Part shown: positions 1 to 54,305 of the stretch, piece after piece
Layout of the letters: the number at the start of each line of letters is the position of its first letter
Numbering within the stretch: position 1 is the first letter of the stretch
Source: Vulcanimicrobiota bacterium
GTDB lineage: Bacteria > Vulcanimicrobiota > Vulcanimicrobiia > Eremiobacterales > Eremiobacteraceae
Length of the DNA stretch: 54,305 bases
NCBI GenBank assembly: GCA_019237415.1
Contig: JAFAHD010000007.1
Coordinates: 1-54,305 of the forward strand
Reading direction: 5' to 3'
Made by a program: the position numbers and the translations under genes
The notes under the pieces: generated by a model
The model's input: the letters and a program-made list of their open reading frames with translations, nothing else
The model's database searches: none
What the model was told of the DNA's origin: nothing

Positions 1-2
1 TG

Positions 3-170
3 AACGTGCCCGCGGACCAGGGCGAACGGCTGCGCACGCTGGCCTTCGAGCAGCGCGTGAGCGAAAGCTCGATCGTGCAAGTGGCTTTGCGCTTGCTGTT
101 CGGTCGGGGCGACGACGCGGTCATCGGCCCTCTGTTGCGCGAGCACGGCGCGACGTTGCGCCGCAAGTAG
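3..170 (+). CDS. 3' part of a ribbon-helix-helix (CopG/Arc-like) protein gene; 5' end lies outside the window
   Basis: Open frame from the window edge to TAG at 168-170 reads NVPADQGERLRTLAFEQRVSESSIVQVALRLLFGRGDDAVIGPLLREHGATLRRK. The strand-helix-helix pattern is typical of RHH DNA-binding domains. It is absent from the ORF track because there is no start codon inside the window. Confidence 0.4.
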   Translation, partial: NVPADQGERLRTLAFEQRVSESSIVQVALRLLFGRGDDAVIGPLLREHGATLRRK

Positions 171-173
171 CGC

Positions 174-1541
174 TCAGCGCGCGGCGCGCGCGGCAGCATC
201 GCGCGCGCGGCGCACGCAGTCCGCGACGCTGACGCCATCGGCGTAGTTGCCGATCAGGAAAAGGCCAGGGACTCGCGCGGCAGCGGCATCGATCCGCGCC
301 ACGCGCTGGGCGTGACCAATCGTGTACTGCGGAATCGCGGCCGCCCAACGAAAGCCCGCGACGACTTTCGGAGTGCCGGGCGCGATGTGCATCACTCGGC
401 TCAGGTCCGTGTGTGCGACCTGCGCGAGTTCCGTATCGCTGAGCGCCCCGATCTCCGCATCGAGCGCGCCGCCGAGAAACGCGGTGCACAAGAGCTCGTC
501 GTCCGGGCTTCGCCCCGTGAAGATTGCGGAGTTCCACACCGCACCGAGGATGCGAACGCCCTCACCACGGCAGGCAAGAAATCCGAAGCCATCGATCGGT
601 ACGCCGATGTCGCCACGCGGGTACGCCGACACGATCTGCGCGATGGGCGCGTATTCGATCTCGCGCAGCGCCGCCGCCGCGGCTGGTTCCAGCGCTTCAA
701 GCAGGTCCGCGGCCCCTGCCGCGGGCGTCGCAACGATGACCCGTGCCGCCTCGATCGTGCCTTCTGGGAGACCGTCGCACTCGAGCGCAAAACCGGCGCC
801 GCGCTGGCGGATGCGGGCCACTCGCGCGCCGGCGTAGGCGCTGCCCTGGAGCGCGGCGGTCAGCGCGTCGATCAGTTGCGCGTTGCCGCCCCGAAACCCG
901 ATCGTCCGCGACGGCTGGCGGCGCGTCGCCGCGGTAGCCTTGGGCTGAGACAGAAACCCGCGAATGACGCTTCCCTGCGTCTCTTCGAAACGGACCATTC
1001 CGGGCAACGTGCTGCGCGCGGAGAGCCGAGCCGGATCGCCAGCGTAGATTCCTGCTATAACCGGACCGGCCACTGCCTCGACGATTTCGCCGCCTGCTCG
1101 TCGCGCGAGAAACGAGGCCACGGATTCATCGTCGCTCGTAGGGCGGTTGCGTACGAAGAACTCGCCGGCCAGCCGAAGCTTCGCAGAAAGTGAGAGCAGC
1201 GGTGTGCCGACCAGTGCGCCAGGCGACATCGGCACGGGGATCAGGGCGCCGTGCCGGTAGATGTAGCGCCGTGCGCCGGACGCGCCGGCAGCGATGACCT
1301 GCTCGTCCAGCCCGAGGTCGTGGATCAACTCGACCAATGGAGGCGTCGCGACAAAGCTCTGTGGTCCGCGATCCGCGAGGTAGGGCTGCGCGCGAACGGA
1401 GCCCATGCAGCCGCCGAATCCCTGCGACGCTTCAAGCAGCACCGCGTTACGGCCGGCTTTTCTCAACGCGTACGCCGCCGTGAGACCGGAAATGCCGCCC
1501 CCGACGACCGCGACGTCGACCGATTCGAATGCGCCGCTCAT
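174..1541 (-). CDS. hemY: protoporphyrinogen/coproporphyrinogen III oxidase (HemY/CgoX family, FAD-dependent)
   Basis: Internal ATG at 1541 gives MSGAFESVDVAVVGGGISGLTAAY, a GxGxxG FAD fold, and the length (455 aa) is HemY-like. The ATG overlaps the hemH stop (ATGA at 1538-1541). The upstream 59 codons of the track ORF are Arg-rich junk. Confidence 0.85.
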   Translation of the reverse strand: MSGAFESVDVAVVGGGISGLTAAYALRKAGRNAVLLEASQGFGGCMGSVRAQPYLADRGPQSFVATPPLVELIHDLGLDEQVIAAGASGARRYIYRHGALIPVPMSPGALVGTPLLSLSAKLRLAGEFFVRNRPTSDDESVASFLARRAGGEIVEAVAGPVIAGIYAGDPARLSARSTLPGMVRFEETQGSVIRGFLSQPKATAATRRQPSRTIGFRGGNAQLIDALTAALQGSAYAGARVARIRQRGAGFALECDGLPEGTIEAARVIVATPAAGAADLLEALEPAAAAALREIEYAPIAQIVSAYPRGDIGVPIDGFGFLACRGEGVRILGAVWNSAIFTGRSPDDELLCTAFLGGALDAEIGALSDTELAQVAHTDLSRVMHIAPGTPKVVAGFRWAAAIPQYTIGHAQRVARIDAAAARVPGLFLIGNYADGVSVADCVRRARDAAARAAR

Positions 1542-2488
1542 GCGATGGCGCGCTCTACCGCATTCGCCAAGCACGCGATGTACGCGGGATGCGTCTGCAC
1601 GGTCGGAACGCGCTTGAACTCCGCGATGCCGGCCCGCCTCGCGACGTCCGCGTACTGGATATCGATCTCGTTGAGCGTTTCGACATGTTCGCTCACGAAC
1701 GCGATCGGCACGACGCACACTGCGCGCGCGCCTTCAGCGGCCAACCGCTCGATAAGGAGCTCGGTCGCCGGCTCGAGCCATTTCTCCGGTCCCAAGCGGC
1801 TTTGGAACGCGACGTGCACCGGCCCTGTATGCACTACTCGGGCGCTCACGGCAGCGACGCTCTTGTGCACTTGTTCCAGGTACGGATCGCCGCGCTCGAT
1901 GTAGCGCATCGGCAATCCGTGCGCAGAAAAGATGAGGTGGACGTCCGCCGCGGGTGCGGCGAATTCGCGCAACGTCTGCCGAGTCAGATCCGCGACCGCC
2001 GCCGAGTAATCTGGATCGTCGCAGTACTGGTCGACCACGGCGAGCTCCGGTTCGTAGCCTATCGCATGCATAACGCGGCGTAGTTCGCTCAAGCTCGAGC
2101 GCGTCGTCGAAAACGAATATTGAGGGTAGAGCGGGAGAAATACCAGCCGTTGGATCCGATCGGCTTGCGCTGCGCGCAACGCATCCTCGGAGTGTGGCGT
2201 CCAATTGCGCATCGCGAGGTAGACCGGCAACGGCGCATTTCGGCGCTTCAGCTCTTCGCCCAACGCATCGGCCTGCGCCTGGCTTTGTGCGCGCAATGGC
2301 GAGCCGCCGCCGATCGACGCGTAGAGCTTGCGCGAATAGGGAGCGCGGAACGTTGATATCAGCCACGCCGTCGGCTTGATGAGCGGCGCCGGCACGGGGA
2401 TATTGTCAGGGATGAGGTCGACGAAGAAGTTGTACAGAAAGGGCCGCACGTCGTCCAGCCGCTCGGGCCCCCCGAGCTGCGCGAGCAC
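1538..2488 (-). CDS. hemH: ferrochelatase (possibly coproporphyrin ferrochelatase)
   Basis: LAQLGGPERLDDVRPFLYNFF... and full-length ferrochelatase-like sequence. The track start is GTG at 2488, and the conserved first beta-strand (TGVVLAQLGGP) continues upstream of it (see findings). Confidence 0.9.
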   Translation of the reverse strand: MLAQLGGPERLDDVRPFLYNFFVDLIPDNIPVPAPLIKPTAWLISTFRAPYSRKLYASIGGGSPLRAQSQAQADALGEELKRRNAPLPVYLAMRNWTPHSEDALRAAQADRIQRLVFLPLYPQYSFSTTRSSLSELRRVMHAIGYEPELAVVDQYCDDPDYSAAVADLTRQTLREFAAPAADVHLIFSAHGLPMRYIERGDPYLEQVHKSVAAVSARVVHTGPVHVAFQSRLGPEKWLEPATELLIERLAAEGARAVCVVPIAFVSEHVETLNEIDIQYADVARRAGIAEFKRVPTVQTHPAYIACLANAVERAIA

Positions 2489-2508
2489 GACCCCGGTGCG
2501 CGGAGAGG

Positions 2509-3351
2509 TTACAGTTTGAATGTGTATCCGAGCGCCAGGCCTCCTAGGTTAATATTGTTAAGCGCGCGCTGGTTCCCCATGTCGTAGTAGAGGTTGCGGT
2601 AGACGAGTGCGGCGCTTTGGCCGTGCTTGAATCCGTATCCGAAACCACCGATCGCCTGCCAGGTCAGATGCGCTTCGCCGGTGCCGACGTCGGCATAATA
2701 AGGGATGAACCACTTGCCGTCGCCGAAGCTCACGCGGCCTTTCGCACCGACGATAGCATCCCACACGCTCGTGCTTGCGTACTGCTGGCCTGACGGATTG
2801 AATAGCCCGAGCGGTCCCGCCACATTCCAGGTAAGTCTCATCGGTGCGTACACGTAGCGGCCGCCGACGATTCCGTCTGCGCTCCAGCGGGGGGTTTGCA
2901 CCACAGGAGCAATGCCGTAGATCGTCCACAATGTCGACGTGAAGCGCACCTGCACGTTGGTGTTGATAGGAATCGTAAGCCTGCCGCCGGGCCCGGTGAT
3001 GTTGGTGACGCCTGCGTTCGAGACGCCCAGGTTTAGGTAGATGAGATCGGTTCCCAGTCCCCAGCGCGAGTTGCGTGTCTCACCGATGAACATGAAGCCC
3101 GAACCGAGCTTCGGTATGTACTGGCTCGGCGTGGCCGTGATTCCCACCGACTGCTGGGGTTGCCCAGGCATGGTGGTCGGCACATTGAAGTTCAGCTCGC
3201 CATGGATCGTCGGCACCCACAAGTACGGCGTGACCGTGGTCTGCCACTGGTCTTGCGCGGGCGTCGTAACGGTGTACACATCCGCTAGCGCCGGCGCGAC
3301 GCTTGCCGGGAGCGCGAGGGCGACTGCCGCGAGGATCGAGTACGGACGCAT
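2509..3351 (-). CDS. outer-membrane beta-barrel protein (secreted, unknown function)
   Basis: ATG at 3351 gives MRPYSILAAVALALPASVAPALA, a signal peptide. The body shows an alternating Gly/aromatic beta-strand pattern and ends ...GGLALGYTFKL, an OMP-like C-terminus. The upstream part of the 459-aa track ORF is Arg-rich and implausible. Confidence 0.6.
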   Translation of the reverse strand: MRPYSILAAVALALPASVAPALADVYTVTTPAQDQWQTTVTPYLWVPTIHGELNFNVPTTMPGQPQQSVGITATPSQYIPKLGSGFMFIGETRNSRWGLGTDLIYLNLGVSNAGVTNITGPGGRLTIPINTNVQVRFTSTLWTIYGIAPVVQTPRWSADGIVGGRYVYAPMRLTWNVAGPLGLFNPSGQQYASTSVWDAIVGAKGRVSFGDGKWFIPYYADVGTGEAHLTWQAIGGFGYGFKHGQSAALVYRNLYYDMGNQRALNNINLGGLALGYTFKL

Positions 3352-3371
3352 CGATTGTTCTCTCCTGTCGT

Positions 3372-4328
3372 CTAGTAGCGCCAGAGGTGGGCGTTCGCGG
3401 CGTCGGCGTGCGAGAGGCTCGCCGGGTGTGCGGCCGCCGCGGAGAACGGCGGGCAGGCGTTCTGCGGCTTGGGTGCGATTCCGAGTTGTGCCAACAACAG
3501 CTGGTTGTAGTAGCTCTGCGCGAAGATCTGATATCCTGCGGCATTCGGGTGGAACCCGTCGGCCGAGAAGTTCGCCGCGACGTACGATCTCGGGTCGCAG
3601 CGCAGGTCGACGACCGCCGCAACGCTCGTCCCAGCCATCGGATTGATGACCTGCGTGTCGAGCGCGATCGAGACCTCGGCGAGGAGCGCGCGCACGCCCG
3701 CGGGCTGCGTCGTTCCAACGGGGATCAATGAGAAATTCGGCAGGTTTGAGACCACGATGGTGACGCCAGGAGGGCTCGCGGCCTTGATTCCTTGCACAAG
3801 GGTGTTGTAGTCGGCGCCGAATTTCGCGATCTCCGCAGCGATGAACGGTTGCGGATTCCCGCCGCCCATCGCGATGCCGACCGCGCACGCGACGATCGCG
3901 TTGGTGTCGTTGCCGCCGGCGAAGATCGTCACGACGTTGGACTGCGCGTTCACGACCGGCAGTTCATTCGTGATGAAGTTGCCTGGCGCACCGAAGCACA
4001 GCGCGGTGTCGGCTTGGATGTCGGGACCGATGACGGCGCCCGAGATGCCAAGGTCGAACAGATTGACCTGCGCGCGCGGTCCAGTCAGCATGCCCGCCAA
4101 CACCGGCACGTACCCATTGCCGCCAGGACAGCTGGGCGGTGAAGGCATCGGCGGCACGCCAGCGGTCGGACACTGCACCGCGCCCACGCCGACGGCATCG
4201 CTCGCGCCGACCGCCGTGTACGTGCGAACCGCTGGGACTGGCAGCACGCTGTTCCCACTCGGCGATGTGCAGCCGAACAGCGTGGCGACGACCAGACTGA
4301 CGGCAAGTGCCGAACCGATCCGGCGCAT
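3372..4328 (-). CDS. SGNH/GDSL-family hydrolase lipoprotein
   Basis: ATG at 4328 is preceded by GAGGAG. MRRIGSALAVSLVVATLFGC is a lipobox. The SGNH blocks are present: GASDAVGVG, IFAGGNDTN, and DGFHPN near the C-terminus. Confidence 0.75.
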   Translation of the reverse strand: MRRIGSALAVSLVVATLFGCTSPSGNSVLPVPAVRTYTAVGASDAVGVGAVQCPTAGVPPMPSPPSCPGGNGYVPVLAGMLTGPRAQVNLFDLGISGAVIGPDIQADTALCFGAPGNFITNELPVVNAQSNVVTIFAGGNDTNAIVACAVGIAMGGGNPQPFIAAEIAKFGADYNTLVQGIKAASPPGVTIVVSNLPNFSLIPVGTTQPAGVRALLAEVSIALDTQVINPMAGTSVAAVVDLRCDPRSYVAANFSADGFHPNAAGYQIFAQSYYNQLLLAQLGIAPKPQNACPPFSAAAAHPASLSHADAANAHLWRY

Positions 4329-4399
4329 ACGAGTCTCCTCTGCGGTCGATGTCAAGACGAGCCGCATTCTTCGAACGCTGTTACACGCCTTGCTATTCC

Positions 4400-5428
4400 T
4401 TAAGAAACTGTTGCCACTTTTGGCGCGTCGACGAAGGCCTGGGCGCACGCGACGGGCGTGTCGGGCAGGATGCCATGGCCGAGGTTCAAGACGTGGCCGG
4501 CCGGTCCGGCAGCTTCAAGCGCTGCGAATGCGGCCTGCGCCACGCGCACCGGCGTGCTCAGCAGAATCGCCGGGTCGACGTTCCCTTGCAATGCAATGCT
4601 CGGGCCGATCCGAGCACGTGCTTCGCTCAGCGTGATGCGCCAGTCGACGCTGAGCACATCCGCGCTCGATCGAGCCATCAGCTCGAGCACGCCGGCGCAG
4701 CCGTTCACGTACAAAATCGCGGGCACGCCTGCGCTGCGGATCCGTTCGATGACGCGCGTATGGTACGGCAGTGCGAACTCTTCATATGCTGCCGGCTCGA
4801 GCTCGCCGGCCCACGTGTCGAATACCTGGATAGCCTGCGCGCCTGCTGCGATCTGCGCGGCCGCGTGTTCGGCGGTCGCAGAAGCCAGCTTGTCCAGCAG
4901 CGCGTGGCAGAGCTGCGGGTCAGAGTAGAGGAGCGACTTCGTGGAGGCGAAGTTCTTGGAACCTCCGCCTTCTATTGTATAGGCTGCCAGCGTGAACGGC
5001 GCGCCGGTGAAGCCGAGCAGCGCCGCCCGCCCGGCGAGTGCCCGCTTGCACAAGCGGATGGTCTCGGCAACGAACGGCATCGTCGAGGCCGGATCGGGCA
5101 CACGCAGTACGTCGACGTCGGCGCGGCTGCGCACGCTGCGCTCCAGTTGCGGACCGGAATCGCCGAATGAAATCGGTATGCCCATCGCTTCGACGGGGAT
5201 CAGGATGTCGGAAAATATGATGCATACGTCGACGCCGAAGCGCTCGACCGGCTGGAGCGAGACCTCCGCAGCAAGCTCCGGCGTCTTGCACAGCGTGAGA
5301 AAATCGACGCGTTCGCGAATCGCCCGGTACTCGGGGAGATACCTGCCCGCTTGGCGCATCATCCAAACCGGCGTTCGATCGACCGGCCGCCTCGCGCATG
5401 CTGCGAGAAACCGCTCCGGTGCGTCCAC
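4400..5428 (-). CDS. hemE: uroporphyrinogen decarboxylase
   Basis: GTG start. The sequence FLAACARRPVDRTPVWMMRQAGRYLPEYR is the canonical HemE N-terminus, and the length is 342 aa. Confidence 0.93.
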   Translation of the reverse strand: MDAPERFLAACARRPVDRTPVWMMRQAGRYLPEYRAIRERVDFLTLCKTPELAAEVSLQPVERFGVDVCIIFSDILIPVEAMGIPISFGDSGPQLERSVRSRADVDVLRVPDPASTMPFVAETIRLCKRALAGRAALLGFTGAPFTLAAYTIEGGGSKNFASTKSLLYSDPQLCHALLDKLASATAEHAAAQIAAGAQAIQVFDTWAGELEPAAYEEFALPYHTRVIERIRSAGVPAILYVNGCAGVLELMARSSADVLSVDWRITLSEARARIGPSIALQGNVDPAILLSTPVRVAQAAFAALEAAGPAGHVLNLGHGILPDTPVACAQAFVDAPKVATVS

Positions 5429-5430
5429 CT

Positions 5431-6669
5431 TTAGCTGAGGACGGGTTTGGGAGACTTCTCCTCGTCGGCTTTGATGCCGGCCGCTTCGCGCAACGTCTTA
5501 GCTAAGTCGACGCGTTCCCATGGCAGGTCGAGCTCGGGCCGGCCGAAGTGGCCGTAGGCCGATACTTGGCTGTAGATCGGGCGGCGCAGATCGAAACGCT
5601 CGATGATCGCGCCGGGGCGCAGGTCGATGAACCGCTGCACGAGCTCTGCGATGCGCGCCTCGTCGATGCGGCCCGTGCCGAAGCAATCGACGTAGACGGA
5701 CACCGGTTTGGCAACGCCGATCGCGTAGGCGATTTGAATCTCGCAGCGATCGGCGAGACCTGATGCGACGACGTTCTTCGCGGCGTACCGTGCGGCATAC
5801 GCCGCTGAACGGTCGACTTTCGTCGGATCCTTGCCGGAAAAGGCGCCGCCGCCGTGGCGCGCCATGCCCCCATACGTGTCCGCGATGATCTTGCGTCCGG
5901 TAAGCCCCGCATCGCTCAGCGGTCCGCCGATCACAAAGCGACCAGTCGGATTGATGAAGACCCTGGTGTTCTTATCGAGCAGGCGCGCGTCGATGGCCGC
6001 GTCGATGACATGTTCTTTGATGTCCGAGCGGATGCCATCGATCGGATGGCCGTCGACGTGTTGCGCTGAAACCACGATCGTATCGACTCTGACGGGCTCG
6101 AAGCCGTCGTACTCCACCGTGACTTGAGTCTTGCCGTCTGGCCCGAGAAAACCGATGACGCCTTTCTTCCGGACCTCAGCCAAGCGACGCGTGAGCCGGT
6201 GCGCGAGCACGATCGGCATCGGCATCAGCTCCGGCGTCTCGCGGCATGCAAAGCCGAACATCATGCCTTGGTCGCCGGCGCCGACTGACTCTGCGGCAGA
6301 CTTGGCTGCCGGACCGTCGCCCTTGACTTCGAGGGCTTTGTCCACGCCCAACGCGATATCCGCGGATTGCTCGTCGATGGAGATCGAAAGCCCGCACGTG
6401 TCGGCGTCAAAACCGAACTTGTTGCCGGTGTAGCCGATGTCGCGAACCGTCTTGCGCGCGATGCGCGGGATGTCGATATAGCACCCCGTCGTGATCTCGC
6501 CCGCAACGTGGACCTGGCCCGTGAGCACCATTGTCTCGCACGCGACGCGACCGAATGGATCCTGCGCGAGGATCGCGTCGAGCACCGCGTCGGAGATCGC
6601 GTCCGCGACCTTGTCGGGGTGCCCTTCGGTGACGCTTTCGGAGGTGAACAAGCGCTTGTGAGTTGCCAT
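5431..6669 (-). CDS. metK: S-adenosylmethionine synthetase
   Basis: [27 protein letters not shown]..., plus [12 protein letters not shown] and [16 protein letters not shown] motifs. The internal ATG at 6669 is preferred over the track start. Confidence 0.95.
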
Positions 6670-6680
6670 CGAAACCTTCT

Positions 6681-8021
<1,341 letters not shown>

Positions 8022-8082
8022 TTATCGGCGCGGAAATCCTCGCTCCGAGGGCTCCCGAGATGGCGGATGGAATGGCCCGCCT

Positions 8083-8718
8083 GTGACGCTTTCGACAAGC
8101 AGCATCGACTCGTATGTGCGCGCACTCGCGTCGGCCGATCCAACGCCGGGCGGCGGCAGCGCCAGCGCGCTCGTCGGCGCGCTTGCGGCAGCGCTGGCGT
8201 CGATGGTCGCCAGGCTGACGGCGTCCTCACCCAAATTCGCGCCGCTCGCAGAGCCGATGGGCGCCATCGCCGATCAAGCTGCGCGCTTGATGGACGCGCT
8301 GCTCGCCGCCATCGACGCTGACGTGGCGGCCTTCGATGCCGTGAGCGCCGCCTACAAGCTTCCGAAGTCGAGCGACGCGGAGCGCGCGGCACGCAGCGAC
8401 GCCATCCAACTCGCACTGGTCGGCGCCACCGACGCGCCCATGCACGTGGTTGAGCTGTGCGCACAGGTCGCCAAGCTCGCGGTCGAGCTGGTCGATGCCG
8501 GCAACCCGAACGCGATCAGCGACGCCGGCTGCTGCGCGCTGTTCGCCCACGCTGCCGCGCGCGGCTGCGCGCTCAACATCAGGCTGAACGTGAAGGGCCT
8601 CAAGAGCAGCATAGTCGCCGATTCGTATCGCAAGCAAATCGACGAATTGCTCGCCCAGATCGGCATCTTGGCTGAAGTCGCCGTCGTCAAAGCCGAGCAC
8701 GCGACGGAGCCGGCGTAG
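8083..8718 (+). CDS. cyclodeaminase-domain protein (FTCD C-terminal-like; formiminotetrahydrofolate cyclodeaminase / methenyl-THF cyclohydrolase type)
   Basis: SIDSYVRALASADPTPGGGSASALVGALAAALASMV is the hallmark of the cyclodeaminase domain. The in-frame GTG at 8083 is preferred. The track start at 8017 adds an Arg/Gly-rich extension. Confidence 0.75.
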   Translation: MTLSTSSIDSYVRALASADPTPGGGSASALVGALAAALASMVARLTASSPKFAPLAEPMGAIADQAARLMDALLAAIDADVAAFDAVSAAYKLPKSSDAERAARSDAIQLALVGATDAPMHVVELCAQVAKLAVELVDAGNPNAISDAGCCALFAHAAARGCALNIRLNVKGLKSSIVADSYRKQIDELLAQIGILAEVAVVKAEHATEPA

Positions 8719-8723
8719 CGGCC

Positions 8724-9575
8724 ATGCCGGCGCGCATCCTCGAAGGCAAGCCGATCGCCCAGCGCATCCGTGCCGACGTCGCCAACCGCGCGTACGAGCT
8801 TCGCGACAATGCGATCGTGCCGCAGCTGAGCATCTTCGTCGGCGAAGGCGACGAGGAGGGCACCTACTACGCGAACAGCCTCAACAAGATCGGCTCTCGC
8901 TGCGGCATCGACGTGTCGATCGACACGATAGCCCGCGGCGGCGGCACCAAAGCATTCTGTGCCGCGGTCGCAAGAGCGGCAGCCAATCACAAAGTGCACG
9001 GCATCATCATCCAGCGGCCGTTGCCGACCGAGTTCGAGCACATCGAGATCACGCGCGCGATTCCAGTGGAGAAAGATGTCGACGGCGAGACCGCACTGTC
9101 GATCGGCTGGCTCGCGCAAGGCGTGCCGCATTTCGTGCCCGCGACCGCCGCCGCCGTCATCGAAGTCTTGCGCGAACCGGGTCTTCCGCAGATCGCCGGC
9201 GCGCGCACCGTCGTGATCGGCCGTTCGGCCGTCGTCGGCCGTCCGGTCGCGTATATGCTCACCGCCGCCGATGCCACGGTCACCTTATGTCATTCGCGCA
9301 CGCGCGACCTCGAGATGATCTGCCGCAGCGCTGACATCGTCGTCGCCGCGATCGGCAAACCGCGCTTCGTCGGCGCCGGCATGATCAAACGCGGCAGCGT
9401 CGTCGTCGACGTCGGCACCAATCTCATCGACGGACAGGTCGTCGGAGACGTCGACGCTGAATCGGTTTCGCAAATCGCCGGCGCGCTCACGCCGGTGCCC
9501 GGTGGTGTCGGCGTCGTCACGACATCCATTCTGCTGCGCAACGTGATCGCCGCCGCCGAGCACGGCACCATCTAG
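8724..9575 (+). CDS. folD: bifunctional methylenetetrahydrofolate dehydrogenase/methenyl-THF cyclohydrolase
   Basis: MPARILEGKPIAQRIRADV..., VHGIIIQRPLP, GRSAVVGRPVA and TPVPGGVGVVT motifs. Confidence 0.93.
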   Translation: MPARILEGKPIAQRIRADVANRAYELRDNAIVPQLSIFVGEGDEEGTYYANSLNKIGSRCGIDVSIDTIARGGGTKAFCAAVARAAANHKVHGIIIQRPLPTEFEHIEITRAIPVEKDVDGETALSIGWLAQGVPHFVPATAAAVIEVLREPGLPQIAGARTVVIGRSAVVGRPVAYMLTAADATVTLCHSRTRDLEMICRSADIVVAAIGKPRFVGAGMIKRGSVVVDVGTNLIDGQVVGDVDAESVSQIAGALTPVPGGVGVVTTSILLRNVIAAAEHGTI

Positions 9576-9691
9576 CGGCGCATCACGCGGGACAAGGGTT
9601 TCCAAAGCTCCGCCAAAAAGTTCGCCATTGTGCTCGACGTAGTCACGCATCGGCTCACGATGCGCGTTTTCGGGCGCCAAGAGCTGGAGCG

Positions 9692-10261
9692 GTGAGCGCT
9701 CGCGCACCCAGTCCGGCGCCGCCGCCGTCGCCGCAAGCGGTCGCCTTCGTTGAAGATGCGATGGCGAAGTTCGGCCGTCAGACGTACAACTACGCGTACC
9801 GTCTGTGCGGCAACGAAGCCGACGCGCGCGACCTCACGCAAGAAGCGTTCATCCGCGTGTTTCGCGCGTGGCAGTCGTTCCGGCCTGGCACCTCGTTCTT
9901 GGCGTGGATATACCGCATCGTCACGAACTTGCATCGCGACGAGTTGCGCCGGCGCAAGGGCGTCTTCGCGCAACCGCTGCCGGACGATAACCAGCCGCAC
10001 GAGCAAGCCGCGCCGCATCACGACCCGATCGAGGCGATGCACGAGCGCCAGCTTTCGGCCGGCATGGAGCGAGCGCTGCGCGCGCTGACCCCTGAGCAGC
10101 GCAGCGTCATCTTGCTGGCGGACGTCGAGGAGTATTCGTACCAGCAGATCGCCGATGTCTTGGGCTGCTCGATCGGCACGGTGCGATCACGGCTGCACCG
10201 CGCGCGAGCCCAGCTGCGCCGCTTGCTGGAGCGGGAGCACGCCACGGGGTCTTTGGGATGA
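9692..10261 (+). CDS. ECF-type RNA polymerase sigma-70 factor
   Basis: Region 2 reads DARDLTQEAFIRVFRAWQSFRPGTSFLAWIYRIVTNLHRDELRRR. Region 4 reads EQRSVILLADVEEYSYQQIADVLGCSIGTVRSRLHRAR. Confidence 0.9.
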   Translation: MSARAPSPAPPPSPQAVAFVEDAMAKFGRQTYNYAYRLCGNEADARDLTQEAFIRVFRAWQSFRPGTSFLAWIYRIVTNLHRDELRRRKGVFAQPLPDDNQPHEQAAPHHDPIEAMHERQLSAGMERALRALTPEQRSVILLADVEEYSYQQIADVLGCSIGTVRSRLHRARAQLRRLLEREHATGSLG

Positions 10262-10379
10262 CCGACTTGGCCCGTACTACGGAACGTTTGAGCACGCTTG
10301 CCTGCCGCCGGAACGCTTTGGCATCGGATTTCGTTCCGCTTCAGGGGGCATTGCATCTGATGAGGGATCGATCTTGGAC

Positions 10380-10865
10380 ATGACCTGCAACGACTGCCGG
10401 CCGTTACTGACGGACTATGCGCATCACGAACTGGATGACGCTCAGGACGCGCGCGTCTTCGAGCACCTGCAAGAGTGCGCACAGTGCCGAGCGGCCGCGC
10501 AAGCGGAGGCGGATCTGACCGACTCCATCCGCTATGCCTACTCGGACGACCTCGAGATGCCGCAGTCGATCGTCGCCAACGTGCGCATGGCGATGCGCGG
10601 CTATTCGCCTTCGCTGCTGGAGCGCGCGCGCGCTGCGCTGCGGCCGGCCTTTATCGCACCGGCGGCCGCCGTCGTCCTGATCGTCGCGGGCGCGCTCCGC
10701 TACGGACCCGGCATGCTCCATCCGGCGTCGTCGCAGCTCTCATCGTCGTACTTCGTCCGCCAGCATGTGGCGCAGACGCTGGGGTCACCCGCGAGCGACC
10801 GCAGCTGGTCGGCATACGTGCTCACCTCTGAGAACGCGAGGAGCGCACAGCCTGGTGCGCAGTAG
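10380..10865 (+). CDS. anti-sigma factor with zf-HC2 zinc-finger and one TM segment
   Basis: ATG at 10380 gives MTCNDCRPLLTDYAHHELDDAQDARVFEHLQECAQCRAAA (H-x3-C-x2-C). A hydrophobic segment FIAPAAAVVLIVAGAL follows. It lies immediately downstream of the ECF sigma gene. Confidence 0.75.
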   Translation: MTCNDCRPLLTDYAHHELDDAQDARVFEHLQECAQCRAAAQAEADLTDSIRYAYSDDLEMPQSIVANVRMAMRGYSPSLLERARAALRPAFIAPAAAVVLIVAGALRYGPGMLHPASSQLSSSYFVRQHVAQTLGSPASDRSWSAYVLTSENARSAQPGAQ

Positions 10866-11898
10866 AGGGGCGCGGTTCATCTCGCTCGCGAGCATGCTCA
10901 TGCTCGCGGGCGTTTTTGCGCCTGCGGCTGGACCGGCCGCCGCGGCTGCCGCACCGGATGCATACGCCTTGCTCCAAAGCGCCGTCACCGCGGACGATCA
11001 CGTGTCGTTTTCCGGCAGCGTGACGACGCTCGTGTACGGCGGCACATCGACGAGCGCGACGGTGGTGCGCATCGAGCACAAGGCGCCCAACGATTGGCGG
11101 CTGTGGTACGTCGCGCCGGCCGACGCGTACGGACGCCTGATCATCAGCAACGAGTCGGTGGCGTATGAATACGAGCCCACCACGGGCAAGGTCTTCAGCA
11201 ACGATTGGGCTTCGCTGTCGCCCTTTGCGACGACGCTCGACGTGGGGCGGATCAAGCGCAACTACACGATCCAGGTCACCGAGCACGCCGCCGTTGCCGG
11301 CCGCTCTGCGCATATGCTCTCTCTGACGTCGAATTATTCACATGCGCTCGTGCTGCGGCTGTGGGTGGACAGTCCAACCGGCATCATCCTGCGCCGCGAG
11401 ACCTATCATGGCGACGGCACGATCGCGAGCAAGACGGAGTTTGACAGCATTCGGTTCGTCAAAGACCTGCCGGACGATCTGTTCAAGATGACCGTGCCTG
11501 TCGGCATGACCCTGTCGCCAGGCGCCGAGTACGGCGCATCTACCACCGCGATGGATTCGCTGGTGGGAAAACTCAATTTCAAGCCCGTCGGACCGCGCGA
11601 GCTCGCCGACGGCTTTACCTTCGAAAAGGGTTCGACCGCCGATCGGGGCGGCGTGCAGACCGTGCAGTTCGTCTATTCAGATGGATTACGCAGCTTGTCG
11701 CTGTTCGAGAATCCGACCGGACGCTATCCGACGTTTGACGATCCGGCTCCCAAGCCGATGGCGGTCGGCAAGCTTGACGGCAAGTACGTGACCTCTGCCG
11801 GTCAGACGCTGCTGAGCTGGAATGACAACGGGTTGAACTTCACATTGGTCGGCGATCTGCCGGCCAAGGAACTCGCCCACATCGCCTCAGCGCTTTAG
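10855..11898 (+). CDS. RseB/MucB-like (LolA-fold) secreted sigma-regulatory protein
   Basis: GTG at 10855 is preceded by GAGGAG and overlaps the anti-sigma stop. There is a signal-like ISLASMLMLAGVFAPAAGPAAAAAAP and then ALLQSAVTADDHVSFSGSVTT..., resembling the RseB N-domain. It is the third gene of a sigma/anti-sigma trio. Confidence 0.6.
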   Translation: MRSRGARFISLASMLMLAGVFAPAAGPAAAAAAPDAYALLQSAVTADDHVSFSGSVTTLVYGGTSTSATVVRIEHKAPNDWRLWYVAPADAYGRLIISNESVAYEYEPTTGKVFSNDWASLSPFATTLDVGRIKRNYTIQVTEHAAVAGRSAHMLSLTSNYSHALVLRLWVDSPTGIILRRETYHGDGTIASKTEFDSIRFVKDLPDDLFKMTVPVGMTLSPGAEYGASTTAMDSLVGKLNFKPVGPRELADGFTFEKGSTADRGGVQTVQFVYSDGLRSLSLFENPTGRYPTFDDPAPKPMAVGKLDGKYVTSAGQTLLSWNDNGLNFTLVGDLPAKELAHIASAL

Positions 11899-11975
11899 TC
11901 CGGCGTCTCGCGCTCGCCCGGCACGCCACAACACGGCGACCGAAAATCCGAGTTGCGCTGATGCACGTCTAATGT

Positions 11976-13001
11976 CTACTCTCCGTGGAGAACCGTCTCA
12001 ATGATTCTCTTGAGGCGCGGGTCATGCGGCACGTGGGCGGTAGGGACGTGCACGCGGTTCTCGTCAGCGCCGAACGAGCGCGCCAGCGCGCGTCCGCTCG
12101 CGCGCAGATTGGGCAGCGAGTAGCCGCCCTCAAGCACAAACGCCAGTCCTGCGTCATGTTCGGCGGCGGCCTCGCCAAGCAGGCCGCACAGTGCGTCGAC
12201 CGCTTCGACGTGGACCGGCAGTCCAGCGATCGGATCGCCTTCGAGGAAATCGAATCCGGTGGACACGACGATCGTCTTCGGCTTGAGCTTCGCTGCGAGC
12301 GGCGGCAGCAGCATCGACCAAACGCCGATGAAATCGTGCGTGTTCGTCGTCAGGTCGAGGGGCACGTCGATGATGAACCCATTGTCGCTCACGCGCGACT
12401 CGGAAAACGCGCCCGTGCCGGGGTACGCCGGATACGCGTGCGTCGAGATGAAGCCGAGCGGCGCGCCGTCGTCAAGCGCGCGCTGCACCCATGCCTGCGT
12501 GCCGTTGCCGTGGTGGTAGTCGAAATCGACGATCAGCGTAGCGCCGGCGTTGAGCCGCGCCGCGTTCGCGGCGACCGCGACATTGTTGAGCACGCAGAAC
12601 CCCATGCCGCGCGCGGGCTCGGCATGATGCCCGGGCGGACGCACGAGCGCGAACATCGGCCGATCGGCGCGCGCGCGCCGGGCCGCATCAACGGCAGCGC
12701 CCGCGGCGAGCAGCGCGATCTGAAACGAGTCGTGACCGACGATCGCGTCGCCGGTCGGCAGTTCGGCGACGAAATACTCCGGCAACCCTTCGCAGATGCG
12801 CTCGACAAGCCCGATGTACGCCGGGTCGTGCACGCGCGCGAGCGCGGCGCTGTCGACGATCGTCGGCAGCTGGTAGCCGCTCGGGGGCGCGCCGCCTTCT
12901 GTCAGCCCTTCGATGAGCGCGCCTAGTCGCGCCGCTCGTTCCGGGTGGCCTTCACCCGTGAGATGTTCGGTGAACCGGCTGTCGTAGATGACGTCGAGGA
13001 T
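11976..13001 (-). CDS. histone deacetylase-family (AcuC/HdaH-like) amidohydrolase; start inferred at a non-canonical ATC
   Basis: RPPGHHAEPARGMGFCVLNNVAVAA and DFDYHHGNGTQ are zinc-site motifs. The first ATG/GTG/TTG is GTG at 12833, but the in-frame upstream sequence ILDVIYDSRFTEHLTGEGHPERAARL is the conserved HDAC N-terminus. ATC at 12999-13001 sits 7 nt after GAGGA. Confidence 0.8.
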   Translation of the reverse strand: MLDVIYDSRFTEHLTGEGHPERAARLGALIEGLTEGGAPPSGYQLPTIVDSAALARVHDPAYIGLVERICEGLPEYFVAELPTGDAIVGHDSFQIALLAAGAAVDAARRARADRPMFALVRPPGHHAEPARGMGFCVLNNVAVAANAARLNAGATLIVDFDYHHGNGTQAWVQRALDDGAPLGFISTHAYPAYPGTGAFSESRVSDNGFIIDVPLDLTTNTHDFIGVWSMLLPPLAAKLKPKTIVVSTGFDFLEGDPIAGLPVHVEAVDALCGLLGEAAAEHDAGLAFVLEGGYSLPNLRASGRALARSFGADENRVHVPTAHVPHDPRLKRIIETVLHGE

Positions 13002-13013
13002 CGCGCGGTCCTC

Positions 13014-14492
13014 TTATTGCGAGAGCTGCTTGATGTACGCGCGCGCTTTGGCCGCGCCGTCGCCTGAGGGCTGCAGCGCGAGGTAGGCCTTGTATGCTGC
13101 GACCGCATCCGGCTTGTCGCCGAGCATCCGGTTCGCGTCGCCGAGGAAGAACCATACCTGCGCATCGGGATGCTTGGGGTCCTGATGCGTGGCGATCGCC
13201 TCGAACGCGTCGCGCGCGTTGCGGTAATCCTTGAGCGAGTAGAACGCGACCGCCAGGTTGTAGAGCGCGGTCGCCGAGTGCGTGGTCTCGAACGTCTTTT
13301 GGAAGTCATCGCGGGCCTGCGCCCAATTGCCCATGGTGCCGTAGGCTTCACCCGCGAAGAACAGCGCGTCGGGGTTGTTCGGGTCCTTGGCGAGTATCTT
13401 GTTGAACTGCTCGAGCGCCTTGCTCGGATTGTGCAGCCCACCGAGCTGCAGCCGGCCGTACTCGAAGAGGATGCGCGGGTCGTCCGGCGTGATGGCGAGC
13501 GCCTGCTCGAACTCCTGCGCTGATTGCTGCCAGCGCTTCTGGTTTTGATCGTACTCGGCTTGCAGCACGTACGGCTCGGTGGCTTTGGGGTGGTCCTTTT
13601 CGGCGAGCGCGAATTCTTGGCGCGCCTGATCGATCATGTTCTTCGAGAGGTACAGCTCGGCGATGTCGTCCTCGGGCTCGACCGCGGTGGGCTGCATCTT
13701 GACGATAGAGGTCAGCAGCGCCACCGCGCCGTTGATATCGCCCTTGTCGGCCAGCGCCTCAGCCTTTGCGTGCAGTGCTTCGACGTCTTTCGGATCGCCC
13801 TTGAGGATGATGTCGAACTGCGCGATGGCGAGATCGGGCTGCGGCGTCTTGTCCGCCAGATACGAGCGGCCGAGGATCATGTGCGCGCGGTCGTCGGTCG
13901 GATCCATCGTGAGCGACTTGATGACGTTCGCCCGGCCTTCTTCCGTCTGGCCCTTGTCGAGTTGCACGGTGCCGAGCGCGAGATAGCCGAACGCTTCGGT
14001 GGGATGCAGCGCCACCGCGCGCTGCGCGATGCGCATCGCGTCGTCTGATCTGTTGACCGCGAGATAGGCGTCCGCCAGGTTGGAGAGGACGGCGGGGTTG
14101 CTCGGATCGGCGAGCTCGGCCTTTTCGAACGCGGTCACCGTATCAGGCATGTCGTTGAGCATGCGATCGGCGACGCCGATGTAGAACCAGAGTTGCGCAT
14201 CGTTCGCGCCCAGTCGAACGGCGTTCTCAAGCTGGTCGCGGCCCCCCGACGCATTGCCGGTGGTTATGAGCAGCACGCCGAGCTCTTCCCGAGCCTCCTT
14301 GTCGTTGGGGTTGTCCTGGATGGTCTGCTGCAGCGTCTTTATCCGCTCTTGCGGCGTCTCGGTGGGCGATTCGGAGGGGGACGGGCTTACGCTCGAGGCG
14401 GGCTTGGGTTTTGCGAACGCCGCGGGCGGCGTCTGAGAAAAGGCCGCGAGGCCACACGCGAGCAGGCAAAGGACGATGAAGATTCGGTGCAA
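13014..14492 (-). CDS. tetratricopeptide-repeat lipoprotein
   Basis: MHRIFIVLCLLACG is lipobox-like, followed by about 10 TPR-like 34-aa repeats (..A...F.KAL...P....A...LG..Y). Confidence 0.8.
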   Translation of the reverse strand: MHRIFIVLCLLACGLAAFSQTPPAAFAKPKPASSVSPSPSESPTETPQERIKTLQQTIQDNPNDKEAREELGVLLITTGNASGGRDQLENAVRLGANDAQLWFYIGVADRMLNDMPDTVTAFEKAELADPSNPAVLSNLADAYLAVNRSDDAMRIAQRAVALHPTEAFGYLALGTVQLDKGQTEEGRANVIKSLTMDPTDDRAHMILGRSYLADKTPQPDLAIAQFDIILKGDPKDVEALHAKAEALADKGDINGAVALLTSIVKMQPTAVEPEDDIAELYLSKNMIDQARQEFALAEKDHPKATEPYVLQAEYDQNQKRWQQSAQEFEQALAITPDDPRILFEYGRLQLGGLHNPSKALEQFNKILAKDPNNPDALFFAGEAYGTMGNWAQARDDFQKTFETTHSATALYNLAVAFYSLKDYRNARDAFEAIATHQDPKHPDAQVWFFLGDANRMLGDKPDAVAAYKAYLALQPSGDGAAKARAYIKQLSQ

Positions 14493-14514
14493 TGTGACTC
14501 CTACGTGATGAACG

Positions 14515-15495
14515 CTAGGCGTTCGCGCGACGTTCCTTGACGAGGGTGGTCAGCTCGGGCACGATCTGGAAAAGGTCGCCGACGACGCCAAGGTCTGAGA
14601 ATTCGAAGATCGGGGCGTTCGGGTCTTTGTTGATGGCCACGATCGTGCCGGCCGAACGCATGCCGACCTTGTGCTGGATCGCCCCCGAGATCCCCACCGC
14701 GATGTACAGCTGGGGCGACACGGTCTTGCCGGTCTGGCCGACCTGGTGCGAGTGCGGGATCCAGCCCGCATCGACTGCGGCGCGCGACGCGCCGACCGCG
14801 CCGCCCAGGGCTTCGGCAAGCGCTTCGATGATATCGAAATGCTCTGGCCCGCCCAGCCCGCGCCCGCCCGAAACGACGATGCCCGCCTCCTCGACGCCGA
14901 GCTTGCCCGCCTCTTGCGATACTTTCTCTTCGACTGTCACCGCGTAGCTCTTGCCGGCAGGGCTCTGCAGCTGCTTGATCTCTCCCTTGCCAGGCTCTTG
15001 GCGCGCGATGAAGCTGTTCGCGCGGCAGGTGAGCACGCCGTAGTCCGAGTTTTTGAACGCCTTGGTGGCGATCACCGAACCGCCGAACTTCGGCGATTGC
15101 GCGCTGATGACGCCGTCCTTGACGGCGATGTCGGTAACGTCAGTGATGACGCCCGCGCTCAGGCGGACACCGATCCGCGCGGCGATGTCCTTGCCAAGGT
15201 TGGTGAGCGGAAAGAGCGCCACGCTGGGGCCCAATTGTTTGAGCAGCGCTTCGACTGCATCGACGGCCGGGTCGTTCAAGTGGGCGTCGACGAGGTTGTC
15301 CTCGCTCACCCAAATCGCGTCTATCGGCGTCGATTTCAGCGGCTCCGCAGCCTTGCTCGCCCCTTTGCCGAGGACGACTGCCGCCGACGGCACGCCGAGC
15401 TCCTTGGCGATATCCGCACCGCGCGTGCACATCTCGAGGCCGATGCGCCGGATCGCGCCGTCCTCGTGTTCGACAAAGACCAAGACTGATTTCAT
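14515..15495 (-). CDS. etfA: electron transfer flavoprotein alpha subunit
   Basis: MKSVLVFVEHEDG..., with the C-terminal FAD-binding block VSPQLYIAVGISGAIQHKVGM. Confidence 0.93.
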   Translation of the reverse strand: MKSVLVFVEHEDGAIRRIGLEMCTRGADIAKELGVPSAAVVLGKGASKAAEPLKSTPIDAIWVSEDNLVDAHLNDPAVDAVEALLKQLGPSVALFPLTNLGKDIAARIGVRLSAGVITDVTDIAVKDGVISAQSPKFGGSVIATKAFKNSDYGVLTCRANSFIARQEPGKGEIKQLQSPAGKSYAVTVEEKVSQEAGKLGVEEAGIVVSGGRGLGGPEHFDIIEALAEALGGAVGASRAAVDAGWIPHSHQVGQTGKTVSPQLYIAVGISGAIQHKVGMRSAGTIVAINKDPNAPIFEFSDLGVVGDLFQIVPELTTLVKERRANA

Positions 15496-15502
15496 CGACG
15501 CT

Positions 15503-16294
15503 TTAGACCACCTTCTTGGCGATCAGGAAGTCGAGGATCTGTTTTGCGCCTTCCTTAGGATCGGACACGCTGATGACTTGGCCTTTCTGGCGCGCACCGA
15601 CCGCGGCATACGACTCCATGACCGTCTTGCTGCCCGCTTCGCCGAGCTTGCCCGCCTCGGCGCCGATCTCCGCAAGCGTCGGCGTCTTGATCTCCTTTTT
15701 CTTGGCGCCCATGATGCCTTTGAGCGTCGGATAGCGCGGTTCGTTGATCGCCTTGGTGACGGAGACGAGCGCCGGCAGCGGCGCGCGCACGCGCAGATAG
15801 CCGGTCTCCGTCTCGCGTTGCGCTTCGACCGCGCCGTCAGCGATGGTCAGCTTCTTCACGTAGGTGAGGCACGGGACCCCGAGGTGCTCTGCGACCGCGG
15901 CGGGCACGACGCTGCAAATGGCGTCCGTGCTCTGCGTGCCGGAGAGCACGAGGTCGAATCCGATGTTCTTGAGCGTTTGCGCGAGCACGTACGCGGTGGC
16001 CATCGCGTCGCTGCCGCCGATGGCATCGTCTGAGAGCAACACCGCATTGTCGGCGCCCATGCCGAGCGCCTTGCGCACGACGTCGGTCGCAGTCGGCGGC
16101 GCCATGGTGAGAATTGTGACCGTGGTGTCGGCGCCCTGCGCTTCTTTGATGCGCAATGCTTCCTCGATCGCATACTCGTCGAAGGGATTAAGGACGTTCT
16201 CGATCGTGGTGCGGTTCAACCGCCCGGTGGCCGGATCGAACGTCTTTTCGGCGTTCGTATCGGGCACTTGCTTCACGGTGACGACGATCTTCAA
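15503..16294 (-). CDS. etfB: electron transfer flavoprotein beta subunit
   Basis: MKIVVTVKQVPDTNAEKTFD..., typical EtfB sequence. It lies directly upstream of etfA. Confidence 0.93.
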   Translation of the reverse strand: MKIVVTVKQVPDTNAEKTFDPATGRLNRTTIENVLNPFDEYAIEEALRIKEAQGADTTVTILTMAPPTATDVVRKALGMGADNAVLLSDDAIGGSDAMATAYVLAQTLKNIGFDLVLSGTQSTDAICSVVPAAVAEHLGVPCLTYVKKLTIADGAVEAQRETETGYLRVRAPLPALVSVTKAINEPRYPTLKGIMGAKKKEIKTPTLAEIGAEAGKLGEAGSKTVMESYAAVGARQKGQVISVSDPKEGAKQILDFLIAKKVV

Positions 16295-16345
16295 GTCGTG
16301 GGGCTCCAGAACGAAGTTGACCTCGCGGTCGCCGCGGTGGACAGA

Positions 16346-16363
16346 CGCGGCCGTTCGGCCGCG
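16346..16363 (-). terminator. GC hairpin (CGCGGCC-GAAC-GGCCGCG) between the hydrolase-fold gene and etfB; possible U-tract-less terminator or 5'UTR structure
   Basis: Perfect 7-bp stem with a 4-nt loop, read directly in the 184-nt intergenic region. No U-tract follows. Confidence 0.25.
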
Positions 16364-16478
16364 CGAGAGACTGCGATGCGTGGAACGCGCCGGGCTTCTT
16401 CCCGGGCGGCCCTGCGCCCCTGCCGCCGCTGTGCGCTAGGTCGGCTTGGGCGCTTCGCTTTGGCCCTGAGGCCGGCGC

Positions 16479-17801
16479 CTACGGATGCGCCGGCAACGTG
16501 CTCAGGAAGTTCTTGATGGCGGCATTGAGCGCGTCCGGCTGGTCGAGCATCACGAAGTCTTTCGAGTTCGCGATCGTCTGGACCGTGACGTTGCGCGCGC
16601 CGGCATACTCGGACGCGTAGTAGTTGCGTACGGTCGCCGTGAGCTGATCCGGCGTGAGCGCCCGCAGCCGATCGTTCATGTACGGCGCTTGGCTGGAAAC
16701 CGGTGCGATGACAAGCAATGGCGCCGTGACGGTGCCTAAGTTCGGGCGCAGATCTTCGAGCGACATCTCGCTCATCGCGCCGGCGACGGTGGCGCGGTCG
16801 CTGCGCAAGGAGTGCGCGGCGACGTTTTGCGCTTGGGCGGTGTCGGTCACCATCGTCGCGATCGTCGATTGCAACTGATCCTGGTACAGCCAATCGGGCG
16901 CCGATACGATGCCGTCCGTAAACGATGCGATGCTTTGCGCTCGCTGCTCGACGGTTTGGCCGGCTTGCAACGGCGGAAAGAACGGGGTCTGGTCGACGAT
17001 GACCGCACCCGCAAACGCATCTGGATGTTCTTCCATCAAACGCAGCGCGAGATGACCGCCGAAACCGTGACCCACGAGCACCGGCCGCTTTAGCTGCTCT
17101 TGCGCGACGAGCTTCATGACAGCCGCGTCGGCTTGCTGCAAATACGGCGGCGAGGCCGGTGTTGTGCCGTCGAAACCCGCTATGGTCGCCGCGTAGATGA
17201 CGCGATCGGTCGCAAACGCACCGATCGTGCTCTGCCACTCCCACGCGCTCATCGAGAGTGCGGGAATGAGGATGAGCGCTGGCGCGGGATCGTTCGCGGG
17301 ACCATACTTGTCGAAACGAACCGTGCCGATCGGGATGCTTTGCGTCGGAGCGGTGACGACCGGCGATGCCAACGCGACACCGCTAAAGGCACCCCAGAGC
17401 GCACCGGAACACAAGGTAAGCCCACCAAGACCGATGATTGCGAACGCCACGGCAAAAGCTTGAAGGAAGCTTGGATGTCGCGACCTGGGTGCCCACCATC
17501 GGTACGCCATGAACGCCAGAATGGCGAGCGCGACGTCCACGACGATGACGGTGATGCTCATTCCGATACGCGATGGCCGCCCCTGCGAACTAAGCCCTGC
17601 CGCGAGGCCCAGTACTGCCAGCACCGTACCGACGATGCCGCCGAGGAAGCAGCCGGCAAACCCGTACTGGAACGCGTACGGATCGCGCGCCGGCGTCAAC
17701 CCTGGTGTAGCCGGCTGCGCAAGCGCAACTGCGTGGCCGCAGTTCGGGCAGGTCGTCGCCGACGGTTCTAGTGGACCGCCGCAGTGTGCGCAATTCGCGA
17801 T
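16479..17801 (-). CDS. zinc-ribbon + multi-TM + alpha/beta-hydrolase-fold protein lacking the nucleophile serine; start inferred at ATC
   Basis: The track ORF starts at TTG 17699. The in-frame upstream sequence reads IANCAHCGGPLEPSATTCPNCGHAV, a CxxC...CxxC zinc ribbon, with AAAGGAG 8 nt before ATC at 17799-17801. Four hydrophobic helices follow, then an alpha/beta fold whose elbow reads VGHGFGG rather than GHSxGG. Confidence 0.7.
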   Translation of the reverse strand: MANCAHCGGPLEPSATTCPNCGHAVALAQPATPGLTPARDPYAFQYGFAGCFLGGIVGTVLAVLGLAAGLSSQGRPSRIGMSITVIVVDVALAILAFMAYRWWAPRSRHPSFLQAFAVAFAIIGLGGLTLCSGALWGAFSGVALASPVVTAPTQSIPIGTVRFDKYGPANDPAPALILIPALSMSAWEWQSTIGAFATDRVIYAATIAGFDGTTPASPPYLQQADAAVMKLVAQEQLKRPVLVGHGFGGHLALRLMEEHPDAFAGAVIVDQTPFFPPLQAGQTVEQRAQSIASFTDGIVSAPDWLYQDQLQSTIATMVTDTAQAQNVAAHSLRSDRATVAGAMSEMSLEDLRPNLGTVTAPLLVIAPVSSQAPYMNDRLRALTPDQLTATVRNYYASEYAGARNVTVQTIANSKDFVMLDQPDALNAAIKNFLSTLPAHP

Positions 17802-18457
17802 GGCGCCATCTCCTTTGCGGCCAGTTCCATCATCTTATACGCGAAGAACGCGAGCCCGGCCAAGCAAGCGTACTGCGCGAGCGTGAGCCCGGCCAGCAGC
17901 GCCGGTCCTTCTCGGAAGAACTCGATCGCAAACCGCGAGCTGCACAGCAGCAGCCCCTGGAGATAGAACAGCGCGTTCTCAGGCAGGGGTTTGCGATGCA
18001 GCTGCCACAGGACGATGAATATCGCGGTGGCAGCCAGCGCCAGATAGGCCTGTGTCGGATGGCGATACGCGCCGTGCTCGTATACCGCCCACGGAAGGCC
18101 AGTCGCGATCTTGCCGTAGCAGCATTGACCGAAGAAACAACCCCAGCGTCCGACGGCCTCTCCAGCGGCGAGGCCCATCGCGAACAAGTCGCCGGTCGGA
18201 CGTACGATGCCGAGATACCGCTTCATGAGCACGACGGCGATGTAGCCGCAGACGATTCCGCCCAACAGCGTCTTGCCTGGCGAGCCGGTCGCGATCAATT
18301 GCGTGAGGTTCGCGCCGGCGAGTCCACCGACGAGCCCCGCGCTCATGAGCATCCAGACGCCGGTCGTCGCGATGCCGCGGCGGCGCGCCATGTAGCCGAA
18401 CGCCGCGAGCCCCGCGAGGTAGCCGAGCGCGTAACACACAGCAGAAACGACGATCAT
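17768..18457 (-). CDS. Lgt-family (prolipoprotein diacylglyceryl transferase-like) membrane protein, short divergent paralogue
   Basis: Polytopic protein with GRWGCFFGQCCYGK at the position of the Lgt GRxGNFxNxE motif, plus YRHPTQAYLAL and RFAIEFFRE blocks. It is only 229 aa. Confidence 0.75.
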   Translation of the reverse strand: MIVVSAVCYALGYLAGLAAFGYMARRRGIATTGVWMLMSAGLVGGLAGANLTQLIATGSPGKTLLGGIVCGYIAVVLMKRYLGIVRPTGDLFAMGLAAGEAVGRWGCFFGQCCYGKIATGLPWAVYEHGAYRHPTQAYLALAATAIFIVLWQLHRKPLPENALFYLQGLLLCSSRFAIEFFREGPALLAGLTLAQYACLAGLAFFAYKMMELAAKEMAPSRIAHTAAVH

Positions 18458-18469
18458 GCGGACATCTCC

Positions 18470-18718
18470 TTAGTGCATTCCACCATTTCCAAGGTTGCTG
18501 CATATCGCGAGCGCACCAAGGAACAACGCGACCGGCACGAGCACCGCGCAGCCCACGAACGAGCCGAGAACTATTATCCAGGTCCTGTTCTTTCGCGCGA
18601 GGTAGCGTTGCCGCTCAGGCGAGAGATTGAACGATCCGCAGTTGGGGCAGACCGACATGTTCGCCTGCAGCGGCTTGCCGCAATGTTCGCACGGCGTGTC
18701 CAAGCGCCGGTCAGCCAC
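18470..18718 (-). CDS. zinc-ribbon domain membrane protein (82 aa)
   Basis: GTG start overlapping the upstream stop. CEHCGKPLQANMSVCPNCG is followed by one TM segment, WIIVLGSFVGCAVLVPVALFLGALAI. Confidence 0.6.
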   Translation of the reverse strand: MADRRLDTPCEHCGKPLQANMSVCPNCGSFNLSPERQRYLARKNRTWIIVLGSFVGCAVLVPVALFLGALAICSNLGNGGMH

Positions 18719-18983
18719 GGAAGAACTGCCAATACACTTGAAATGCGGCGATGCCGGCCATCGCGATGACGACCCAGGGTGGTTTCACGAAGCAGCGCCA
18801 CTCGCGCACGCCGGACGCGGCGGCATACAGATACAGTCCGGTCGCGATCGCCGCGGTCGCGAGCAGCGTGTACTTGCCGAAGAGCAGCGCCAAGAAGGCA
18901 GCCTTGCAGAACGTGAACGCCCAGCCTTCGACCATCTCGCCGCGCTGACGCCTGGCTTCGAGGGCCGGATTGTCAACCGCCAT
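18711..18983 (-). CDS. small two-TM membrane protein (90 aa), unknown function
   Basis: The ATG overlaps the radical SAM stop by 11 nt. There are two hydrophobic segments (FLALLFGKYTLLATAAIATGLYLYAAA and PPWVVIAMAGIAAFQVYW). Confidence 0.5.
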   Translation of the reverse strand: MAVDNPALEARRQRGEMVEGWAFTFCKAAFLALLFGKYTLLATAAIATGLYLYAAASGVREWRCFVKPPWVVIAMAGIAAFQVYWQFFRG

Positions 18984-20505
18984 GGTACATCGCTACCTCC
19001 GCACGGGTCGTCGCGCCCTCAAGCGCCTTGCTGCGCACCTTGGGGAACAGCCGCGCCGCACAGAACGGCATGCGCACCGGATCGTTGCCGGCGCTCCCGA
19101 CATGGACGCAGCACTGTTCGAGGCGCTCCGAGATCAGCGTGTCGGCGTCCATGAAATGTTTGATCGTGATGCGCTTGACGCGATTGCCGACGAAATCATG
19201 CGACGCGTCTTTGCGGAACGCCGCGCCGATCAGCGCCGCGACGCCGCCGAAGTCGCATGCGGTGCACAGCGACGCCAAATGTCCCACGAGCTCGGGCCGT
19301 GAGAGCGTCATGGACTCGGACATCAGTCCCGCCAACGCGTCGCGGACGATCGTCAAGGTATCGGCGAACGCGATCGTGTTGCCCACGACGCCAAGGTTCG
19401 CACGCAACACGTCGTGGCCGACCAGCCGCGCGAGACTGCGATACGAGCCGTCGTTGCCTTTGACGACGTAGCCGATAGAGCAGCAATCGGGATGGCTGCA
19501 GGGCAAAGCGATGAGATCGTCCGCCTTCACTCGCGAACACTGGCTCTCGATGCGACGCAGGACGCCGGTCGTCGTCACCCGGTCCATCGAGTCGAATCGC
19601 GGCGCGCGGCCCGAGCCGAACACCGGCTGGAACATCACGCCACCGACGAACGGCGTGCCGAGTGCCGTGTCGAGCACCTCGCCGATCAGGTCCTGGTTCT
19701 CGCGCGTCACGACCATGACCAACGTGGTGAACACACCTGCAGCCGACAGCCGCTCGAGCACGCGACGCTTGATCTCGCGCAGGTCCTGCCCGCGCAGCTG
19801 TATGTGGGTTTGCTCGCGCTGTCCGTCGTACTGCAGGTACACTTCGATGCGTTTGCGGTGGTCGTGCAAGAACGCGACGAACTCTTTGTCGCTCGCGATG
19901 CGAATGCCGTTCGTGTTGAGCAGCACGCGCGTGACGGGCAGCGCGGCGAGCTCGCGCAAGATTTCGACGATCTGCGGATGGACGGTGGGCTCGCCGCCGC
20001 TGATCATCACCACATCGAGGCGTCCGCCTTCGCGCTCGATCGCGGTGTGAACCGAGCGAAGGATGCTCTCCACGGGCAGGTAGTGCGTCTGCTTCGGACC
20101 TGACTGCGCATAACACGCTGGACACGACAGGTTGCATTGCGACGTGATGTCGAGCAAAAAGATGCACGTGTGCTGCAGGTGCGCGGGCCCGAGGCCATGC
20201 TCGTAGCCGGTTGGGGGCGGAAACAGCTCGCGCGTGTCGGCGTTGATGATCTTGGTCGGCACGCGCCACTGCTGCAAGTACTGCCACAGCTCGAGGTCTT
20301 CTTCGTACAGCGACCATACTTCGCCATGACCGCGCCGGCAGTAGCGGCGCAGATAGATCTTGCCGTCGCGCGTGACCAGATGCCCGTCGGCGATGTCGTC
20401 GGGCCACTGCGGATCGAAGGCCGGGTCGTCTGCGAAGCAGCGCGGGCAAACCGCGCGAACGCTCTTGAGCACGGTGTAGTCGTTGACCGCGAGCGCCATG
20501 TGCAT
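18973..20505 (-). CDS. radical SAM enzyme with N-terminal zinc-ribbon/rubredoxin-like module (MJ0619/Tes-like architecture)
   Basis: ITSQCNLSCPACYA is a CX3CX2C motif, and GGEPTVHP is a SAM-binding block. The N-terminus reads VCPRCF...GHLVTRDGKIYLRRYCRRGHGE. The C-terminus reads RITIKHFMDADTL..RLEQCCVHVG....RMPFCA. Length is 510 aa. Confidence 0.85.
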   Translation of the reverse strand: MHMALAVNDYTVLKSVRAVCPRCFADDPAFDPQWPDDIADGHLVTRDGKIYLRRYCRRGHGEVWSLYEEDLELWQYLQQWRVPTKIINADTRELFPPPTGYEHGLGPAHLQHTCIFLLDITSQCNLSCPACYAQSGPKQTHYLPVESILRSVHTAIEREGGRLDVVMISGGEPTVHPQIVEILRELAALPVTRVLLNTNGIRIASDKEFVAFLHDHRKRIEVYLQYDGQREQTHIQLRGQDLREIKRRVLERLSAAGVFTTLVMVVTRENQDLIGEVLDTALGTPFVGGVMFQPVFGSGRAPRFDSMDRVTTTGVLRRIESQCSRVKADDLIALPCSHPDCCSIGYVVKGNDGSYRSLARLVGHDVLRANLGVVGNTIAFADTLTIVRDALAGLMSESMTLSRPELVGHLASLCTACDFGGVAALIGAAFRKDASHDFVGNRVKRITIKHFMDADTLISERLEQCCVHVGSAGNDPVRMPFCAARLFPKVRSKALEGATTRAEVAMYHGG

Positions 20506-20561
20506 GAGCTTGGCGCAACCGACTAGGGTCGCCTTTCGAGCGCCTTGAATGCACAGCGGCG

Positions 20562-21668
20562 ATGAAGATCACGGTGATCGGCGCCGGCATCAACGGCCTT
20601 TCGAGCGCGTGGGCGCTCACGCGCGATGGGCACGACGTCACGGTGATCGAGCAAGGAGCGATCCCAAATCCGCTCGCATCATCGAACGATCAGAACCGTT
20701 TGATCCGCTTTCCCTATGGTGCAAGCGAAGGCTACACGCGCATGGTGTCAGACGCATATCGCGCCTGGGACCTGATGTGGGCCGACCTTGGCGAGACGCT
20801 GTATGCTCGCACCGGCACGCTGGCGATCGCCCGCGACGAGGACAGCTGGACTGATTGGTCCGCGAACACACTCGCGCGGGTGGGCGTCGAGGCAACGCGC
20901 TTATCACCTGCCGACGTCGGACGCATCTTTCCGATGCTGCGAACAGACGGCATGCGCTATGCGCTGCACCTGGACTCGGGCGGCGAGCTCTTCGCGTCGC
21001 GCATCCTCGAGTCGCTGGCGCGTTTCTTGCCCGGCAAGGGCGCGCGTTTGCTGGAATCCACGCGGGTGGCGAGCATCGATGCGGTCACCGCCAAAGCCGT
21101 ACTCGAAGATGGTTCGGCGATCGACGCTGACGCGATCGTGGTCGCGGCCGGTCCGTGGGTGAGCCGGCTTGTTCCATCGCTGGCGGCGCGCGTCACGCCG
21201 TCGCGCCAAGTGGTCGCCTACGTTGAACCGCCGCCGCAGTATGCCGAGCATTGGCGCCACGGCCCGATGCTTATGGATCTCGACGGCGCTGGGTTCTATC
21301 TGGTCCCGCCCTACGGCGGCACCGACATGAAGGTCGGCGATCATCGTTTCAGCCTCACCGGGCAGCCCGACGCCGATCGCGAACCAGCGGAAGCCGAGGC
21401 GCGCGAGGTCTTCGAACAGGCTCGCAGGACGCTGCGCGACTTCGAGCAGTACCACATCAAATCGTCGCGCACGTGTTTCTACACCGTGCAGCCTGAGGAG
21501 CAATTCATCATCGAGCGGTTTGGCGCCGCGTGGGTGCTCAGCGCCTGCTCGGGCCACGGATTCAAGTTCGGCGCGCTCAACGGCCGCAACGTCGCGGACG
21601 GCATATCTGGACGACGCCCGTCTGAAGAAATCGCCGCATTCGCGGCTGGCGGGCTCGTTTCGCAATGA
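20562..21668 (+). CDS. FAD-dependent oxidoreductase (DAO family; sarcosine/N-methyl-amino-acid oxidase-like)
   Basis: MKITVIGAGINGLSSAWALTRDGHDVTVIE is a Rossmann GxGxxG fold, and a C-terminal SGHGFKFG block is typical of the DAO family. Confidence 0.85.
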   Translation: MKITVIGAGINGLSSAWALTRDGHDVTVIEQGAIPNPLASSNDQNRLIRFPYGASEGYTRMVSDAYRAWDLMWADLGETLYARTGTLAIARDEDSWTDWSANTLARVGVEATRLSPADVGRIFPMLRTDGMRYALHLDSGGELFASRILESLARFLPGKGARLLESTRVASIDAVTAKAVLEDGSAIDADAIVVAAGPWVSRLVPSLAARVTPSRQVVAYVEPPPQYAEHWRHGPMLMDLDGAGFYLVPPYGGTDMKVGDHRFSLTGQPDADREPAEAEAREVFEQARRTLRDFEQYHIKSSRTCFYTVQPEEQFIIERFGAAWVLSACSGHGFKFGALNGRNVADGISGRRPSEEIAAFAAGGLVSQ

Positions 21669-22747
21669 GCGCGCTTGATTGGCTGTCGCTCGCGATTGGC
21701 GCCGTCATCGTCGGATTGATGCTGTACGACGTGTTCGCCGCGGTCGTCGTACCGAGAATGGTCTCCCCGGCGCTGCGGCTGAGCGCAGGAGCCGTTCGCG
21801 GGACGTGGCTCGCGTGGCGCGCCTTTGCGCTGCGCATTCGCGACGCTGACCAGCGCGAAGATTTCCTAGGCCGCTTCGCGCCGTTCATGCTCGTCGCGTT
21901 GCTCGTCGCGTGGCTGATCGGCCTGCTGGTCGGGTACGGTCTGATCTTCTACGCGCTTCGAGCGCACACGCAGCCAGAGGTGCACAGCTTCATCGACGCG
22001 ATCTATTTCGCCGGTGCCTCGCTGCTGACGATCGGTTTTGGCGATATCGTCGCGACCGGGCACGTGACCAGGATGCTCACCCTCGCGGCGGGCGCGACGG
22101 GATTGGCGCTCTTCGCGCTCACCATCTCCTTCACGTTCTCCATCTTCGGATCGTTCCAAAAGCGGGAGATCTTCGTCGTTATGATGGGCGGTCGCGCAGG
22201 CGCGCCGCCGTCCGGTGTCACGCTGCTCGAGACGGCCTCGAAATTCCGTCTCTACGACGATCTTGCGCAGGCGCTGCGAGAAGCCGAGTCGTGGGCCGCC
22301 TCCGTGCTCGAGTCGCATCTCGCGTATCCCATCCTCATGTACTTCCGCTCCAGTCACGACGATGAATCGTGGATCGGAACGCTTGGCGCCATCTTGGACG
22401 CGTCAACGCTGCTGCTCACACTGACGGAGAGCCCGCTCGTCGGCCAGGCGAAGCTGTTTCATATCATGGGCGTCCACCTCGTCCGCGATCTTGCACACTA
22501 CTTCCACATCCCCGAGGAGGCCGACGTCGGCATCGAACGCTCGGAGTTCGACCAAGCGTGTGCCGCCCTCACCGCCGCCGGGTGGACGATTCGCGATGAC
22601 GACGCAGCGTGGGCGAGCTTCAGGGAAAACCGCGCGCGCTACGCGGGGCCGCTCAACGAAATGGCCCGATTCTGGGCGATCCCTCCCTCGCGCTGGATCG
22701 GTGACCGATCGACCATCGGCGTTCATTCGCACGCGCACACGACATAG
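21665..22747 (+). CDS. potassium-channel pore-domain protein with uncharacterised cytoplasmic C-terminal domain
   Basis: SLLTIGFGDIVATG is the K+ selectivity filter TxGxGD, flanked by TM helices. The ATG overlaps the upstream stop (ATGA). Confidence 0.8.
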   Translation: MSALDWLSLAIGAVIVGLMLYDVFAAVVVPRMVSPALRLSAGAVRGTWLAWRAFALRIRDADQREDFLGRFAPFMLVALLVAWLIGLLVGYGLIFYALRAHTQPEVHSFIDAIYFAGASLLTIGFGDIVATGHVTRMLTLAAGATGLALFALTISFTFSIFGSFQKREIFVVMMGGRAGAPPSGVTLLETASKFRLYDDLAQALREAESWAASVLESHLAYPILMYFRSSHDDESWIGTLGAILDASTLLLTLTESPLVGQAKLFHIMGVHLVRDLAHYFHIPEEADVGIERSEFDQACAALTAAGWTIRDDDAAWASFRENRARYAGPLNEMARFWAIPPSRWIGDRSTIGVHSHAHTT

Positions 22748-22817
22748 GGTGCGGACTGCAAGAACAGGAAGCGTCGCCTTAGGGCGCCTCCATTCACGGC
22801 ATCGGAGAGATCCCATC

Positions 22818-23426
22818 GTGCGTCTTCAGGTTCCAATCGCAGCGGCGCTCGCCGCGATCGCGGCCGCCGTCGATCCGTTGTCCTCCTCGGCCGCCGCCGC
22901 TGACGTCACCTGGTCTGCTGATCCGGGGCATTCGCTTGCCGAGTTCAGCGTGATCCATCTCGGCGTCACGCATGTCCGCGGCTCAATTCTCATCTCGCAA
23001 GCGACGATCGTGACCTCCGGGGAAAATCAAACGCCCACCGCGATCGACGCGACGCTCGACGCCTCCAGCATCGACACGCGCAACACCGATCGCGACAATG
23101 ACCTCCGATCGGCGAATTGGCTCGATGTCGCCCAGTACAAAACGATTGAGTTCAAGAGCACGAATATCGTGCCTGGCGCTGGCGACACATTTACCGCGGC
23201 CGGCGATCTGACGATCCACGGCGTCACGAAGCCGGTGACGCTGCAGGGACACGTCGATGGCACGACGGTGGACGGGCGCGGCCATCATCGCGTTTCGTAT
23301 TCTGCGACGACGACGATCAAGCGTCAAGATTTCGGTTTGAACTGGGCGCAGCAGACGCCGGGGGGGACGTTCGTCGTGGGCGACAACGTCGACATCTCGC
23401 TTACGATCGAAGCAGTCGCTCGCTAA
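22818..23426 (+). CDS. YceI-family periplasmic polyisoprenoid-binding-like protein
   Basis: GTG at 22818 follows GGAGAGA. There is a signal peptide, then WSADPGHSLAEFSVIHLGVTHVRG, SIDTRNTDRDNDLRS and GDLTIHGVTKPVTL, which are YceI hallmarks. Confidence 0.85.
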   Translation: MRLQVPIAAALAAIAAAVDPLSSSAAAADVTWSADPGHSLAEFSVIHLGVTHVRGSILISQATIVTSGENQTPTAIDATLDASSIDTRNTDRDNDLRSANWLDVAQYKTIEFKSTNIVPGAGDTFTAAGDLTIHGVTKPVTLQGHVDGTTVDGRGHHRVSYSATTTIKRQDFGLNWAQQTPGGTFVVGDNVDISLTIEAVAR

Positions 23427-23436
23427 TGTAGTCGAA

Positions 23437-23738
23437 TGGGATGACCGGGACTCGAACCCGGACGCCCTTGCGGGCAACAGATTTTCGCGCCGCTATGGCT
23501 TTCGCCACCGTTCTCACGTTTTGCGGTCCGGACTGTGCCATGGCCATGGCGTCGATCACGCGTTAGGCCGCGCCCGTCCAGTCTCTACACCTTCCCCGTT
23601 GCCGGAGCTTGGCTCGGCGTTGTCACGTCCGGCGCCCGGACGACAGAGTTCGCCGACTTTGAGCGCATCCCGAGGGTGGTTTCCCGGCCCTCGGCTCCAA
23701 TTGAAGTCTGTTGTGTCTGCCGATTTCACCATCATCCC
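23437..23738 (-). tRNA. tRNA-Leu(UAA) gene interrupted by a group I intron (exons 23704-23738 and 23437-23485)
   Basis: The 5' exon is GGGATGATGGTGAAATCGGCAGACACAACAGACTT and the 3' exon is AAAATCTGTTGCCCGCAAGGGCGTCCGGGTTCGAGTCCCGGTCATCCCA. Joined, they give an 84-nt class II tRNA. Acceptor GGGATGA pairs with TCATCCC, anticodon stem ACAGA with TCTGT, and the loop is CUUAAAA (anticodon UAA). There is a long variable arm GCCC-GCAA-GGGC and T arm CCGGG-TTCGAGT-CCCGG. CCA is not encoded. Confidence 0.85.
23486..23703 (-). ncRNA. group I intron (IC3-like, 218 nt, no ORF) between U34 and A35 of tRNA-Leu(UAA)
   Basis: The 5' exon ends in U and the intron ends in G. P1 can form as CUUC/GGAG with U-G at the splice site. 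Core strings are CCGGGAAACCAC, GGGATGCGCTCAAAGTCGGCGAA, CAACGCCGAGCCAAGCTCCGG, GAAGGTGTAGAGACTGGACGG, CCTAACG, GTCC and GCGAAAGC. From memory these match the Azoarcus tRNA-Ile and Anabaena tRNA-Leu intron cores. Confidence 0.85.
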
Positions 23739-23779
23739 ACGATGGTGATACAGCCGTTTGTCGCGCTGCCGGTGAAACC

Positions 23780-24724
23780 CTAGCCGGCGAGACGTTCGCG
23801 CAGATAGCCGACCAGCAGGTCGGCTTCGCAGACGAAGAACGACGACGCTTGAGCATGTCGCGCGACTTCGTCGATAATGACCAAGCCCGCCGGAAAGATG
23901 TCAGCGCGCGATTCGGGTAATCCGTGCAAGCGCTTGCGTTCCGCCGTCGGCAAGGACCCGACGAGTTGCAGCAGATCGCCGAGATCGGCAAGCCGTATGT
24001 CGGCCACGCGCATGTCGGACGACCCGTAGCCGTGCAACACGCGCGCGGCTGTGTCCGCAGTGCCGCCGACGAACGCAAGCGCGCCACCGGAACCAGCCAA
24101 CGCGCCGGGCGCGAGCTGCTCGAGCGCGATCGGCGCCAACTCGAGGCGCACCGCCGTACGGCAGGCAGTGATCTCAGGTACGAGCGGCGGATCGTGTTTG
24201 AAGAATCGTTCTGTCATCCGAACCGCGCCGATTTGCAGCGACTGCACCCGCGCGTTGCGGCCGTCCAACCGGTCTTGAATCTCCCCGACCGCGATTTCCG
24301 TGCTTCCGCCGCCGACATCCACCACGGTCAACCAGCGGCGCGGCGTCTTGCCCGCGCTCGCGAGCGCCCACAGCGCGCCATCGAACGACGCACGCGCTTC
24401 TTCTTCTCCTGTGAGCACGCGCATGGTCGTGCCGGTGATCTGGTTGGCCCGCGCTTCGAAGTCTGCAGCATTCGACGCGTCGCGCAGCGCGCAGGTGCCG
24501 ATCACAAAGAGTTGGTCAGCTCGCCGGCCGAGCAGCGCGAACTCCGCCATCGCATCCAGCGTGCGCTCCATCGCCGCGGTCGACAGCGCACCCGAGGCGC
24601 CGGCGCCCTCGCCCAGCCGGGTCCCTCGAATGTCGTGGTGCTCGGCTCGCACGTCGCCGTTCTCGTAACGCGCGATCAGCAGCCGGCACGAGTTCGTCCC
24701 CGCGGAAATGATGGCCGCCCGCAC
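23780..24724 (-). CDS. ppx: exopolyphosphatase / guanosine pentaphosphate phosphohydrolase family (Ppx/GppA)
   Basis: GTG at 24724, 1 nt after the upstream stop, gives VRAAIISAGTNSCRLLIA, the ASKHA phosphate-1 motif. DVGGGSTE is also present. The upstream 59 codons of the track ORF are implausible. Confidence 0.85.
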   Translation of the reverse strand: MRAAIISAGTNSCRLLIARYENGDVRAEHHDIRGTRLGEGAGASGALSTAAMERTLDAMAEFALLGRRADQLFVIGTCALRDASNAADFEARANQITGTTMRVLTGEEEARASFDGALWALASAGKTPRRWLTVVDVGGGSTEIAVGEIQDRLDGRNARVQSLQIGAVRMTERFFKHDPPLVPEITACRTAVRLELAPIALEQLAPGALAGSGGALAFVGGTADTAARVLHGYGSSDMRVADIRLADLGDLLQLVGSLPTAERKRLHGLPESRADIFPAGLVIIDEVARHAQASSFFVCEADLLVGYLRERLAG

Positions 24725-24725
24725 G

Positions 24726-25193
24726 TCAGTGCTTCTTACGCGGCGGCCGTTTCGGCGATTCGCGGTATTGGCGCCGGGCGCGCATCTCAAATGGAAGTAA
24801 GCGCTCGCGAGGCGCTTCCTTGCCCTCCTGCGCACGGCTTGCGATCGCGCCGTTGGGATCCCAATCTTCGGTCTGGCGCAGATACTCGATGATCTTGTCA
24901 TCGAGTGAGGAGTCGGCGTCCGCCTGCGTTTGCGGCGCTCGCTCAGCCGGCAGCTCCGGCGCGGTCGGCTCGTCGCCCAATGCCAGCTGAGCCAACAGCC
25001 AGCCGTCCTGCTCGGAGACGACGAACGGAAAGCGCGGTTTTCGCGCGTGCGCGAGCGCGCTGCGCACGCGGCCGTAGCCCGGATCGGTCGAGGGCAGATT
25101 TGCGAAGCGGCCGTCCATAAGCCGCACGACGCAACCGTATCGCCCGCACGAAAGCACCGCGCCTCGGATCGGTTCCACGCCGTCGGCGGTCAT
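24726..25193 (-). CDS. hypothetical protein with possible N-terminal S1/OB-like fold and basic C-terminal tail
   Basis: The ATG overlaps the ftsB-like stop (ATGA). IRGAVLSCGRYGCVVRLMDGRFANL resembles an S1-type beta strand pattern. It occupies the position between ftsB and ppx that other Gram-positive-type genomes fill with a small conserved protein. Confidence 0.5.
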   Translation of the reverse strand: MTADGVEPIRGAVLSCGRYGCVVRLMDGRFANLPSTDPGYGRVRSALAHARKPRFPFVVSEQDGWLLAQLALGDEPTAPELPAERAPQTQADADSSLDDKIIEYLRQTEDWDPNGAIASRAQEGKEAPRERLLPFEMRARRQYRESPKRPPRKKH

Positions 25194-25537
25194 TTGGGGG
25201 CGGGTGTCGCGACCTCGATGAAGAGCTCGTTCGGCTTGGTCAGGCCCAACTGCTCGTGGATCAACGGCACGAGATATTCCGGATCGCGCGACAGGATGAT
25301 GTCTCTACGCAGGTTGACGGTGTCGGCAGCGAGCTGGCGGTTCTGATCTTCAACCGCGTCGATCTGTTTGTGCAGCTGATAGTTCTGATAGCCGACGCGC
25401 CACGCTTGCACGGAGAACGAGATCGCGACGAGCAGCGCAGCGGCTAGCGCCAGCATGCGGCCGGCAATCCTCGTCACGCGCGCCATCGTGCGCTCGCGGC
25501 GCTTGCGCGCTTCGCGACCGAGCGGTTTGCCCGCCAT
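25190..25537 (-). CDS. ftsB: septum formation initiator (FtsB/DivIC family)
   Basis: One TM segment (MLALAAALLVAISFSV) is followed by a coiled coil, YQLHKQIDAVEDQNRQLAADTVNLRRDI, and then DPEYLVPLIHEQLGLTKPNE. Confidence 0.7.
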   Translation of the reverse strand: MAGKPLGREARKRRERTMARVTRIAGRMLALAAALLVAISFSVQAWRVGYQNYQLHKQIDAVEDQNRQLAADTVNLRRDIILSRDPEYLVPLIHEQLGLTKPNELFIEVATPAPK

Positions 25538-25559
25538 CCGGCTGATCTTGTGTCCGATA

Positions 25560-26534
25560 CTACCGCGCCGCACGGTCGAGCACCATCTCCTCGTGCGCGC
25601 CGATCTTTCGATACTTCTCGTAGCGGCGGTCGAGCAGTTGTTCCGGCTTCAACGACATGAGTTTGTCGAGCGCGCGCGCATCCGCTGCAAGCACGGCGTC
25701 CACGACTTTGGCGGGATCGCGATGCGCGCCGCCCATCGGTTCGGGCACGACCTCGTCGACGATGCCGAATTCGAAAAGATCCTCCGACGTCAAGCGCAGC
25801 CGCATCGCGGCCTCTTCCGCCTTGGTCGAATCGCGCCACAATATAGATGCAGCTGCTTCGGGCGACGCGACCGAGTAGATCGCGTGTTGGAGCATCGCGA
25901 TGTGGTCGCCGACGCCGATCCCCAGCGCTCCGCCGCTGCCGCCCTCGCCCACGATATTGACGACGATCGGCGTGCGCAGTCCGGCCATCAGTTTGATGTT
26001 GGTCGCGATCGCTTCCGCCTGGCCGCGCTCCTCTGCGCCGATCCCCGGATATGCGCCGGGCGTGTCCACAAAGGTGAGGAGCGGCTTGCCGAACTTCTCC
26101 GCCAGGCGCATGATACGCGCCGCCTTGCGATACCCTTCCGGATGCGCCATACCGAAGCTGCGATACAGGTTCTCTTTGGTGTCGCGCCCCTTCTGCTGGC
26201 CGAGCACGAAGACCGGCACGCCGCGCAAGTACGCGTAGCCCGCCACGAGCGCCGGGTCGTCGCGGTACGAACGGTCGCCGTGCAATTCGACGAAGCCATC
26301 CAGTTTGGATATGTAGTCCATGGCGAGCGGGCGGCGCGGATGGCGCGCGAGATGCACGCGCTGCCAAGGCGTAAGATTGCCGAATATCTCCGCCTCGAGC
26401 GAGACCGCTTTCTCATTGAGCGCGCGGATCTCGGCGGAGAAGTCGACGCGTTGCGTCTCGTTCAGCTTCTTCAAGCCCTCGATCTTGGCCTCAAGCTCGA
26501 GCAGCGGCTTCTCGAGCTCGACGATGACGTTCAC
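25560..26534 (-). CDS. accA: acetyl-CoA carboxylase carboxyltransferase alpha subunit
   Basis: FVDTPGAYPGIGAEERGQAEAIA and VVNIVGEGGSGGALG are present. The GTG start overlaps the accD stop. Confidence 0.93.
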   Translation of the reverse strand: MNVIVELEKPLLELEAKIEGLKKLNETQRVDFSAEIRALNEKAVSLEAEIFGNLTPWQRVHLARHPRRPLAMDYISKLDGFVELHGDRSYRDDPALVAGYAYLRGVPVFVLGQQKGRDTKENLYRSFGMAHPEGYRKAARIMRLAEKFGKPLLTFVDTPGAYPGIGAEERGQAEAIATNIKLMAGLRTPIVVNIVGEGGSGGALGIGVGDHIAMLQHAIYSVASPEAAASILWRDSTKAEEAAMRLRLTSEDLFEFGIVDEVVPEPMGGAHRDPAKVVDAVLAADARALDKLMSLKPEQLLDRRYEKYRKIGAHEEMVLDRAAR

Positions 26535-27406
26535 GCGGATTTCGGTCGCGCGACGTCGACCGCTCCATAGCCCTTGGCGATGAGAAAGCGCAGCACGCTC
26601 GCCAGCGCCGCCTTCATATCCGAGCGGCGCACCACCATATCGACCTGGCCGTGTTCGAGCAAGAACTCGGCGGTCTGGAAACCTTCGGGCAGCTTTTGCC
26701 GGATCGTCTGATCGATCACGCGACGGCCGGCGAAGCCGATCGCCGCGCCGCTTTCGGCGATGACGACATCGCCTTGAAACCCGAATGAAGCGGAGACACC
26801 GCCGGTGGTGGGATCCGTTAGTATGGTGACCAAGGGGAGGCCGAGTGCGCCGAAGCGCTCAACCGCGCCGCTGGTCTTGGCAAGCTGCATAAGGCCGATC
26901 ATGCCTTCTTCCATGCGCGCCCCGCCGGATGATGTGACGATGACGCATGGCACGCGCCGACGCGCGCACTCCTCGACGAGCAGCGTGACCTTCTCGCCGA
27001 CCACGCCGCCCATGGTGCCGCCGCGGAAATTGAAGTCCATGACGCCCAGCCCGATCGGGATCTGCTCGACGGTGCAAAAGCCGGCGACGATCGCCTCAAG
27101 CAAGCCGGACTTCGTTCGGTCGCCTTGCGTCTTCTCGCGATACGGCACGCGGTCAGACCATTGCAGCGGATCGCCGGTCACCAAATTCTCGCCGATCTCA
27201 TCGAAATCGCCGTCGGCGAGCAGTGCGATGCGGTCGAGCGCGGGCAGACGGAAATGATGCCCGCACTTCGGGCACACCCGCTGTTGCGCGTCGAGATCCT
27301 TGATGTAGATGCGCTCGCCGCACGACGGGCAGATCTCCCAGAGCTTGTCGTCGGCGGGCTGCGGCTTTGCGCCGCGTCGACGCAGCCAGTTCGGCGTCGG
27401 AGTCAC
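26531..27406 (-). CDS. accD: acetyl-CoA carboxylase carboxyltransferase beta subunit
   Basis: The N-terminal zinc ribbon is CPSCGERIYIKDLDAQQRVCPKCGHH, followed by FNFRGGTMGGVVGEK and SGGARMEEG. Confidence 0.93.
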   Translation of the reverse strand: MTPTPNWLRRRGAKPQPADDKLWEICPSCGERIYIKDLDAQQRVCPKCGHHFRLPALDRIALLADGDFDEIGENLVTGDPLQWSDRVPYREKTQGDRTKSGLLEAIVAGFCTVEQIPIGLGVMDFNFRGGTMGGVVGEKVTLLVEECARRRVPCVIVTSSGGARMEEGMIGLMQLAKTSGAVERFGALGLPLVTILTDPTTGGVSASFGFQGDVVIAESGAAIGFAGRRVIDQTIRQKLPEGFQTAEFLLEHGQVDMVVRRSDMKAALASVLRFLIAKGYGAVDVARPKSA

Positions 27407-28104
27407 GCGCGGCCCCCAAAATAGACCTTCGATAACTGCTTCAGGTAGTTGACGATCTCCCCGCTATTGAGTTTGCTCGTCCCAGCAGTTCGGTCGGTGA
27501 AAACATATGGAATTTCCGTGACGCGCGAATACTTCCCTTTGAGAATCACTTCCAACCCGATCTTGAAACCGATGGGGTCGAGTTTCACGCCGTCGATGAC
27601 CGAGCGTTTGAAGAAGAAAAAACCCGACGTGATATCGCGCACGGACGTGAGCGGGCGTGCAAGCGCGATCGCGACACGCGACGTGATCTTGCGGCGCCAC
27701 GGCCAGTTGGTGATCCCACCGCCGGCGACATAACGGCTGCCGATCGCAAGCTCGCACTCGCCGCGGCGGATCGCGCCGATGAGTTTCGCGACGACCTCCG
27801 GGTCGTGGCTGAAATCCGCATCCATGACGCCCAGGATCGGGGACTGCGACGTCGCCCAGCCGTCGATGACGGCAGAAGCCAGCCCAAGCTTGCCCGCGCG
27901 GTGCACGCAGCGCACCGGATACTTTGCGGCGAGCGAATCGACCAGCGCGCCGGTGCCGTCCGGCGAATTATCGTCGACGATGACGATCTCGCCGCTGATG
28001 CCGGCCTCGTTGAAGACGTTCGTGACGGCGGCGATCAGCTTTTCGATGCCTTGCGCTTCATTATATGTGGGGATGACGACGGACACGTCGTAGGGGGCGG
28101 TCAT
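27403..28104 (-). CDS. GT2-family polyprenol-phosphate mannosyl/glycosyltransferase (Dpm1/Ppm1-like)
   Basis: ATG at 28104 gives MTAPYDVSVVIPTYNEAQGIEKL..., followed by IVDDNSPDGTG and MDADFSHDP. The upstream 73 codons of the track ORF are Arg-rich and implausible. Confidence 0.85.
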   Translation of the reverse strand: MTAPYDVSVVIPTYNEAQGIEKLIAAVTNVFNEAGISGEIVIVDDNSPDGTGALVDSLAAKYPVRCVHRAGKLGLASAVIDGWATSQSPILGVMDADFSHDPEVVAKLIGAIRRGECELAIGSRYVAGGGITNWPWRRKITSRVAIALARPLTSVRDITSGFFFFKRSVIDGVKLDPIGFKIGLEVILKGKYSRVTEIPYVFTDRTAGTSKLNSGEIVNYLKQLSKVYFGGRA

Positions 28105-28147
28105 TCGCTTGGGGCGTTCCTTTCGATGAAAACGGTCACCTTGGCCG

Positions 28148-28870
28148 TCACCACCAGCCGGCGGTCGACGCAAGCGCGGCGAGCATCGCGGCGGCTGCGG
28201 TCTCCGTGCGCAAGATGGTCGGGCCGAGCGAGACCAGCGCGCAGCGCGCCGCGCGCGCCGCCTCGACGTCGGCCGGCGCGAGCCCGCCTTCGGGTCCGAC
28301 CGCGAGCGCGATCTCGCGCGCATTGCCGCTTTCGCGCACGGCTTGCGCGAACGAGCCGGCGGGCGCGTCCTCGTACGCGACGATCGTCGGCCTCACGAGC
28401 GCGAGCGCGTGCGCCCACGGTGCGGCAGCGGTGATCACCGGGATATAGCGGCGCCGCGACTGCTGCGCTGCGGCACGAGCGATGCGCCGCCAGCGTTCGA
28501 TCTTCGCGTCACCGGCCTGGGCGTAGCTGCGCTCGCACATCGCGGGCACGATGCGCCGCGCACCGAGCTCGACCGTCTTCTCCACCACGTCGTCGAACTT
28601 CGTCCCTTTGGTGATCGCTTGGATGACGGTGGTTGCGACGGGCAGTTCGCCGCCCTGTTCGTCGCGCCGGCCGGTCAGCTCCGCGCGCGGCTGGCGACTG
28701 TCGCTTCCGCGCAGCGTCGCATCCCAAGCGACACCGTCGTTGATGACCACCAGCGCGTCGCCGTCGTGCAGCCGCAGCACGCGGGTCGCATGGTTCGTGT
28801 CCTCCGCGCCCAAGTCGACGAGCGCGCCAGCGCTGCACGGGGCATCCGTGAAGAAACGCGGTGCGTTCAT
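28148..28870 (-). CDS. rsmE: 16S rRNA (uracil1498-N3)-methyltransferase
   Basis: ATG at 28870 gives MNAPRFFTDA...HATRVLRLHDGDALVV. The C-terminal block LAVGPEGGLAPADVEAA...LGPTILRTETAA is a SPOUT knot. Confidence 0.85.
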   Translation of the reverse strand: MNAPRFFTDAPCSAGALVDLGAEDTNHATRVLRLHDGDALVVINDGVAWDATLRGSDSRQPRAELTGRRDEQGGELPVATTVIQAITKGTKFDDVVEKTVELGARRIVPAMCERSYAQAGDAKIERWRRIARAAAQQSRRRYIPVITAAAPWAHALALVRPTIVAYEDAPAGSFAQAVRESGNAREIALAVGPEGGLAPADVEAARAARCALVSLGPTILRTETAAAAMLAALASTAGWW

Positions 28871-29724
28871 GGCTTCTCGTGGACGTATGCGAACCATACG
28901 CCTTGCCGGTGCTCGCTGCAAAAGCGCAAGCCCGCGAGCGCGAACGCGGCGAGCAGCTCGAGCCGGTTGCGCGCGGTGACGCCGCTGCTGATCAGCGCTG
29001 CACCGCGCTTCAGATTTGCCGCCAAGGATTTCGCAAGGCCGGCGAGCGCCGGTGCGTCGATGTTCGCGACGATGAGGTCCGCGAGCGGAAACCGCTTGGG
29101 GATCTGATTCGCATGGACGATCGCCTCCGCGCGAACGCCGTTGCGCGAAAGATTGTCCAACGCAACGCGCACGGCAACGGCGTCGGCGTCGAACGCGAAG
29201 GACCGCGCGCCGCGCACGATCGCGGCCAAGGCGAGAACGCCACTGCCACAGCCTGCGTCTACAACGACATCGCCAGGCCGCACGCGTTCGAGCATCAGAC
29301 GCACCGCGAGCTGGGTGGTCGGGTGCCGGCCGGTGCCAAAGGCCATGCCCGGATCGAGCGTGAGCACCTCGGATCCACTCGGCGCCTTGAAGCTGGTATG
29401 CCACGTCGGGACGACGTACAAGTGATGCGCGAGGCGCAGCGGACCGTGATACTTCTTCCACTCATCAGCCCAATCGGCCGCCGCGACGGTCGTCTCGCGA
29501 AGGGCGCCGCGACGCAGAACGCCATCGCGCACGTGCGCCGCGATCAGTGGGCGCAGGCGGCGCATCGTTTTCGCGGCGGCGCTTTCCTTGAGATAGACGC
29601 TCACGGCTGCTGTCCGAGCGCCCTCGCGGTGGTCGGCTGCGACAAGCGCACCGCTCGCGCCCGCCAGCAACGCAGCGGCCCGGCCTGCATCGTCCGCTGC
29701 GACCTCGAGCGTGACGCGCCTCAA
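28867..29724 (-). CDS. prmA: ribosomal protein L11 methyltransferase
   Basis: LDPGMAFGTGRHPTTQL and VVDAGCGSGVLALAA are SAM-binding motifs. TTG at 29724, just after the dnaJ stop, is the preferred start. Confidence 0.85.
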   Translation of the reverse strand: MRRVTLEVAADDAGRAAALLAGASGALVAADHREGARTAAVSVYLKESAAAKTMRRLRPLIAAHVRDGVLRRGALRETTVAAADWADEWKKYHGPLRLAHHLYVVPTWHTSFKAPSGSEVLTLDPGMAFGTGRHPTTQLAVRLMLERVRPGDVVVDAGCGSGVLALAAIVRGARSFAFDADAVAVRVALDNLSRNGVRAEAIVHANQIPKRFPLADLIVANIDAPALAGLAKSLAANLKRGAALISSGVTARNRLELLAAFALAGLRFCSEHRQGVWFAYVHEKP

Positions 29725-29734
29725 TGGGTGCGCC

Positions 29735-30841
29735 TCACTCGTTGCCGAGCGCCCGCTTGACCTTCTTGAGGAGGCTCGGTTCCGGAATCGTTTCGCCGCC
29801 CGCTTTGGCATAGTCCTCAAGCAGCTCGCGCTGCTTGCGCGTGAGCCGCTCGGGCACGACGACGTTGATCTCGACGATTAGATCTCCGCGACCGCTCGAG
29901 CGAGCGCGCGCGAGCCCGCGACCGGGAATGCGAAAGCGCGTGCCGTTTTGCGTGCCGGCAGGGAGCTCGAGCGAGGCCACGCCGTCGAGCCCCTCGACCT
30001 CGAGCTTCGCGCCGAGCGCCGCCTGCGTGAATGACACGTCCGTCAGGCAATGCAGATTCGCGCCGTCGCGCTCGAAGACGTCATGCGGTTCGATCGTCAA
30101 GAAGACGTAGAGATCGCCGCTCGCAGCGCCGCGCTCGCCGGCTTCGCCGAGTCCGGCAAAGCGCAGGCGCGTGCCTTCCTCGACGCCCGCGGGCACCTTG
30201 ACCGTGAGCGTCTTCCTCATTTCCCGCCTGCCATGGCCGTGGCACGCGCGGCACGGGTTGGCGATGACGCCGCCGCTGCCGCCACAGCGCGGGCAGACGC
30301 CGGTCGTCACGAATTGTCCGAGCATCGTGTTGCGGGTCGAACGCACCTGGCCGCTGCCGCGGCACTGCGGGCACGTCACCGGCGCCGCCTTGTCGGCGGA
30401 TCCGGTTCCACCGCACGTCTCGCAGCGGCCGAGGTGCGTGTAGGTGATCTCGCGCTCCGCGCCGTCATGCACGTCCTCGAGCCCAATGCTCAGATCGTAG
30501 CGCAGGTCGGCGCCGCGCTGCGGTTGGCGCCGGCCGCGTCCGGCGCTGCCGAAAAACGCTTCGAACAGATCGCCGAACTGGGAGAAATCTCCGAAGTTGG
30601 GGATCCCCTGCCCGTCGGCGTGTCCGAAGCGGTCGTATTGCGCGCGTCGCTCACCGTCGGATAGCACCGCATACGCCTCGTTGATCTCCTTGAAACGCGC
30701 TTCAGCGGCGGCCTTGTCCGCGCTCGTGACCACATCAGGGTGGTGGCGGCGTGCGAGGTTGCGGTACGCGCGCTTGATGTCGGCCTCCGCCGCGTCGCGC
30801 GCAACGCCGAGCACCTCGTAATAGTCGCGTTTTGACGGCAT
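29735..30841 (-). CDS. dnaJ: molecular chaperone DnaJ
   Basis: The J-domain reads DYYEVLGV...HHPD. A G/F region and four CxxCxGxG zinc-finger repeats follow (CETCGGTG, CPQCRGSG, CPRCGGSG, CRACHGHG). Confidence 0.95.
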   Translation of the reverse strand: MPSKRDYYEVLGVARDAAEADIKRAYRNLARRHHPDVVTSADKAAAEARFKEINEAYAVLSDGERRAQYDRFGHADGQGIPNFGDFSQFGDLFEAFFGSAGRGRRQPQRGADLRYDLSIGLEDVHDGAEREITYTHLGRCETCGGTGSADKAAPVTCPQCRGSGQVRSTRNTMLGQFVTTGVCPRCGGSGGVIANPCRACHGHGRREMRKTLTVKVPAGVEEGTRLRFAGLGEAGERGAASGDLYVFLTIEPHDVFERDGANLHCLTDVSFTQAALGAKLEVEGLDGVASLELPAGTQNGTRFRIPGRGLARARSSGRGDLIVEINVVVPERLTRKQRELLEDYAKAGGETIPEPSLLKKVKRALGNE

Positions 30842-30842
30842 G

Positions 30843-31922
30843 CTACGCGGGCGTCTCGTTCTGGAACAACGTATTGAGGCTGTCCGCGACGTGACTGATC
30901 AGCGAGAGCAAGCGCGCGTATTGCATGCGGCGCGGCCCGAGCACGCCGAGCGCGCCGGCGGTGCGGTCGCCGACCTTGTACGGAATCGTGACGACGCTGC
31001 ACTCGTTCATGTCCGCGCTGCCAAGCTCGTGGCCGATGCTCACCGTCGCACCTTCGTGCTGCAGCGATTCTTGCAGCCAGCGATACAGCGTCTGCTGCTC
31101 CTCGAGCAGCTCCAAAATCGCGCGCAGCGTGCGGAAGTCGCGGAACTCTTGCTGGTCGAGCAGGTTGTTGGCGCCGCCCGCGAAGAGCCGGCGCTCGAGC
31201 TCGAGGTCGCCGTGCGTCGCGAACATCGCGGCGAGCGCGCGCAACAGCTCGGCCGGCAATGCGTTGTCGCGCGTGAGCTCGGTCAGCAAGGCCGCATTGA
31301 TCTCGTTCAAGCGCCGCCCCGCGAGCCGCGCGTTCAGCGTGTTGCACGCGCGCGTCAACTGGTCGGGATCGACCTCACGGGCGCTCTCGATGGTGGCCTG
31401 CGCCGCGGTGCCCAGCTCGGTGACGAGCACGACGTGCACGTGATGCGCGTTGACCCAGATGAGCTGCAAGTGGCGATAGGTCTGGCTATCGAGGCGTGGC
31501 GAGACGGCGAACGCGATGCTGCGCGTCAGATTCGACAGCACGTGCGACGCATGGTCGACGGCGCTGTCGAGCTGCGTGCGCGCGCGATGGATCTCAGTGC
31601 GGATGAGCTCGCGCTCTTCGGTGCCGAGCACTTCCGGTTGGATGAGACGGTCGACGTAGTATCGGTAGCCGAGATCAGACGGCACTCGACCGGCCGACGT
31701 GTGCGGCTGATCGAGATAGCCCTCATCTTCAAGTGCCGCCATCTCCGCGCGCACGGTGGCCGGACTCACGCCGAGATTGTATTTTTGCGTCAGCGTCGCC
31801 GAGCCGACGGGCTCACCCGTCGCGATATACTCATAGACGACCGTGCCGAGGATCGAGGTCTTGCGGCGGTCCAATTCCGGCGTGGGCGCAGGCTCGGAAG
31901 CTTTGTTTGTTTCTTTCGACAT
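30843..31922 (-). CDS. hrcA: heat-inducible transcription repressor HrcA
   Basis: The winged-helix N-terminus is ILGTVVYEYIATGEPVGSATLTQKYNLGVSPATVRAEMAALEDEGYLDQPHTSAGRVPS. ATG at 31922 is preferred because the track start (GTG 31940) lies inside the CIRCE palindrome. Confidence 0.9.
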   Translation of the reverse strand: MSKETNKASEPAPTPELDRRKTSILGTVVYEYIATGEPVGSATLTQKYNLGVSPATVRAEMAALEDEGYLDQPHTSAGRVPSDLGYRYYVDRLIQPEVLGTEERELIRTEIHRARTQLDSAVDHASHVLSNLTRSIAFAVSPRLDSQTYRHLQLIWVNAHHVHVVLVTELGTAAQATIESAREVDPDQLTRACNTLNARLAGRRLNEINAALLTELTRDNALPAELLRALAAMFATHGDLELERRLFAGGANNLLDQQEFRDFRTLRAILELLEEQQTLYRWLQESLQHEGATVSIGHELGSADMNECSVVTIPYKVGDRTAGALGVLGPRRMQYARLLSLISHVADSLNTLFQNETPA

Positions 31923-31926
31923 CGTT

Positions 31927-31953
31927 TTAGCAGTCGGCACAGGAGAGTGCTAA
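31927..31953 (-). promoter_or_regulatory. CIRCE operator (HrcA binding site)
   Basis: TTAGCAGTC-N9-GAGTGCTAA against the consensus TTAGCACTC-N9-GAGTGCTAA, one mismatch. It ends 4 nt upstream of the hrcA ATG. Confidence 0.8.
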
Positions 31954-32071
31954 TCCAGTGTACGGCGAAGCGCGAACGCGTCCCTTTCGCGGGACGGCTC
32001 TCACGTGGGGCTCACCGCCTTCTCACGCGCGATTTGGGCGCGGTCGAGCGCATCTGAGCGACAATGCTCGC

Positions 32072-32995
32072 ATGAGACGCCTCGCCGTATTTGTGGCCAT
32101 CCTGATGCTGTCAGGCTTGCGTCCCCTGCAAGGGTCCGCTGATGCGGCGAGCGGCTCACGTTCGACGATCGAAATCGGCGGCGCTCAGCGCGAGTACATC
32201 ATCCACGTGCCGCCGTCGTACGACCGAGTGCACGCAGTGCCTCTTGTGCTGGTTCTCCACGGCGGCGGCGGCGCAGCTGCGGGTATGGAGTCGCTGGCGG
32301 GAATGGACCCGGTCGCAGACAAGAATGATTTTATCGCGGTCTATCCGCAAGGCCTGAACCGTCATTGGAAGGACGGCCGCACGCCCGCGCTGAGCGGCGA
32401 CGACGACGTTGCGTTCATCCGCGCACTGATCGCGTCGCTTGAGGCCCAGTATCGCATCGATCCAAAACGCATCTACGCGACCGGCATCTCGAACGGCGCA
32501 TTCTTCTCGTTTCGGCTCGCGTGCGATCTGGGCGACGAAATCGCGGCGATTGCGCCCGTGGCAGGATCCTTAGCAGCGGGCTCCGCGCCGCACTGCAACG
32601 GCCCGGTGTCGATCATGATGATCAACGGCACGGCTGATCCGCTCGTGCTGTTCAATGGCGGCCCTGTCGCTGCAGCGATCGGCGGACAAGGCGAGTCGAT
32701 GCCGGTGTCGCAAGCGGCCTCGACGTGGGCGGCGATCGACGGTTGCGACCCCACGCCGTCGCGCGACACCTTACCGCAAGCGCAGCCGCCGGACGGCACG
32801 ACGACGCGTGTCCAAACCTTTAGTCGCTGCCGGGGCGGCTCTGCCGTGCTACTCTATACGATTGAGAACGGCGGACACACCTGGCCCGATGGCCCGCAGT
32901 ATCTGCCCGCGTTCATGATCGGCAAAGTCAGCCACGATTTCAACGCGGGCAGCGCGATCTGGGATTTCTTCGCCGCGCATCCGCGCGCGCTGTAG
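32072..32995 (+). CDS. secreted PHB-depolymerase-family esterase (LpqC-like alpha/beta hydrolase)
   Basis: ATG at 32072 gives the signal peptide MRRLAVFVAILMLSGL... Other motifs are VPLVLVLHGGGG, FIAVYPQG, the nucleophile elbow YATGISNGA, and GGHTWPDG. Confidence 0.8.
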   Translation: MRRLAVFVAILMLSGLRPLQGSADAASGSRSTIEIGGAQREYIIHVPPSYDRVHAVPLVLVLHGGGGAAAGMESLAGMDPVADKNDFIAVYPQGLNRHWKDGRTPALSGDDDVAFIRALIASLEAQYRIDPKRIYATGISNGAFFSFRLACDLGDEIAAIAPVAGSLAAGSAPHCNGPVSIMMINGTADPLVLFNGGPVAAAIGGQGESMPVSQAASTWAAIDGCDPTPSRDTLPQAQPPDGTTTRVQTFSRCRGGSAVLLYTIENGGHTWPDGPQYLPAFMIGKVSHDFNAGSAIWDFFAAHPRAL

Positions 32996-33001
32996 CGGCG
33001 C

Positions 33002-34957
33002 TCATAAGACTCGCTCCACATCGAGGAAGGCAGAGACCTCCTCGAGCGAGTGCACGCGCCGCGCAGGCGGCAGCGCTTCGAGGATGCGCCGGCCGTAGGC
33101 CATGGTTTCGAGCCGCCCGTCGAGCACGCACATCAGGCCTCGATCCGAACGGCAGCGGATAAGCCGCCCCAACCCTTGTTTAAGCCGCGTGATCGCGGCA
33201 GGCACCATGAGCGCGTCGAACGCGCTCGCGCCGTGCGTCTCCAACATCTGGGAACGGGCTGCGATGACCGGATCATCGGGCGGCGGAAATGGGATGCGAT
33301 CGACGATCACGCACGACAGCGAGTCGCCGATGACGTCGACCCCTTCCCAAAACGACGCCGTGGCGAAGAGCACCGGCGCCTTCTCCGCCCGAAACCACTC
33401 GAGGATCTGCGATTTGGGCGATTCGCCTTGCACGCGGCACGGGAAGGGCAGCGCCGGCACCATCGCTGCGGCGACTTCGCGCATCACTGCGTACGACGTG
33501 AACAGGACGAACGCGCGGCCGTGCGTGGCGCGCAGCACGCCGTCGATGATGCCGATCGCGCGGCGTGCAAACCGGGGATCTTTCGGGTTGAGCCGCTCGG
33601 GCGGCAGATAGAGCATCGCTTGCGTGCCGAAGTCAAACGGCGACTCGAGCACCAGCTCATCCACCGGCGTCTGCTCGAGACCGACCTGGCGCCGCAGGTA
33701 TTCGAAGTCGCCGGCAGTGGCGATCGTCGCCGACGTCATGACAACGCAGCGCGTGTTGTCGAACAGCCGCTCGCGCAGCGTCGGAGCCACGGTGACCGGC
33801 GCACAGACGGCGGCGTACGAATCCCGGCGCTCGCTCTCGCGCTCGACCCAGCAAATGTAGCCGTCGAGGTTGAGCCGCAGGCGCTCGATGGTTTGCGCCA
33901 TCGACGCGACCGCGCTGGAGAGCAGGTCCCGCCGGCGCTCGAGCGCCGCTTCACCGAGCTGCGGAAAGCGCGCGCCGCGCAACCAATGCTCGGCGATCCA
34001 ATTCTCGGTGCGATACAGCGCGCGCTGGAGCGGATCCAGCAGCGCGATCGCGCGCGCGTTCTTGTCAAGCGGATAGCGCCCGACGGGACCGTCTGCGAGC
34101 GCAGCGCCGAAGTCGTCCGCCGCCATGGACAGCTCTGCCTTGAGCACATCCTTGAACGCGTAGGCGCGCTCGATCTTCGCGAGCAGCCGTGCGACGCCGG
34201 CGCGCGAAAGCGCGCTCGAGAAGGCGGCCGTCGCCCACTCTTCGATCTGGTGAGCCTCATCGAGCACGGCGTAATCGTACGGCGGAAGCAATCCGCCGCC
34301 GCTGGCAAGATCGATGAAGAACAGCGCGTGATTGACGACGACGATATCCGCGTGGCGCGCCGCCTCGCGCGCGCGCATGTGATGGCAGCGTTCCGGGCCG
34401 AAGAACGAGCAGGCCTCCATCAGGCAGTCGTCGGCGTCGGTGTCCACGTCGCGCCATAATGCGTCGGCTGGGATGAAATCCAATTCTGCGCGATCGCCCG
34501 TGTCGGTGCGGCCGGCCCAGCGAAACAGCTCCCGTTCCTGTCCATCCAGTCCGAGCGTCAGCCGTTTGCGCAGCGTCTCGAGCTTGTCGCGGCAAACATA
34601 GTTGTGCCGGCCTTTGAGCACGACGACCCGCACAGACTCCTTCGAGCGCGTCCGATCGAACGCGCTCGAGCGCTCCAACGCGCCGAGCAGCAACGGGATG
34701 TCTTTGGTGAGCAGCTGCTCTTGCAGCGCGAGGGTCGCCGTCGAGATGACGACGCGCTGGCCCGACAAGATCGCGGGCACGAGGTAACCGAGCGACTTGC
34801 CCGTGCCCGTGCCCGCTTCGACCATGACGTGCACGTGCTCGAGCAGCCCGCGGTTGACGAGCTTCGCCATTTCGATCTGCGCCGGCCGGCGCTCGTATCC
34901 GGTCAGTGTCTGCGCGACAAGGCCGCGCGGGCCCAAGACGTCGTCTATGGTCAGCAT
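33002..34957 (-). CDS. dinG: ATP-dependent DNA helicase, DinG/Rad3 (XPD-like) family
   Basis: Walker A is EAGTGTGKSLGYLVPA and the DEAH box is VLDEAHQIEEW. C-terminal helicase motifs are present (FTSY, GVDV.G, ..LKQGLGRLIR). Confidence 0.85.
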   Translation of the reverse strand: MLTIDDVLGPRGLVAQTLTGYERRPAQIEMAKLVNRGLLEHVHVMVEAGTGTGKSLGYLVPAILSGQRVVISTATLALQEQLLTKDIPLLLGALERSSAFDRTRSKESVRVVVLKGRHNYVCRDKLETLRKRLTLGLDGQERELFRWAGRTDTGDRAELDFIPADALWRDVDTDADDCLMEACSFFGPERCHHMRAREAARHADIVVVNHALFFIDLASGGGLLPPYDYAVLDEAHQIEEWATAAFSSALSRAGVARLLAKIERAYAFKDVLKAELSMAADDFGAALADGPVGRYPLDKNARAIALLDPLQRALYRTENWIAEHWLRGARFPQLGEAALERRRDLLSSAVASMAQTIERLRLNLDGYICWVERESERRDSYAAVCAPVTVAPTLRERLFDNTRCVVMTSATIATAGDFEYLRRQVGLEQTPVDELVLESPFDFGTQAMLYLPPERLNPKDPRFARRAIGIIDGVLRATHGRAFVLFTSYAVMREVAAAMVPALPFPCRVQGESPKSQILEWFRAEKAPVLFATASFWEGVDVIGDSLSCVIVDRIPFPPPDDPVIAARSQMLETHGASAFDALMVPAAITRLKQGLGRLIRCRSDRGLMCVLDGRLETMAYGRRILEALPPARRVHSLEEVSAFLDVERVL

Positions 34958-35032
34958 GCGAACAGGCGTTCGCTATTCGCATACCCCCGCGGCCGCGCCT
35001 CTCGCGCCGCGGCACTGGCCGCGCCGCGAAGG

Positions 35033-35245
35033 TTAGAGCGAGTCCCAATCCTTGCGCTGCGCGCGGCGCCGCTCGAGCTTCCGCTTTCGCTCGACGAGCG
35101 TTTCGCTCACCTGCGCTTGCGTGTTGACGGGAAGCATCGGGCGTGCGGCGCGCCGACGCTGCACCTCGAGCTTCTCTCGCGCGTGCGCGACGCGCTTGCG
35201 GGTGCTCGGACGTTTGGATCTACGCTGCTTCTTGCCGCGTGACAT
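35033..35245 (-). CDS. possible small highly basic protein (about 70 aa)
   Basis: MSRGKKQRRSKRPSTRKRVAHAREKLEVQRRR... lies upstream of and co-directional with dinG. No recognisable family, and it could be spurious in GC-rich DNA. Confidence 0.3.
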   Translation of the reverse strand: MSRGKKQRRSKRPSTRKRVAHAREKLEVQRRRAARPMLPVNTQAQVSETLVERKRKLERRRAQRKDWDSL

Positions 35246-35304
35246 CAATGCGTGCGTTAACGGGCGAAGGCGCGTGCGCCTGCCCATCAGAATAGCGCAC
35301 AGTC

Positions 35305-36411
35305 ATGAAGATGAGTACGGCGGCGAAGACCGAGCCGCCGCGCGCTGGCGCGTTGCCGAAGACGATGCGCGCGCTGGTCAAGGAACGGCCGGGCCCCGGC
35401 ATGTCGCTGCGCGAGGTCCCGGTGCCCGCCATCGGCCCGACCGACGTCCTGATCCGCGTGCGCCGCGCCGGCATCTGCGGCACCGATCTGCACATCTGGG
35501 AATGGGATAAGTGGGCGCAAAGCCGCATCGTGCCGCCGGTCATCGTCGGACACGAGTTCATGGGCACCGTCGCCGCAGTTGGCAACGCCGTGCGCGGTAT
35601 CGAAGCCGGCGAGCGCGTCAGCGCTGAGGGTCACGTGGTGGACGGCACGTGTTTGCTGTGCCGAACCGGGCAAGCCAATCTGTGCGAGCGCGTGCAGATC
35701 ATCGGCGTCGATCGCGACGGCTGCTTCGCCGACTACATCGCGATGCCTGAAGAGAACGTCTGGCGATTGGACGCCGCCGTGCCGGATGACTGGGCTGCGG
35801 TTTTCGATCCGCTCGGCAATGCCGTGCACACGGTGATGACCGCCGATGTCAGCATCAAGAGCGTCGTCATCACCGGCGTCGGCTCGATCGGCTTGATGGC
35901 GATTCCGGTCGCGCGTGCGGCCGGCGCCGCAAAGGTCATCGCGATCGACATCAATCCGCACAAGTTGGAGCTGGCCCGCACGCTCGGCGCCGATGAGGTC
36001 TTCGATTCGCGCTTGGCCGGGGTGCGCGACCGCGTGCTCGCTCTCACGAACGGTGACGGCGCCGACGTCCTGCTCGAGATGAGTGGGAATGGTGCCGCCC
36101 TCGACCTCGGCCTGAGCATGGTGCGCAACGGCGGCCGCGCCGCGCTGCTCGGCTTGCCGTCCGACACGGTCAACATCAAGCTGGCCGAGCACATCATCTT
36201 CAAGGGCCTCACGGTGTTCGGGATCTTCGGGCGCAAGATGTTCGAGACGTGGTATCAGATGCAGGCGCTCGTGAAGAGCCGGCGCATCGATCTCGCGCCG
36301 ATCATCACCCACGTGCTGCCGCTCGAGCGTTTCGAGGAGAGCTTCGCGATGCTCAAGGACGGCAGCGCGGTGAAGATCGTCCTGGATTTGAGCGGCGGCA
36401 TCACCGCGTGA
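35305..36411 (+). CDS. tdh: L-threonine 3-dehydrogenase (zinc-dependent MDR family)
   Basis: LIRVRRAGICGTDLHIWEWDKWAQSRI, GHEFMGTV and GVGSIGLMA are present. An alternative start at ATG 35365 (MRALVK...) is equally plausible. Confidence 0.9.
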   Translation: MKMSTAAKTEPPRAGALPKTMRALVKERPGPGMSLREVPVPAIGPTDVLIRVRRAGICGTDLHIWEWDKWAQSRIVPPVIVGHEFMGTVAAVGNAVRGIEAGERVSAEGHVVDGTCLLCRTGQANLCERVQIIGVDRDGCFADYIAMPEENVWRLDAAVPDDWAAVFDPLGNAVHTVMTADVSIKSVVITGVGSIGLMAIPVARAAGAAKVIAIDINPHKLELARTLGADEVFDSRLAGVRDRVLALTNGDGADVLLEMSGNGAALDLGLSMVRNGGRAALLGLPSDTVNIKLAEHIIFKGLTVFGIFGRKMFETWYQMQALVKSRRIDLAPIITHVLPLERFEESFAMLKDGSAVKIVLDLSGGITA

Positions 36412-37601
36412 ATCAGGTCTTCAACCGCAAGCTGCGGACTGACCTCGACGCGTTGCGCGACGCCGGCACCTACAAACATCTGCGCCACATCACGACGCCG
36501 ATGGCTGCGACCGTGCATATGGCCGAGACCGGCGACGCGATCGTGCTCTCGAGCAACAACTATCTCGGCCTGGCCGACAATCCGCGCGTCGTCGAGGCCG
36601 GCATCGAGGGACTGCGGCACTACGGCGCGGGGACGGCGAGCGTGCGCTTCATCTGCGGCACGCTCGACATCCACAAGCGCATCGAAGAGCGCATCGCCCA
36701 ATTCCTCGGCACGGGGAACGCGCTCACGTACGTGTCGTGCTGGGCCGCCAATACCGGACTCATCCCGACCATCGCCGTCGAGGGCACGGCGATCGTCTCA
36801 GACGAGCTGAACCACGCATCGATCATCGACGGGTGCCGCATGGCGACGCAGGCGCAACGGCTGCGCTACAAACATGCGGACATGGCCGACCTCGAAGCCA
36901 AGCTCGCCAATCTTGCGCCCGACATGACGAAATTCGTCATCACCGACGGCGTGTTCTCGATGGAGGGCGATCTTGCGAAACTGCCGGAGATCGTCGCGCT
37001 CGCCAAGCGGTACAACGCGGTCACCATCGTCGACGACAGCCACGGCACGGGCGTCATGGGGCGCACCGGACGCGGCACGATCGAACATTTCGGATTGACC
37101 GGACAGATCGACATCATCACCGGCACGCTGGGCAAGGCGCTCGGCGGCGCGGCCGGCGGCTTTGTGGCCGGCTCGGACGACCTGGTCGAGACGCTGATCC
37201 AAAAATCGAGGCCGCAGCTGTTCTCCAACGCGCTGCCGGCGACGGTGGCGTGCAGCGCGCTCGCGGCGATCGACGAGCTGGACGGGCATCCGGAGCTCTT
37301 GACCACATTGCGCGACAACATCGCGTACTTCCGCGCGGGACTCAAAAAGCTGGGTTACGGGCCCCTCGAGGGCGACAGCGCGATCATCCCGATCATCGTC
37401 GGCGAGACGTCGTTCGCCATCAAGATGAGCGATGCGCTGCTCAAAGAAGGCGTTTTCGTGACGGGCTTCGGCTACCCGGTCGTGCCTGAGGGAACGGCGC
37501 GCATCCGCGTGCAGATGAGCGCGGCGCTCGAGCGCGCGCATCTCGATCGCGCGCTGTCCGCATTCGAACGCGTCGGACGCACACTCACTCTGATCCCGTA
37601 G
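36408..37601 (+). CDS. kbl: glycine C-acetyltransferase (2-amino-3-ketobutyrate CoA ligase)
   Basis: GTG at 36408 overlaps the tdh stop (GTGA). LRDAGTYKHLRHI, SNNYLGL and DDSHGTGVMG are present, along with the PLP lysine context GTLGKALGG. Confidence 0.92.
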   Translation: MNQVFNRKLRTDLDALRDAGTYKHLRHITTPMAATVHMAETGDAIVLSSNNYLGLADNPRVVEAGIEGLRHYGAGTASVRFICGTLDIHKRIEERIAQFLGTGNALTYVSCWAANTGLIPTIAVEGTAIVSDELNHASIIDGCRMATQAQRLRYKHADMADLEAKLANLAPDMTKFVITDGVFSMEGDLAKLPEIVALAKRYNAVTIVDDSHGTGVMGRTGRGTIEHFGLTGQIDIITGTLGKALGGAAGGFVAGSDDLVETLIQKSRPQLFSNALPATVACSALAAIDELDGHPELLTTLRDNIAYFRAGLKKLGYGPLEGDSAIIPIIVGETSFAIKMSDALLKEGVFVTGFGYPVVPEGTARIRVQMSAALERAHLDRALSAFERVGRTLTLIP

Positions 37602-39048
37602 TCCCCTCCTGCAGCAGCTCTCCGATCGCATTGATCGCGGTGTCGGCGTTGAGCCACAGCTGCGGCGGCGCGACGACGACCGGCGTGCGCTGTTCATCGT
37701 AGTCGAATTTCACTTCTGCGCCGGGTGCGGGCAAGGGATCCGGGTCGAAGCCGCACGCGCTGCGGAAGAGCAACTCGGCGTACAACGCTTCGAACCAGCC
37801 GAAGGACGTGCGCGTGAAGCGGCTCAGATCGTTCGGGTCGAAGCTCTCGTGGAACAGCTCTTCGCCTTGGGTCGTCCCTTGCACCGTGCGGATCGCAGCG
37901 GCGGTGTCCGCCGCCGTGTCCGCGGTGAGCCCGCGTCCGACGATGCCGAGCGGCCACACCCAGCCGGTGGGCGTGTGCGGACTGCCCAGTCCGGTGGCGT
38001 ACTTGCCGCTGTAGTAATACGGGTTATCCGGCGAGAGCGCGAAGCGCCTGGTGTTCTGGTAGATCGGACTGCCCGGAACCGCGTACCCGTAGTACGTCGC
38101 GGTGATCAGGTTTGGGATGTTCGCGTCGTCCATCAGCAGGTTCGTGCCGAAGCCATCGACTTCATAGGCGTAGATCCACGCGCCGCGCGCCATGTCGTAG
38201 ACGACGCCGTAACGCTGGATGCCGGCGTCGACCTCATCGGCAATCTGCGCCGCCTGCGCGCTCAGCTTCGTATCGCGATAGCCGGCCTGCGCCATCTCCG
38301 CAAGCTCGCGCAGCGCGACGACGGCGAACATGTTCTGCGGCACGTTGTACGGATAGCGGACCGGATCGTCCGACGGCCGGAACGCGCACCAGATCATGCC
38401 GGTGTACGCGAAATCCGCGCCGCGGCCACTCATGAGGAAGCGCGACCGGTAGTGCGAGCACGTGGCGTGGTGCTGTTCGCACCGATACGTCGCGATCGTA
38501 TGCTGCCACGCCCAGTGCAGCCGCGGCGTGAACATCGAGCGATCGCCGGTACGCCGCCAGTACGTGTACTCGAGCGTCAGCGGGTAGGCGAGCGAATCGA
38601 CTTCCCACTTCTCCTCCCAGATCTTGTAGCCGGCGGTGAAGGCGTTCGCATATGGATCGGTCAGCACGTTCTTGGCATTGCGCTCGATGACCGCGCGGAT
38701 GTACTGAGCGAGCTTGGGGAATTGCGCGATGAAGCGGACGTATGGTCTGGTCTGCGCCGATGAGTCGCGCAGCCACATCGCGGGGATGTCGCCGGTCTGC
38801 ACGTACATCGTGCCGTCGTCCTGCAGGAAGAAATCCGCAGTGAGCTTTTGGAACAGCGTGGCAGTGGAGGCCTGCACCGGTTTCGGATTGATCGGCGAGG
38901 CGGGAATGACGATGTAGCGAGCTGCGAGGTCGGAATCGGCGAGCGCACACGCCGGCGAAAAGAGGAGCACCGCCAGTGCGCTCGCGAGCGTACGCGCCTG
39001 GCGATGCGATGGAATCACGTCCCGCTCGTTCGAAAGATGGCAACGCAT
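37585..39048 (-). CDS. glycoside hydrolase family 125 (exo-alpha-1,6-mannosidase-like, DUF1237), secreted
   Basis: There is a signal-like N-terminus, then GDIPAMWLRDSSAQ and LMDDANIPNL blocks that I recall as typical of GH125. The gene converges on kbl with a 17-nt overlap. Confidence 0.75.
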   Translation of the reverse strand: MRCHLSNERDVIPSHRQARTLASALAVLLFSPACALADSDLAARYIVIPASPINPKPVQASTATLFQKLTADFFLQDDGTMYVQTGDIPAMWLRDSSAQTRPYVRFIAQFPKLAQYIRAVIERNAKNVLTDPYANAFTAGYKIWEEKWEVDSLAYPLTLEYTYWRRTGDRSMFTPRLHWAWQHTIATYRCEQHHATCSHYRSRFLMSGRGADFAYTGMIWCAFRPSDDPVRYPYNVPQNMFAVVALRELAEMAQAGYRDTKLSAQAAQIADEVDAGIQRYGVVYDMARGAWIYAYEVDGFGTNLLMDDANIPNLITATYYGYAVPGSPIYQNTRRFALSPDNPYYYSGKYATGLGSPHTPTGWVWPLGIVGRGLTADTAADTAAAIRTVQGTTQGEELFHESFDPNDLSRFTRTSFGWFEALYAELLFRSACGFDPDPLPAPGAEVKFDYDEQRTPVVVAPPQLWLNADTAINAIGELLQEGTTGSE

Positions 39049-39097
39049 TCCCGCTCAGAGGTGATTGGCGGGCGAACGCGAGAAAAAGGCGGACGCT

Positions 39098-40288
39098 ATG
39101 GTCGCCCGCATCCTGCCCATCCTCGGCATCACGTTCATCGATATCTTGGGATTCTCGATCCTCATCCCGATCCTGCCGTTCTTCGTCAAGCATTTCGGCG
39201 CTTCGGATCTGACGGTCGGACTGCTGTTCTCGACGTTCGCAGCCTGTCAGTTCATCGCCGGACCGATTTGGGGCAACGTGAGCGACCGGTTCGGGCGCAA
39301 ACGTGTGTTGATCATCAGCCAGATCGGCGCGATCATCGGCTGGACGATGCTCGCGAGAGCGACCACTTTACCGATCGTCTTCCTCGCGCGCATCATCGAG
39401 GGGCTCTCGGGCGGCAACATCAGCGTGACCCAGGCATACGTGTCTGATCTCGTCGAGCCTAAGGACCGCGCGCGCGCCTTCGGCTATGTCGGCGCGGCGT
39501 TCAGCGCGGGCATCGTATTCGGGCCCCTGCTGGGCGGGTTCTTACTAGCCCGCTACAACTATTCCGCGCCATTTTATGCGGCTGCTGCGATCCAGTTCCT
39601 GACGTTGCTGCTGACGATCTTCATGTTGCCGGAGTCGACGAGCAAGGACGAACGGTCGCACGTGGCGACCTTCTCGGACATCTGGCGTTCGCTCACCGAT
39701 CGACGCCTCGCCCCGCTGCTGGTCCAGCTGTGGGCGTTCTCGCTCTCGCTGTACGCATGGTTCGGCGTGATCACGCTGCTCTTCAAGGAGGCGCTCGGCT
39801 TCAACGGAACGCAGACGAGCTATTTCTTCGCCTCGTTCGGCCTCGTGAGCGTCCTCTTGCAAGTCACCGCGGTTGGCAGTACCAACGACCGACTGGGCGC
39901 GCGTCTCACCGCGAACATCGGCATCACGTGTTTGCTCACCGCGTTCCTGCTCGTGCCGATCATCCACAACATCCTGACCTTGATACCGACCATGGCGCTC
40001 TTCGCTTTCGGCATGGCCATCACTCGGCCCAGCCTGACCGCGCTGCTCACCGAACGCACGCCGGAGAACCAGCGCGGCACGATCCTCGGCGTAAGCTCTG
40101 CGCTGGACAACCTGTCGGGCGTGCTGATGCCGCCGGTGTCGACGGGCGTGCTGGGCGCATTCGGTCCGGCATGGGCCGGCGCTCCGTCGGCGTTCTGGTC
40201 CGCCGTCGCGCTCGTGCTCGGGCTCAACGCGCAGCGCAAAGAGCGCGCGCGAGGCGCGCCGGCCGTCGAGGCTGCCACCAGCGAATAG
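39098..40288 (+). CDS. MFS transporter (12-TM, drug/H+ antiporter-like)
   Basis: ATG at 39098 gives MVARILPILGITFIDILGFSILIPILPFF. The MFS motif A is GNVSDRFGRKRVL. Confidence 0.85.
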   Translation: MVARILPILGITFIDILGFSILIPILPFFVKHFGASDLTVGLLFSTFAACQFIAGPIWGNVSDRFGRKRVLIISQIGAIIGWTMLARATTLPIVFLARIIEGLSGGNISVTQAYVSDLVEPKDRARAFGYVGAAFSAGIVFGPLLGGFLLARYNYSAPFYAAAAIQFLTLLLTIFMLPESTSKDERSHVATFSDIWRSLTDRRLAPLLVQLWAFSLSLYAWFGVITLLFKEALGFNGTQTSYFFASFGLVSVLLQVTAVGSTNDRLGARLTANIGITCLLTAFLLVPIIHNILTLIPTMALFAFGMAITRPSLTALLTERTPENQRGTILGVSSALDNLSGVLMPPVSTGVLGAFGPAWAGAPSAFWSAVALVLGLNAQRKERARGAPAVEAATSE

Positions 40289-40292
40289 GAAT

Positions 40293-40312
40293 GCGCGTTC
40301 GTTGAAACGCGC
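40293..40312. terminator. short hairpin (GCGCGT-N8-ACGCGC) between the convergent MFS and M48 genes
   Basis: A 6-bp inverted repeat read directly in the 23-nt gap. It touches the M48 stop codon and has no U-tract. Confidence 0.2.
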
Positions 40313-42204
40313 TACTTGAGCTTGTGGGGCTTGTCGATGTAATCCTGATACATCAAGCCCTGCGCGATCTCCATGGATTCGGTGAGCAGGCCGCGCGCGA
40401 GCGCCATATCTTCGCACGTGTCGCCGGTCGCCTGTTCCTGCGCCAGGATCTGGTCCACCGGCTGCTTCGTCTCGTACGAGAGCCACGCTGCGCAGCTGAT
40501 CTCGCCCGGCGCGACGCCACCGCGCATCGCACTCGCGTAGTCGGGCGTGGTCACGCCGGAGAACCGGTAGGCCATCGCCTTGCGGAACCAGTCATAACGG
40601 CCTTGCGACGATGTCAGGTCGAGCAGCGTGATGCGCGCAGACAGCCAGCGGCTTTGTGCGGCATACAGCTCGTCATTCGCCTGCAAGGCCATCGCCTCGA
40701 CCCCGTCCCATGCGTTTTCGGCCTTGTCGAGCGCCGCGCGCACGCGGGGCATGTCGGCGGGCTTGATGTCGCCTGACGTCGTGTCGATCGTGTCCAGCAC
40801 GACGAAATACTCTTTCAGCGCGGCCAGGCTATCGGACGCCGCCGACACCGCGCCGCGAGAACGATCGACCGCGCGCGCGACCTCGTCCGACGAGGTGATC
40901 ATCTGCGCGGTGATCGTCGGGTAGTACGACATCAAGGTCTGGTTGCCGGGTGTCTGCGCGTTGTCGATCAAGCGCTGGCCCATCTCTGTGAGCAGCGACT
41001 GGTTTTCGCCATACAGCATGTTCGCCTGCGACATCGTGTCTGCGGTCAGACCGAGCATGCCGTTGATGTCGACCACCATCTTGTCGAGCGCCGCGGTGGC
41101 CTGCGCCAGGTTGTTGTTCGGCGTCTTCGGAGTGCCGAGATTCGGCACCTCACTCGAGAACGAGTGCAGCTGCGTATACAACGACTCGGCGTCGCGGTCG
41201 CCCCAATGCTCCTGGTCGCGCGAGATCGCGGCGTCGTCCTTGGTGATGTTGAGCGCTTGCTGGATCAGCGCGGCGGTCGAAGAACGCCCGGCGGGGTCGA
41301 GCTCGAACGCGAATGCCATCGTCGAGCCCGGCGGGGCGTGCATGCCCGTATCCTTGAGCGCGATGACCAATCCGTTGGTGTGCTCGCTCGCGAGCGTATC
41401 GCTGGGCTGGATCCGCAACGCTTGGGCGAAGCGGTCGTACGAATAGGAAAAGCGGCCTTCTTCTTCGTCGTGGATCGCATCGGCCGTGATCTGCGCCGCG
41501 CTTGGGTTATCGAGCTGCGGATAGCCCTCCAGATGGGCGATCCGATCGCTCGGCGGCGGATGGTTCTCGAACGCCGCGTCAGCGCGGCTCTCCGGTCCCG
41601 ACATCTGGCGCAGCTCATCCATGAAATCGACCATTGACTGCGGGTCGTAACCGGCTCGCGCCATCAATTGCAATCCATACTGGTCGGCTTGCAGTTCGTC
41701 TACGCGCGAAAACTTGTTCATCGCCAAGTCGCCGCCATAGCCGCCGAGCAGCGAAGTGAGCGGGAGGATCGAGAGCACGCCGATGAGGACGCCGAGGATC
41801 TGACTCTTCTCCTCGAGCGTCACTGCATGGCGGCGCTCGACGTGCCCGATCTCATGCGCCATGACGGCGGCCAGCTCGTCGTCCGAAGACACGGTGTTGA
41901 GCAGCCCCATGTCGACGTGCACGAAACCGCCGGGCAGTGAGAACGCGTTGATCTCGTCGGAGTTGATGATGCTGAACGTGTAGTTGATGTCCTCGCGCGC
42001 GCGATACTTCGCGAGGTTGTTGCCGATGCCGGTGACCCAGTTGGTGAGGAAGGGGTCGTCGACCAGCAAACTCTGGCGGTCGACCTCTTTCGAGATCGCC
42101 GCGCCCTTGGATATTTCGGTGGCCGTGCTCATCGCGGAAGCTGTGAGCGGTGCCGCGATGTTGAGGATGAGCGCCACGAGCACGGCCGTGGCGACCGAGC
42201 GCAT
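40312..42204 (-). CDS. secreted M48-family zinc metallopeptidase with about 400-aa uncharacterised C-terminal extension
   Basis: The signal peptide is MRSVATAVLVALILNIAAPLTASA. The HExxH site is AAVMAHEIGHVERRH, followed by ELQADQYG. The remainder is helical with no recognised family. Confidence 0.8.
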   Translation of the reverse strand: MRSVATAVLVALILNIAAPLTASAMSTATEISKGAAISKEVDRQSLLVDDPFLTNWVTGIGNNLAKYRAREDINYTFSIINSDEINAFSLPGGFVHVDMGLLNTVSSDDELAAVMAHEIGHVERRHAVTLEEKSQILGVLIGVLSILPLTSLLGGYGGDLAMNKFSRVDELQADQYGLQLMARAGYDPQSMVDFMDELRQMSGPESRADAAFENHPPPSDRIAHLEGYPQLDNPSAAQITADAIHDEEEGRFSYSYDRFAQALRIQPSDTLASEHTNGLVIALKDTGMHAPPGSTMAFAFELDPAGRSSTAALIQQALNITKDDAAISRDQEHWGDRDAESLYTQLHSFSSEVPNLGTPKTPNNNLAQATAALDKMVVDINGMLGLTADTMSQANMLYGENQSLLTEMGQRLIDNAQTPGNQTLMSYYPTITAQMITSSDEVARAVDRSRGAVSAASDSLAALKEYFVVLDTIDTTSGDIKPADMPRVRAALDKAENAWDGVEAMALQANDELYAAQSRWLSARITLLDLTSSQGRYDWFRKAMAYRFSGVTTPDYASAMRGGVAPGEISCAAWLSYETKQPVDQILAQEQATGDTCEDMALARGLLTESMEIAQGLMYQDYIDKPHKLK

Positions 42205-42208
42205 GAGG

Positions 42209-42730
42209 CTAGCCTTTGTCGATCGCGGCGAGATTACCCTTGAGCTCGTCCGGCGTCATGAATCCGCGCTCGATCTTGCGCACGACGCCGTCCTTGTCGA
42301 TGAAAAAGCTCCACGGCAATGAGTGCACTTCGTACGCGTCGGCAAACGATCCGGGATCGAGCGCGACCTGATACGTGATGCCGAACCTCTTCAGGAACGG
42401 GGTCACAAGCTCGGCGTCCTCTTGCTCGTCGACGCCGAGGAAGACGACCTGATCCTTGTACTGCGGATACGCTTTCACGATGCCGGGCAGCTCAAGCTTG
42501 CACGGCGGACACCAGGTGGCGAACGCGTTGATGAACACGGGCTTGCCGCGGAGCTGCGCCAGGGACACGGTCTTGCCATCGATGTCTTTGAGCGTCAGCG
42601 CCGGCGCGGGTTCTCCGACGGCCACGCCGCGCCCGCCGCTGCGCTGATCGCCGTGCGGCGCACCGGCTTGTCTTGCGCAGCCGCCAAGCGTCATCGCAAC
42701 GCATAGTAAGAAGAAGAAACTCGTTCGCAT
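42209..42730 (-). CDS. TlpA/ResA-like thiol:disulfide oxidoreductase lipoprotein
   Basis: The lipobox is LCVAMTLGGC. The thioredoxin active site is FATWCPPCKLE, within a thioredoxin fold. Confidence 0.85.
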   Translation of the reverse strand: MRTSFFFLLCVAMTLGGCARQAGAPHGDQRSGGRGVAVGEPAPALTLKDIDGKTVSLAQLRGKPVFINAFATWCPPCKLELPGIVKAYPQYKDQVVFLGVDEQEDAELVTPFLKRFGITYQVALDPGSFADAYEVHSLPWSFFIDKDGVVRKIERGFMTPDELKGNLAAIDKG

Positions 42731-42731
42731 G

Positions 42732-44624
42732 CTACGCTCCGGCCGCCGTCAGGATCAGGTCGGTGCCTAGGCCGAGGATGAAGCCGAGGAACACGCCGAC
42801 CGTCGCGAGTTCCTTGTGACCCACCCTTCCTCCGGCTTTGGTCATCTCGCCGATAACGTAGATGATCGCGCCCGCCGCGAGCGTGAGGAACAGCACGGAG
42901 AGCGTTGGCGACACGAAGCGATAGCCGATCACGGTGCCCAAGAACGTCGGGCCGCCGCCGATCAACCCGAGCATCAAGATCTCGCGCCACCCGACGTGCG
43001 CGTCCGAGCCGACGAGGGGCGCAGCGATGCCGAAGCCCTCGGTCATATTGTGCAGGCCGAAGCCGATGATGAGCAGCACCGCGAGCCCGATCGCGCCGGT
43101 TGCCGCAGATTGGCCGATCGCCAAACCTTCGCTGAAGTTGTGCAGGCCGATTCCGAGCGCGATCGTCGTCGCCAACGCCATCGGGCTGAGCATGCCGCCT
43201 TCGGCGACCGCCGCGCGCTGGCGGGCGAGGACGAAGCGCGAGAAATAGACCAGCCCCACCAGGCCGGCGAACAAGCCGGCGACGTAGACGAACGTGAGCC
43301 AGGCGAACGGCGCGGCGCCCAGTCCCTGCTGCATCTTACCGAGCGCATCGACGACCGGTTCGCCCGCTTGGCGTAAGATGTCGAACAGCAAGAAGAACAG
43401 CACGCCGATGGCGATCGCATTCGCGAACGCGATCCAGCGGCGCGACACGCCGCGCATCGCGGCGAACGGCAAACCGAGGAAGATCGTCAGACCGGCGATC
43501 GCGCCGAGGACAAGCGTCGCGCCTTGCGACATCTTCGGCCCGGTCGGCGCGGACTCGCCTGCGGCCGCCATCATGTCCATCGCCGCCATGCTCGCGAAGC
43601 GGTCGGGCGTGCCGGCATAGTGGATCGCGCTGATCAACCCGCCAGGCCCGTGGTCGTCATTCATCATGTGATCCGCGACGTGGCAGTGGAACATCCAGGT
43701 GCCGGGCTGTGCGTCGGCGACGAATTCGATATCGCGCGTCTCGCCCGGCCCCAGCGTGATCGTGTCCATCATCTGCCGCTGGGCGGGCGCGACGGGCTGG
43801 CCGTCGTACGCGACCACTTGGAAGTGGTGCCCGTGCGTATGCATCGTATGGAACTCGGTGCCGCTGATGTCGATCTCGCGCACGCGGATGCGCTGGCCGC
43901 GCACGACTTCGAAGGGCTTGCCCGACGGGTAGCTCTTGCCGTTGATGCTGAAATAGTTCTCCGTGCTGCTGTAGATCTTCCACGAGGAGATCAACATCAG
44001 GTAGTCGCGATCCGGCGGCGGGCCAGCCGGCGTGGCCGGCTCGACGACGACGGCGCCGTACAGGCCGCGGTCGAGCTGATTGAGGTCGTCGACGTGCGTG
44101 TGATAGATGTACGTGCCGGGCTGGCGCACGACGAACTGATATACGAAGCTCTGACCGGGCGGCACGGGCGGCTGGCTAAAACCCGGCGTGCCGTCCATCG
44201 CGGCCGGCACATCCATGCCGTGCCAATGTATCGTGGTCGGCGCGGGCAGATGATTGGTGAAGATGACGCGCAGCGTGTCGCCTTGTCGGACATGGATCGT
44301 CGGACCAGGCACCGTGCCGTTGTACGTCCATGCATCCACAGTGGTGCCGGGCGCGGGCGTCCACTTCTTGACTTCGGCGACGAGATGCAGCGTCGCGATC
44401 GGGCCGCTCGAGAGCGGCGGAAGCGACGGCAGCAGCGCGTAGTCGCGCTGTGCATCGGCTTCTGCTTTGGCGACGGCGGCCGGCGTCACGTCTGCGGCGA
44501 CCGGTCCTGGGAGAGCGTGCTCGAGGGCGTCGGCGCGCGCTTGCACGGCGAACGCGGCACCGGAGAGCGCGACGGCGGCGACTGCGATGCTGGCGGCGGC
44601 GAGCCGTCTGATGGACTGCTGCAC
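42732..44624 (-). CDS. fusion protein: secreted two-domain multicopper oxidase + C-terminal ZIP-family metal permease
   Basis: The N-terminus has an RR-containing signal, MQQSIRRLAAASIAVAAVALSGAAFA. Copper ligand motifs are HWHG, YHTHVDD, HTMHTHGHHF and HCHVADHM. After about aa 365 there are about 8 TM helices with LHNFSEGLAIG and LHNMTEGFGIA, which are ZIP/ZupT signatures. It is a single uninterrupted 630-codon frame. Confidence 0.8.
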   Translation of the reverse strand: MQQSIRRLAAASIAVAAVALSGAAFAVQARADALEHALPGPVAADVTPAAVAKAEADAQRDYALLPSLPPLSSGPIATLHLVAEVKKWTPAPGTTVDAWTYNGTVPGPTIHVRQGDTLRVIFTNHLPAPTTIHWHGMDVPAAMDGTPGFSQPPVPPGQSFVYQFVVRQPGTYIYHTHVDDLNQLDRGLYGAVVVEPATPAGPPPDRDYLMLISSWKIYSSTENYFSINGKSYPSGKPFEVVRGQRIRVREIDISGTEFHTMHTHGHHFQVVAYDGQPVAPAQRQMMDTITLGPGETRDIEFVADAQPGTWMFHCHVADHMMNDDHGPGGLISAIHYAGTPDRFASMAAMDMMAAAGESAPTGPKMSQGATLVLGAIAGLTIFLGLPFAAMRGVSRRWIAFANAIAIGVLFFLLFDILRQAGEPVVDALGKMQQGLGAAPFAWLTFVYVAGLFAGLVGLVYFSRFVLARQRAAVAEGGMLSPMALATTIALGIGLHNFSEGLAIGQSAATGAIGLAVLLIIGFGLHNMTEGFGIAAPLVGSDAHVGWREILMLGLIGGGPTFLGTVIGYRFVSPTLSVLFLTLAAGAIIYVIGEMTKAGGRVGHKELATVGVFLGFILGLGTDLILTAAGA

Positions 44625-44632
44625 GATCGTCG

Positions 44633-45379
44633 TTACTTGCCCTTCGCCTGCTTCGCGTGCGGATGTTTGACGGTGATCGCGCCGGCGAGCTGCGTGCTCA
44701 CCGAGTGCGTCTTCCCATTGACGCGCAGCGTCAACAGTCCGACGGCGCGCTCGAAACGCTCTACGCTCACGCTGGTCCCCGGCCGCAGTCCGATCTGCGC
44801 GAGATAGCGCAGCAGCTCGGGCATGTCGTGCTTGACCTCAAGCACTTTCGCCGGCACGCCGAGCGGCAGCTCGACGAGGTCGATCGCGTCGTCGTGATCC
44901 CAGAGTCCGCCGTCTTCGCGAGGGATAGAATGGCCATGCGGACATGTCGTCGGCTCGCCGGTGAAGCGGAACAAGTGGCGCTCGACAAGCGGCGAGATCG
45001 CGTGCTCGAGGCGGCAGGCCTCTGCGTAGGCGAACTCCCACGGGATGCCGAGGTGATCCACGAGCAGGCGTTCCGCGAGGCGCTGACGCCGCAGCGTGAG
45101 CGCGCCGATCTTCGCACCGGCCGGCGTGGGCAGCACGCCGTGCCGGCCATCGTGCTTGACGTAGCCGTCTGCGTCGAGTTTCTTGAGCATGGCCGACGCG
45201 GATGCCGCCGACACCGACAGCTCGGTGGCGATGGCGGAGGTCGAAACCGGCTCCCGGTCGCGCTGCAGCCGTACGATCGTCTTAAGGTACATCTCGACGT
45301 TTGGACTGACTTCGGGCTCCTCGAGCGGCTCGACGAGCGGCGATTTCAGCGCAGAGTGCAATGAGCGGTGCGCGGGCAT
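44633..45379 (-). CDS. DtxR/MntR-family metal-dependent transcriptional regulator with C-terminal FeoA/SH3-like domain
   Basis: VEMYLKTIVRLQRDREPVSTSAIATELSVSAASASAMLKKLDADGYV is a winged HTH. The metal site region is EACRLEHAISP...CPHGH, followed by a FeoA-like tail. The start is ATG 45379 or TTG 45361. Confidence 0.85.
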   Translation of the reverse strand: MPAHRSLHSALKSPLVEPLEEPEVSPNVEMYLKTIVRLQRDREPVSTSAIATELSVSAASASAMLKKLDADGYVKHDGRHGVLPTPAGAKIGALTLRRQRLAERLLVDHLGIPWEFAYAEACRLEHAISPLVERHLFRFTGEPTTCPHGHSIPREDGGLWDHDDAIDLVELPLGVPAKVLEVKHDMPELLRYLAQIGLRPGTSVSVERFERAVGLLTLRVNGKTHSVSTQLAGAITVKHPHAKQAKGK

Positions 45380-45395
45380 ATTAGATAAGCCTAAT
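45380..45395. promoter_or_regulatory. AT-rich inverted repeat ATTAG-ATAAGC-CTAAT abutting the dtxR-family start codon; candidate operator
   Basis: 5-bp perfect arms in an otherwise GC-rich divergent intergenic region. The left half, TTAGATAAGCCTAA, partly resembles the IdeR/DtxR box TTAGGTTAGSCTAACCTAA (about 12 of 19). Confidence 0.3.
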
Positions 45396-45541
45396 TCGCT
45401 GCTTTAGGCGAGCTTATCCTCTCGGGTAAGGCTGTCCTTACGTCCAACTGTGACGACCGGCCGCGCCGTGGGGATAAGGAACATGGAGAAACACTTCGTG
45501 AGCTTCCCTACGTTTCTAGTGCCAGGGGGTACTAAACCGAT

Positions 45542-46027
45542 ATGACACATTCCAAACTCATCGCGGCCGGGCTGCTCGGCGCCTTTTTGCTCGCCACGAC
45601 GCCCGCGCCCAGAGCGCTCGCGGACGGCGCCGCCAGCACGCGCAACATCTTGCTGGGCGTCGGCGCAGCGGCTGCGACGCTTATCATCATCAACCACAAC
45701 AAGAAGGTCCACGAGAAGTACGCCGAGGACGCCCAGAAGCAGGCCGCCCTCGCGGAGCAGCGTGACGACGCGCAAGCCGCAGCTGCCCAATACAAGAAAG
45801 CCTATCAGGAGCAGCTCGCGACCTCGAACGAGCTCAAGAAAGAAGTCGCAGTCCAACAACAGCAGATCAACGGACTGAAACAGGAAGTGGCGGCGATCAG
45901 CCCGCCGGGTTCGTCCTTCGTGGCTGCCAAGCCGGCGGTGGCCGTCACGCAGCGGTCGACATCGTCGCATACGGTCACCGCGGTGGTGCCGACGCAGGTC
46001 GTCTCGTACGGGTGGGGCACGTTTTGA
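45542..46027 (+). CDS. secreted coiled-coil protein, unknown function
   Basis: The signal peptide is MTHSKLIAAGLLGAFLLATTPAPRALA. A Gln/Ala/Lys-rich heptad region follows (AQKQAALAEQRDDAQAAAAQYKKAYQEQL...QQQQINGLKQE). Confidence 0.5.
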   Translation: MTHSKLIAAGLLGAFLLATTPAPRALADGAASTRNILLGVGAAAATLIIINHNKKVHEKYAEDAQKQAALAEQRDDAQAAAAQYKKAYQEQLATSNELKKEVAVQQQQINGLKQEVAAISPPGSSFVAAKPAVAVTQRSTSSHTVTAVVPTQVVSYGWGTF

Positions 46028-46401
46028 AGACGTATAGCCGGCTGGCCGTCGCGGTCGCGCTTGCCGCAGCCCTCGCGGGCTGCGCGCAGATGCGCCCCAA
46101 CGATCCGCAATCCGTCGCGAGCAGCGTCGCGCAATCGCTGTACAACAACGACTACAACGGCACGATCGCCAATTTCGACGACACGCTCAAGTCTCAAGCG
46201 ACCAGAACCCAAGTCGCGATGGTCTCCGACAAGATGCACGCGCTCGGCGACTATCAGGGCCTGACGCTGACCAAGAGCGATGACGACACGCGGCGCTACT
46301 GGTTCGACGCCAAGTTCAGCAACGGTGACATGACCGTCGAGCTGCGCTTGCACGCAAACGGCCAGGTTGCGGCGTACCGTCTCCTGCCGAAGACGTCCTG
46401 A
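46012..46401 (+). CDS. small lipoprotein, unknown function
   Basis: The lipobox is LAVAVALAAALAGC. The start is GTG 46012 or TTG 46024, overlapping the upstream stop. There is no recognisable catalytic motif. Confidence 0.55.
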   Translation: MGHVLKTYSRLAVAVALAAALAGCAQMRPNDPQSVASSVAQSLYNNDYNGTIANFDDTLKSQATRTQVAMVSDKMHALGDYQGLTLTKSDDDTRRYWFDAKFSNGDMTVELRLHANGQVAAYRLLPKTS

Positions 46402-46402
46402 C

Positions 46403-47212
46403 CTAGAACGCGGGTCCGCGCGCTTCGCGCGCGGACCACGCGAACGTCCACGCGAACACGATCAACAGCGCGGCGACGAGCAGGCCGCTCACCGCGATGT
46501 CAGGGATCGGCGAAGTCCACCCCAGCAACTGCGCGAGCTCATAGCCGCCGACGGCGATCGCCAGTCCCGTAACTGCGTAGATCCATATCCGCGTCGCGCG
46601 TACCAGCTCGAGCGGACTCCGCGTGCACAGGCGGTGCACGAGCAGGCTGTCGAGCGTGTCGGTGACCGTCATCCCGAGTGAGAACGACAGCCCGATGAGC
46701 GCGCCGAGTGCGATGCCGCTGCCGGCTGTGAGCGCCAGCGCATACGTCGCGACTTGGCTGCTCGTGTCGAAGCCGAGGCCGAACAGCAACCCTATCGGAA
46801 TGGCGGCCAGCGGACTGGTGGCCGCGCGCAGCGAGCGCGGCAGCAGCGCGGTCTTAAATCCCGCGGCGGTCGCAGTCCGGTTCAGCGCCAGTTGACGGAT
46901 GTTGAGGGCCGCGATCGCGAACAGCGTCACGATACTCACCCACGTGCCGATCGTCTCGAGCAGCTGTCCGTGCAACGCGAGACGAGTGCCGAGCAGACCG
47001 GCGAGCGCCGCGATCGACAGCACCATGATGGAGTGGCCGCCGGCGAAGAGCGTGCCGACGAACCGGCTCAGCCGTTCTTTGGCTCCCAAGCTGTTGCGCG
47101 TGAGATTGTCGATCGCCGCCAGATGATCGGGATCCGCGCCATGGCGAAGGCCGAGCACGAACACCGTGAACGCGATGACACCCACCGACAGCGGCGCGCC
47201 GTGCGCGATCAT
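46403..47212 (-). CDS. NiCoT/NicO-family nickel/cobalt transporter (HoxN/NixA-like)
   Basis: GLRHGADPDHLAAIDN is the H-x4-D-H NiCoT signature in TM2. The protein is polytopic, and its start overlaps the upstream stop (47209-47212). Confidence 0.85.
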   Translation of the reverse strand: MIAHGAPLSVGVIAFTVFVLGLRHGADPDHLAAIDNLTRNSLGAKERLSRFVGTLFAGGHSIMVLSIAALAGLLGTRLALHGQLLETIGTWVSIVTLFAIAALNIRQLALNRTATAAGFKTALLPRSLRAATSPLAAIPIGLLFGLGFDTSSQVATYALALTAGSGIALGALIGLSFSLGMTVTDTLDSLLVHRLCTRSPLELVRATRIWIYAVTGLAIAVGGYELAQLLGWTSPIPDIAVSGLLVAALLIVFAWTFAWSAREARGPAF

Positions 47213-48789
47213 GACACTCCTCTATCCAACAGCGGTGCATGCCGGTGGGCATGCGTATGACCTGGGGCGCTCGCATAACCGGCAATGGCAGCGAGCGCCA
47301 GCGCGGTGACCGCGAACGACGGCATGTGCAACATCGAGGCGCTCGCTCCCTGGCCGATCATCGCCGCGCCGACGCACGCGATGACCGCGGCTGAGACAAG
47401 CGGGCCGTACCGCACGACGGCGGCGAAACGCGGGCGGTCTGAAAGCCAAGCCGCGCCGCGGACCAGCGCGACCCCGAGGCCGGTGAGCACCGCAGCGAGC
47501 CCGACGCTGAACGCCACGATGACGAGCAACCCGTAGCCGACCCGATGGAGCGTGAGCGCGGTGAGCAGCACGACGAGCGCCGCCGGACAGGGCGCGATGT
47601 TGCCGCTCATGGCGATCAGCAGCACGCTGCGAAACGTCAGCGGCGCGGTCCCCGGAGGGACATGTGTGTGACCTTCCGAGCCATGCGCGTGCGCGTGCGT
47701 GCCCGCGTCGTCATCGCTGTCGTGCGCGTGATGGTGGCCGTGCGCGTGTCCTTCACCCCGCCGCGCGCGCATGTAGCGCGCGAGCGCGCTTGCGCCCAAC
47801 GCTGCGACCATAAGACCAGACGCAAGCGTGATCCACGGATACACGTGTTCCGGCACGATCCATTGCGCGGCACCGAGCAGAAGCAAACCCAGTGCGAGCA
47901 CGCCCGCAGTGTGCGCAAAGGTCAGGCCGGTGGCGAGGATGAGCGCTTGGGTCGCGGTTGCGCGCGCGCCCACCAACGAGACTGCGAGCAGCGTCTTGCC
48001 ATGGCCCGGCTCGAGCGCATGCAGCGCGCCGAGTCCGGCTGCCATGCACAGGGTGAGCAGGACGACCCACGGATCGGCCGCGCCTTTCGCGAGCATGTCG
48101 GCCAACGTGTTCGAGCGCAGCTGCGACGAACTGCCCGCCGGCGCTTCGTCGGAACCTTCGAGCGCGACGCGCGAAAGCGTTCGACCGCGCGCGTCGAGCG
48201 TGAGAAGCACGCCCGCGATGTGGCGGGGCGACCCGAGGACCGCGCTCGGGTAGCTGCGCAGCTCGTTGGTCGGCTCGCGTTCGGGCGCGACGACGACGTC
48301 TCGCCAGCCGATCTTCTCGGGATAGACGGCGTCGCGGATTTCGATGCGGCGCGGCGAGGCCGCGGCCGGCAGCGCGGCGCGAAACTCATCGACCCAGTAC
48401 AGCGTGGGCAGCCCACCTGCGCCCGGCCGCGTGCTCGCGCGCGCCACGCCAGGCACGAGCCGCAGCGGCGCGCCGTTCGCGCTCACGTGCAGCCCGCCCG
48501 CGACCACGCCGGCTTCATCGCGCGCCCAACGCTCGAGATCGGCGTCGCGCTGCGCACCTTGGATGCCGCGTTCGCGCATGATCTGGAACGTCGGAATCTC
48601 GGCGATGTCGAGGACGTACTTCATGACGATCGAGCGCGCGTTCACGTTTGCCTTCGTCAGATGATTGATGGTGAAGTTGCCCAACGGATGCGCGCTTGCC
48701 GGCGCCGCGCACGCACCAATGAGGCCGAGCGCGAAGAGCGTAGAGCGCAAGCGCAGCCGCCATGGCGGCCGTTTGGGGTCAATCGCCAT
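47209..48789 (-). CDS. RcnA/NicO-like nickel/cobalt transporter fused to an about 230-aa N-terminal periplasmic domain
   Basis: There is a signal peptide, then AHPLGNFTINHL... in the periplasmic domain. The membrane part has LHALEPGHGKT and the His-rich loop GHAHGHHHAHDSDDDAGTHAHAHGSEGHTH. Confidence 0.8.
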   Translation of the reverse strand: MAIDPKRPPWRLRLRSTLFALGLIGACAAPASAHPLGNFTINHLTKANVNARSIVMKYVLDIAEIPTFQIMRERGIQGAQRDADLERWARDEAGVVAGGLHVSANGAPLRLVPGVARASTRPGAGGLPTLYWVDEFRAALPAAASPRRIEIRDAVYPEKIGWRDVVVAPEREPTNELRSYPSAVLGSPRHIAGVLLTLDARGRTLSRVALEGSDEAPAGSSSQLRSNTLADMLAKGAADPWVVLLTLCMAAGLGALHALEPGHGKTLLAVSLVGARATATQALILATGLTFAHTAGVLALGLLLLGAAQWIVPEHVYPWITLASGLMVAALGASALARYMRARRGEGHAHGHHHAHDSDDDAGTHAHAHGSEGHTHVPPGTAPLTFRSVLLIAMSGNIAPCPAALVVLLTALTLHRVGYGLLVIVAFSVGLAAVLTGLGVALVRGAAWLSDRPRFAAVVRYGPLVSAAVIACVGAAMIGQGASASMLHMPSFAVTALALAAIAGYASAPGHTHAHRHAPLLDRGVS

Positions 48790-48819
48790 TTGAAGCCAGA
48801 ACGAGTCAGCGCCGGCTTC

Positions 48820-48843
48820 GGATGATTAACGATTGATCATACA
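48820..48843. promoter_or_regulatory. AT-rich imperfect palindrome (GGATGATTAA-CGA-TTGATCATAC) in the divergent promoter region; candidate metalloregulator operator
   Basis: 8 of 10 positions are complementary between the arms. This is the only AT-rich patch in the 116-nt intergenic region between the transporter operon and the DUF4331 genes. Confidence 0.25.
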
Positions 48844-48908
48844 TCCGAATCGCTCCCTCGCCCGTTCATGCGGCAAAGGCACTCGAGCTGCATGAATGGA
48901 GGCCCTTG

Positions 48909-49721
48909 ATGAATTCTCGAATGCTAACGGTCGCGGGTGCCGTCGCGATCGCCGCACTGGCCGGCGCCGTCGTCTTGTACGTCGCTCACCCGGTACGCGG
49001 CTCCGACCACCAAGACTCCCCGACGGTCGTCAACCGCCCCGCAGCGGATATCACCGACGTCTTCGTGTATCAGGCGCCCGACAACTCGAGCAACGTCGTG
49101 CTGCAGATGGATGTGTGGCCGCTCATCACGCACGGCATGTTGTCGATGACCGCGCTCGATCCGTCGGTCATGTATCAATTCAAGATCGATAACACCGGCG
49201 ATGGAATTGAAGACCTCGTCGTCCAGCTGCAAGCGACGTCGAGCGGCGTCGGACAGTCGATCAACGTCTACGGACCGGCCAAACCGGCGCTGACGGGCAC
49301 GAACTCGGTCTTCATCGCGCAGACGGGCAGCGTGCCGTTCAATCAGGCGGCAGCAAGCGTCACGCCGTTCGCCAACGGCATGAAAGTGTTCGTCGGCCCG
49401 ACCAAGGACCCGTTCTTCTTCGACCTGCTGCAGTTCTTCAACATCATCCCCGACCGCTATTACGGATGCCATGGTTTCCCGAACGCGTTCAACGTGCCGT
49501 GCGGCGGCGCCACCGCGGGCAGCTTCAACGGCTTCACCAACGCGTTCAACACGCTGCACGGCACGAGCTGCATCGTCGCGACTCCATCGTCGGACGCGCT
49601 GTCATCGCATCAGTTCAACGTCATCGCGATCGTCGTCGAGATGCCCAAGGCCTTGCTGCTCAACGCCGCGCATCCCGTCATCGGCGTGTGGGCGACGACC
49701 AGCACCATTTCCGGATCATAG
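48909..49721 (+). CDS. DUF4331-family secreted protein (corresponds to the N-terminal half of typical family members)
   Basis: GGAGG lies 6 nt before ATG 48909. A signal/TM segment is followed by GSDHQDSPTVVNRPAADITDVFVY...YQFKIDNTGDGIEDL...GPTKDPFFFDL. I recall these as the SSHREAP...D.TD.Y.F...D.dGDg...DpFF.DL blocks of DUF4331. Confidence 0.7.
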   Translation: MNSRMLTVAGAVAIAALAGAVVLYVAHPVRGSDHQDSPTVVNRPAADITDVFVYQAPDNSSNVVLQMDVWPLITHGMLSMTALDPSVMYQFKIDNTGDGIEDLVVQLQATSSGVGQSINVYGPAKPALTGTNSVFIAQTGSVPFNQAAASVTPFANGMKVFVGPTKDPFFFDLLQFFNIIPDRYYGCHGFPNAFNVPCGGATAGSFNGFTNAFNTLHGTSCIVATPSSDALSSHQFNVIAIVVEMPKALLLNAAHPVIGVWATTSTISGS

Positions 49722-49735
49722 GAGGAACAGCGATC

Positions 49736-50341
49736 ATGCGTATCACTTCCGCCGCCATCCTCACGGTCGCCCTCGCGGCCCTGGCCGGTTGCAGCAGCGG
49801 CACCACGTCGACCGTCAACGGGCAATCGCAATACCAACAGATCGAGCGTCTTTCGCGCCCCGCGATCAAAGAGGCCTTCGAGAGCTTCGCCAATCACGAC
49901 ACGACGAATCGCAGCGCGCCGACGAACGACTCACAGCTGCAGACGTCGATCCAGACGTTCTTGGGGCCGCCGCCCAACGGCGTCGCCAACCGCAGCGCAG
50001 CGACGACGAACTTCATCGTCGGCGTGCTCATCCCGGACGAGATGCAAGCCGACCTGAGCGTCAACGTCGCCGGGTGCAGCACGGCGAACACGCCGTGCGC
50101 GGCATACCTCGGCCATGAGACGGGCGGCGCGACCGGCACGACGTTCGGCGGACGGTGGCTCAACGACGACACGATCAAGACGTCGCTGGGCATCATCTTC
50201 GGCAATACGGTCTCTGCGCTCGGCGGCGCGCCGGACGATCACGCAGAGTCGTGGTGCCTCACGGACGACAACCTCTCCAACGGCGAGGGCGCGTTCCAGA
50301 CCTACAGCGCGACCTTCCCGTACGTCAACGCGCCCTACTAA
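49736..50341 (+). CDS. lipoprotein resembling the C-terminal half of DUF4331 proteins
   Basis: AGGAGG precedes ATG 49736. The lipobox is LAALAGC. ERLSRPAIKEAF..NRSAPTNDS and GGRWLNDDTIKTSL resemble the distal DUF4331 blocks. Confidence 0.55.
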   Translation: MRITSAAILTVALAALAGCSSGTTSTVNGQSQYQQIERLSRPAIKEAFESFANHDTTNRSAPTNDSQLQTSIQTFLGPPPNGVANRSAATTNFIVGVLIPDEMQADLSVNVAGCSTANTPCAAYLGHETGGATGTTFGGRWLNDDTIKTSLGIIFGNTVSALGGAPDDHAESWCLTDDNLSNGEGAFQTYSATFPYVNAPY

Positions 50342-50356
50342 GAAGGAAGAGATCCG

Positions 50357-51679
50357 CTGAACGCGCGGACGGTCCTCGGCATCGCGGCGTGCGCCCTCGT
50401 GGCGCTCGCCGCATGGCCATTCCTGCGGGCGGGCGCCATCTCGCGTGCGGCGGCAGCTGCGCCGACGCCGGCGCCCGTCGTGGCGGATTACCGCTACCGC
50501 AACGGCATGATCGGGGATCTTGAACGGCTTGCCGCTCGCCATCCGGATCAGCTTGACGAGCACATGCTCGCGGTGCAGTACCTGCAGCGCTATCGCGAAG
50601 CGCCGGACACGGGCGATCTGTTGCGCGCCGTCGCCGCCGCGAAGCGTTCGTTGCGCTACCAGCCGCGCTACAACGTTGGCGCCGAGACGGCGCTGGTCGG
50701 CGCGTACACCGCGCTGCATCAGTTCCGAATGGCCCAACATTATGCAGTGGAGGTCGCCCATTGGATGCCGTGGGATCCTGGCGCGACCGGCACGCTCGCT
50801 TCGTTGGACATGGAGCTCGGTCAGTACGATGCCGCCGGGAAGCTGCTGAGAACCCCGTTCGCTGGGCGCACTGGTGCATCATGGGATACGGTGAAGGCCC
50901 GCTACGAAGAGCTGACTGGAGACCTCGCCGGCGCGCGCGCACACATCGACCGCGCACTCTTGGATATCGATTCGCGCGTCAACGAACCGGCGGAGATCCG
51001 CGCTTGGTATCATTGGCGCGCGGGCGAGCTCGCATTTGCGGCCGGCGACTTGGCGGGCGCGCATTCCGCGTATGAGGCGGCGCTGGACATCTTCCCAGGA
51101 TACTGGCACGCGAACAACGGTCTCGCTCGGCTCTACTGGTCGCAGCGCCGATGGTCTGATGCACTGGACGCTGCAGACAAGTCCGCCGATGTTTATCCGT
51201 TACCCGAAACGCTCGGATACAAGGCGGACGCGCAGCGAGCGCTCGGCGATGTCGCAGGCGCGCAGGCCACCCAGGACCTTATTTCAGTCATCGAGCGGCT
51301 CGGCAACTTGCAGGGCATCAACGACCGGCTTATCGCGTCATACGACAGCGAGCATGGGATCGAGCTCGATCACGCGGTAGCGGTCGCGCGCCGCGATCTG
51401 TTGGTGCGCGACGACATCTTCGCTGAAGACACGCTCGCCTGGGCGCTCGCGATGGATGGACGTTGGCGCGAAGCGCTGCCGCATGCGCGCAACGCTGCAT
51501 CGCTGGGAACGCAAGACGCCCGTCTGCTGTTCCATACCGGCCTGATCGAGTTGCGCAACGGTTTTTCCGATGACGCACGGCGACACCTCGCGCAGGCGCT
51601 CGCGCTCAATCCGTCATTCCATCCCGTCTACGCAGGAGAAGCGCGCGAGGCGCTTGCGCGTCTTACGGCGTCACCGTGA
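50357..51679 (+). CDS. TPR-repeat protein with N-terminal signal/TM segment; start inferred at CTG
   Basis: The track start is GTG 50399, in the middle of a hydrophobic segment. In frame upstream, LNARTVLGIAACALVALAAWPFL completes a signal/TM helix, and AAGAAGGAAGAG lies 5-6 nt before CTG 50357. Multiple TPR-like repeats follow. Confidence 0.65.
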   Translation: MNARTVLGIAACALVALAAWPFLRAGAISRAAAAAPTPAPVVADYRYRNGMIGDLERLAARHPDQLDEHMLAVQYLQRYREAPDTGDLLRAVAAAKRSLRYQPRYNVGAETALVGAYTALHQFRMAQHYAVEVAHWMPWDPGATGTLASLDMELGQYDAAGKLLRTPFAGRTGASWDTVKARYEELTGDLAGARAHIDRALLDIDSRVNEPAEIRAWYHWRAGELAFAAGDLAGAHSAYEAALDIFPGYWHANNGLARLYWSQRRWSDALDAADKSADVYPLPETLGYKADAQRALGDVAGAQATQDLISVIERLGNLQGINDRLIASYDSEHGIELDHAVAVARRDLLVRDDIFAEDTLAWALAMDGRWREALPHARNAASLGTQDARLLFHTGLIELRNGFSDDARRHLAQALALNPSFHPVYAGEAREALARLTASP

Positions 51680-52681
51680 CATCGCGAACCGATCGACCTC
51701 AGCCAGCCAACCCTTCTTCTGCTCCTCGCTCGCAAACGACGCTCTGAAACCGTTGCGCGCGAGATTCACGAGCTCGATCTCCGGAAATCCCTGATCTGCC
51801 AACGCAGCGTATTCATCGACCAGTGATGCACCAAAAAAGGCCGGATCGTCTGAGCTGAGCGTCACGAGCAGCCCCTCGCTCAAGAACTCGTACAGCGGAT
51901 GCGCATCGATGCGGCGCACCGCACCGGTGACCACGTTGCTCGTCGGACACGCGTCGATCGCGACCGCGTTGGTGCGCACGATCTCCATGACGCGGCGATC
52001 GCCGCGAGCGCTCACGCCGTGGCCGATCCGCTCGGCATGGAGCAGCTCGATGCCGTCTTCGATGCTGTGCGCGCCGGCGGCTTCGCCGGCGTGTACCGTG
52101 CGCCGGAGTCCCAGCGCCTCGGCCCGTTCGAAGACGGCGCGAAAATCCCGGGCCGGAAAATTGCGCTCGTCGCCGCCAAGCCCGATGCCGACGACGCGAT
52201 AGCCGCGGCAGCGCTGCGCAAGATCGAGGTCTGCAATCGCTTCGGCCTCTCCCAGATTGCGCACCATGTCGAACAGCAGGAGCGAGGTCGTGCCGAAGTG
52301 GCGCTCGGCGCGCGCACAAGCTTCGGCGACGGCGCGAACGAGATGTTCGAGGTCGAGCTCGGGCACCAACTTTCGCTGTGTCGCCGGTGACAGGAAGAAC
52401 TCGACGTGCCGCACGCCGTCGTAGGCGGAGGCCTTGAGATAATCATAGGCGAGCTCCGCGAAGTCGATCGGCTGGCGCAGGACGCGCACCACCTTGAGAA
52501 ACGAGCGCAGGAACGATTCAAAATCCGAGCACGCAAACAGCGCGGCCGGATCGGCGGCGGGCTCGAGGCCGTTGCGCCGGCTGATGCGCGCATACGCTTG
52601 CGGCGTGATGGTGCCTTCGAGATGGACGTGGAGCTCGGGTTTGGGAAGCTGCTTGATCCAGTCGCGCGAGACGCGAGTCAT
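51671..52681 (-). CDS. add: adenosine deaminase
   Basis: LPKPELHVHLEGTI, TVHAGE, and the SDDPAFF C-terminal motif are present. Confidence 0.92.
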   Translation of the reverse strand: MTRVSRDWIKQLPKPELHVHLEGTITPQAYARISRRNGLEPAADPAALFACSDFESFLRSFLKVVRVLRQPIDFAELAYDYLKASAYDGVRHVEFFLSPATQRKLVPELDLEHLVRAVAEACARAERHFGTTSLLLFDMVRNLGEAEAIADLDLAQRCRGYRVVGIGLGGDERNFPARDFRAVFERAEALGLRRTVHAGEAAGAHSIEDGIELLHAERIGHGVSARGDRRVMEIVRTNAVAIDACPTSNVVTGAVRRIDAHPLYEFLSEGLLVTLSSDDPAFFGASLVDEYAALADQGFPEIELVNLARNGFRASFASEEQKKGWLAEVDRFAMSR

Positions 52682-53541
52682 CGCGCGCGGAACGCGCGCA
52701 AATACTCGAGCGTCTGGACGTCGACGCTGCCATCGTCGCGCACCCGGTCTTCAAGATTCTCGCGATGCATGAACGCGACGAACACCTCCCGGGCATGCGA
52801 GTCGAACGCCGACCCCCTGGGCAGCTCGCCGGCCTGGGCGAGCAACGCCGCTATTTCGGTGCCGACTCTGTCGTCGATCGGCACGACCTCGTGGGGTAGC
52901 GGTTTGAAGAAATAGAGCTTGTGCGACTCGAGGATGCGCGCGAGCTCCTCGATCGGGCGGGGATGGTCGTCGACGCGGATATCGACGTAGCGGTCGTTGA
53001 AGCCGCCGTAGCCGCCGCCCGGCTTGGCCACGTAGATGGCCGCGCTTTGTTGCCCGCGACGATCGCCGCCCGCCGCTTGTGCTGCTCGCAGCCCCGCAAG
53101 CAATCGGTCTGCGAGATGCCCTTTGGTCGCTTCAAAGGCATCGACCATCGACTCGACGACGGCGGCGCCTGCGAGAATGTTGCCCTGCGCCGCATAGTTG
53201 ATCCCGTGCGTCCCGCCGGCCCACTCTTTGCAATTCGCGCCAGTGTAGGTCGCCGAACGGCCGTGCGCATCGACGATGCCGATCTGCCGCTCTTGCGCGT
53301 GCTCGTCGTCAGCGACGAGTGCGTTGATGGCTTCTTGCGGCGTCGCGCCGCCATGCAACAGTTCGAGCCCGCGCGGGCCATACGACGTGTTGGCCCACGA
53401 CTGCGTCGCGATGGCGCCGATGCCGGCTTGGACCCATGGCACGACCGAACCGACGGAAAGAAATTTCGATTGGACGGCGACGCCAAGTTCTTTCGCCTTT
53501 GGATCCAACGCGACGATGGAGAAAGTCGCAGGCTTGAGCAT
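52678..53541 (-). CDS. DUF1028-family (Ntn-hydrolase fold) protein with C-terminal putative peptidoglycan-binding-like domain
   Basis: ATG at 53541 gives MLKPATFSIVALDPKAKELGVAVQSKFLSVGSVVPW, typical of the DUF1028 N-terminus. Its stop overlaps the add start. Confidence 0.75.
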   Translation of the reverse strand: MLKPATFSIVALDPKAKELGVAVQSKFLSVGSVVPWVQAGIGAIATQSWANTSYGPRGLELLHGGATPQEAINALVADDEHAQERQIGIVDAHGRSATYTGANCKEWAGGTHGINYAAQGNILAGAAVVESMVDAFEATKGHLADRLLAGLRAAQAAGGDRRGQQSAAIYVAKPGGGYGGFNDRYVDIRVDDHPRPIEELARILESHKLYFFKPLPHEVVPIDDRVGTEIAALLAQAGELPRGSAFDSHAREVFVAFMHRENLEDRVRDDGSVDVQTLEYLRAFRAR

Positions 53542-53583
53542 GCGGGGCAGGTACGCTCTGGGCACTCGACGTACCTAGGAGAC

Positions 53584-54265
<682 letters not shown>

Positions 54266-54305
54266 CATAACCCGAAGGTCGGTGGTTCAAATCCATCCCC
54301 CGCAA

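Follow-up and report, generated by a model that had tools for sequence, protein, structure and literature searches.

A bacterial gene cassette combining a Tes-superfamily radical SAM protein, an Lgt paralogue and small membrane proteins

We describe a gene cassette that is common to at least four bacterial phyla and for which no description was found in the searchable literature, in keeping with a preliminary description that could match it to no characterised operon. The conserved unit has four components: a radical SAM protein related to the archaeal tetraether-lipid synthase Tes (GDGT-MAS), the small membrane protein p90, a divergent paralogue of the prolipoprotein diacylglyceryl transferase Lgt, and a variable set of small membrane proteins, most of them with a zinc ribbon. 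To judge from its sequences, the cassette probably uses radical chemistry to remodel lipid tails.

Layout and conservation of the cassette

The cassette was studied in a 54,305-nucleotide stretch of DNA from a soil Eremiobacterota bacterium (the window), where five closely packed genes, all on the minus strand, lie in the same direction, as the preliminary description had it. The radical SAM gene (18973-20505; 510 aa, Tes/GDGT-MAS fold) is translationally coupled to the p90 gene (18711-18983; 90 aa), whose ATG overlaps the radical SAM stop by 11 nt. The p82 gene (18470-18718; 82 aa) starts with GTG, overlaps the p90 gene by 8 nt and is separated by a 12-nt gap from the Lgt-like gene (17768-18457; 229 aa, seven transmembrane helices). 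The fifth gene (16479-17801) encodes an α/β-fold protein, of 440 aa if ATC is its start. No in-frame ATG, GTG or TTG lies upstream of its zinc ribbon (17739-17792), the first canonical start being a TTG at 17699. However, the ATC stands 8 nt after a Shine-Dalgarno sequence, AAGGAG (together 17799-17815, inside the Lgt-like gene, at its 3' end), and the same arrangement occurs in three related loci (L003, L004, with AAGGAA, and L023), which makes this conserved ATC a credible start on sequence grounds. This is the start first proposed, at 17801, although the codon is not canonical.

Three transmembrane helices, rather than the four originally suggested, were counted before the α/β domain by hydropathy and positive-inside reasoning, without a topology predictor; they end in GLGGLTLC131SG (17403-17432). 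The α/β-hydrolase-fold domain itself, predicted to be periplasmic, carries GHGFGG (17055-17072). This aligns to GHSMGG of a solved hydrolase, so that the nucleophile is missing, Ser being replaced by Gly, and the earlier label of pseudo-hydrolase is apt. The L003 homologue has the same substitution. In L004 and L023 the zinc-ribbon/three-helix protein ends 4-7 aa past the Cys, L004 encoding the α/β domain in an ORF of its own. On these comparisons the pseudo-hydrolase is a late, genus-level fusion onto one small zinc-ribbon membrane protein. The five-gene operon of the preliminary description is tightly packed here, but only the four components constitute the conserved unit.

Among 49 loci with adequate flanks, the Lgt paralogue is kept at 46 and p90 at 41; three full-flank loci lack the Lgt paralogue. 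Since the association recurs at 46 of the 49, it is not due to chance. Linkage persists through four gene orders and 40-48% radical SAM identity between clades, and the radical SAM proteins fall into four clades, which carry the labels Eremiobacterota, Armatimonadota, Chloroflexota and Acidobacteriota. Two proteins, P0285 and P0318, are natural single-polypeptide fusions with the order LGT-Zn_ribbon_HMPTM-Radical_SAM. The preliminary description had set conserved co-localisation as its own test; it was found strongly, and the fusions reinforce it. The carriers belong to soil and peat phyla and include Acidobacteriota MAGs, the latter all Thermoanaerobaculia. We rejected the idea that the cassette is a peculiarity of the window genome, given its presence in at least four phyla. 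Conserved neighbours of the cassette include no genes for fatty acids, ether lipids (Ger/PlsA) or other lipids.

The radical SAM protein

Both its sequence and its predicted full-length fold place the radical SAM protein in the MJ0619/GDGT-MAS (Tes) superfamily. It matched the Pfam families Radical_SAM (71 bits) and Zn_ribbon_HMPTM (26.9 bits) and, by sequence, PDB entry 7TOL (E = 1.5e-34). The preliminary description had called for a comparison of the predicted structure with that of Tes; the AF2 model (pLDDT 83) matched 7TOM/7TOL over its full length at TM 0.74-0.76. Only GDGT-MAS matched at full length; for other radical SAM structures the match was confined to the core, with TM about 0.35. 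The next-best PDB match in both sequence and fold was the RiPP maturase SkfB (TM 0.36, radical SAM core only). The earlier assignment to MJ0619/Tes thus holds at the level of the superfamily but not of orthology: identity as a Tes orthologue was rejected, since the NCBIfam Tes model gave 176 bits (E = 7.5e-52) against a cut-off of 450, and the protein lacks Met439, Tyr459 and the [Fe4S4]N ligands. The TrsS model gave 210 bits against a cut-off of 490.

All of the motifs first noted were confirmed. The CX3CX2C motif comprises C124/C128/C131, within CNLSCPAC (20113-20136). CPRC...CRRGH (residues 20-23 and 56-60) provides a rubredoxin-like site, C20/C23/C56/H60 (20437-20448 and 20326-20340), and IKHFMDA...CCVH...PFC (residues 448-482; 19060-19164) forms the C-terminal cluster region. 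A cluster motif had been reported missing ahead of the SAM motif; indeed, the degenerate [Fe4S4]N site GYEHGLGPAHLQHTC (20164-20208) has HGLG at the position of CGLC in Tes-like relatives. All four clades keep the rubredoxin-like site and the CC...C cysteines of the C-terminus unchanged, and Cys 336/341/342 (19480-19503) and Cys 414/417 (19255-19266) are likewise invariant in the four.

Many homologues bear the legacy JGI name '7,8-dihydro-6-hydroxymethylpterin dimethyltransferase', which would make this a cofactor enzyme. That reading is hardly credible: the name stems from the original MJ0619 assignment, which the GDGT-MAS authors could not corroborate and replaced with lipid synthesis (PMC9433317), and all of the conserved cassette partners are membrane proteins.

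The Lgt paralogue and the accessory proteins

The partners proved to be Lgt-like, zinc-ribbon and two-helix proteins, as initially proposed. The Lgt-like protein scored 84.9 bits against Pfam LGT, and its AF2 model (pLDDT 88) had 5AZB as its sole significant structure match (TM 0.76). It keeps RHPTQAY (18044-18064) and R175FAIE179FFR182 (17912-17935), and carries the signature GRWGC107FFGQC112C113YGK (18110-18151). By alignment to 5AZB and by invariant residues, the equivalents of R143, G142, G145, G154, R239, E243 and R246 are kept; in E. coli Lgt these are PG/DAG-binding residues that do not tolerate mutation (PMC4728403). There the Arg143/Arg239/Glu243/Arg246-type network serves to bind and activate phosphatidylglycerol/diacylglycerol, and having kept it the paralogue would still hold a diacylglyceryl lipid. 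The periplasmic head domain is missing, and KTLLGG (18257-18274) replaces HGGL. His103 is thereby lost, and with it the HGGL site proposed for peptide binding in Lgt, so that the protein need not be an active transferase. Asn146, which is conserved and belongs to the active-site hydrogen-bond network of E. coli Lgt (PMC4728403), is Cys in every clade, and Glu151 and Leu152 are Cys-Cys in two; substitutions at His103 or Glu151 inactivate the E. coli enzyme (PMC4728403).

These changes bear on whether the gene is simply the housekeeping Lgt of the carrier phyla, with the radical SAM protein acting on general lipoprotein anchors or in an unrelated role. We consider this quite improbable. No second Lgt was seen in the window or the compared loci, and ordinary lipoproteins are present, such as a TPR protein (13014-14492) with a canonical LLAC lipobox; but with genome coverage of only 54 kb, absence of a second Lgt means little. 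The protein falls well below the TIGR00544 equivalog cut-off (49 against 118.9), lacks His103, has Cys at Glu151 and Asn146, and its fusion to the radical SAM protein argues for a dedicated partner.

p90 matched no Pfam or NCBIfam family, and an HMM built from the loci found it at 74 of 115. Its two family-invariant cysteines, in FTFC26K (18903-18923) and GVREWRC64 (18792-18812), border a hydrophobic stretch of ~33 aa, which has a G-K/R or GPP turn at its centre; one more transmembrane helix comes after it. p82, which has homologues in L003 and L004, comprises an N-terminal zinc ribbon (18638-18691; weak zinc-ribbon Pfam matches), a single transmembrane helix with LGALAIC73 at its end (18500-18580) and a tail of nine residues, SNLGNGGMH. 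The accessory proteins are fast-evolving and otherwise unalignable, yet in 25 of 31 the C-terminus is made up of a transmembrane helix, a Cys and at most 20 aa of tail. In the Armatimonadota-type clade, [GAS]-C directly follows the first helix in 14 of 19 (hand count). The helix-end Cys is lipobox-like, but LAIC (p82) and LTLC (fifth gene) violate the lipobox rule at position -1.

Tandem copies of these proteins (up to three or four), their rapid evolution, reminiscent of precursor peptides, the conserved Cys near the C-terminus and the SkfB match could all suit a protein-directed system, in which the small membrane proteins are substrates, cross-linked or otherwise modified by the radical SAM protein in the manner of RiPP maturation and lipidated by the Lgt paralogue. 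We regard this as unlikely. The Cys and tail are predicted to be periplasmic, beyond reach of a cytoplasmic radical SAM protein, which has no SPASM or RRE domain, resembles SkfB in its core only, and matches the lipid-binding domain of GDGT-MAS over its C-terminal half.

A possible function and its relation to known systems

These features, taken from sequences and predicted folds, lead us to favour, tentatively, a model whereby the cassette encodes a membrane complex that uses radical chemistry of the Tes type on acyl tails, those of a diacylglyceryl lipid or of a lipoprotein anchor. In the window, this widespread inner-membrane cassette of four components takes the form found in one lineage. 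A diacylglyceryl lipid would be held in the central cavity of the Lgt-fold subunit, at the outer leaflet, and this subunit would probably pass diacylglyceryl on to the accessory proteins (p82, the N-terminal module of the fifth gene), where the acceptor would be the lipobox-like Cys that closes a helix on its outer side. The radical SAM protein would sit at the cytoplasmic face, tethered by co-translated p90 and, in some organisms, by a direct fusion that joins it to the Lgt domain at the latter's cytoplasmic C-terminus. Its 5'-deoxyadenosyl radicals would take hydrogen from acyl tail ends, the first radical being parked on the retained C-terminal [Fe4S4] cluster, as in GDGT-MAS, before a C-C (or C-S) bond is made. 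The product would be a tail-linked diacylglyceryl lipid, macrocyclic or membrane-spanning, either free or as the anchor of the small proteins.

Several points count against this model. The active site of Lgt opens to the periplasm (PMC4728403) but the radical SAM protein is necessarily cytoplasmic, so it would need access to the tails through or inside the bilayer. For a cultured Eremiobacterota strain, an aerobe, the only fatty acids reported are ordinary iso-C14 ones, and the method was MIDI, which would miss dimers. Lys449 and Val469 replace Met439 and Tyr459 of Tes, an objection softened by the activity of the GDGT-MAS variants M439A and Y459F/L (PMC9433317). The loss of His103, the departures from the lipobox rule, the lack of conserved neighbouring lipid genes and the three loci without an Lgt paralogue weigh in the same direction.

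A less probable, though serious, alternative is a pure membrane-spanning-lipid synthase, in which the radical SAM protein dimerises acyl tails of free phospholipids like Tes or Mss, the Lgt-like protein serves as anchor or lipid presenter without a transferase role, and the small proteins are anchors or regulators. The full-length Tes fold and catalytic C-terminal cluster fit this, as do the loss of His103/HGGL and the head domain, the distribution in soil and peat phyla, and the fact that the iso-diabolic acid synthase of aerobic Acidobacteria is still unknown (PMC13159169). It leaves unexplained, however, the recurrent helix-end Cys and the universal Asn146-to-Cys change. Moreover, the Thermoanaerobaculia carriers are not SD1/3/4/6 producers, known brGDGT producers have much closer Tes homologues (40-42% identity), and no membrane-spanning lipids are reported for the Eremiobacterota, Armatimonadota or Chloroflexota carriers.

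Of the known systems, GDGT-MAS/Tes (M. jannaschii MJ0619; 7TOL, 7TOM; NF045702) shares with the window protein its four-domain fold, the CX3CX2C cluster, the N-terminal rubredoxin-like CX2C...CXnH site and the C-terminal HFMDA...CC.H...PFC region. In GDGT-MAS, which also binds E. coli ester phospholipids, the C-terminal cluster bears an S-C lipid substrate intermediate and the N-terminal cluster lies at the protein surface (PMC9433317). The window protein is only about 22-25% identical to Tes, to which the 'bacterial Tes homologues' of Solibacter and Koribacter stand much closer (40-42%; PMC8941075). It has lost ligands C73/C77/C80 (HGLG), has Ile for Cys438 as well as the changes at Met439 and Tyr459, both strictly conserved in archaeal Tes, and gains six invariant cysteines (114, 336, 341, 342, 414 and 417). 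It is bacterial and accompanied by the Lgt paralogue (46/49) and p90 (41/49); for Tes, compared by description, no such partners are described in the literature searched.

The radical SAM (seleno)protein TrsS (NF045646), uncharacterised and only listed in a selenoprotein review (PMC13188914), is the best-scoring NCBIfam model and belongs to the same superfamily, yet the match is far below its cut-off. Relatives intermediate in score between the TrsS model and that of Tes have the PC..P.C and C..C motifs in common with the window protein but retain CPxDCGLCPxH, which it has lost. The bacterial membrane-spanning lipid synthase Mss (T. maritima Tmari_0825; T. ethanolicus WP_129545148.1), also a radical SAM enzyme, joins ester-linked fatty-acid tails in phospholipids, reportedly with the catalytic architecture of Tes (PMC13274423). 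BLAST with Tes misses Mss (PMC13159169), whereas the Tes model finds the window protein, which argues for different branches, Mss being set apart here by description rather than direct sequence comparison. Mss works alone in E. coli and is restricted to anaerobes, whereas the window protein has conserved partners. Finally, E. coli Lgt (5AZB; TIGR00544; PF01790) shares with the window paralogue its seven-helix fold, predicted topology, RHPxQxY and the R239/E243/R246 network. The paralogue differs in its lack of the ~50-aa periplasmic head domain, in its sub-equivalog score and in being genetically tied, and in two proteins fused, to a radical SAM protein.

Gene layout and surroundings of the cassette

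The five genes are packed head-to-tail on the minus strand of the window, which has a G+C content of ~65%. This layout, read from the sequence, agrees with the preliminary description, which is confirmed as a whole and whose motif calls could every one be found. The first gene (18973-20505, −) encodes the 510-aa radical SAM protein (rSAM). It is overlapped by 11 nt by the gene for p90 (18711-18983, −), a 90-aa membrane protein with two Cys, which in turn shares 8 nt with the GTG-initiated gene for p82 (18470-18718, −), an 82-aa zinc-ribbon/TM accessory protein. After a 12-nt gap follows the Lgt-like gene (17768-18457, −; 229 aa), which the fifth gene, ending at 16479 on the same strand and coding for 440 aa counted from an ATC codon, overlaps by 34 nt.

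The start of the fifth gene had been placed at 17801. We retain this position, but the codon there is ATC, which is non-canonical. The zinc ribbon of the protein (CAHCGG...CPNCGH) lies in frame downstream of it, and an in-frame search upstream of the ribbon found no ATG, GTG or TTG. Additionally, AAGGAG followed by 8 nt and then ATC occupies 17799-17815 (−), inside the 3′ end of the Lgt-like gene, and this SD-N8-ATC arrangement is kept in the related loci L003 (~3365-3382), L004 (~8700-8719; AAGGAA) and L023 (~8850-8870), at 60-85% protein identity. On this sequence evidence ATC is accepted as the likely start codon. A standard gene caller would pick TTG 17699, shortening the protein and losing the zinc ribbon. 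We also considered a programmed frameshift linking the Lgt-like and fifth genes, and rejected it: there is no slippery heptamer, and the conserved SD-N8-ATC explains the data better.

The resulting protein consists of an accessory-type module (zinc ribbon, three TM helices, LTLC) to which an α/β-fold domain has been fused. The corresponding modules of L004 and L023 stop 4-7 residues past the Cys, and L004 encodes the α/β domain in an ORF of its own. The fold itself is present (PF12697, 55.8 bits). Its nucleophile elbow (G-x-S/D/C-x-G) reads GHGFGG rather than GHSMGG, as also in L003, and since Gly replaces the nucleophile Ser the earlier label 'pseudo-hydrolase' is a fair one. The domain is a genus-level addition outside the cassette core.

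Flanking genes vary by lineage, comprising alanine racemase with GroES/EL, ETF with an FAD oxidoreductase, or a pst/pho operon, and because of these differences we regard the cassette as self-contained. The flanks of the compared lineages held no conserved lipid-biosynthesis neighbours (Ger/PlsA, fatty-acid genes). A promoter/terminator scan of 16000-20900 gave nothing above shuffle expectation, and tRNA and Rfam scans of the window found nothing. On the same strand, 184 bp downstream of the fifth gene, lie the genes for the ETF β and α subunits (14515-16294, −). Their arrangement is syntenic in L003 and L004 and absent from other lineages; given this restricted synteny they are probably not part of the cassette, and ETF may serve the rSAM enzyme as an electron donor. 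At the other end, an FAD-dependent oxidoreductase gene (20562-21668) is divergent from the rSAM gene, with a 56-bp spacer. Its stop overlaps the ATG of a gene (21665-22747, +) for a 360-aa membrane protein with LTIGFGD, resembling a K+-channel selectivity-filter motif; the pair is syntenic in L004.

The radical SAM enzyme and its relation to Tes

At 100% identity, the rSAM protein matches an NCBI MAG protein that carries the label Candidatus Eremiobacteraeota. Pfam assigns it Radical_SAM and, just under the cut-off of 27, Zn_ribbon_HMPTM at 26.9 bits. The best NCBIfam models were those of the related TrsS family (NF045646; 210.1 bits, cut-off 490) and the archaeal tetraether synthase Tes (NF045702; 176.5 bits, cut-off 450), and since both equivalog cut-offs are missed the protein is neither Tes nor TrsS. 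The best PDB sequence match was GDGT-MAS, that is, Tes (7TOL; E = 1.5e-34 with the single sequence, 5e-54 with the family profile). An AF2 model from a 50-sequence alignment (pLDDT 83, pTM 0.87; residues 379-406 of low confidence) was set against the Tes crystal structures, as had been proposed, and matched 7TOM/7TOL over its full length, including the lipid-binding C-terminal half, at TM 0.74-0.76 (~540 alignment columns). Remaining radical SAM structures in the PDB superposed on the core only (TM ~0.35). The preliminary assignment to the MJ0619/Tes family therefore stands as regards fold and the match to 7TOL, but the protein is not a Tes orthologue. We give next to no credence to the legacy annotation of the protein as a pterin methylase. 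A role in anti-phage defence was rejected, the PADLOC scan having returned merely generic viperin-core matches for the rSAM domain.

The metal-binding motifs locate the differences from Tes. The radical SAM motif CX3CX2C (C124/C128/C131) does not vary among 120 close homologues or among 50 sequences drawn from the four clades. The rubredoxin-like site C20X2C23X32C56X3H60 is likewise invariant and aligns with the N-terminus of 7TOL; the site in GDGT-MAS is C9X2C12X20C33X2H36 (PMC9433317). GDGT-MAS also carries a surface cluster, [Fe4S4]N, held by C73, C77, C80 and a His within the motif CPxDCGLCPxH (PMC9433317). In the window protein GYEHGLGPAH replaces this motif, bearing out the earlier remark that a Cys cluster is missing before the SAM motif (HGLG for CGLC). 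All four Lgt-linked clades lack the three Cys, which relatives at 30-34% identity retain.

In the C-terminal half, the invariant auxiliary-cluster residues C465, C466 and C482 line up with CCIH...PFC of 7TOL, whose cluster forms an S-C lipid intermediate (PMC9433317). Lys449, which is invariant, and Val469 replace Met439 and Tyr459 of Tes, two residues strictly conserved in 1000 archaeal homologues yet dispensable in vitro in GDGT-MAS (PMC9433317). Six further Cys (114, 336, 341, 342, 414 and 417) are invariant in the rSAM family and absent from MJ0619.

Linkage to a remodelled Lgt and small membrane proteins

A one-genome-per-species scan yielded 28 loci, 24 of them labelled Eremiobacterota/Vulcanimicrobiota or genera thereof (Cybelea, Elarobacter, Baltobacteraceae) and four with other or unspecific labels. 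By tblastn these showed two gene orders, the majority order Lgt - small TM protein - rSAM - p90 and the window type, rSAM - p90 - p82 - Lgt - ZnR-TM. Exhaustive searching of the representatives turned up just three outgroups of full length (44-49% identity), the next relatives being at ~35%; a metagenome scan with one outgroup as query added 80 loci. Linkage was counted by HMM scans of six-frame ORFs in the 49 loci whose rSAM gene is flanked by 2.5 kb or more on either side. A same-strand Lgt paralogue was present in 46 of these and the p90 family in 41, so that the co-localisation anticipated in the preliminary description is indeed conserved. Three loci with full flanks (L016, ~6000-7500; L055; L085) have a family rSAM gene with neither Lgt paralogue nor p90 within ~3.5 kb; the genes upstream in L016 instead encode a membrane protein of 268 aa and a soluble one of 239 aa.

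The rSAM proteins form four clades with 40-48% mutual identity, all without the CPxDCGLC motif. Their source labels are Eremiobacterota; Armatimonadota (Fimbriimonas, Chthonomonadaceae/Capsulimonadaceae MAGs); Chloroflexota (Herpetosiphonaceae, Chloroflexales); and Acidobacteriota (Thermoanaerobaculia). Cluster look-ups for the non-Eremiobacterota clades gave no cultured carrier, only MAG labels (Thermoanaerobaculia, Acidobacteriota, Chloroflexota, Herpetosiphonaceae, Fimbriimonas). At 90% identity and E <= 1e-60 the branch comprises at least 2,800 clusters. Two proteins in the representative library, P0285 (733 aa) and P0318 (671 aa), are natural single chains of the order LGT - Zn_ribbon_HMPTM - Radical_SAM, which fits a cytoplasmic Lgt C-terminus running into the rSAM domain. 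P0285 retains the N-terminal cluster motif CPFDCGLCPAH; the linkage to Lgt thus extends beyond the clades that lost [Fe4S4]N.

The Lgt paralogue matches Pfam LGT (PF01790) at 84.9 bits against a cut-off of 24.9, but fails the equivalog TIGR00544 (49.1 bits, cut-off 118.9). Its AF2 model (pLDDT 88) has the 7-TM fold, and E. coli Lgt (5AZB; TM 0.76) was the sole significant PDB match. Alignment to the E. coli enzyme showed that G142, R143, G145, G154, RHPxQxY and the equivalents of R239, E243 and R246 are retained. R143, R239, E243 and R246 make up the PG/DAG-binding and catalytic network of E. coli Lgt (PMC4728403), and their counterparts, R104, R175, E179 and R182, show no variation in sets of 31 and of 120 homologues. 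The proposed lipobox-peptide site H103GGL is replaced by KTLLGG, with Leu65 at the His103 position, and the periplasmic head domain (E151-P197, ~50 aa) is gone, leaving only ~20 residues between TM4 and TM5. That this protein is the housekeeping Lgt is a minor rival, and one we consider very improbable. Nearby, a gene at 13014-14492 (−) encodes a 492-aa TPR-repeat protein starting MHRIFIVLCLLAC|G, a canonical lipobox; ordinary lipoproteins are thus made by the organism, which should require a housekeeping Lgt. The 54-kb window contains no second Lgt-family ORF.

The signature G142RLGNFINGELWG154 has become GRWGC107FFGQC112C113YG, placing Cys at Asn146, Glu151 and Leu152. All three are invariant in 120/120 close homologues of the paralogue. 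Asn146 to Cys is the only universal signature change, found in every clade and in both fusion proteins, while Glu151 to Cys occurs in two clades. From its loop charges the paralogue is predicted to have the E. coli topology, with the signature at the outer-leaflet end of TM4. We considered whether these three Cys and C114 of rSAM hold an inter-subunit Fe-S cluster standing in for [Fe4S4]N. This was rejected: the triad lies at the periplasmic end of TM4 by the positive-inside rule and by homology to E. coli Lgt, the clade of P0244 has just one of the three Cys, and P0285 retains CGLC, so that loss of [Fe4S4]N and linkage to Lgt are not strictly coupled.

p90, which matches no Pfam or NCBIfam family, is the best-conserved partner. 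Two invariant Cys (F-C and R-x-C) surround a hydrophobic stretch of ~33 aa with a central G-K/R or GPP turn, and the protein would fold as a hairpin whose two Cys face the basic, cytoplasmic side. The accessory proteins, present in one to four tandem copies, do not align from clade to clade. Among those of the Eremiobacterota and P0244 clades, 25/31 finish with a hydrophobic helix followed by a Cys and at most 20 further residues (e.g. LGALAIC-SNLGNGGMH). Those of the P0243 clade (Armatimonadota-type) have a zinc ribbon and then a helix ending G-[AST]-C, with [GAS]-C in 14/19 by manual count. Measured against the lipobox [LVI][ASTVI][GAS]C, expected at the outer end of a hydrophobic helix whose N-terminus is inside, LAIC of p82 and LTLC of the fifth gene deviate at -1. 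With the zinc ribbon and basic residues inside, the topology predicted by the positive-inside rule, the accessory Cys would sit at the position where the active site of Lgt receives the Cys of a lipobox. We regard a protein-directed, RiPP-like system, another minor rival, as quite unlikely. In one Eremiobacterota sub-lineage (L018-L021) the zinc-ribbon accessory downstream of p90 is replaced by multi-TM proteins of 116-171 aa in which the motif (I/V)P(W/I)PC is conserved and another Cys lies 1-3 residues away from the C-terminus.

Proposed function and comparison with known systems

The linkage, the fusions and the folds argue that a putative Tes-type lipid-tail radical enzyme works with an Lgt-type, diacylglyceryl-binding membrane protein. 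The preliminary interpretation as a membrane-lipid or lipoprotein remodelling module is partly supported: the Tes-type fold, the membrane partners and their linkage hold, the α/β domain of the fifth gene is not core, and remodelling is the putative function. The model that we tentatively favour is a complex in which the Lgt paralogue would bind a diacylglyceryl lipid, probably transferring it onto the Cys of an accessory protein, and rSAM would couple or otherwise functionalise the termini of the acyl tails. The leading alternative is a simple synthase of membrane-spanning lipids, for which the Lgt fold merely presents the lipid; this we hold to be possible but doubtful. For any model the chief difficulty is geometry, since the canonical Lgt active site faces the periplasm and rSAM is cytoplasmic.

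More speculatively, and in our judgement improbably, the cassette could be a third, independent bacterial route to tail-to-tail lipids, in which an Lgt-docked Tes-like enzyme joins acyl chains across the bilayer. The products would be membrane-spanning or macrocyclic diacylglyceryl lipids, possibly a covalent anchor of small zinc-ribbon proteins (a 'bola-lipoprotein'), in carriers mostly from aerobic soil and peat phyla (Eremiobacterota, Acidobacteriota, Chloroflexota, Armatimonadota). For aerobic soil bacteria no tail-coupling enzyme is yet known, the synthase of aerobic Acidobacteria included (PMC13159169), and for the brGDGT lipids that serve as palaeoclimate proxies most of the source organisms are likewise still to be found (PMC13159169, PMC13274423). 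The cultured Eremiobacterota are represented by one strain, an aerobe in which iso-C14:0 is abundant and polar lipids include unidentified ones, as analysed by MIDI only (PMC9758169). For orphan bacterial membrane-spanning lipids of the iso-diabolic/brGDGT type, this third route, if true, would offer candidate producers together with a set of marker genes. Even without a spanning-lipid product, the cassette would assign the Lgt fold a new role and introduce p90 as a new family of partner proteins.

Searches of the literature returned nothing relevant on an Lgt and radical SAM system, and neither Lgt nor lipoproteins come up in a 2026 review of lipid-modifying radical SAM enzymes (PMC13459092). 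Archaeal Tes is known to couple lipids tail to tail, and so is Mss, the membrane-spanning lipid synthase of anaerobic bacteria (PMC13159169, PMC13274423). BLAST with Tes misses Mss of Thermotoga (Tmari_0825) and Thermoanaerobacter (WP_129545148.1), and Mss is restricted to anaerobes (PMC13159169), whereas the Tes model detects the window rSAM, a contrast with Mss that is indirect, via Tes. The Solibacter and Koribacter 'Tes homologues' tied to brGDGT production share 40-42% identity with archaeal Tes (PMC8941075; bioRxiv 10.1101/2022.04.07.487437), and the window family is far more distant from Tes than these. It represents a distinct, widespread branch of the Tes superfamily, tied to a remodelled Lgt by tight gene linkage and in some cases by fusion. 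This combination, absent from the searched literature, suggests that radical chemistry on lipids and the handling of diacylglyceryl groups are coupled at the membrane. Compared with these systems, the cassette is a new, widespread variant of putative Tes-type lipid radical chemistry with new partners: its conserved core joins the enzyme to p90, the Lgt paralogue and variable small accessory membrane proteins.

Follow-up and report, generated by a model that had tools for sequence, protein, structure and literature searches.

An ORF-less IC3-type group I intron splits the tRNA-Leu(UAA) gene of a bacterium that is very probably a member of the Eremiobacterota

The window analysed here, a stretch of 54,305 nt with an average GC content of about 65%, contains a tRNA-Leu(UAA) gene which is interrupted within its anticodon by a compact group I intron. 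The original prediction, made from the letters of this DNA, regarded the insertion site as one that is rarely if ever reported outside cyanobacteria and plastids. One question then is whether the interrupted gene encodes a functional tRNA served by a working ribozyme, and another is how such an intron came to reside in a genome of this kind. We consider it highly likely that the gene encodes a functional tRNA-Leu(UAA) carrying an ORF-less, Azoarcus-like (IC3-type) self-splicing intron, which would belong to a widespread lineage of tRNA-Leu introns and occupy, within an Eremiobacterota clade, a conserved chromosomal position.

Intron-aware ARAGORN places the gene at window positions 23738-23437 on the minus strand, to which all coordinates of this locus refer unless marked otherwise, and splits it after U34 by an intron of 218 nt. 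The 5' exon (23738-23704; 35 nt; GGGATGATGGTGAAATCGGCAGACACAACAGACTT) ends with the anticodon nucleotide U34, the group I intron of IC3 type, which holds no ORF, extends over 23703-23486 with its terminal G (omega-G) at 23486, and the 3' exon (23485-23437; 49 nt; AAAATCTGTTGCCCGCAAGGGCGTCCGGGTTCGAGTCCCGGTCATCCCA) supplies A35 and A36, the long variable arm, the T arm, the acceptor strand and the discriminator A, the CCA end not being encoded. On joining the exons in silico, ARAGORN calls a class II tRNA-Leu(taa) of 84 nt, the expected exon-exon junction reading ...CAGACUU|AAAAUCUG..., and this junction cannot slide, because the last base is U in the exon but G in the intron. The class II tRNA-Leu(UAA), the U34/A35 site in the anticodon loop, the intron length and the coordinates had been predicted exactly, as both the spliced exons and the intron-aware call demonstrate, and all the sequence strings that had been quoted from the locus are present there.

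It had also been predicted that gene callers would fail at such genes, and this was borne out (PMC8450103): default ARAGORN reported not one tRNA in all of the 54 kb, Rfam searched at gathering thresholds found no family in the whole 54-kb window, and mechanically derived ORFs run across the Leu locus (23521-23748 and 23535-23783 on the plus strand, 23623-24087 on the minus strand). Scans for promoters and terminators around the tRNA-Leu gene gave nothing usable. A weak CRISPR-DR28 match (20.3 bits, E=0.74) at 23805-23830 on the minus strand, a GC-rich hairpin in the 3' end of the Ppx gene, was taken as a chance match, there being no repeat array.

The intron can be arranged by hand into the full set of group I helices from P1 to P9, and the helices P1-P8 consist of standard pairs throughout. 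P1 (23695-23706) pairs the exon nucleotides CUU and the intron nucleotide C1 with GGAG across an AAUU loop, the hand structure confirming both the predicted CUUC/GGAG helix and, as U-1·G7, the predicted wobble at the 5' splice site. P2 (23670-23694) comprises 9 bp with a CC/A internal loop and is closed by the GAAA tetraloop L2 (23683-23680). The 5' strand of P3 (23661-23666) forms six standard pairs with the 3' strand (23570-23575), which enters the P3/P7 pseudoknot. Between them lies the P4-P5-P5a-P6-P6a domain (23590-23656), delimited by hand assignment together with the alignment to the covariance model R1 described below, and made up of P4 (23656-23651 with 23619-23614), P5/P5a (23647-23623) and P6/P6a (23612-23590, with a GCAA loop). 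The 5' strand of P7 (23579-23585), with its bulged A, has its partner at 23530-23535; by analogy with Azoarcus, we take the guanosine-binding pair to be G 23583 with C 23531. The P8 hairpin (23542-23569) contains a tetraloop-receptor-like internal loop, CCUAAC/CAUGG as against a family consensus of CCUAAG/UAUGG, and is followed by the J8/7 core strand AUGGCA (23536-23541). Variants of the P8 loop like that of the window occur in the relatives L101, L072 and L055. The P9 region (23487-23529) consists of P9.0 (23526-23523 with 23493-23490) and two hairpins, one with a GAGA loop (23518-23509) and the other, P9 proper (23508-23495), capped by the tetraloop L9 (23503-23500), which like L2 is a GNRA loop of sequence GAAA.

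Free-energy folding of the intron by itself recovers P2, P4-P6, P8 and P9, at a single-sequence folding energy that is unexceptional for the GC content (z = -1.33). A consensus computed with RNAalifold was abandoned: it mispaired the exon with the 3' strand of P7 and introduced a spurious hairpin in J6/7-P7, because RNAalifold cannot represent a pseudoknot. By the features seen, the intron fits an Azoarcus-like IC3 architecture, the IC3 label itself resting on what we take to be established knowledge of tRNA introns of this kind.

To what extent this architecture is recognised depends on the model applied. The original prediction had proposed a search with the Rfam group I model RF00028 as a check, and this part failed: there was no match at E<=10 over 801 nt around the Leu gene, and the 302-nt gene alone scored 14.2 bits against a gathering score of 50. 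A lineage-specific model, R1, built on the 143-position core (P3-P8) of 45 related tRNA-Leu introns with the window excluded, recovered the intron at 23669-23528 on the minus strand with 118.4 bits (E=1.2e-26), which together with the full set of helices upholds the predicted group I identity, and a second core at 54086-54219 on the plus strand with 99.3 bits (E=4.1e-22). These are exactly the two matches of R1 in the window, both of full length and with no non-canonical pair flagged. At up to three mismatches, two copies of the core string GAAGGTGTAGAGACTGGACGG are present in the window, as against none in 100 shuffles. Applied to seven related loci, RF00028 passed L068 (58.8 bits), L005 and L009 and missed L001, L061, L016 and L043, Eremiobacterota and tRNA-Arg relatives being among those missed. 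The absence of a covariance-model hit, which had been suggested as grounds for rejecting the intron, would therefore misfire: the failure of RF00028 refutes nothing, because proven relatives are missed as well, and the low score is a limit of sensitivity and not evidence against group I membership. In line with this, Nawrocki et al. (PMC6125680) note that the diversity of group I introns is beyond the reach of any one alignment of the RF00028 type.

The structure was examined in an alignment (MAFFT) of 45 compact tRNA-Leu introns obtained from a genome scan, with the window left out, the canonical structure being written by hand, P1 and the P3/P7 pseudoknot included, and scored by counting pairs. 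In the 45 relatives this structure is 95.2% paired as against 31-46% for slid controls, and compensatory changes are found at 43 of its 60 pairs, values reached by none of 500 shuffles. The splice-site U·G is kept in 45/45 relatives, all 9 pairs of P2 show compensatory changes, P3 is 100% paired with 4 covarying pairs, P7 is likewise 100% paired, its fifth pair changing from A-U to G-C in the Eremiobacterota clade, and the helices of the P9 region covary. Wherever relatives could be parsed cleanly (52/52), the intron ends in G and the preceding exon in CTT. The window itself, aligned by the model with 100 other introns, matches 55 of the 56 columns conserved at 95% or more, and relative to its nearest relatives its paired positions show 3-8 double changes that keep the pair and 0-2 that break it, all 27 modelled pairs being standard. 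This combination of conservation and compensatory change argues for a working ribozyme.

Such a ribozyme would most likely remove the intron from the tRNA-Leu precursor in two steps. In the first, free guanosine bound in P7 would attack the phosphate after the last U of the exon, held in place by the U·G wobble of P1; in the second, the freed 3'-OH of the exon would attack after the terminal G (23486), so joining the exons and yielding a mature anticodon loop of sequence CUUAAAA. The compact fold is probably stabilised by the P2 and P9 loops, both GAAA, which would dock into P8 and P5. While the anatomy, the family membership, the covariation, the placement of the host and the varying presence of the intron are read directly from the data, catalysis, tertiary docking and splicing in vivo are in this account what we infer from the sequence.

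An alternative, which we regard as improbable, sees in the intron a relic in decay and in the tRNA gene a pseudogene, with a ribozyme that is dead or dependent on a helper protein and with UUA/UUG codons read by another gene. The sole mismatch among the 56 conserved columns lies at 23540 (minus strand), the second nucleotide of J8/7, where the window has U and 99/100 of the other introns have A, and this change is, with the departure of the P8 receptor loop from consensus, the sole hint against a working ribozyme; yet one other sampled intron also has U at this position, and the remaining 55 conserved core positions are retained. The very low RF00028 score, which might be read in the same sense, is met by clearly conserved relatives that this model likewise misses. 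It could further be argued that at 65% GC the UUA codons should be rare and selection on the gene relaxed, but the exons of the tRNA-Leu are flawless, the helices are all intact and the differences from relatives are compensatory.

If the gene is taken to be functional, with its intron a working self-splicing one, the next question is how unusual its position is. GTDB representative genomes were scanned with a degenerate core pattern, GGTGTAGAG, which returned at least 120 loci; the scan is biased by its pattern, and its figures should be read as minima, not as frequencies. Among the matches listed, intron-aware ARAGORN identified at least 54 tRNA-Leu(UAA) genes with the intron at U34/A35, at least 15 genes of Met/fMet/Ile2 type with a CAU anticodon, at least 7 tRNA-Arg(CCU) genes and fewer of other isotypes, the junction ...GACTT | intron...G | AAAATC being found in 52 of the 54 Leu loci. 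Assigned by record title, the Leu-intron hosts among the matches listed include at least 21 Alphaproteobacteria, at least 10 Acidobacteriota, at least 5 Eremiobacterota, at least 4 Bacteroidota, at least 3 each of Betaproteobacteria, Gammaproteobacteria and unclassified Proteobacteria, at least 2 Chloroflexota, and at least 1 each of Verrucomicrobiota, Bdellovibrionota and Binatota. The expectation that the site is rare outside cyanobacteria has accordingly to be abandoned: these at least 54 introns span at least 10 non-cyanobacterial phyla or classes, with cultured hosts, known from finished or draft genomes, in Bradyrhizobium, Sphingomonas, Burkholderia, Paraburkholderia and Carnimonas. A tRNA-Leu(UAA) intron is, moreover, reported to have been described by Vepritskiy and colleagues (J Bacteriol, 2002) in a deep-subsurface gamma-proteobacterium. 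Among the matches listed for GGTGTAGAG there was no cyanobacterial tRNA-Leu intron, the cyanobacterial ones being fMet introns only; the cyanobacterial Leu introns were probably missed by the scan through a difference of sequence in the core of the pattern. In one locus, L017, two IC3-type intron cores lie about 500 nt apart, at 5593-5712 (plus strand) and 6068-6216 (minus strand), one of them in a tRNA-Leu(UAA) gene.

Within this family the window intron has well-defined relatives. Among the matches listed, the closest pre-tRNAs (L101, L061, L001, L070 and L110) are about 78% identical over the whole gene and come from metagenome-assembled genomes (MAGs) labelled Eremiobacterota, Eremiobacteria, Elarobacter or Vulcanimicrobiota, and the nearest introns, at 78-83% identity, likewise sit in tRNA-Leu genes of MAGs from Eremiobacterota or Vulcanimicrobiota. 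The window and its Eremiobacterota relatives have distinctive exons in common, with a GGGATGA (GGGAUGA) acceptor stem. About 7 kb adjoining the gene is collinear with L061, the tRNA-Leu gene being followed by Ppx/GppA and then by three more blocks at about 50-63% amino acid identity, and L110, L070 and L001 show the same collinearity with the window. An exact-match look-up of the neighbouring Ppx protein found no record. A position of the genome inside the Cyanobacteria had been named in the original prediction as grounds for rejection, but the relatives and the collinear block of about 7 kb place it with the Eremiobacterota; the sequence carries no sign of a cyanobacterium, and the host is very probably a member of the Eremiobacterota, with the proviso that MAG labels may be imperfect.

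A neighbour-joining tree of 102 introns over 125 core columns likewise sets the window Leu intron inside an Eremiobacterota Leu clade, the sister of which is formed by betaproteobacterial introns in tRNAs with a CAU anticodon (L005, L047, L085, L093, L106, L111), possibly of the type found in Azoarcus tRNA-Ile(CAU), which would agree with the Azoarcus-like strings noted in the original prediction. For 31 of 51 Leu introns the nearest neighbour belongs to the same phylum or class, as against about 11 expected, a value reached in 0/2000 label shuffles; there also exist pairs of Leu introns from different phyla with 90-93% core identity. Judged by the sequences, the Leu introns would seem to have been in part inherited vertically and in part transferred, unless core evolution is simply too slow for the distinction to be made. 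Two loci with Eremiobacterota-type Leu exons and introns, L006 (labelled Opitutus) and L072 (labelled Candidatus Acidoferrum), are nested in the Eremiobacterota clade, and these could be mis-binned contigs, that of L006 being 1.8 kb long, or cases of whole-gene transfer. Introns of other tRNAs are found inside or beside Leu clades at twelve loci (L003, L007, L028, L049, L050, L060, L063, L090, L094, L105, L107, L114), a hint that introns may have transposed from one tRNA gene to another, the ARAGORN isotypes of these 12 loci, His(atg), Phe(gaa), Ser and Ile(tat), being unreliable.

The survey of related genomes at this site, which had been recommended at the outset, revealed both intron-bearing and intron-less loci. 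A metagenome scan for intron-less tRNA-Leu genes of Eremiobacterota type gave 120 matches, mostly unrelated, of which 8 passed the filter of full exon identity (L202, L150, L183, L127, L198, L161, L165 and L166). L202 is collinear with L070 at 88-91% nucleotide identity and lacks, at 3801-3802, exactly the 245-nt intron of L070 (4587-4831), the junction being otherwise unchanged, and the intron-less L127 shares synteny with both the window and the Eremiobacterota MAGs. The presence of the Leu intron thus varies among close relatives through precise loss or gain. For an ORF-less intron such as that of the window, mobility would presumably require reverse splicing or an endonuclease acting in trans. 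Directly downstream of the tRNA-Leu gene of L070, a stretch of 746 nt (4881-5626) is also absent from L202 and encodes an ORF of about 200 aa with a signal-peptide-like N-terminus.

These observations bear on a second alternative, that the window Leu intron came in recently through lateral transfer, from a cyanobacterium, say, or by homing, and was not inherited within the host lineage. The precise presence and absence in L070 and L202, the near-identical cores found across phyla in the wider family and the occurrence of a mobile, endonuclease-bearing intron in the same window could all be cited in its favour; but the intron nests with introns of the same phylum, in the same tRNA, between the same distinctive exons and beside the same neighbouring genes, its divergence (about 78-83% identity) is in line with the roughly 50-63% amino acid identity of the flanking genes, and it carries no ORF. 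Moreover, no cyanobacterial Leu intron appears among the neighbours listed, with the reservation that the scan pattern may exclude them. On balance we hold a recent acquisition to be very unlikely, even less likely than decay.

The second intron of the window interrupts a tRNA-fMet gene on the plus strand, and the two genes, the sole tRNA genes detected in the 54,305 nt, both carry group I introns. The presence of a second intron-bearing tRNA gene had been correctly predicted, as shown by the R1 match and by ARAGORN, which calls the spliced exons tRNA-Met(cat); it had, however, been placed near 54040, and its intron is not compact but comprises 649 nt and encloses an endonuclease ORF. The 5' exon (53583-53616; 34 nt; CGCGGGGTGGAGCAGTCCGGTAGCTCGTCGGGCT) ends at U33, the group I intron (53617-54265, its length as given by ARAGORN) has its ribozyme core at 54086-54219, and the 3' exon (54266-54305) ends exactly at the edge of the window. 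The ORF (53636-54166; 176 aa) is of the PD-(D/E)XK homing-endonuclease type (Pfam PF11645; E=3.4e-50, 170 bits), and its 3' end overlaps the ribozyme core. ARAGORN with an intron limit of 600 nt did not find the fMet gene, and in intron mode it miscalled the gene as tRNA-Ser(cga), because the junction was shifted. In the neighbour-joining tree this intron is grouped apart from the Leu intron, in an fMet clade that includes cyanobacterial members. A MAG labelled 'uncultured proteobacterium' (L069:7539-7918) has an fMet intron 91% identical to that of the window (53573-54305), with 98% identity in the 5' exon, and lacks about 354 nt holding most of the endonuclease ORF; the flanks of L069 showed no synteny with the window. 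The comparison suggests gain or loss of the ORF and possibly lateral spread.

That the Leu intron might be a recent intragenomic copy of this fMet intron 30 kb away, as strings common to both (GAAGGTGTAGAGACT and GAGCCAAGCT) could be taken to indicate, is refuted, since the two cores are 60% identical and fall into different clades, each with introns of other organisms in the same host tRNA, and the common strings are invariant across the whole family; the strings themselves had been rightly noted, while the special link drawn from them dissolves into family-wide conservation.

The reading that remains, of a functional gene with an inherited and most likely self-splicing intron, is for the most part familiar. 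The window Leu intron is of a well-known and widely distributed kind and leaves the knowledge of group I introns unchanged, and the wide phyletic spread and the precise presence and absence make a modest addition to the debate on the age and mobility of Leu introns. It might be proposed on this basis that the tRNA-Leu(UAA) intron is old and largely vertical in many bacterial phyla, has been lost precisely and repeatedly, and is no speciality of cyanobacteria, a generalisation to which we attach rather little credence at present. Were it true, the Eremiobacterota, which keep both states in close relatives, would provide a natural system for studying how an ORF-less intron is lost or regained. 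Of more immediate consequence is annotation: a genome such as this would be reported as devoid of both tRNA-Leu(UAA) and initiator tRNA, because standard tRNA callers see neither of the intron-bearing genes, and whole intron lineages escape the generic Rfam group I model but are readily picked up by a lineage-specific one. The authors of tRNAscan-SE 2.0 describe the same caller problem for fMet and Ile2 (PMC8450103), and the present counts suggest that Leu(UAA) is affected no less often.

The closest comparison is with the other non-cyanobacterial tRNA-Leu introns, such as those of Bradyrhizobium sp. RDT10, Sphingomonas yantingensis, Burkholderia spp. and Carnimonas nigrificans, which have the same host tRNA and U34/A35 site as the window intron, the same exon context CUU|...G|AAAAUC, the helices P1-P9 and the invariant core strings. 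Unlike these, the Eremiobacterota subclade that includes the window has GGGAUGA acceptor exons, a P3 of GCGCUC/GGGCGC, a P4 of UCGGCG/CGCCGA and a G-C in place of A-U as the fifth pair of P7.

The intron of the tRNA-Ile(CAU) gene of Azoarcus sp. BH72 is the crystallised IC3 ribozyme. The window intron resembles it in compactness, in the GAAA loops L2 and L9, in the CC/A loop of P2 and in the CAACGCCGAGCC strand of P4, has in P8 a receptor-like loop off the family consensus where the Azoarcus intron has a receptor, and differs from it in host tRNA and insertion site and in a longer P9 region with an extra GAGA-capped hairpin. The core of the window Leu intron is about 66-69% identical to those of the betaproteobacterial L047 and L085.

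With the cyanobacterial and plastid tRNA-Leu(UAA) intron, as far as it is described through the literature cited in PMC3984707 (Kuhsel et al. 1990; Xu et al. 1990; Zaug et al. 1993; Paquin et al. 1997), the window intron has in common the gene, the site in the anticodon loop, the lack of an ORF and self-splicing, the last being a prediction in the case of the window; the host, in contrast, is non-cyanobacterial. Introns in tRNA-fMet are known from Gloeobacter and Synechocystis (PMC8450103), and that of Synechocystis PCC 6803 is associated, according to its citation in PMC3984707, with an endonuclease whose specificity is for the region of the anticodon (Bonocora & Shub 2001). The window fMet intron resembles the latter in its host tRNA and its PD-(D/E)XK-type ORF (PF11645) and clusters with cyanobacterial fMet introns; unlike it, the window fMet intron resides in a non-cyanobacterial genome and has an ORF-less version, 91% identical, in L069.

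What the first reader, a model, noticed from the sequence alone, without database searches (positions are those of the whole stretch)
42732..44624. Single polypeptide fusing a secreted two-domain multicopper oxidase to a ZIP-family metal permease
One uninterrupted 630-codon frame encodes three parts. The first is an RR-containing signal peptide. The second is an about 290-aa two-cupredoxin MCO with all four copper-ligand motifs (HWHG, HTH, HTHGHH, HCH..H.M). The third is an about 265-aa ZIP permease (HNFSEGLAIG, HNMTEGFG). An oxidase physically coupled to a divalent-cation permease recalls the yeast Fet3-Ftr1 ferroxidase/permease logic. But it uses an unrelated transporter family and a covalent fusion, which I have not seen described. 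Possible functions are oxidation-coupled Fe or Mn handling, or Cu(I) detoxification linked to transport. The topology raises an export question: the N-terminal signal looks Tat-like (SIRRLAA), yet the C-terminus is polytopic.
Basis: partly seen in the sequence, partly recalled or inferred. Interest (0 to 1): 0.7.

Follow-up and report, generated by a model that had tools for sequence, protein, structure and literature searches.

The report
Copper oxidase fused to ZIP metal transporter
One real, widely conserved bacterial gene joins an outward-facing copper-dependent oxidase to a ZIP-family metal importer and sits behind an iron/manganese-repressor binding site, an oxidase-transporter pairing that I could not find described and whose mechanism is still open.

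Summary
Window 42732-44624 (minus strand) is one 630-codon gene. It encodes a signal peptide, a two-cupredoxin multicopper oxidase (MCO) with all four copper motifs, a Met-rich linker, and an 8-helix ZupT/MntT-like ZIP permease.

It is not an assembly artefact. The same MCO-then-ZIP protein occurs in more than 110 sequence clusters and about 45 Eremiobacterota species. The reverse order (ZIP then MCO) arose separately and occurs in at least 62 clusters, including cultured Alicyclobacillus, Kyrpidia, Aneurinibacillus and Deinococcus.

- A DtxR/IdeR-type palindrome (TTAGG-N4-CCTAA) sits at the operon start in 41 of 43 forward-fusion loci.
- In this clade an IdeR-like repressor with Fe-type Met/Cys ligands is co-transcribed with the fusion.
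- Stand-alone orthologues of the ZIP carry the same box and often sit beside MntR-like regulators.
- The ZIP metal-site motifs are identical in fused and unfused forms.
- The twin-arginine is not conserved, so Tat export is unlikely.

Most likely function (inferred, not shown): a metal-starvation-induced divalent-cation importer whose fused, probably trimeric, oxidase oxidises Cu(I) and possibly Fe(II) at the permease mouth. A Fet3/Ftr1-like Fe(III) hand-off is the main rival. No description was found in the literature searched.

The parts
45381..45394 (.). DtxR/IdeR-type operator: a 14-bp palindrome that reads TTAGGCTTATCTAA on the coding (minus) strand and ends 1 nt before the repressor gene's ATG.
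   Evidence: It is the only TTAGG-N4-CCTAA match (at most 1 mismatch) in the 54-kb window. The same element lies at the operon start in 41 of 43 forward-fusion loci, and 60 of 61 sites in 0.96 Mb lie at these promoters. Its geometry equals two of the four CCTAA repeats of the IdeR box (PMC10317159).
45404..45409 (-). Upstream GCCTAA repeat that accompanies the palindrome.
   Evidence: It is conserved at the same spacing in the aligned promoters of 9 Eremiobacteraceae loci and in most Baltobacteraceae loci.
44633..45379 (-). DtxR/IdeR-family metal-dependent repressor (248 aa; winged HTH, dimerisation domain and SH3/FeoA-like domain), probably co-transcribed with the fusion.
   Evidence: Pfam Fe_dep_repress, Fe_dep_repr_C and FeoA. 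The best solved relative is M. tuberculosis IdeR 1fx7. The primary-site ligands M30/C122/E125/H126 match IdeR M10/C102/E105/H106, while the ancillary site is degenerate (Q99, Y118). The gene lies directly upstream on the same strand in 8 of 8 loci of this clade.
42732..44624 (-). The MCO-ZIP fusion gene (630 codons plus stop).
44532..44624 (-). N-terminal signal peptide (aa 1-31, cleavage motif ARA|DA), more likely Sec-type than Tat.
   Evidence: The sequence has a hydrophobic core and an AxA motif. RR is not conserved: 35 of 111 homologues.
44034..44372 (-). Cupredoxin domain 1 (aa 85-197), carrying trinuclear-cluster ligands H133/H135 (HWH) and H175/H177 (HTH). It has no Cys.
   Evidence: Pfam Cu-oxidase_3. 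The ligands are invariant. The type-C relatives mgLAC and BCO have HCH at this position.
43605..43961 (-). Cupredoxin domain 2 (aa 222-340), carrying H259/H262/H264 (HxxHxH) and H313-C314-H315...H319. The type-1 copper site is therefore in domain 2. D318-H319-M320-M321 follows.
   Evidence: Pfam Cu-oxidase_2. D318 is conserved in both fusion orders but in only 16% of unfused relatives.
43527..43604 (-). Met-rich linker (aa 341-366: DRFASMAAMDMMAAAGES...) between the oxidase and TM1 of the ZIP.
   Evidence: Met is 10.6% in linkers against 3.1% overall, with a median of 3 Met per linker of about 28 aa and a recurrent M-x3-4-D-x-M-x-M pattern.
42735..43526 (-). ZIP permease domain (aa 367-630): 8 TM helices with metal-site motifs H495-N-F-S-E499-G (TM4) and H525-N-M-T-E529-G (TM5).
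   Evidence: NCBIfam ZupT end-to-end alignment. BbZIP alignment. Eight helices in the model. The motifs are invariant in fused and stand-alone relatives.
42209..42730 (-). TlpA/ResA-like extracytoplasmic thiol-disulfide oxidoreductase lipoprotein (CPPC motif). Its start overlaps the fusion's stop. It is an accessory gene, not conserved with the fusion.
   Evidence: Pfam Redoxin/AhpC-TSA and NCBIfam ResA. It is present downstream only in the window and its closest relative L007.

Best explanation
What is shown by sequence. The gene encodes one membrane protein. A signal peptide places a two-domain multicopper oxidase outside the cytoplasmic membrane. The oxidase's type-1 copper site is in domain 2. 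A Met-rich tether joins its C-terminus to TM1 of an 8-helix ZupT/MntT-like ZIP permease. The operon starts at a DtxR/IdeR-type operator and, in this clade, includes the repressor itself.

What is inferred.
1. Like all solved two-domain MCOs, the oxidase must trimerise to build its trinuclear copper cluster. The unit is therefore a trimeric oxidase cap over three ZIP pores.
2. The repressor, when loaded with metal (Fe-type Met/Cys site), shuts the operon off. The protein is therefore made under Fe/Mn shortage and acts as an importer of a divalent cation (Mn2+ and/or Fe2+), as its stand-alone ZIP relatives do.
3. The oxidase does not create the transported species. Using O2, it oxidises redox-active ions at the pore mouth. 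The main target is Cu(I), captured by the Met-rich tether and the D-H-M-M patch next to the type-1 copper. Fe(II) may also be oxidised where Mn2+ is the cargo. A broad-specificity ZIP can then be opened without admitting toxic Cu(I). I call this a redox-guarded importer.

Confidence is about 0.85 that this is a real, functionally coupled oxidase-ZIP importer module under DtxR-family control. It is about 0.35 for the specific guard mechanism.
For: Real and coupled:
- The forward architecture occurs in more than 110 clusters and about 45 species.
- The reverse order occurs in at least 62 clusters across several phyla.
- ZIP domains of the two orders fall in separate clades, divided by stand-alone ZIPs. 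The fusion therefore arose at least twice.

Outward-facing oxidase:
- There is a signal peptide, and ZIP topology is N-out/C-out.
- All copper ligands are invariant.
- The closest folds are trimeric two-domain MCOs 3gdc, 3g5w, 2zwn and 7rab.

Importer under metal-starvation control:
- The TTAGG-N4-CCTAA box lies at the operon start in 41 of 43 forward loci and 16 of 37 stand-alone ZIP loci. 60 of 61 sites in 0.96 Mb are at these promoters.
- IdeR boxes that overlap promoters repress transcription (PMC10317159).
- The repressor is adjacent in 8 of 8 Eremiobacteraceae loci and carries Fe-type M/C/E/H ligands.
- Stand-alone orthologues sit next to MntR-like regulators.
- There is a precedent: C. 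glutamicum MntR represses the ZIP gene mntT (Baumgart & Frunzke 2015, as cited in PMC11933003).
- ZIPs are known to import Mn, Fe and Co as well as Zn (PMC9334652).

Guard rather than substrate-maker:
- The HNxxEG motifs are invariant, and no ZIP residue is specific to the fused forms.
- The linker is Met-rich, a typical Cu(I) ligand set.
- D318 and M320/M321 flank the type-1 His.
- Some reversed fusions lie in copper-handling clusters. One Deinococcus plasmid carries Csp, CopA-like ATPases, a CopZ-like gene and CsoR. A Deinococcales MAG carries a response regulator, a histidine kinase and a DUF305 gene, a domain family I recall includes cyanobacterial CopM. A. acidiphilus has a second MCO next door.
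Against: - No activity, substrate or transport direction has been measured.
- Met-rich linkers could be compositional rather than functional, and the reversed fusions lack a comparable Met-rich linker in most cases.
- The Fe-type sensor and the FTR1 permease next to the Aneurinibacillus soli fusion fit a ferroxidase role as well or better.
- ZIP metal sites are poor Cu(I) binders, so Cu(I) entry through a ZIP may not be a real hazard.
- Oxidising Cu(I) to Cu(II) could even create a ZIP substrate.
- Whether a tethered oxidase can kinetically protect a pore is unknown.
- The trimer is inferred from relatives only. The single-chain model has a low inter-domain pTM of 0.58.
- Neighbourhoods in the Baltobacteraceae clade and in Kyrpidia are uninformative.
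Confidence: 0.35

Rival explanations
1. Fet3/Ftr1-like oxidase-permease for iron. The oxidase domain is a ferroxidase. Fe(II) is oxidised at the type-1 site and the Fe(III) is handed directly to the attached ZIP, which carries it in. Oxidation provides the selectivity for iron.
For: - The co-transcribed repressor has the Fe-selective Met/Cys primary site of IdeR/DtxR (PMC10317159).
- The operon is predicted to be derepressed in iron shortage.
- An invariant Asp precedes the type-1 His (HCHVxDH). From memory, this resembles ceruloplasmin's HCHVTDH, where the Asp helps bind Fe(II). That is a lead, not a test.
- A tight 1:1 physical coupling, arisen twice, is what channelling of insoluble Fe(III) would need.
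- In Aneurinibacillus soli the reversed fusion lies next to a divergent FTR1-family permease.
Against: - The permease is a ZIP, not an Ftr1. No REXXE-type motif is involved.
- The ZIP metal-site residues are identical to those of stand-alone relatives, which work without an oxidase and appear MntR-controlled. Nothing therefore suggests a change of cargo to a trivalent ion.
- No ZIP is known to carry Fe(III). In known ZIP-based iron uptake the cargo is Fe(II), which a ferroxidase would destroy.
- The Met-rich linker and the copper-island contexts are not explained.
Confidence: 0.22
2. Oxidative-trap exporter, or a copper-handling device. The ZIP lets a reduced ion (Cu(I) or Fe(II)) flow out down its gradient, and the oxidase oxidises it outside so that it cannot return. 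Alternatively, the ZIP moves copper in connection with loading the oxidase.
For: - Some reversed fusions sit among copper efflux, storage and sensing genes.
- The CopA-then-CueO logic of export followed by oxidation is well established (general knowledge).
- From memory, BbZIP behaves as a passive electrodiffusion pathway in liposomes, so direction could follow the gradient.
- The tether is Met-rich.
Against: - Forward fusions carry a promoter-proximal DtxR-type box, which predicts repression when metal is plentiful. That is the opposite of what an exporter needs.
- ZIPs characterised so far move metal into the cytoplasm.
- The close stand-alone relatives look like MntR-repressed importers.
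- The His/Asn/Glu site is ill suited to Cu(I).
Confidence: 0.12
3. No mechanistic coupling. The ZIP merely anchors the oxidase to the membrane, or the two are fused only for co-expression, and each part works independently.
For: - The same two-domain MCO clade is also found fused to unrelated membrane domains (DUF4396, DUF2231) and to a copper amine oxidase N-terminal domain. Tethering of this oxidase is therefore a recurrent theme.
- No ZIP residue is specific to the fused forms.
Against: - Fusion to the same ZIP subfamily arose at least twice, in opposite orders.
- The full ZIP metal site is retained under strong conservation. A mere anchor would be free to decay.
- Several oxidase residues (D185, E222, N223, S254, D318) are shared by both fusion orders but are rare in unfused relatives.
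Confidence: 0.13
4. Assembly or annotation artefact: two adjacent genes joined by a lost stop codon or a frameshift.
For: None found. A few long-read MAG loci show frameshifts within the MCO part, which are assembly errors in the opposite direction (L039, L041, L043).
Against: The ORF is single in dozens of independent assemblies from different projects and technologies, including complete genomes of cultured strains for the reversed order. The linker is conserved in pattern.
Confidence: 0.01

Closest known systems
Yeast Fet3p-Ftr1p (and algal FOX1-FTR1) ferroxidase-permease complexes
   Same: An extracytoplasmic multicopper oxidase is physically coupled 1:1 to a metal permease. Expression is predicted under metal (iron-type) starvation control.
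   Different: The permease family is unrelated (ZIP instead of Ftr1, with no REXXE motifs). The link is covalent rather than between two proteins. The oxidase is a two-domain form that presumably trimerises, not a three-domain monomer. The ZIP site is that of a divalent-cation importer, so an Fe(III) hand-off is doubtful.
E. coli ZupT, C. glutamicum MntT (cg1623) and Bordetella BbZIP (GufA-type bacterial ZIPs)
   Same: The permease has 8 TM helices and the HNxxEG motifs in TM4 and TM5. It aligns end to end with the ZupT model and with BbZIP. Control by a DtxR-family repressor matches MntR-repressed mntT.
   Different: None of these carries an oxidase domain. The window protein is below the NCBIfam ZupT equivalog cut-off and the Pfam Zip gathering score. 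I could not test whether cg1623 itself belongs to the same subclade.
Two-domain multicopper oxidases: mgLAC (2zwn), Nitrosomonas blue copper oxidase (3g5w), Arthrobacter 3gdc, Marinithermus 7rab, Streptomyces SLAC
   Same: Two cupredoxin domains. These are the best fold matches (TM-score about 0.72-0.82 on the target) and are about 30% identical. The same eight His ligands of the trinuclear cluster are present.
   Different: mgLAC and BCO carry the type-1 Cys in domain 1 (type C). Here it is in domain 2, as in SLAC (type B). All of these are soluble, whereas here the oxidase is joined to a polytopic transporter.
E. coli CueO, a cuprous oxidase with a Met-rich insert
   Same: A Met-rich segment and an Asp lie close to the type-1 site. 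CueO protects the periplasm by oxidising Cu(I). The reversed fusions occur in copper-resistance contexts.
   Different: CueO is a three-domain, soluble, Tat-exported, CueR-induced enzyme. Here the Met-rich segment is the inter-domain tether, export is probably via Sec, and control is DtxR-type.
IdeR/DtxR regulons of Actinomycetota
   Same: The repressor has Met/Cys/Glu/His primary-site ligands. The operator is built from TTAGG/CCTAA repeats and overlaps the start of the operon.
   Different: The operator is a 14-bp palindrome equal to two of the four repeats of the 19-bp IdeR box. The ancillary metal site of the repressor is lost (Q99, and G/Y/S at the position of H98). The host phylum is Eremiobacterota.

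Membership tests
Multicopper oxidase, two-domain class | Two cupredoxin domains of the MCO type. | tested here: met
   Cu-oxidase_3 E 4e-41 and Cu-oxidase_2 E 4e-31, both well above gathering scores. Foldseek places trimeric two-domain MCOs on top.
Multicopper oxidase, two-domain class | Four copper motifs: HxH, HxH, HxxHxH and HCHxxxH. | tested here: met
   H133/H135, H175/H177, H259/H262/H264 and H313/C314/H315/H319 are 99-100% conserved in 115 forward fusions.
Multicopper oxidase, two-domain class | Location of the type-1 copper site: type B has it in domain 2, type C in domain 1. | tested here: met
   The Cys is in domain 2. The aligned type-C enzymes mgLAC and BCO have HCH where the window has HTH, and HDH where the window has HCH. 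The arrangement is therefore type-B-like. The axial Met at the canonical +11 position is absent (Pro/Gly region), and M320/M321 are candidates.
Multicopper oxidase, two-domain class | Homotrimer with the trinuclear cluster at subunit interfaces. | not testable with these tools
   Only a single-chain prediction was possible. The trimer is inferred from solved relatives.
ZIP (Zrt/Irt-like) transporters, ZupT/GufA type | Profile match above curated thresholds. | tested here: not met
   Pfam Zip scores 28.2 bits against a 35.1 cut-off. NCBIfam ZupT scores 47.8 against 252. The alignments nevertheless span the whole domain (E 1e-12), and relatives in the family score above the Pfam cut-off (P0122 38.0, A. 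acidiphilus 36.8). I read this as a divergent member, not a non-member.
ZIP (Zrt/Irt-like) transporters, ZupT/GufA type | Eight TM helices with N and C termini outside. | tested here: met
   Eight helices in the model. Arg/Lys-rich loops fall after TM1, TM3 and TM7 (sequence). Both domain orders keep the oxidase outside.
ZIP (Zrt/Irt-like) transporters, ZupT/GufA type | Binuclear metal-centre motifs in TM4 and TM5 (HNxxEG / HNxxEG). | tested here: met
   H495-N496-x-x-E499-G and H525-N526-x-T-E529-G are invariant in fused and stand-alone relatives and align to BbZIP HNLPEG / QDVPEG.
Fet3-Ftr1 type oxidase-permease systems | Ftr1-family permease partner. | tested here: not met
   The permease is a ZIP, with no FTR1 (PF03239) match in the protein. 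An FTR1 gene is a neighbour only in A. soli.
Fet3-Ftr1 type oxidase-permease systems | Ferroxidase activity and an Fe(II)-binding acidic site at the type-1 copper. | not testable with these tools
   Only a conserved Asp (D318) before the type-1 His was seen.
Fet3-Ftr1 type oxidase-permease systems | Induction by iron shortage. | tested here: inconclusive
   An IdeR-like repressor with Fe-type ligands and a promoter-proximal box are present. Metal specificity and regulation have not been measured, and related ZIPs pair with MntR-like regulators.
Tat-exported proteins | Conserved twin-arginine in the signal peptide n-region. | tested here: not met
   RR occurs in 35 of 111 homologues. It is absent from close orthologues (P0003, P0004, P0005) and from the whole Baltobacteraceae clade.
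DtxR/IdeR regulon member | Operator of TTAGG/CCTAA repeats overlapping the promoter or start. | tested here: met
   Window site at 45381-45394. 41 of 43 forward loci carry a site, and 60 of 61 sites in 0.96 Mb are at these promoters.
DtxR/IdeR regulon member | Binding of the repressor to the site in a metal-dependent way. | not testable with these tools
   This needs EMSA or footprinting.

The most novel reading that the evidence does not exclude
The fused oxidase gives a ZIP transporter an O2-dependent, redox-based way of choosing its cargo. One version is oxidative proofreading: Cu(I) and/or Fe(II) are oxidised at the pore mouth so that only non-oxidisable M2+ ions pass. The other is the converse: a ZIP that accepts a metal only after oxidation. 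Either would be a mode of metal selectivity not known for the ZIP family. It would have evolved at least twice and would be used by soil bacteria from several phyla.
Probability: 0.4. Interest if true: 0.85.

Novelty: new variant of a known kind. Interest (0 to 1): 0.68.

Why it matters
ZIP transporters are a major route for Zn, Fe and Mn uptake from bacteria to humans, and how they discriminate between similar cations is poorly understood. Oxidase-permease coupling has so far been a hallmark of the unrelated Ftr1 family. Three observations suggest that redox chemistry at the pore entrance matters for this ZIP subfamily:
- a covalent MCO-ZIP protein exists and has arisen at least twice, in opposite domain orders;
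- it is conserved across many species, including the dominant peat and acid-soil phylum Eremiobacterota;
- the forward form is wired to a DtxR-type metal-starvation switch.

The system is experimentally tractable. The reversed form exists in cultured Kyrpidia, Alicyclobacillus, Aneurinibacillus and Deinococcus strains. The forward form comes with its own repressor and a defined 14-bp operator. It also raises a structural question, since a trimer-obligate oxidase is joined to a transporter that usually forms dimers.

Tried and rejected
- Assembly artefact or lost stop: rejected by conservation.
- Tat export: rejected as a conserved feature. I also looked for RR before TM8 in the reversed fusions (Rieske-like Sec/Tat hand-over). 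It is present only in A. acidiphilus and is not conserved (sequences).
- TlpA-like redoxin, M48 peptidase and the two NicO genes as functional partners. The redoxin and the NicO pair flank the fusion only in the window and its closest relative. M48 is syntenic but separated by other genes elsewhere. I do not count any of them as parts of the system.
- Split versions (adjacent MCO and ZIP genes): none found among 38 stand-alone ZIP loci. P0125, an apparent 63%-identical stand-alone ZIP, is a fusion cut by a contig end. P0213 is probably a fragment too.
- Conserved neighbours in the Baltobacteraceae clade (FAD monooxygenase, repeat protein, histidine kinase and others) gave no functional lead.
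- A sigma-70 promoter scan found nothing, and terminator-like hairpins are no more frequent than chance.
- Five paper searches timed out or failed (and the first attempt). Later searches found no paper on an MCO-ZIP fusion. This is absence in that library only.
Full report
1. THE OBSERVATION

Window 42732..44624 holds a single 630-codon ORF on the minus strand. It has a GTG start 8 nt after the stop of the upstream gene.

Pfam finds Cu-oxidase_3 (aa 85-197, E 4e-41) and Cu-oxidase_2 (aa 222-322, E 4e-31). The Pfam Zip match is weak (28.2 bits against a cut-off of 35.1). Three other results support the ZIP assignment:
- The NCBIfam ZupT model aligns over its whole length (aa 370-616 to positions 8-256 of 266, E 1e-12).
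- The C-terminal part alone matches the solved BbZIP structures across the full core, with the two metal-site motifs in register.
- An AlphaFold model built on 60 homologues (mean pLDDT 83.5) shows an N-terminal helix, two beta-sandwich domains and eight long C-terminal helices.

The ZIP assignment therefore stands, as a divergent member. Arg/Lys-rich loops follow TM1, TM3 and TM7. This gives the usual N-out/C-out ZIP topology, so a signal peptide followed by an outside oxidase and then TM1 is topologically coherent.

2. NOT AN ARTEFACT, AND NOT RARE

A search of 5.8 billion proteins returned more than 110 clusters (50-90% identical) with the same length and the same four Pfam families. Those that carry a name are from Eremiobacterota/Vulcanimicrobiota.

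A scan of one genome per species found the fusion as one ORF in about 45 species of that phylum. They fall into two clades:
- an Eremiobacteraceae clade, 63-84% identical to the window protein;
- a Baltobacteraceae clade (Cybelea, Tumulicola, Rubrimentiphilum, Lustribacter), 45-52% identical.

The fusion also occurs in a MAG labelled Candidatus Acidoferrum.

At 50% clustering the forward architecture collapses to two representatives, so it is phylogenetically compact. Copper ligands, both ZIP motifs and much of the rest are invariant.

3. THE REVERSE ORDER EXISTS TOO

Representatives P0122 and P0123 have a ZIP first and the two-domain MCO last. So do single ORFs in Alicyclobacillus acidiphilus NBRC 100859 (L056 5974..7788, 604 aa) and in a Deinococcales MAG (L064 578..2530).

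A dedicated search found at least 62 full-length ZIP-first clusters. Hosts include cultured A. cellulosilyticus, Aneurinibacillus soli, Kyrpidia spormannii and K. tusciae, a Deinococcus plasmid, Actinoallomurus and Candidatus Methylacidithermus. Their database names are generic, such as "multicopper oxidase domain-containing protein", "ZIP zinc transporter" and an automatic "manganese oxidase".

In a rough neighbour-joining tree of ZIP domains, the forward and reversed fusions form separate clades divided by stand-alone ZIPs. Stand-alone ZIPs are about 50% identical to the window's ZIP domain, whereas reversed-fusion ZIPs are about 41% identical.

I conclude that the pairing arose at least twice. 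Because both ZIP termini face outward, either order leaves the oxidase outside. This is the strongest argument that the two parts work together. The same MCO clade is also found fused to DUF4396, to DUF2231 and to a copper amine oxidase N-terminal domain.

4. WHAT KIND OF OXIDASE

The best sequence and fold matches are small MCOs and the trimeric two-domain enzymes mgLAC (2zwn), Nitrosomonas blue copper oxidase (3g5w), 3gdc and 7rab.

The alignments show that mgLAC and BCO have HCH in domain 1 and HDH in domain 2. The window protein has HTH in domain 1 and HCH in domain 2. Its type-1 copper is therefore in domain 2, the SLAC-like type-B arrangement, next to the tether that leads into the ZIP.

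Two-domain MCOs build the trinuclear cluster between subunits. A trimer is therefore expected (established structural knowledge, not tested here).

Compared with 58 unfused relatives, D185, E222, N223, S254 and D318 are conserved in both fusion orders but rare otherwise. D318 directly precedes the type-1 His319 and is followed by M320/M321.

The 26-30-aa tether is Met-rich (10.6% against 3.1%). It has a median of three Met residues and a recurrent M-x3-4-D-x-M-x-M pattern. In the Baltobacteraceae clade the pattern is M...MGGxSHGSH. Met/Asp patches next to a type-1 site are what CueO uses to bind Cu(I). That comparison is from memory and is a lead, not a test.

5. REGULATION, THE MAIN NEW FINDING

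A DtxR-family repressor gene (44633..45379) lies directly upstream on the same strand. This arrangement is found in all 8 Eremiobacteraceae loci examined.

The repressor's best solved relative is M. tuberculosis IdeR. It keeps the primary-site ligands Met/Cys/Glu/His (M30, C122, E125, H126) and has lost two ancillary-site histidines. [quoted passage not shown] MntR proteins have carboxylates or amides at those positions (PMC10317159).

A conserved palindrome lies just upstream of the repressor's start codon. The consensus is AATTAGGC-nn-GCCTAATT. In the window it is at 45381-45394, and it is the only such site in 54 kb.

The same TTAGG-N4-CCTAA element sits immediately before the fusion gene in the Baltobacteraceae clade, which has no adjacent repressor. 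It also sits before many stand-alone ZIP orthologues in Chloroflexota and Actinomycetota. The counts are as follows:

| Locus type | Loci with a site within -200..+60 of the operon start |
|---|---|
| Forward fusion, no adjacent repressor | 34 of 35 |
| Forward fusion, adjacent repressor | 7 of 8 |
| Stand-alone ZIP | 16 of 37 |

Of 61 sites in 0.96 Mb of fetched DNA, 60 lie at these promoters. The reversed-fusion loci have none.

The spacing equals that of repeats 1+3 or 2+4 of the 19-bp IdeR box TTAGGTTAGSCTAACCTAA. Boxes that overlap promoters mediate repression.

Seven stand-alone ZIP loci have a DtxR-family gene next door, and five of these regulators have Glu and Glu/Asp at the Met10/Cys102 positions, which is MntR-like. 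This matches the published case of C. glutamicum MntR repressing the ZIP gene mntT (Baumgart & Frunzke 2015, as cited in PMC11933003). ZIPs are known to carry Mn, Fe and Co as well as Zn (PMC9334652).

The ZIP subfamily therefore looks like a DtxR-family-controlled Mn/Fe importer. The forward fusion inherited that control, with an Fe-type sensor in the window's clade.

6. CONTEXT OF THE REVERSED FUSIONS

- The Deinococcus plasmid copy lies in a metal island with a copper storage protein, two P-type ATPases, a CopZ-like gene, CsoR, a CDF, ArsR and another ZIP.
- The Deinococcales MAG copy is followed by a response regulator, a histidine kinase and a DUF305 gene. From memory, DUF305 is the domain family of cyanobacterial CopM.
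- The A. acidiphilus copy is next to DUF302, SHOCT and a three-domain MCO.
- The A. soli copy is next to a divergent FTR1-family permease and a cadCA-like pair.
- The Kyrpidia context is uninformative.

Copper is the commonest theme, but it is not universal.

7. MECHANISM

Shown by sequence: an outward-facing copper oxidase is joined to an intact ZIP and placed behind a DtxR-type operator. The rest is inferred.

The ZIP metal-site motifs are invariant across fused and unfused members, and no ZIP residue is specific to the fused forms. The cargo is therefore most simply the same divalent cation that the stand-alone importers carry. This weakens a Fet3/Ftr1-like Fe(III) hand-off. Promoter-proximal repression weakens an exporter model.

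The reading that fits most observations is a starvation-induced Mn2+/Fe2+ importer guarded by the oxidase. The oxidase would oxidise Cu(I), and perhaps Fe(II) where Mn2+ is the cargo, at the entrance. It would use the Met-rich tether and the D-H-M-M patch.

My estimates are:
- guard model, about 0.35;
- Fet3-like ferroxidase-permease, about 0.22;
- mere anchoring, about 0.13;
- oxidative-trap export or copper handling, about 0.12;
- artefact, about 0.01;
- remainder unknown.

I am about 0.85 confident in the general statement that this is a real, functionally coupled, DtxR-controlled oxidase-ZIP module.

8. EXPORT ROUTE

The twin-arginine is present in the window protein but in only 35 of 111 homologues. 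It is absent from close orthologues. The reversed fusions have no N-terminal signal at all. Sec/SRP insertion with periplasmic copper loading is the simpler reading. The downstream TlpA-like reductase could help keep the single Cys (C314) reduced, but it accompanies the fusion only in the window and one close relative.

9. NOVELTY

The architecture is present in public databases, including genomes of cultured bacteria, under generic names. Full-text searches found no paper that describes or studies it. Several earlier searches failed for technical reasons.

Oxidase-permease coupling is known for Ftr1-family permeases. A covalent, ZIP-based version is a new variant of that kind.

Noticed in passing
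window 46403-48789 (minus strand): Two overlapping NicO-family genes lie upstream of the repressor. One is a 526-aa RcnA-like protein with an N-terminal extracytoplasmic domain of about 230 aa and a His-rich loop (GHAHGHHHAHDSDDDAGTHAHAHGSEGHTH). The other is a 269-aa HoxN/NicO-like protein whose start overlaps the first one's stop. The pair is present at this position only here and in the closest relative L007, so it looks like an insertion into an otherwise conserved neighbourhood.
   Followed up: partly
window 40312-42204 (minus strand): A 630-aa secreted M48 peptidase has a C-terminal region of about 400 aa with no family match. It is syntenic with the fusion in 7 Eremiobacteraceae loci (47-75% identical), though usually separated from it by an acetyl-CoA synthetase gene. 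In the window it is packed 4 nt after the TlpA-like gene and is followed by a terminator-like hairpin (40293-40312).
   Followed up: partly
window 45542-46401 (plus strand): Two small secreted or lipoprotein genes are transcribed divergently from the repressor. One is a 161-aa coiled-coil-like protein. The other is a 129-aa DUF3887-like lipoprotein. They are conserved at the same place in related loci (L001, L007, L009, L010). Their start lies about 160 nt from the operator, so they might share the regulatory region.
   Followed up: no
P0178 and P0208 (from; Pfam): Relatives of the same two-domain MCO clade are fused at their N-terminus to other membrane domains: DUF4396 in P0178 (659 aa) and DUF2231 in P0208 (567 aa). 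P0129 carries a copper amine oxidase N-terminal domain instead. Membrane tethering of this oxidase clade is a recurrent theme worth its own survey.
   Followed up: no
P0123 (620 aa, ZIP-first fusion): This protein has QCH instead of HCH at the fourth copper motif, so one type-3 copper histidine is replaced. It could be a variant trinuclear site, a decaying copy or a sequencing error. It is a single short Logan contig.
   Followed up: no
L089 5038-6540 (Aneurinibacillus soli AP017312.1): A 500-aa FTR1-family permease is transcribed divergently from the ZIP-MCO fusion. This is the only case seen where a classical oxidase-dependent iron permease sits beside the fusion. It could mean that the MCO domain serves as its ferroxidase.
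   Followed up: no
window 49466-51679 (plus strand): A DUF4331 protein (291 aa) followed by a TPR protein (426 aa) lies between the NicO pair and the conserved adenosine deaminase/DUF1028 block. It is absent at this position in L001 and L003.
   Followed up: no
L039, L041, L043 (long-read MAGs): The MCO part of the fusion is split by apparent frameshifts (overlapping tblastn segments in different frames). These are most likely homopolymer errors in nanopore-based assemblies rather than pseudogenes.
   Followed up: no
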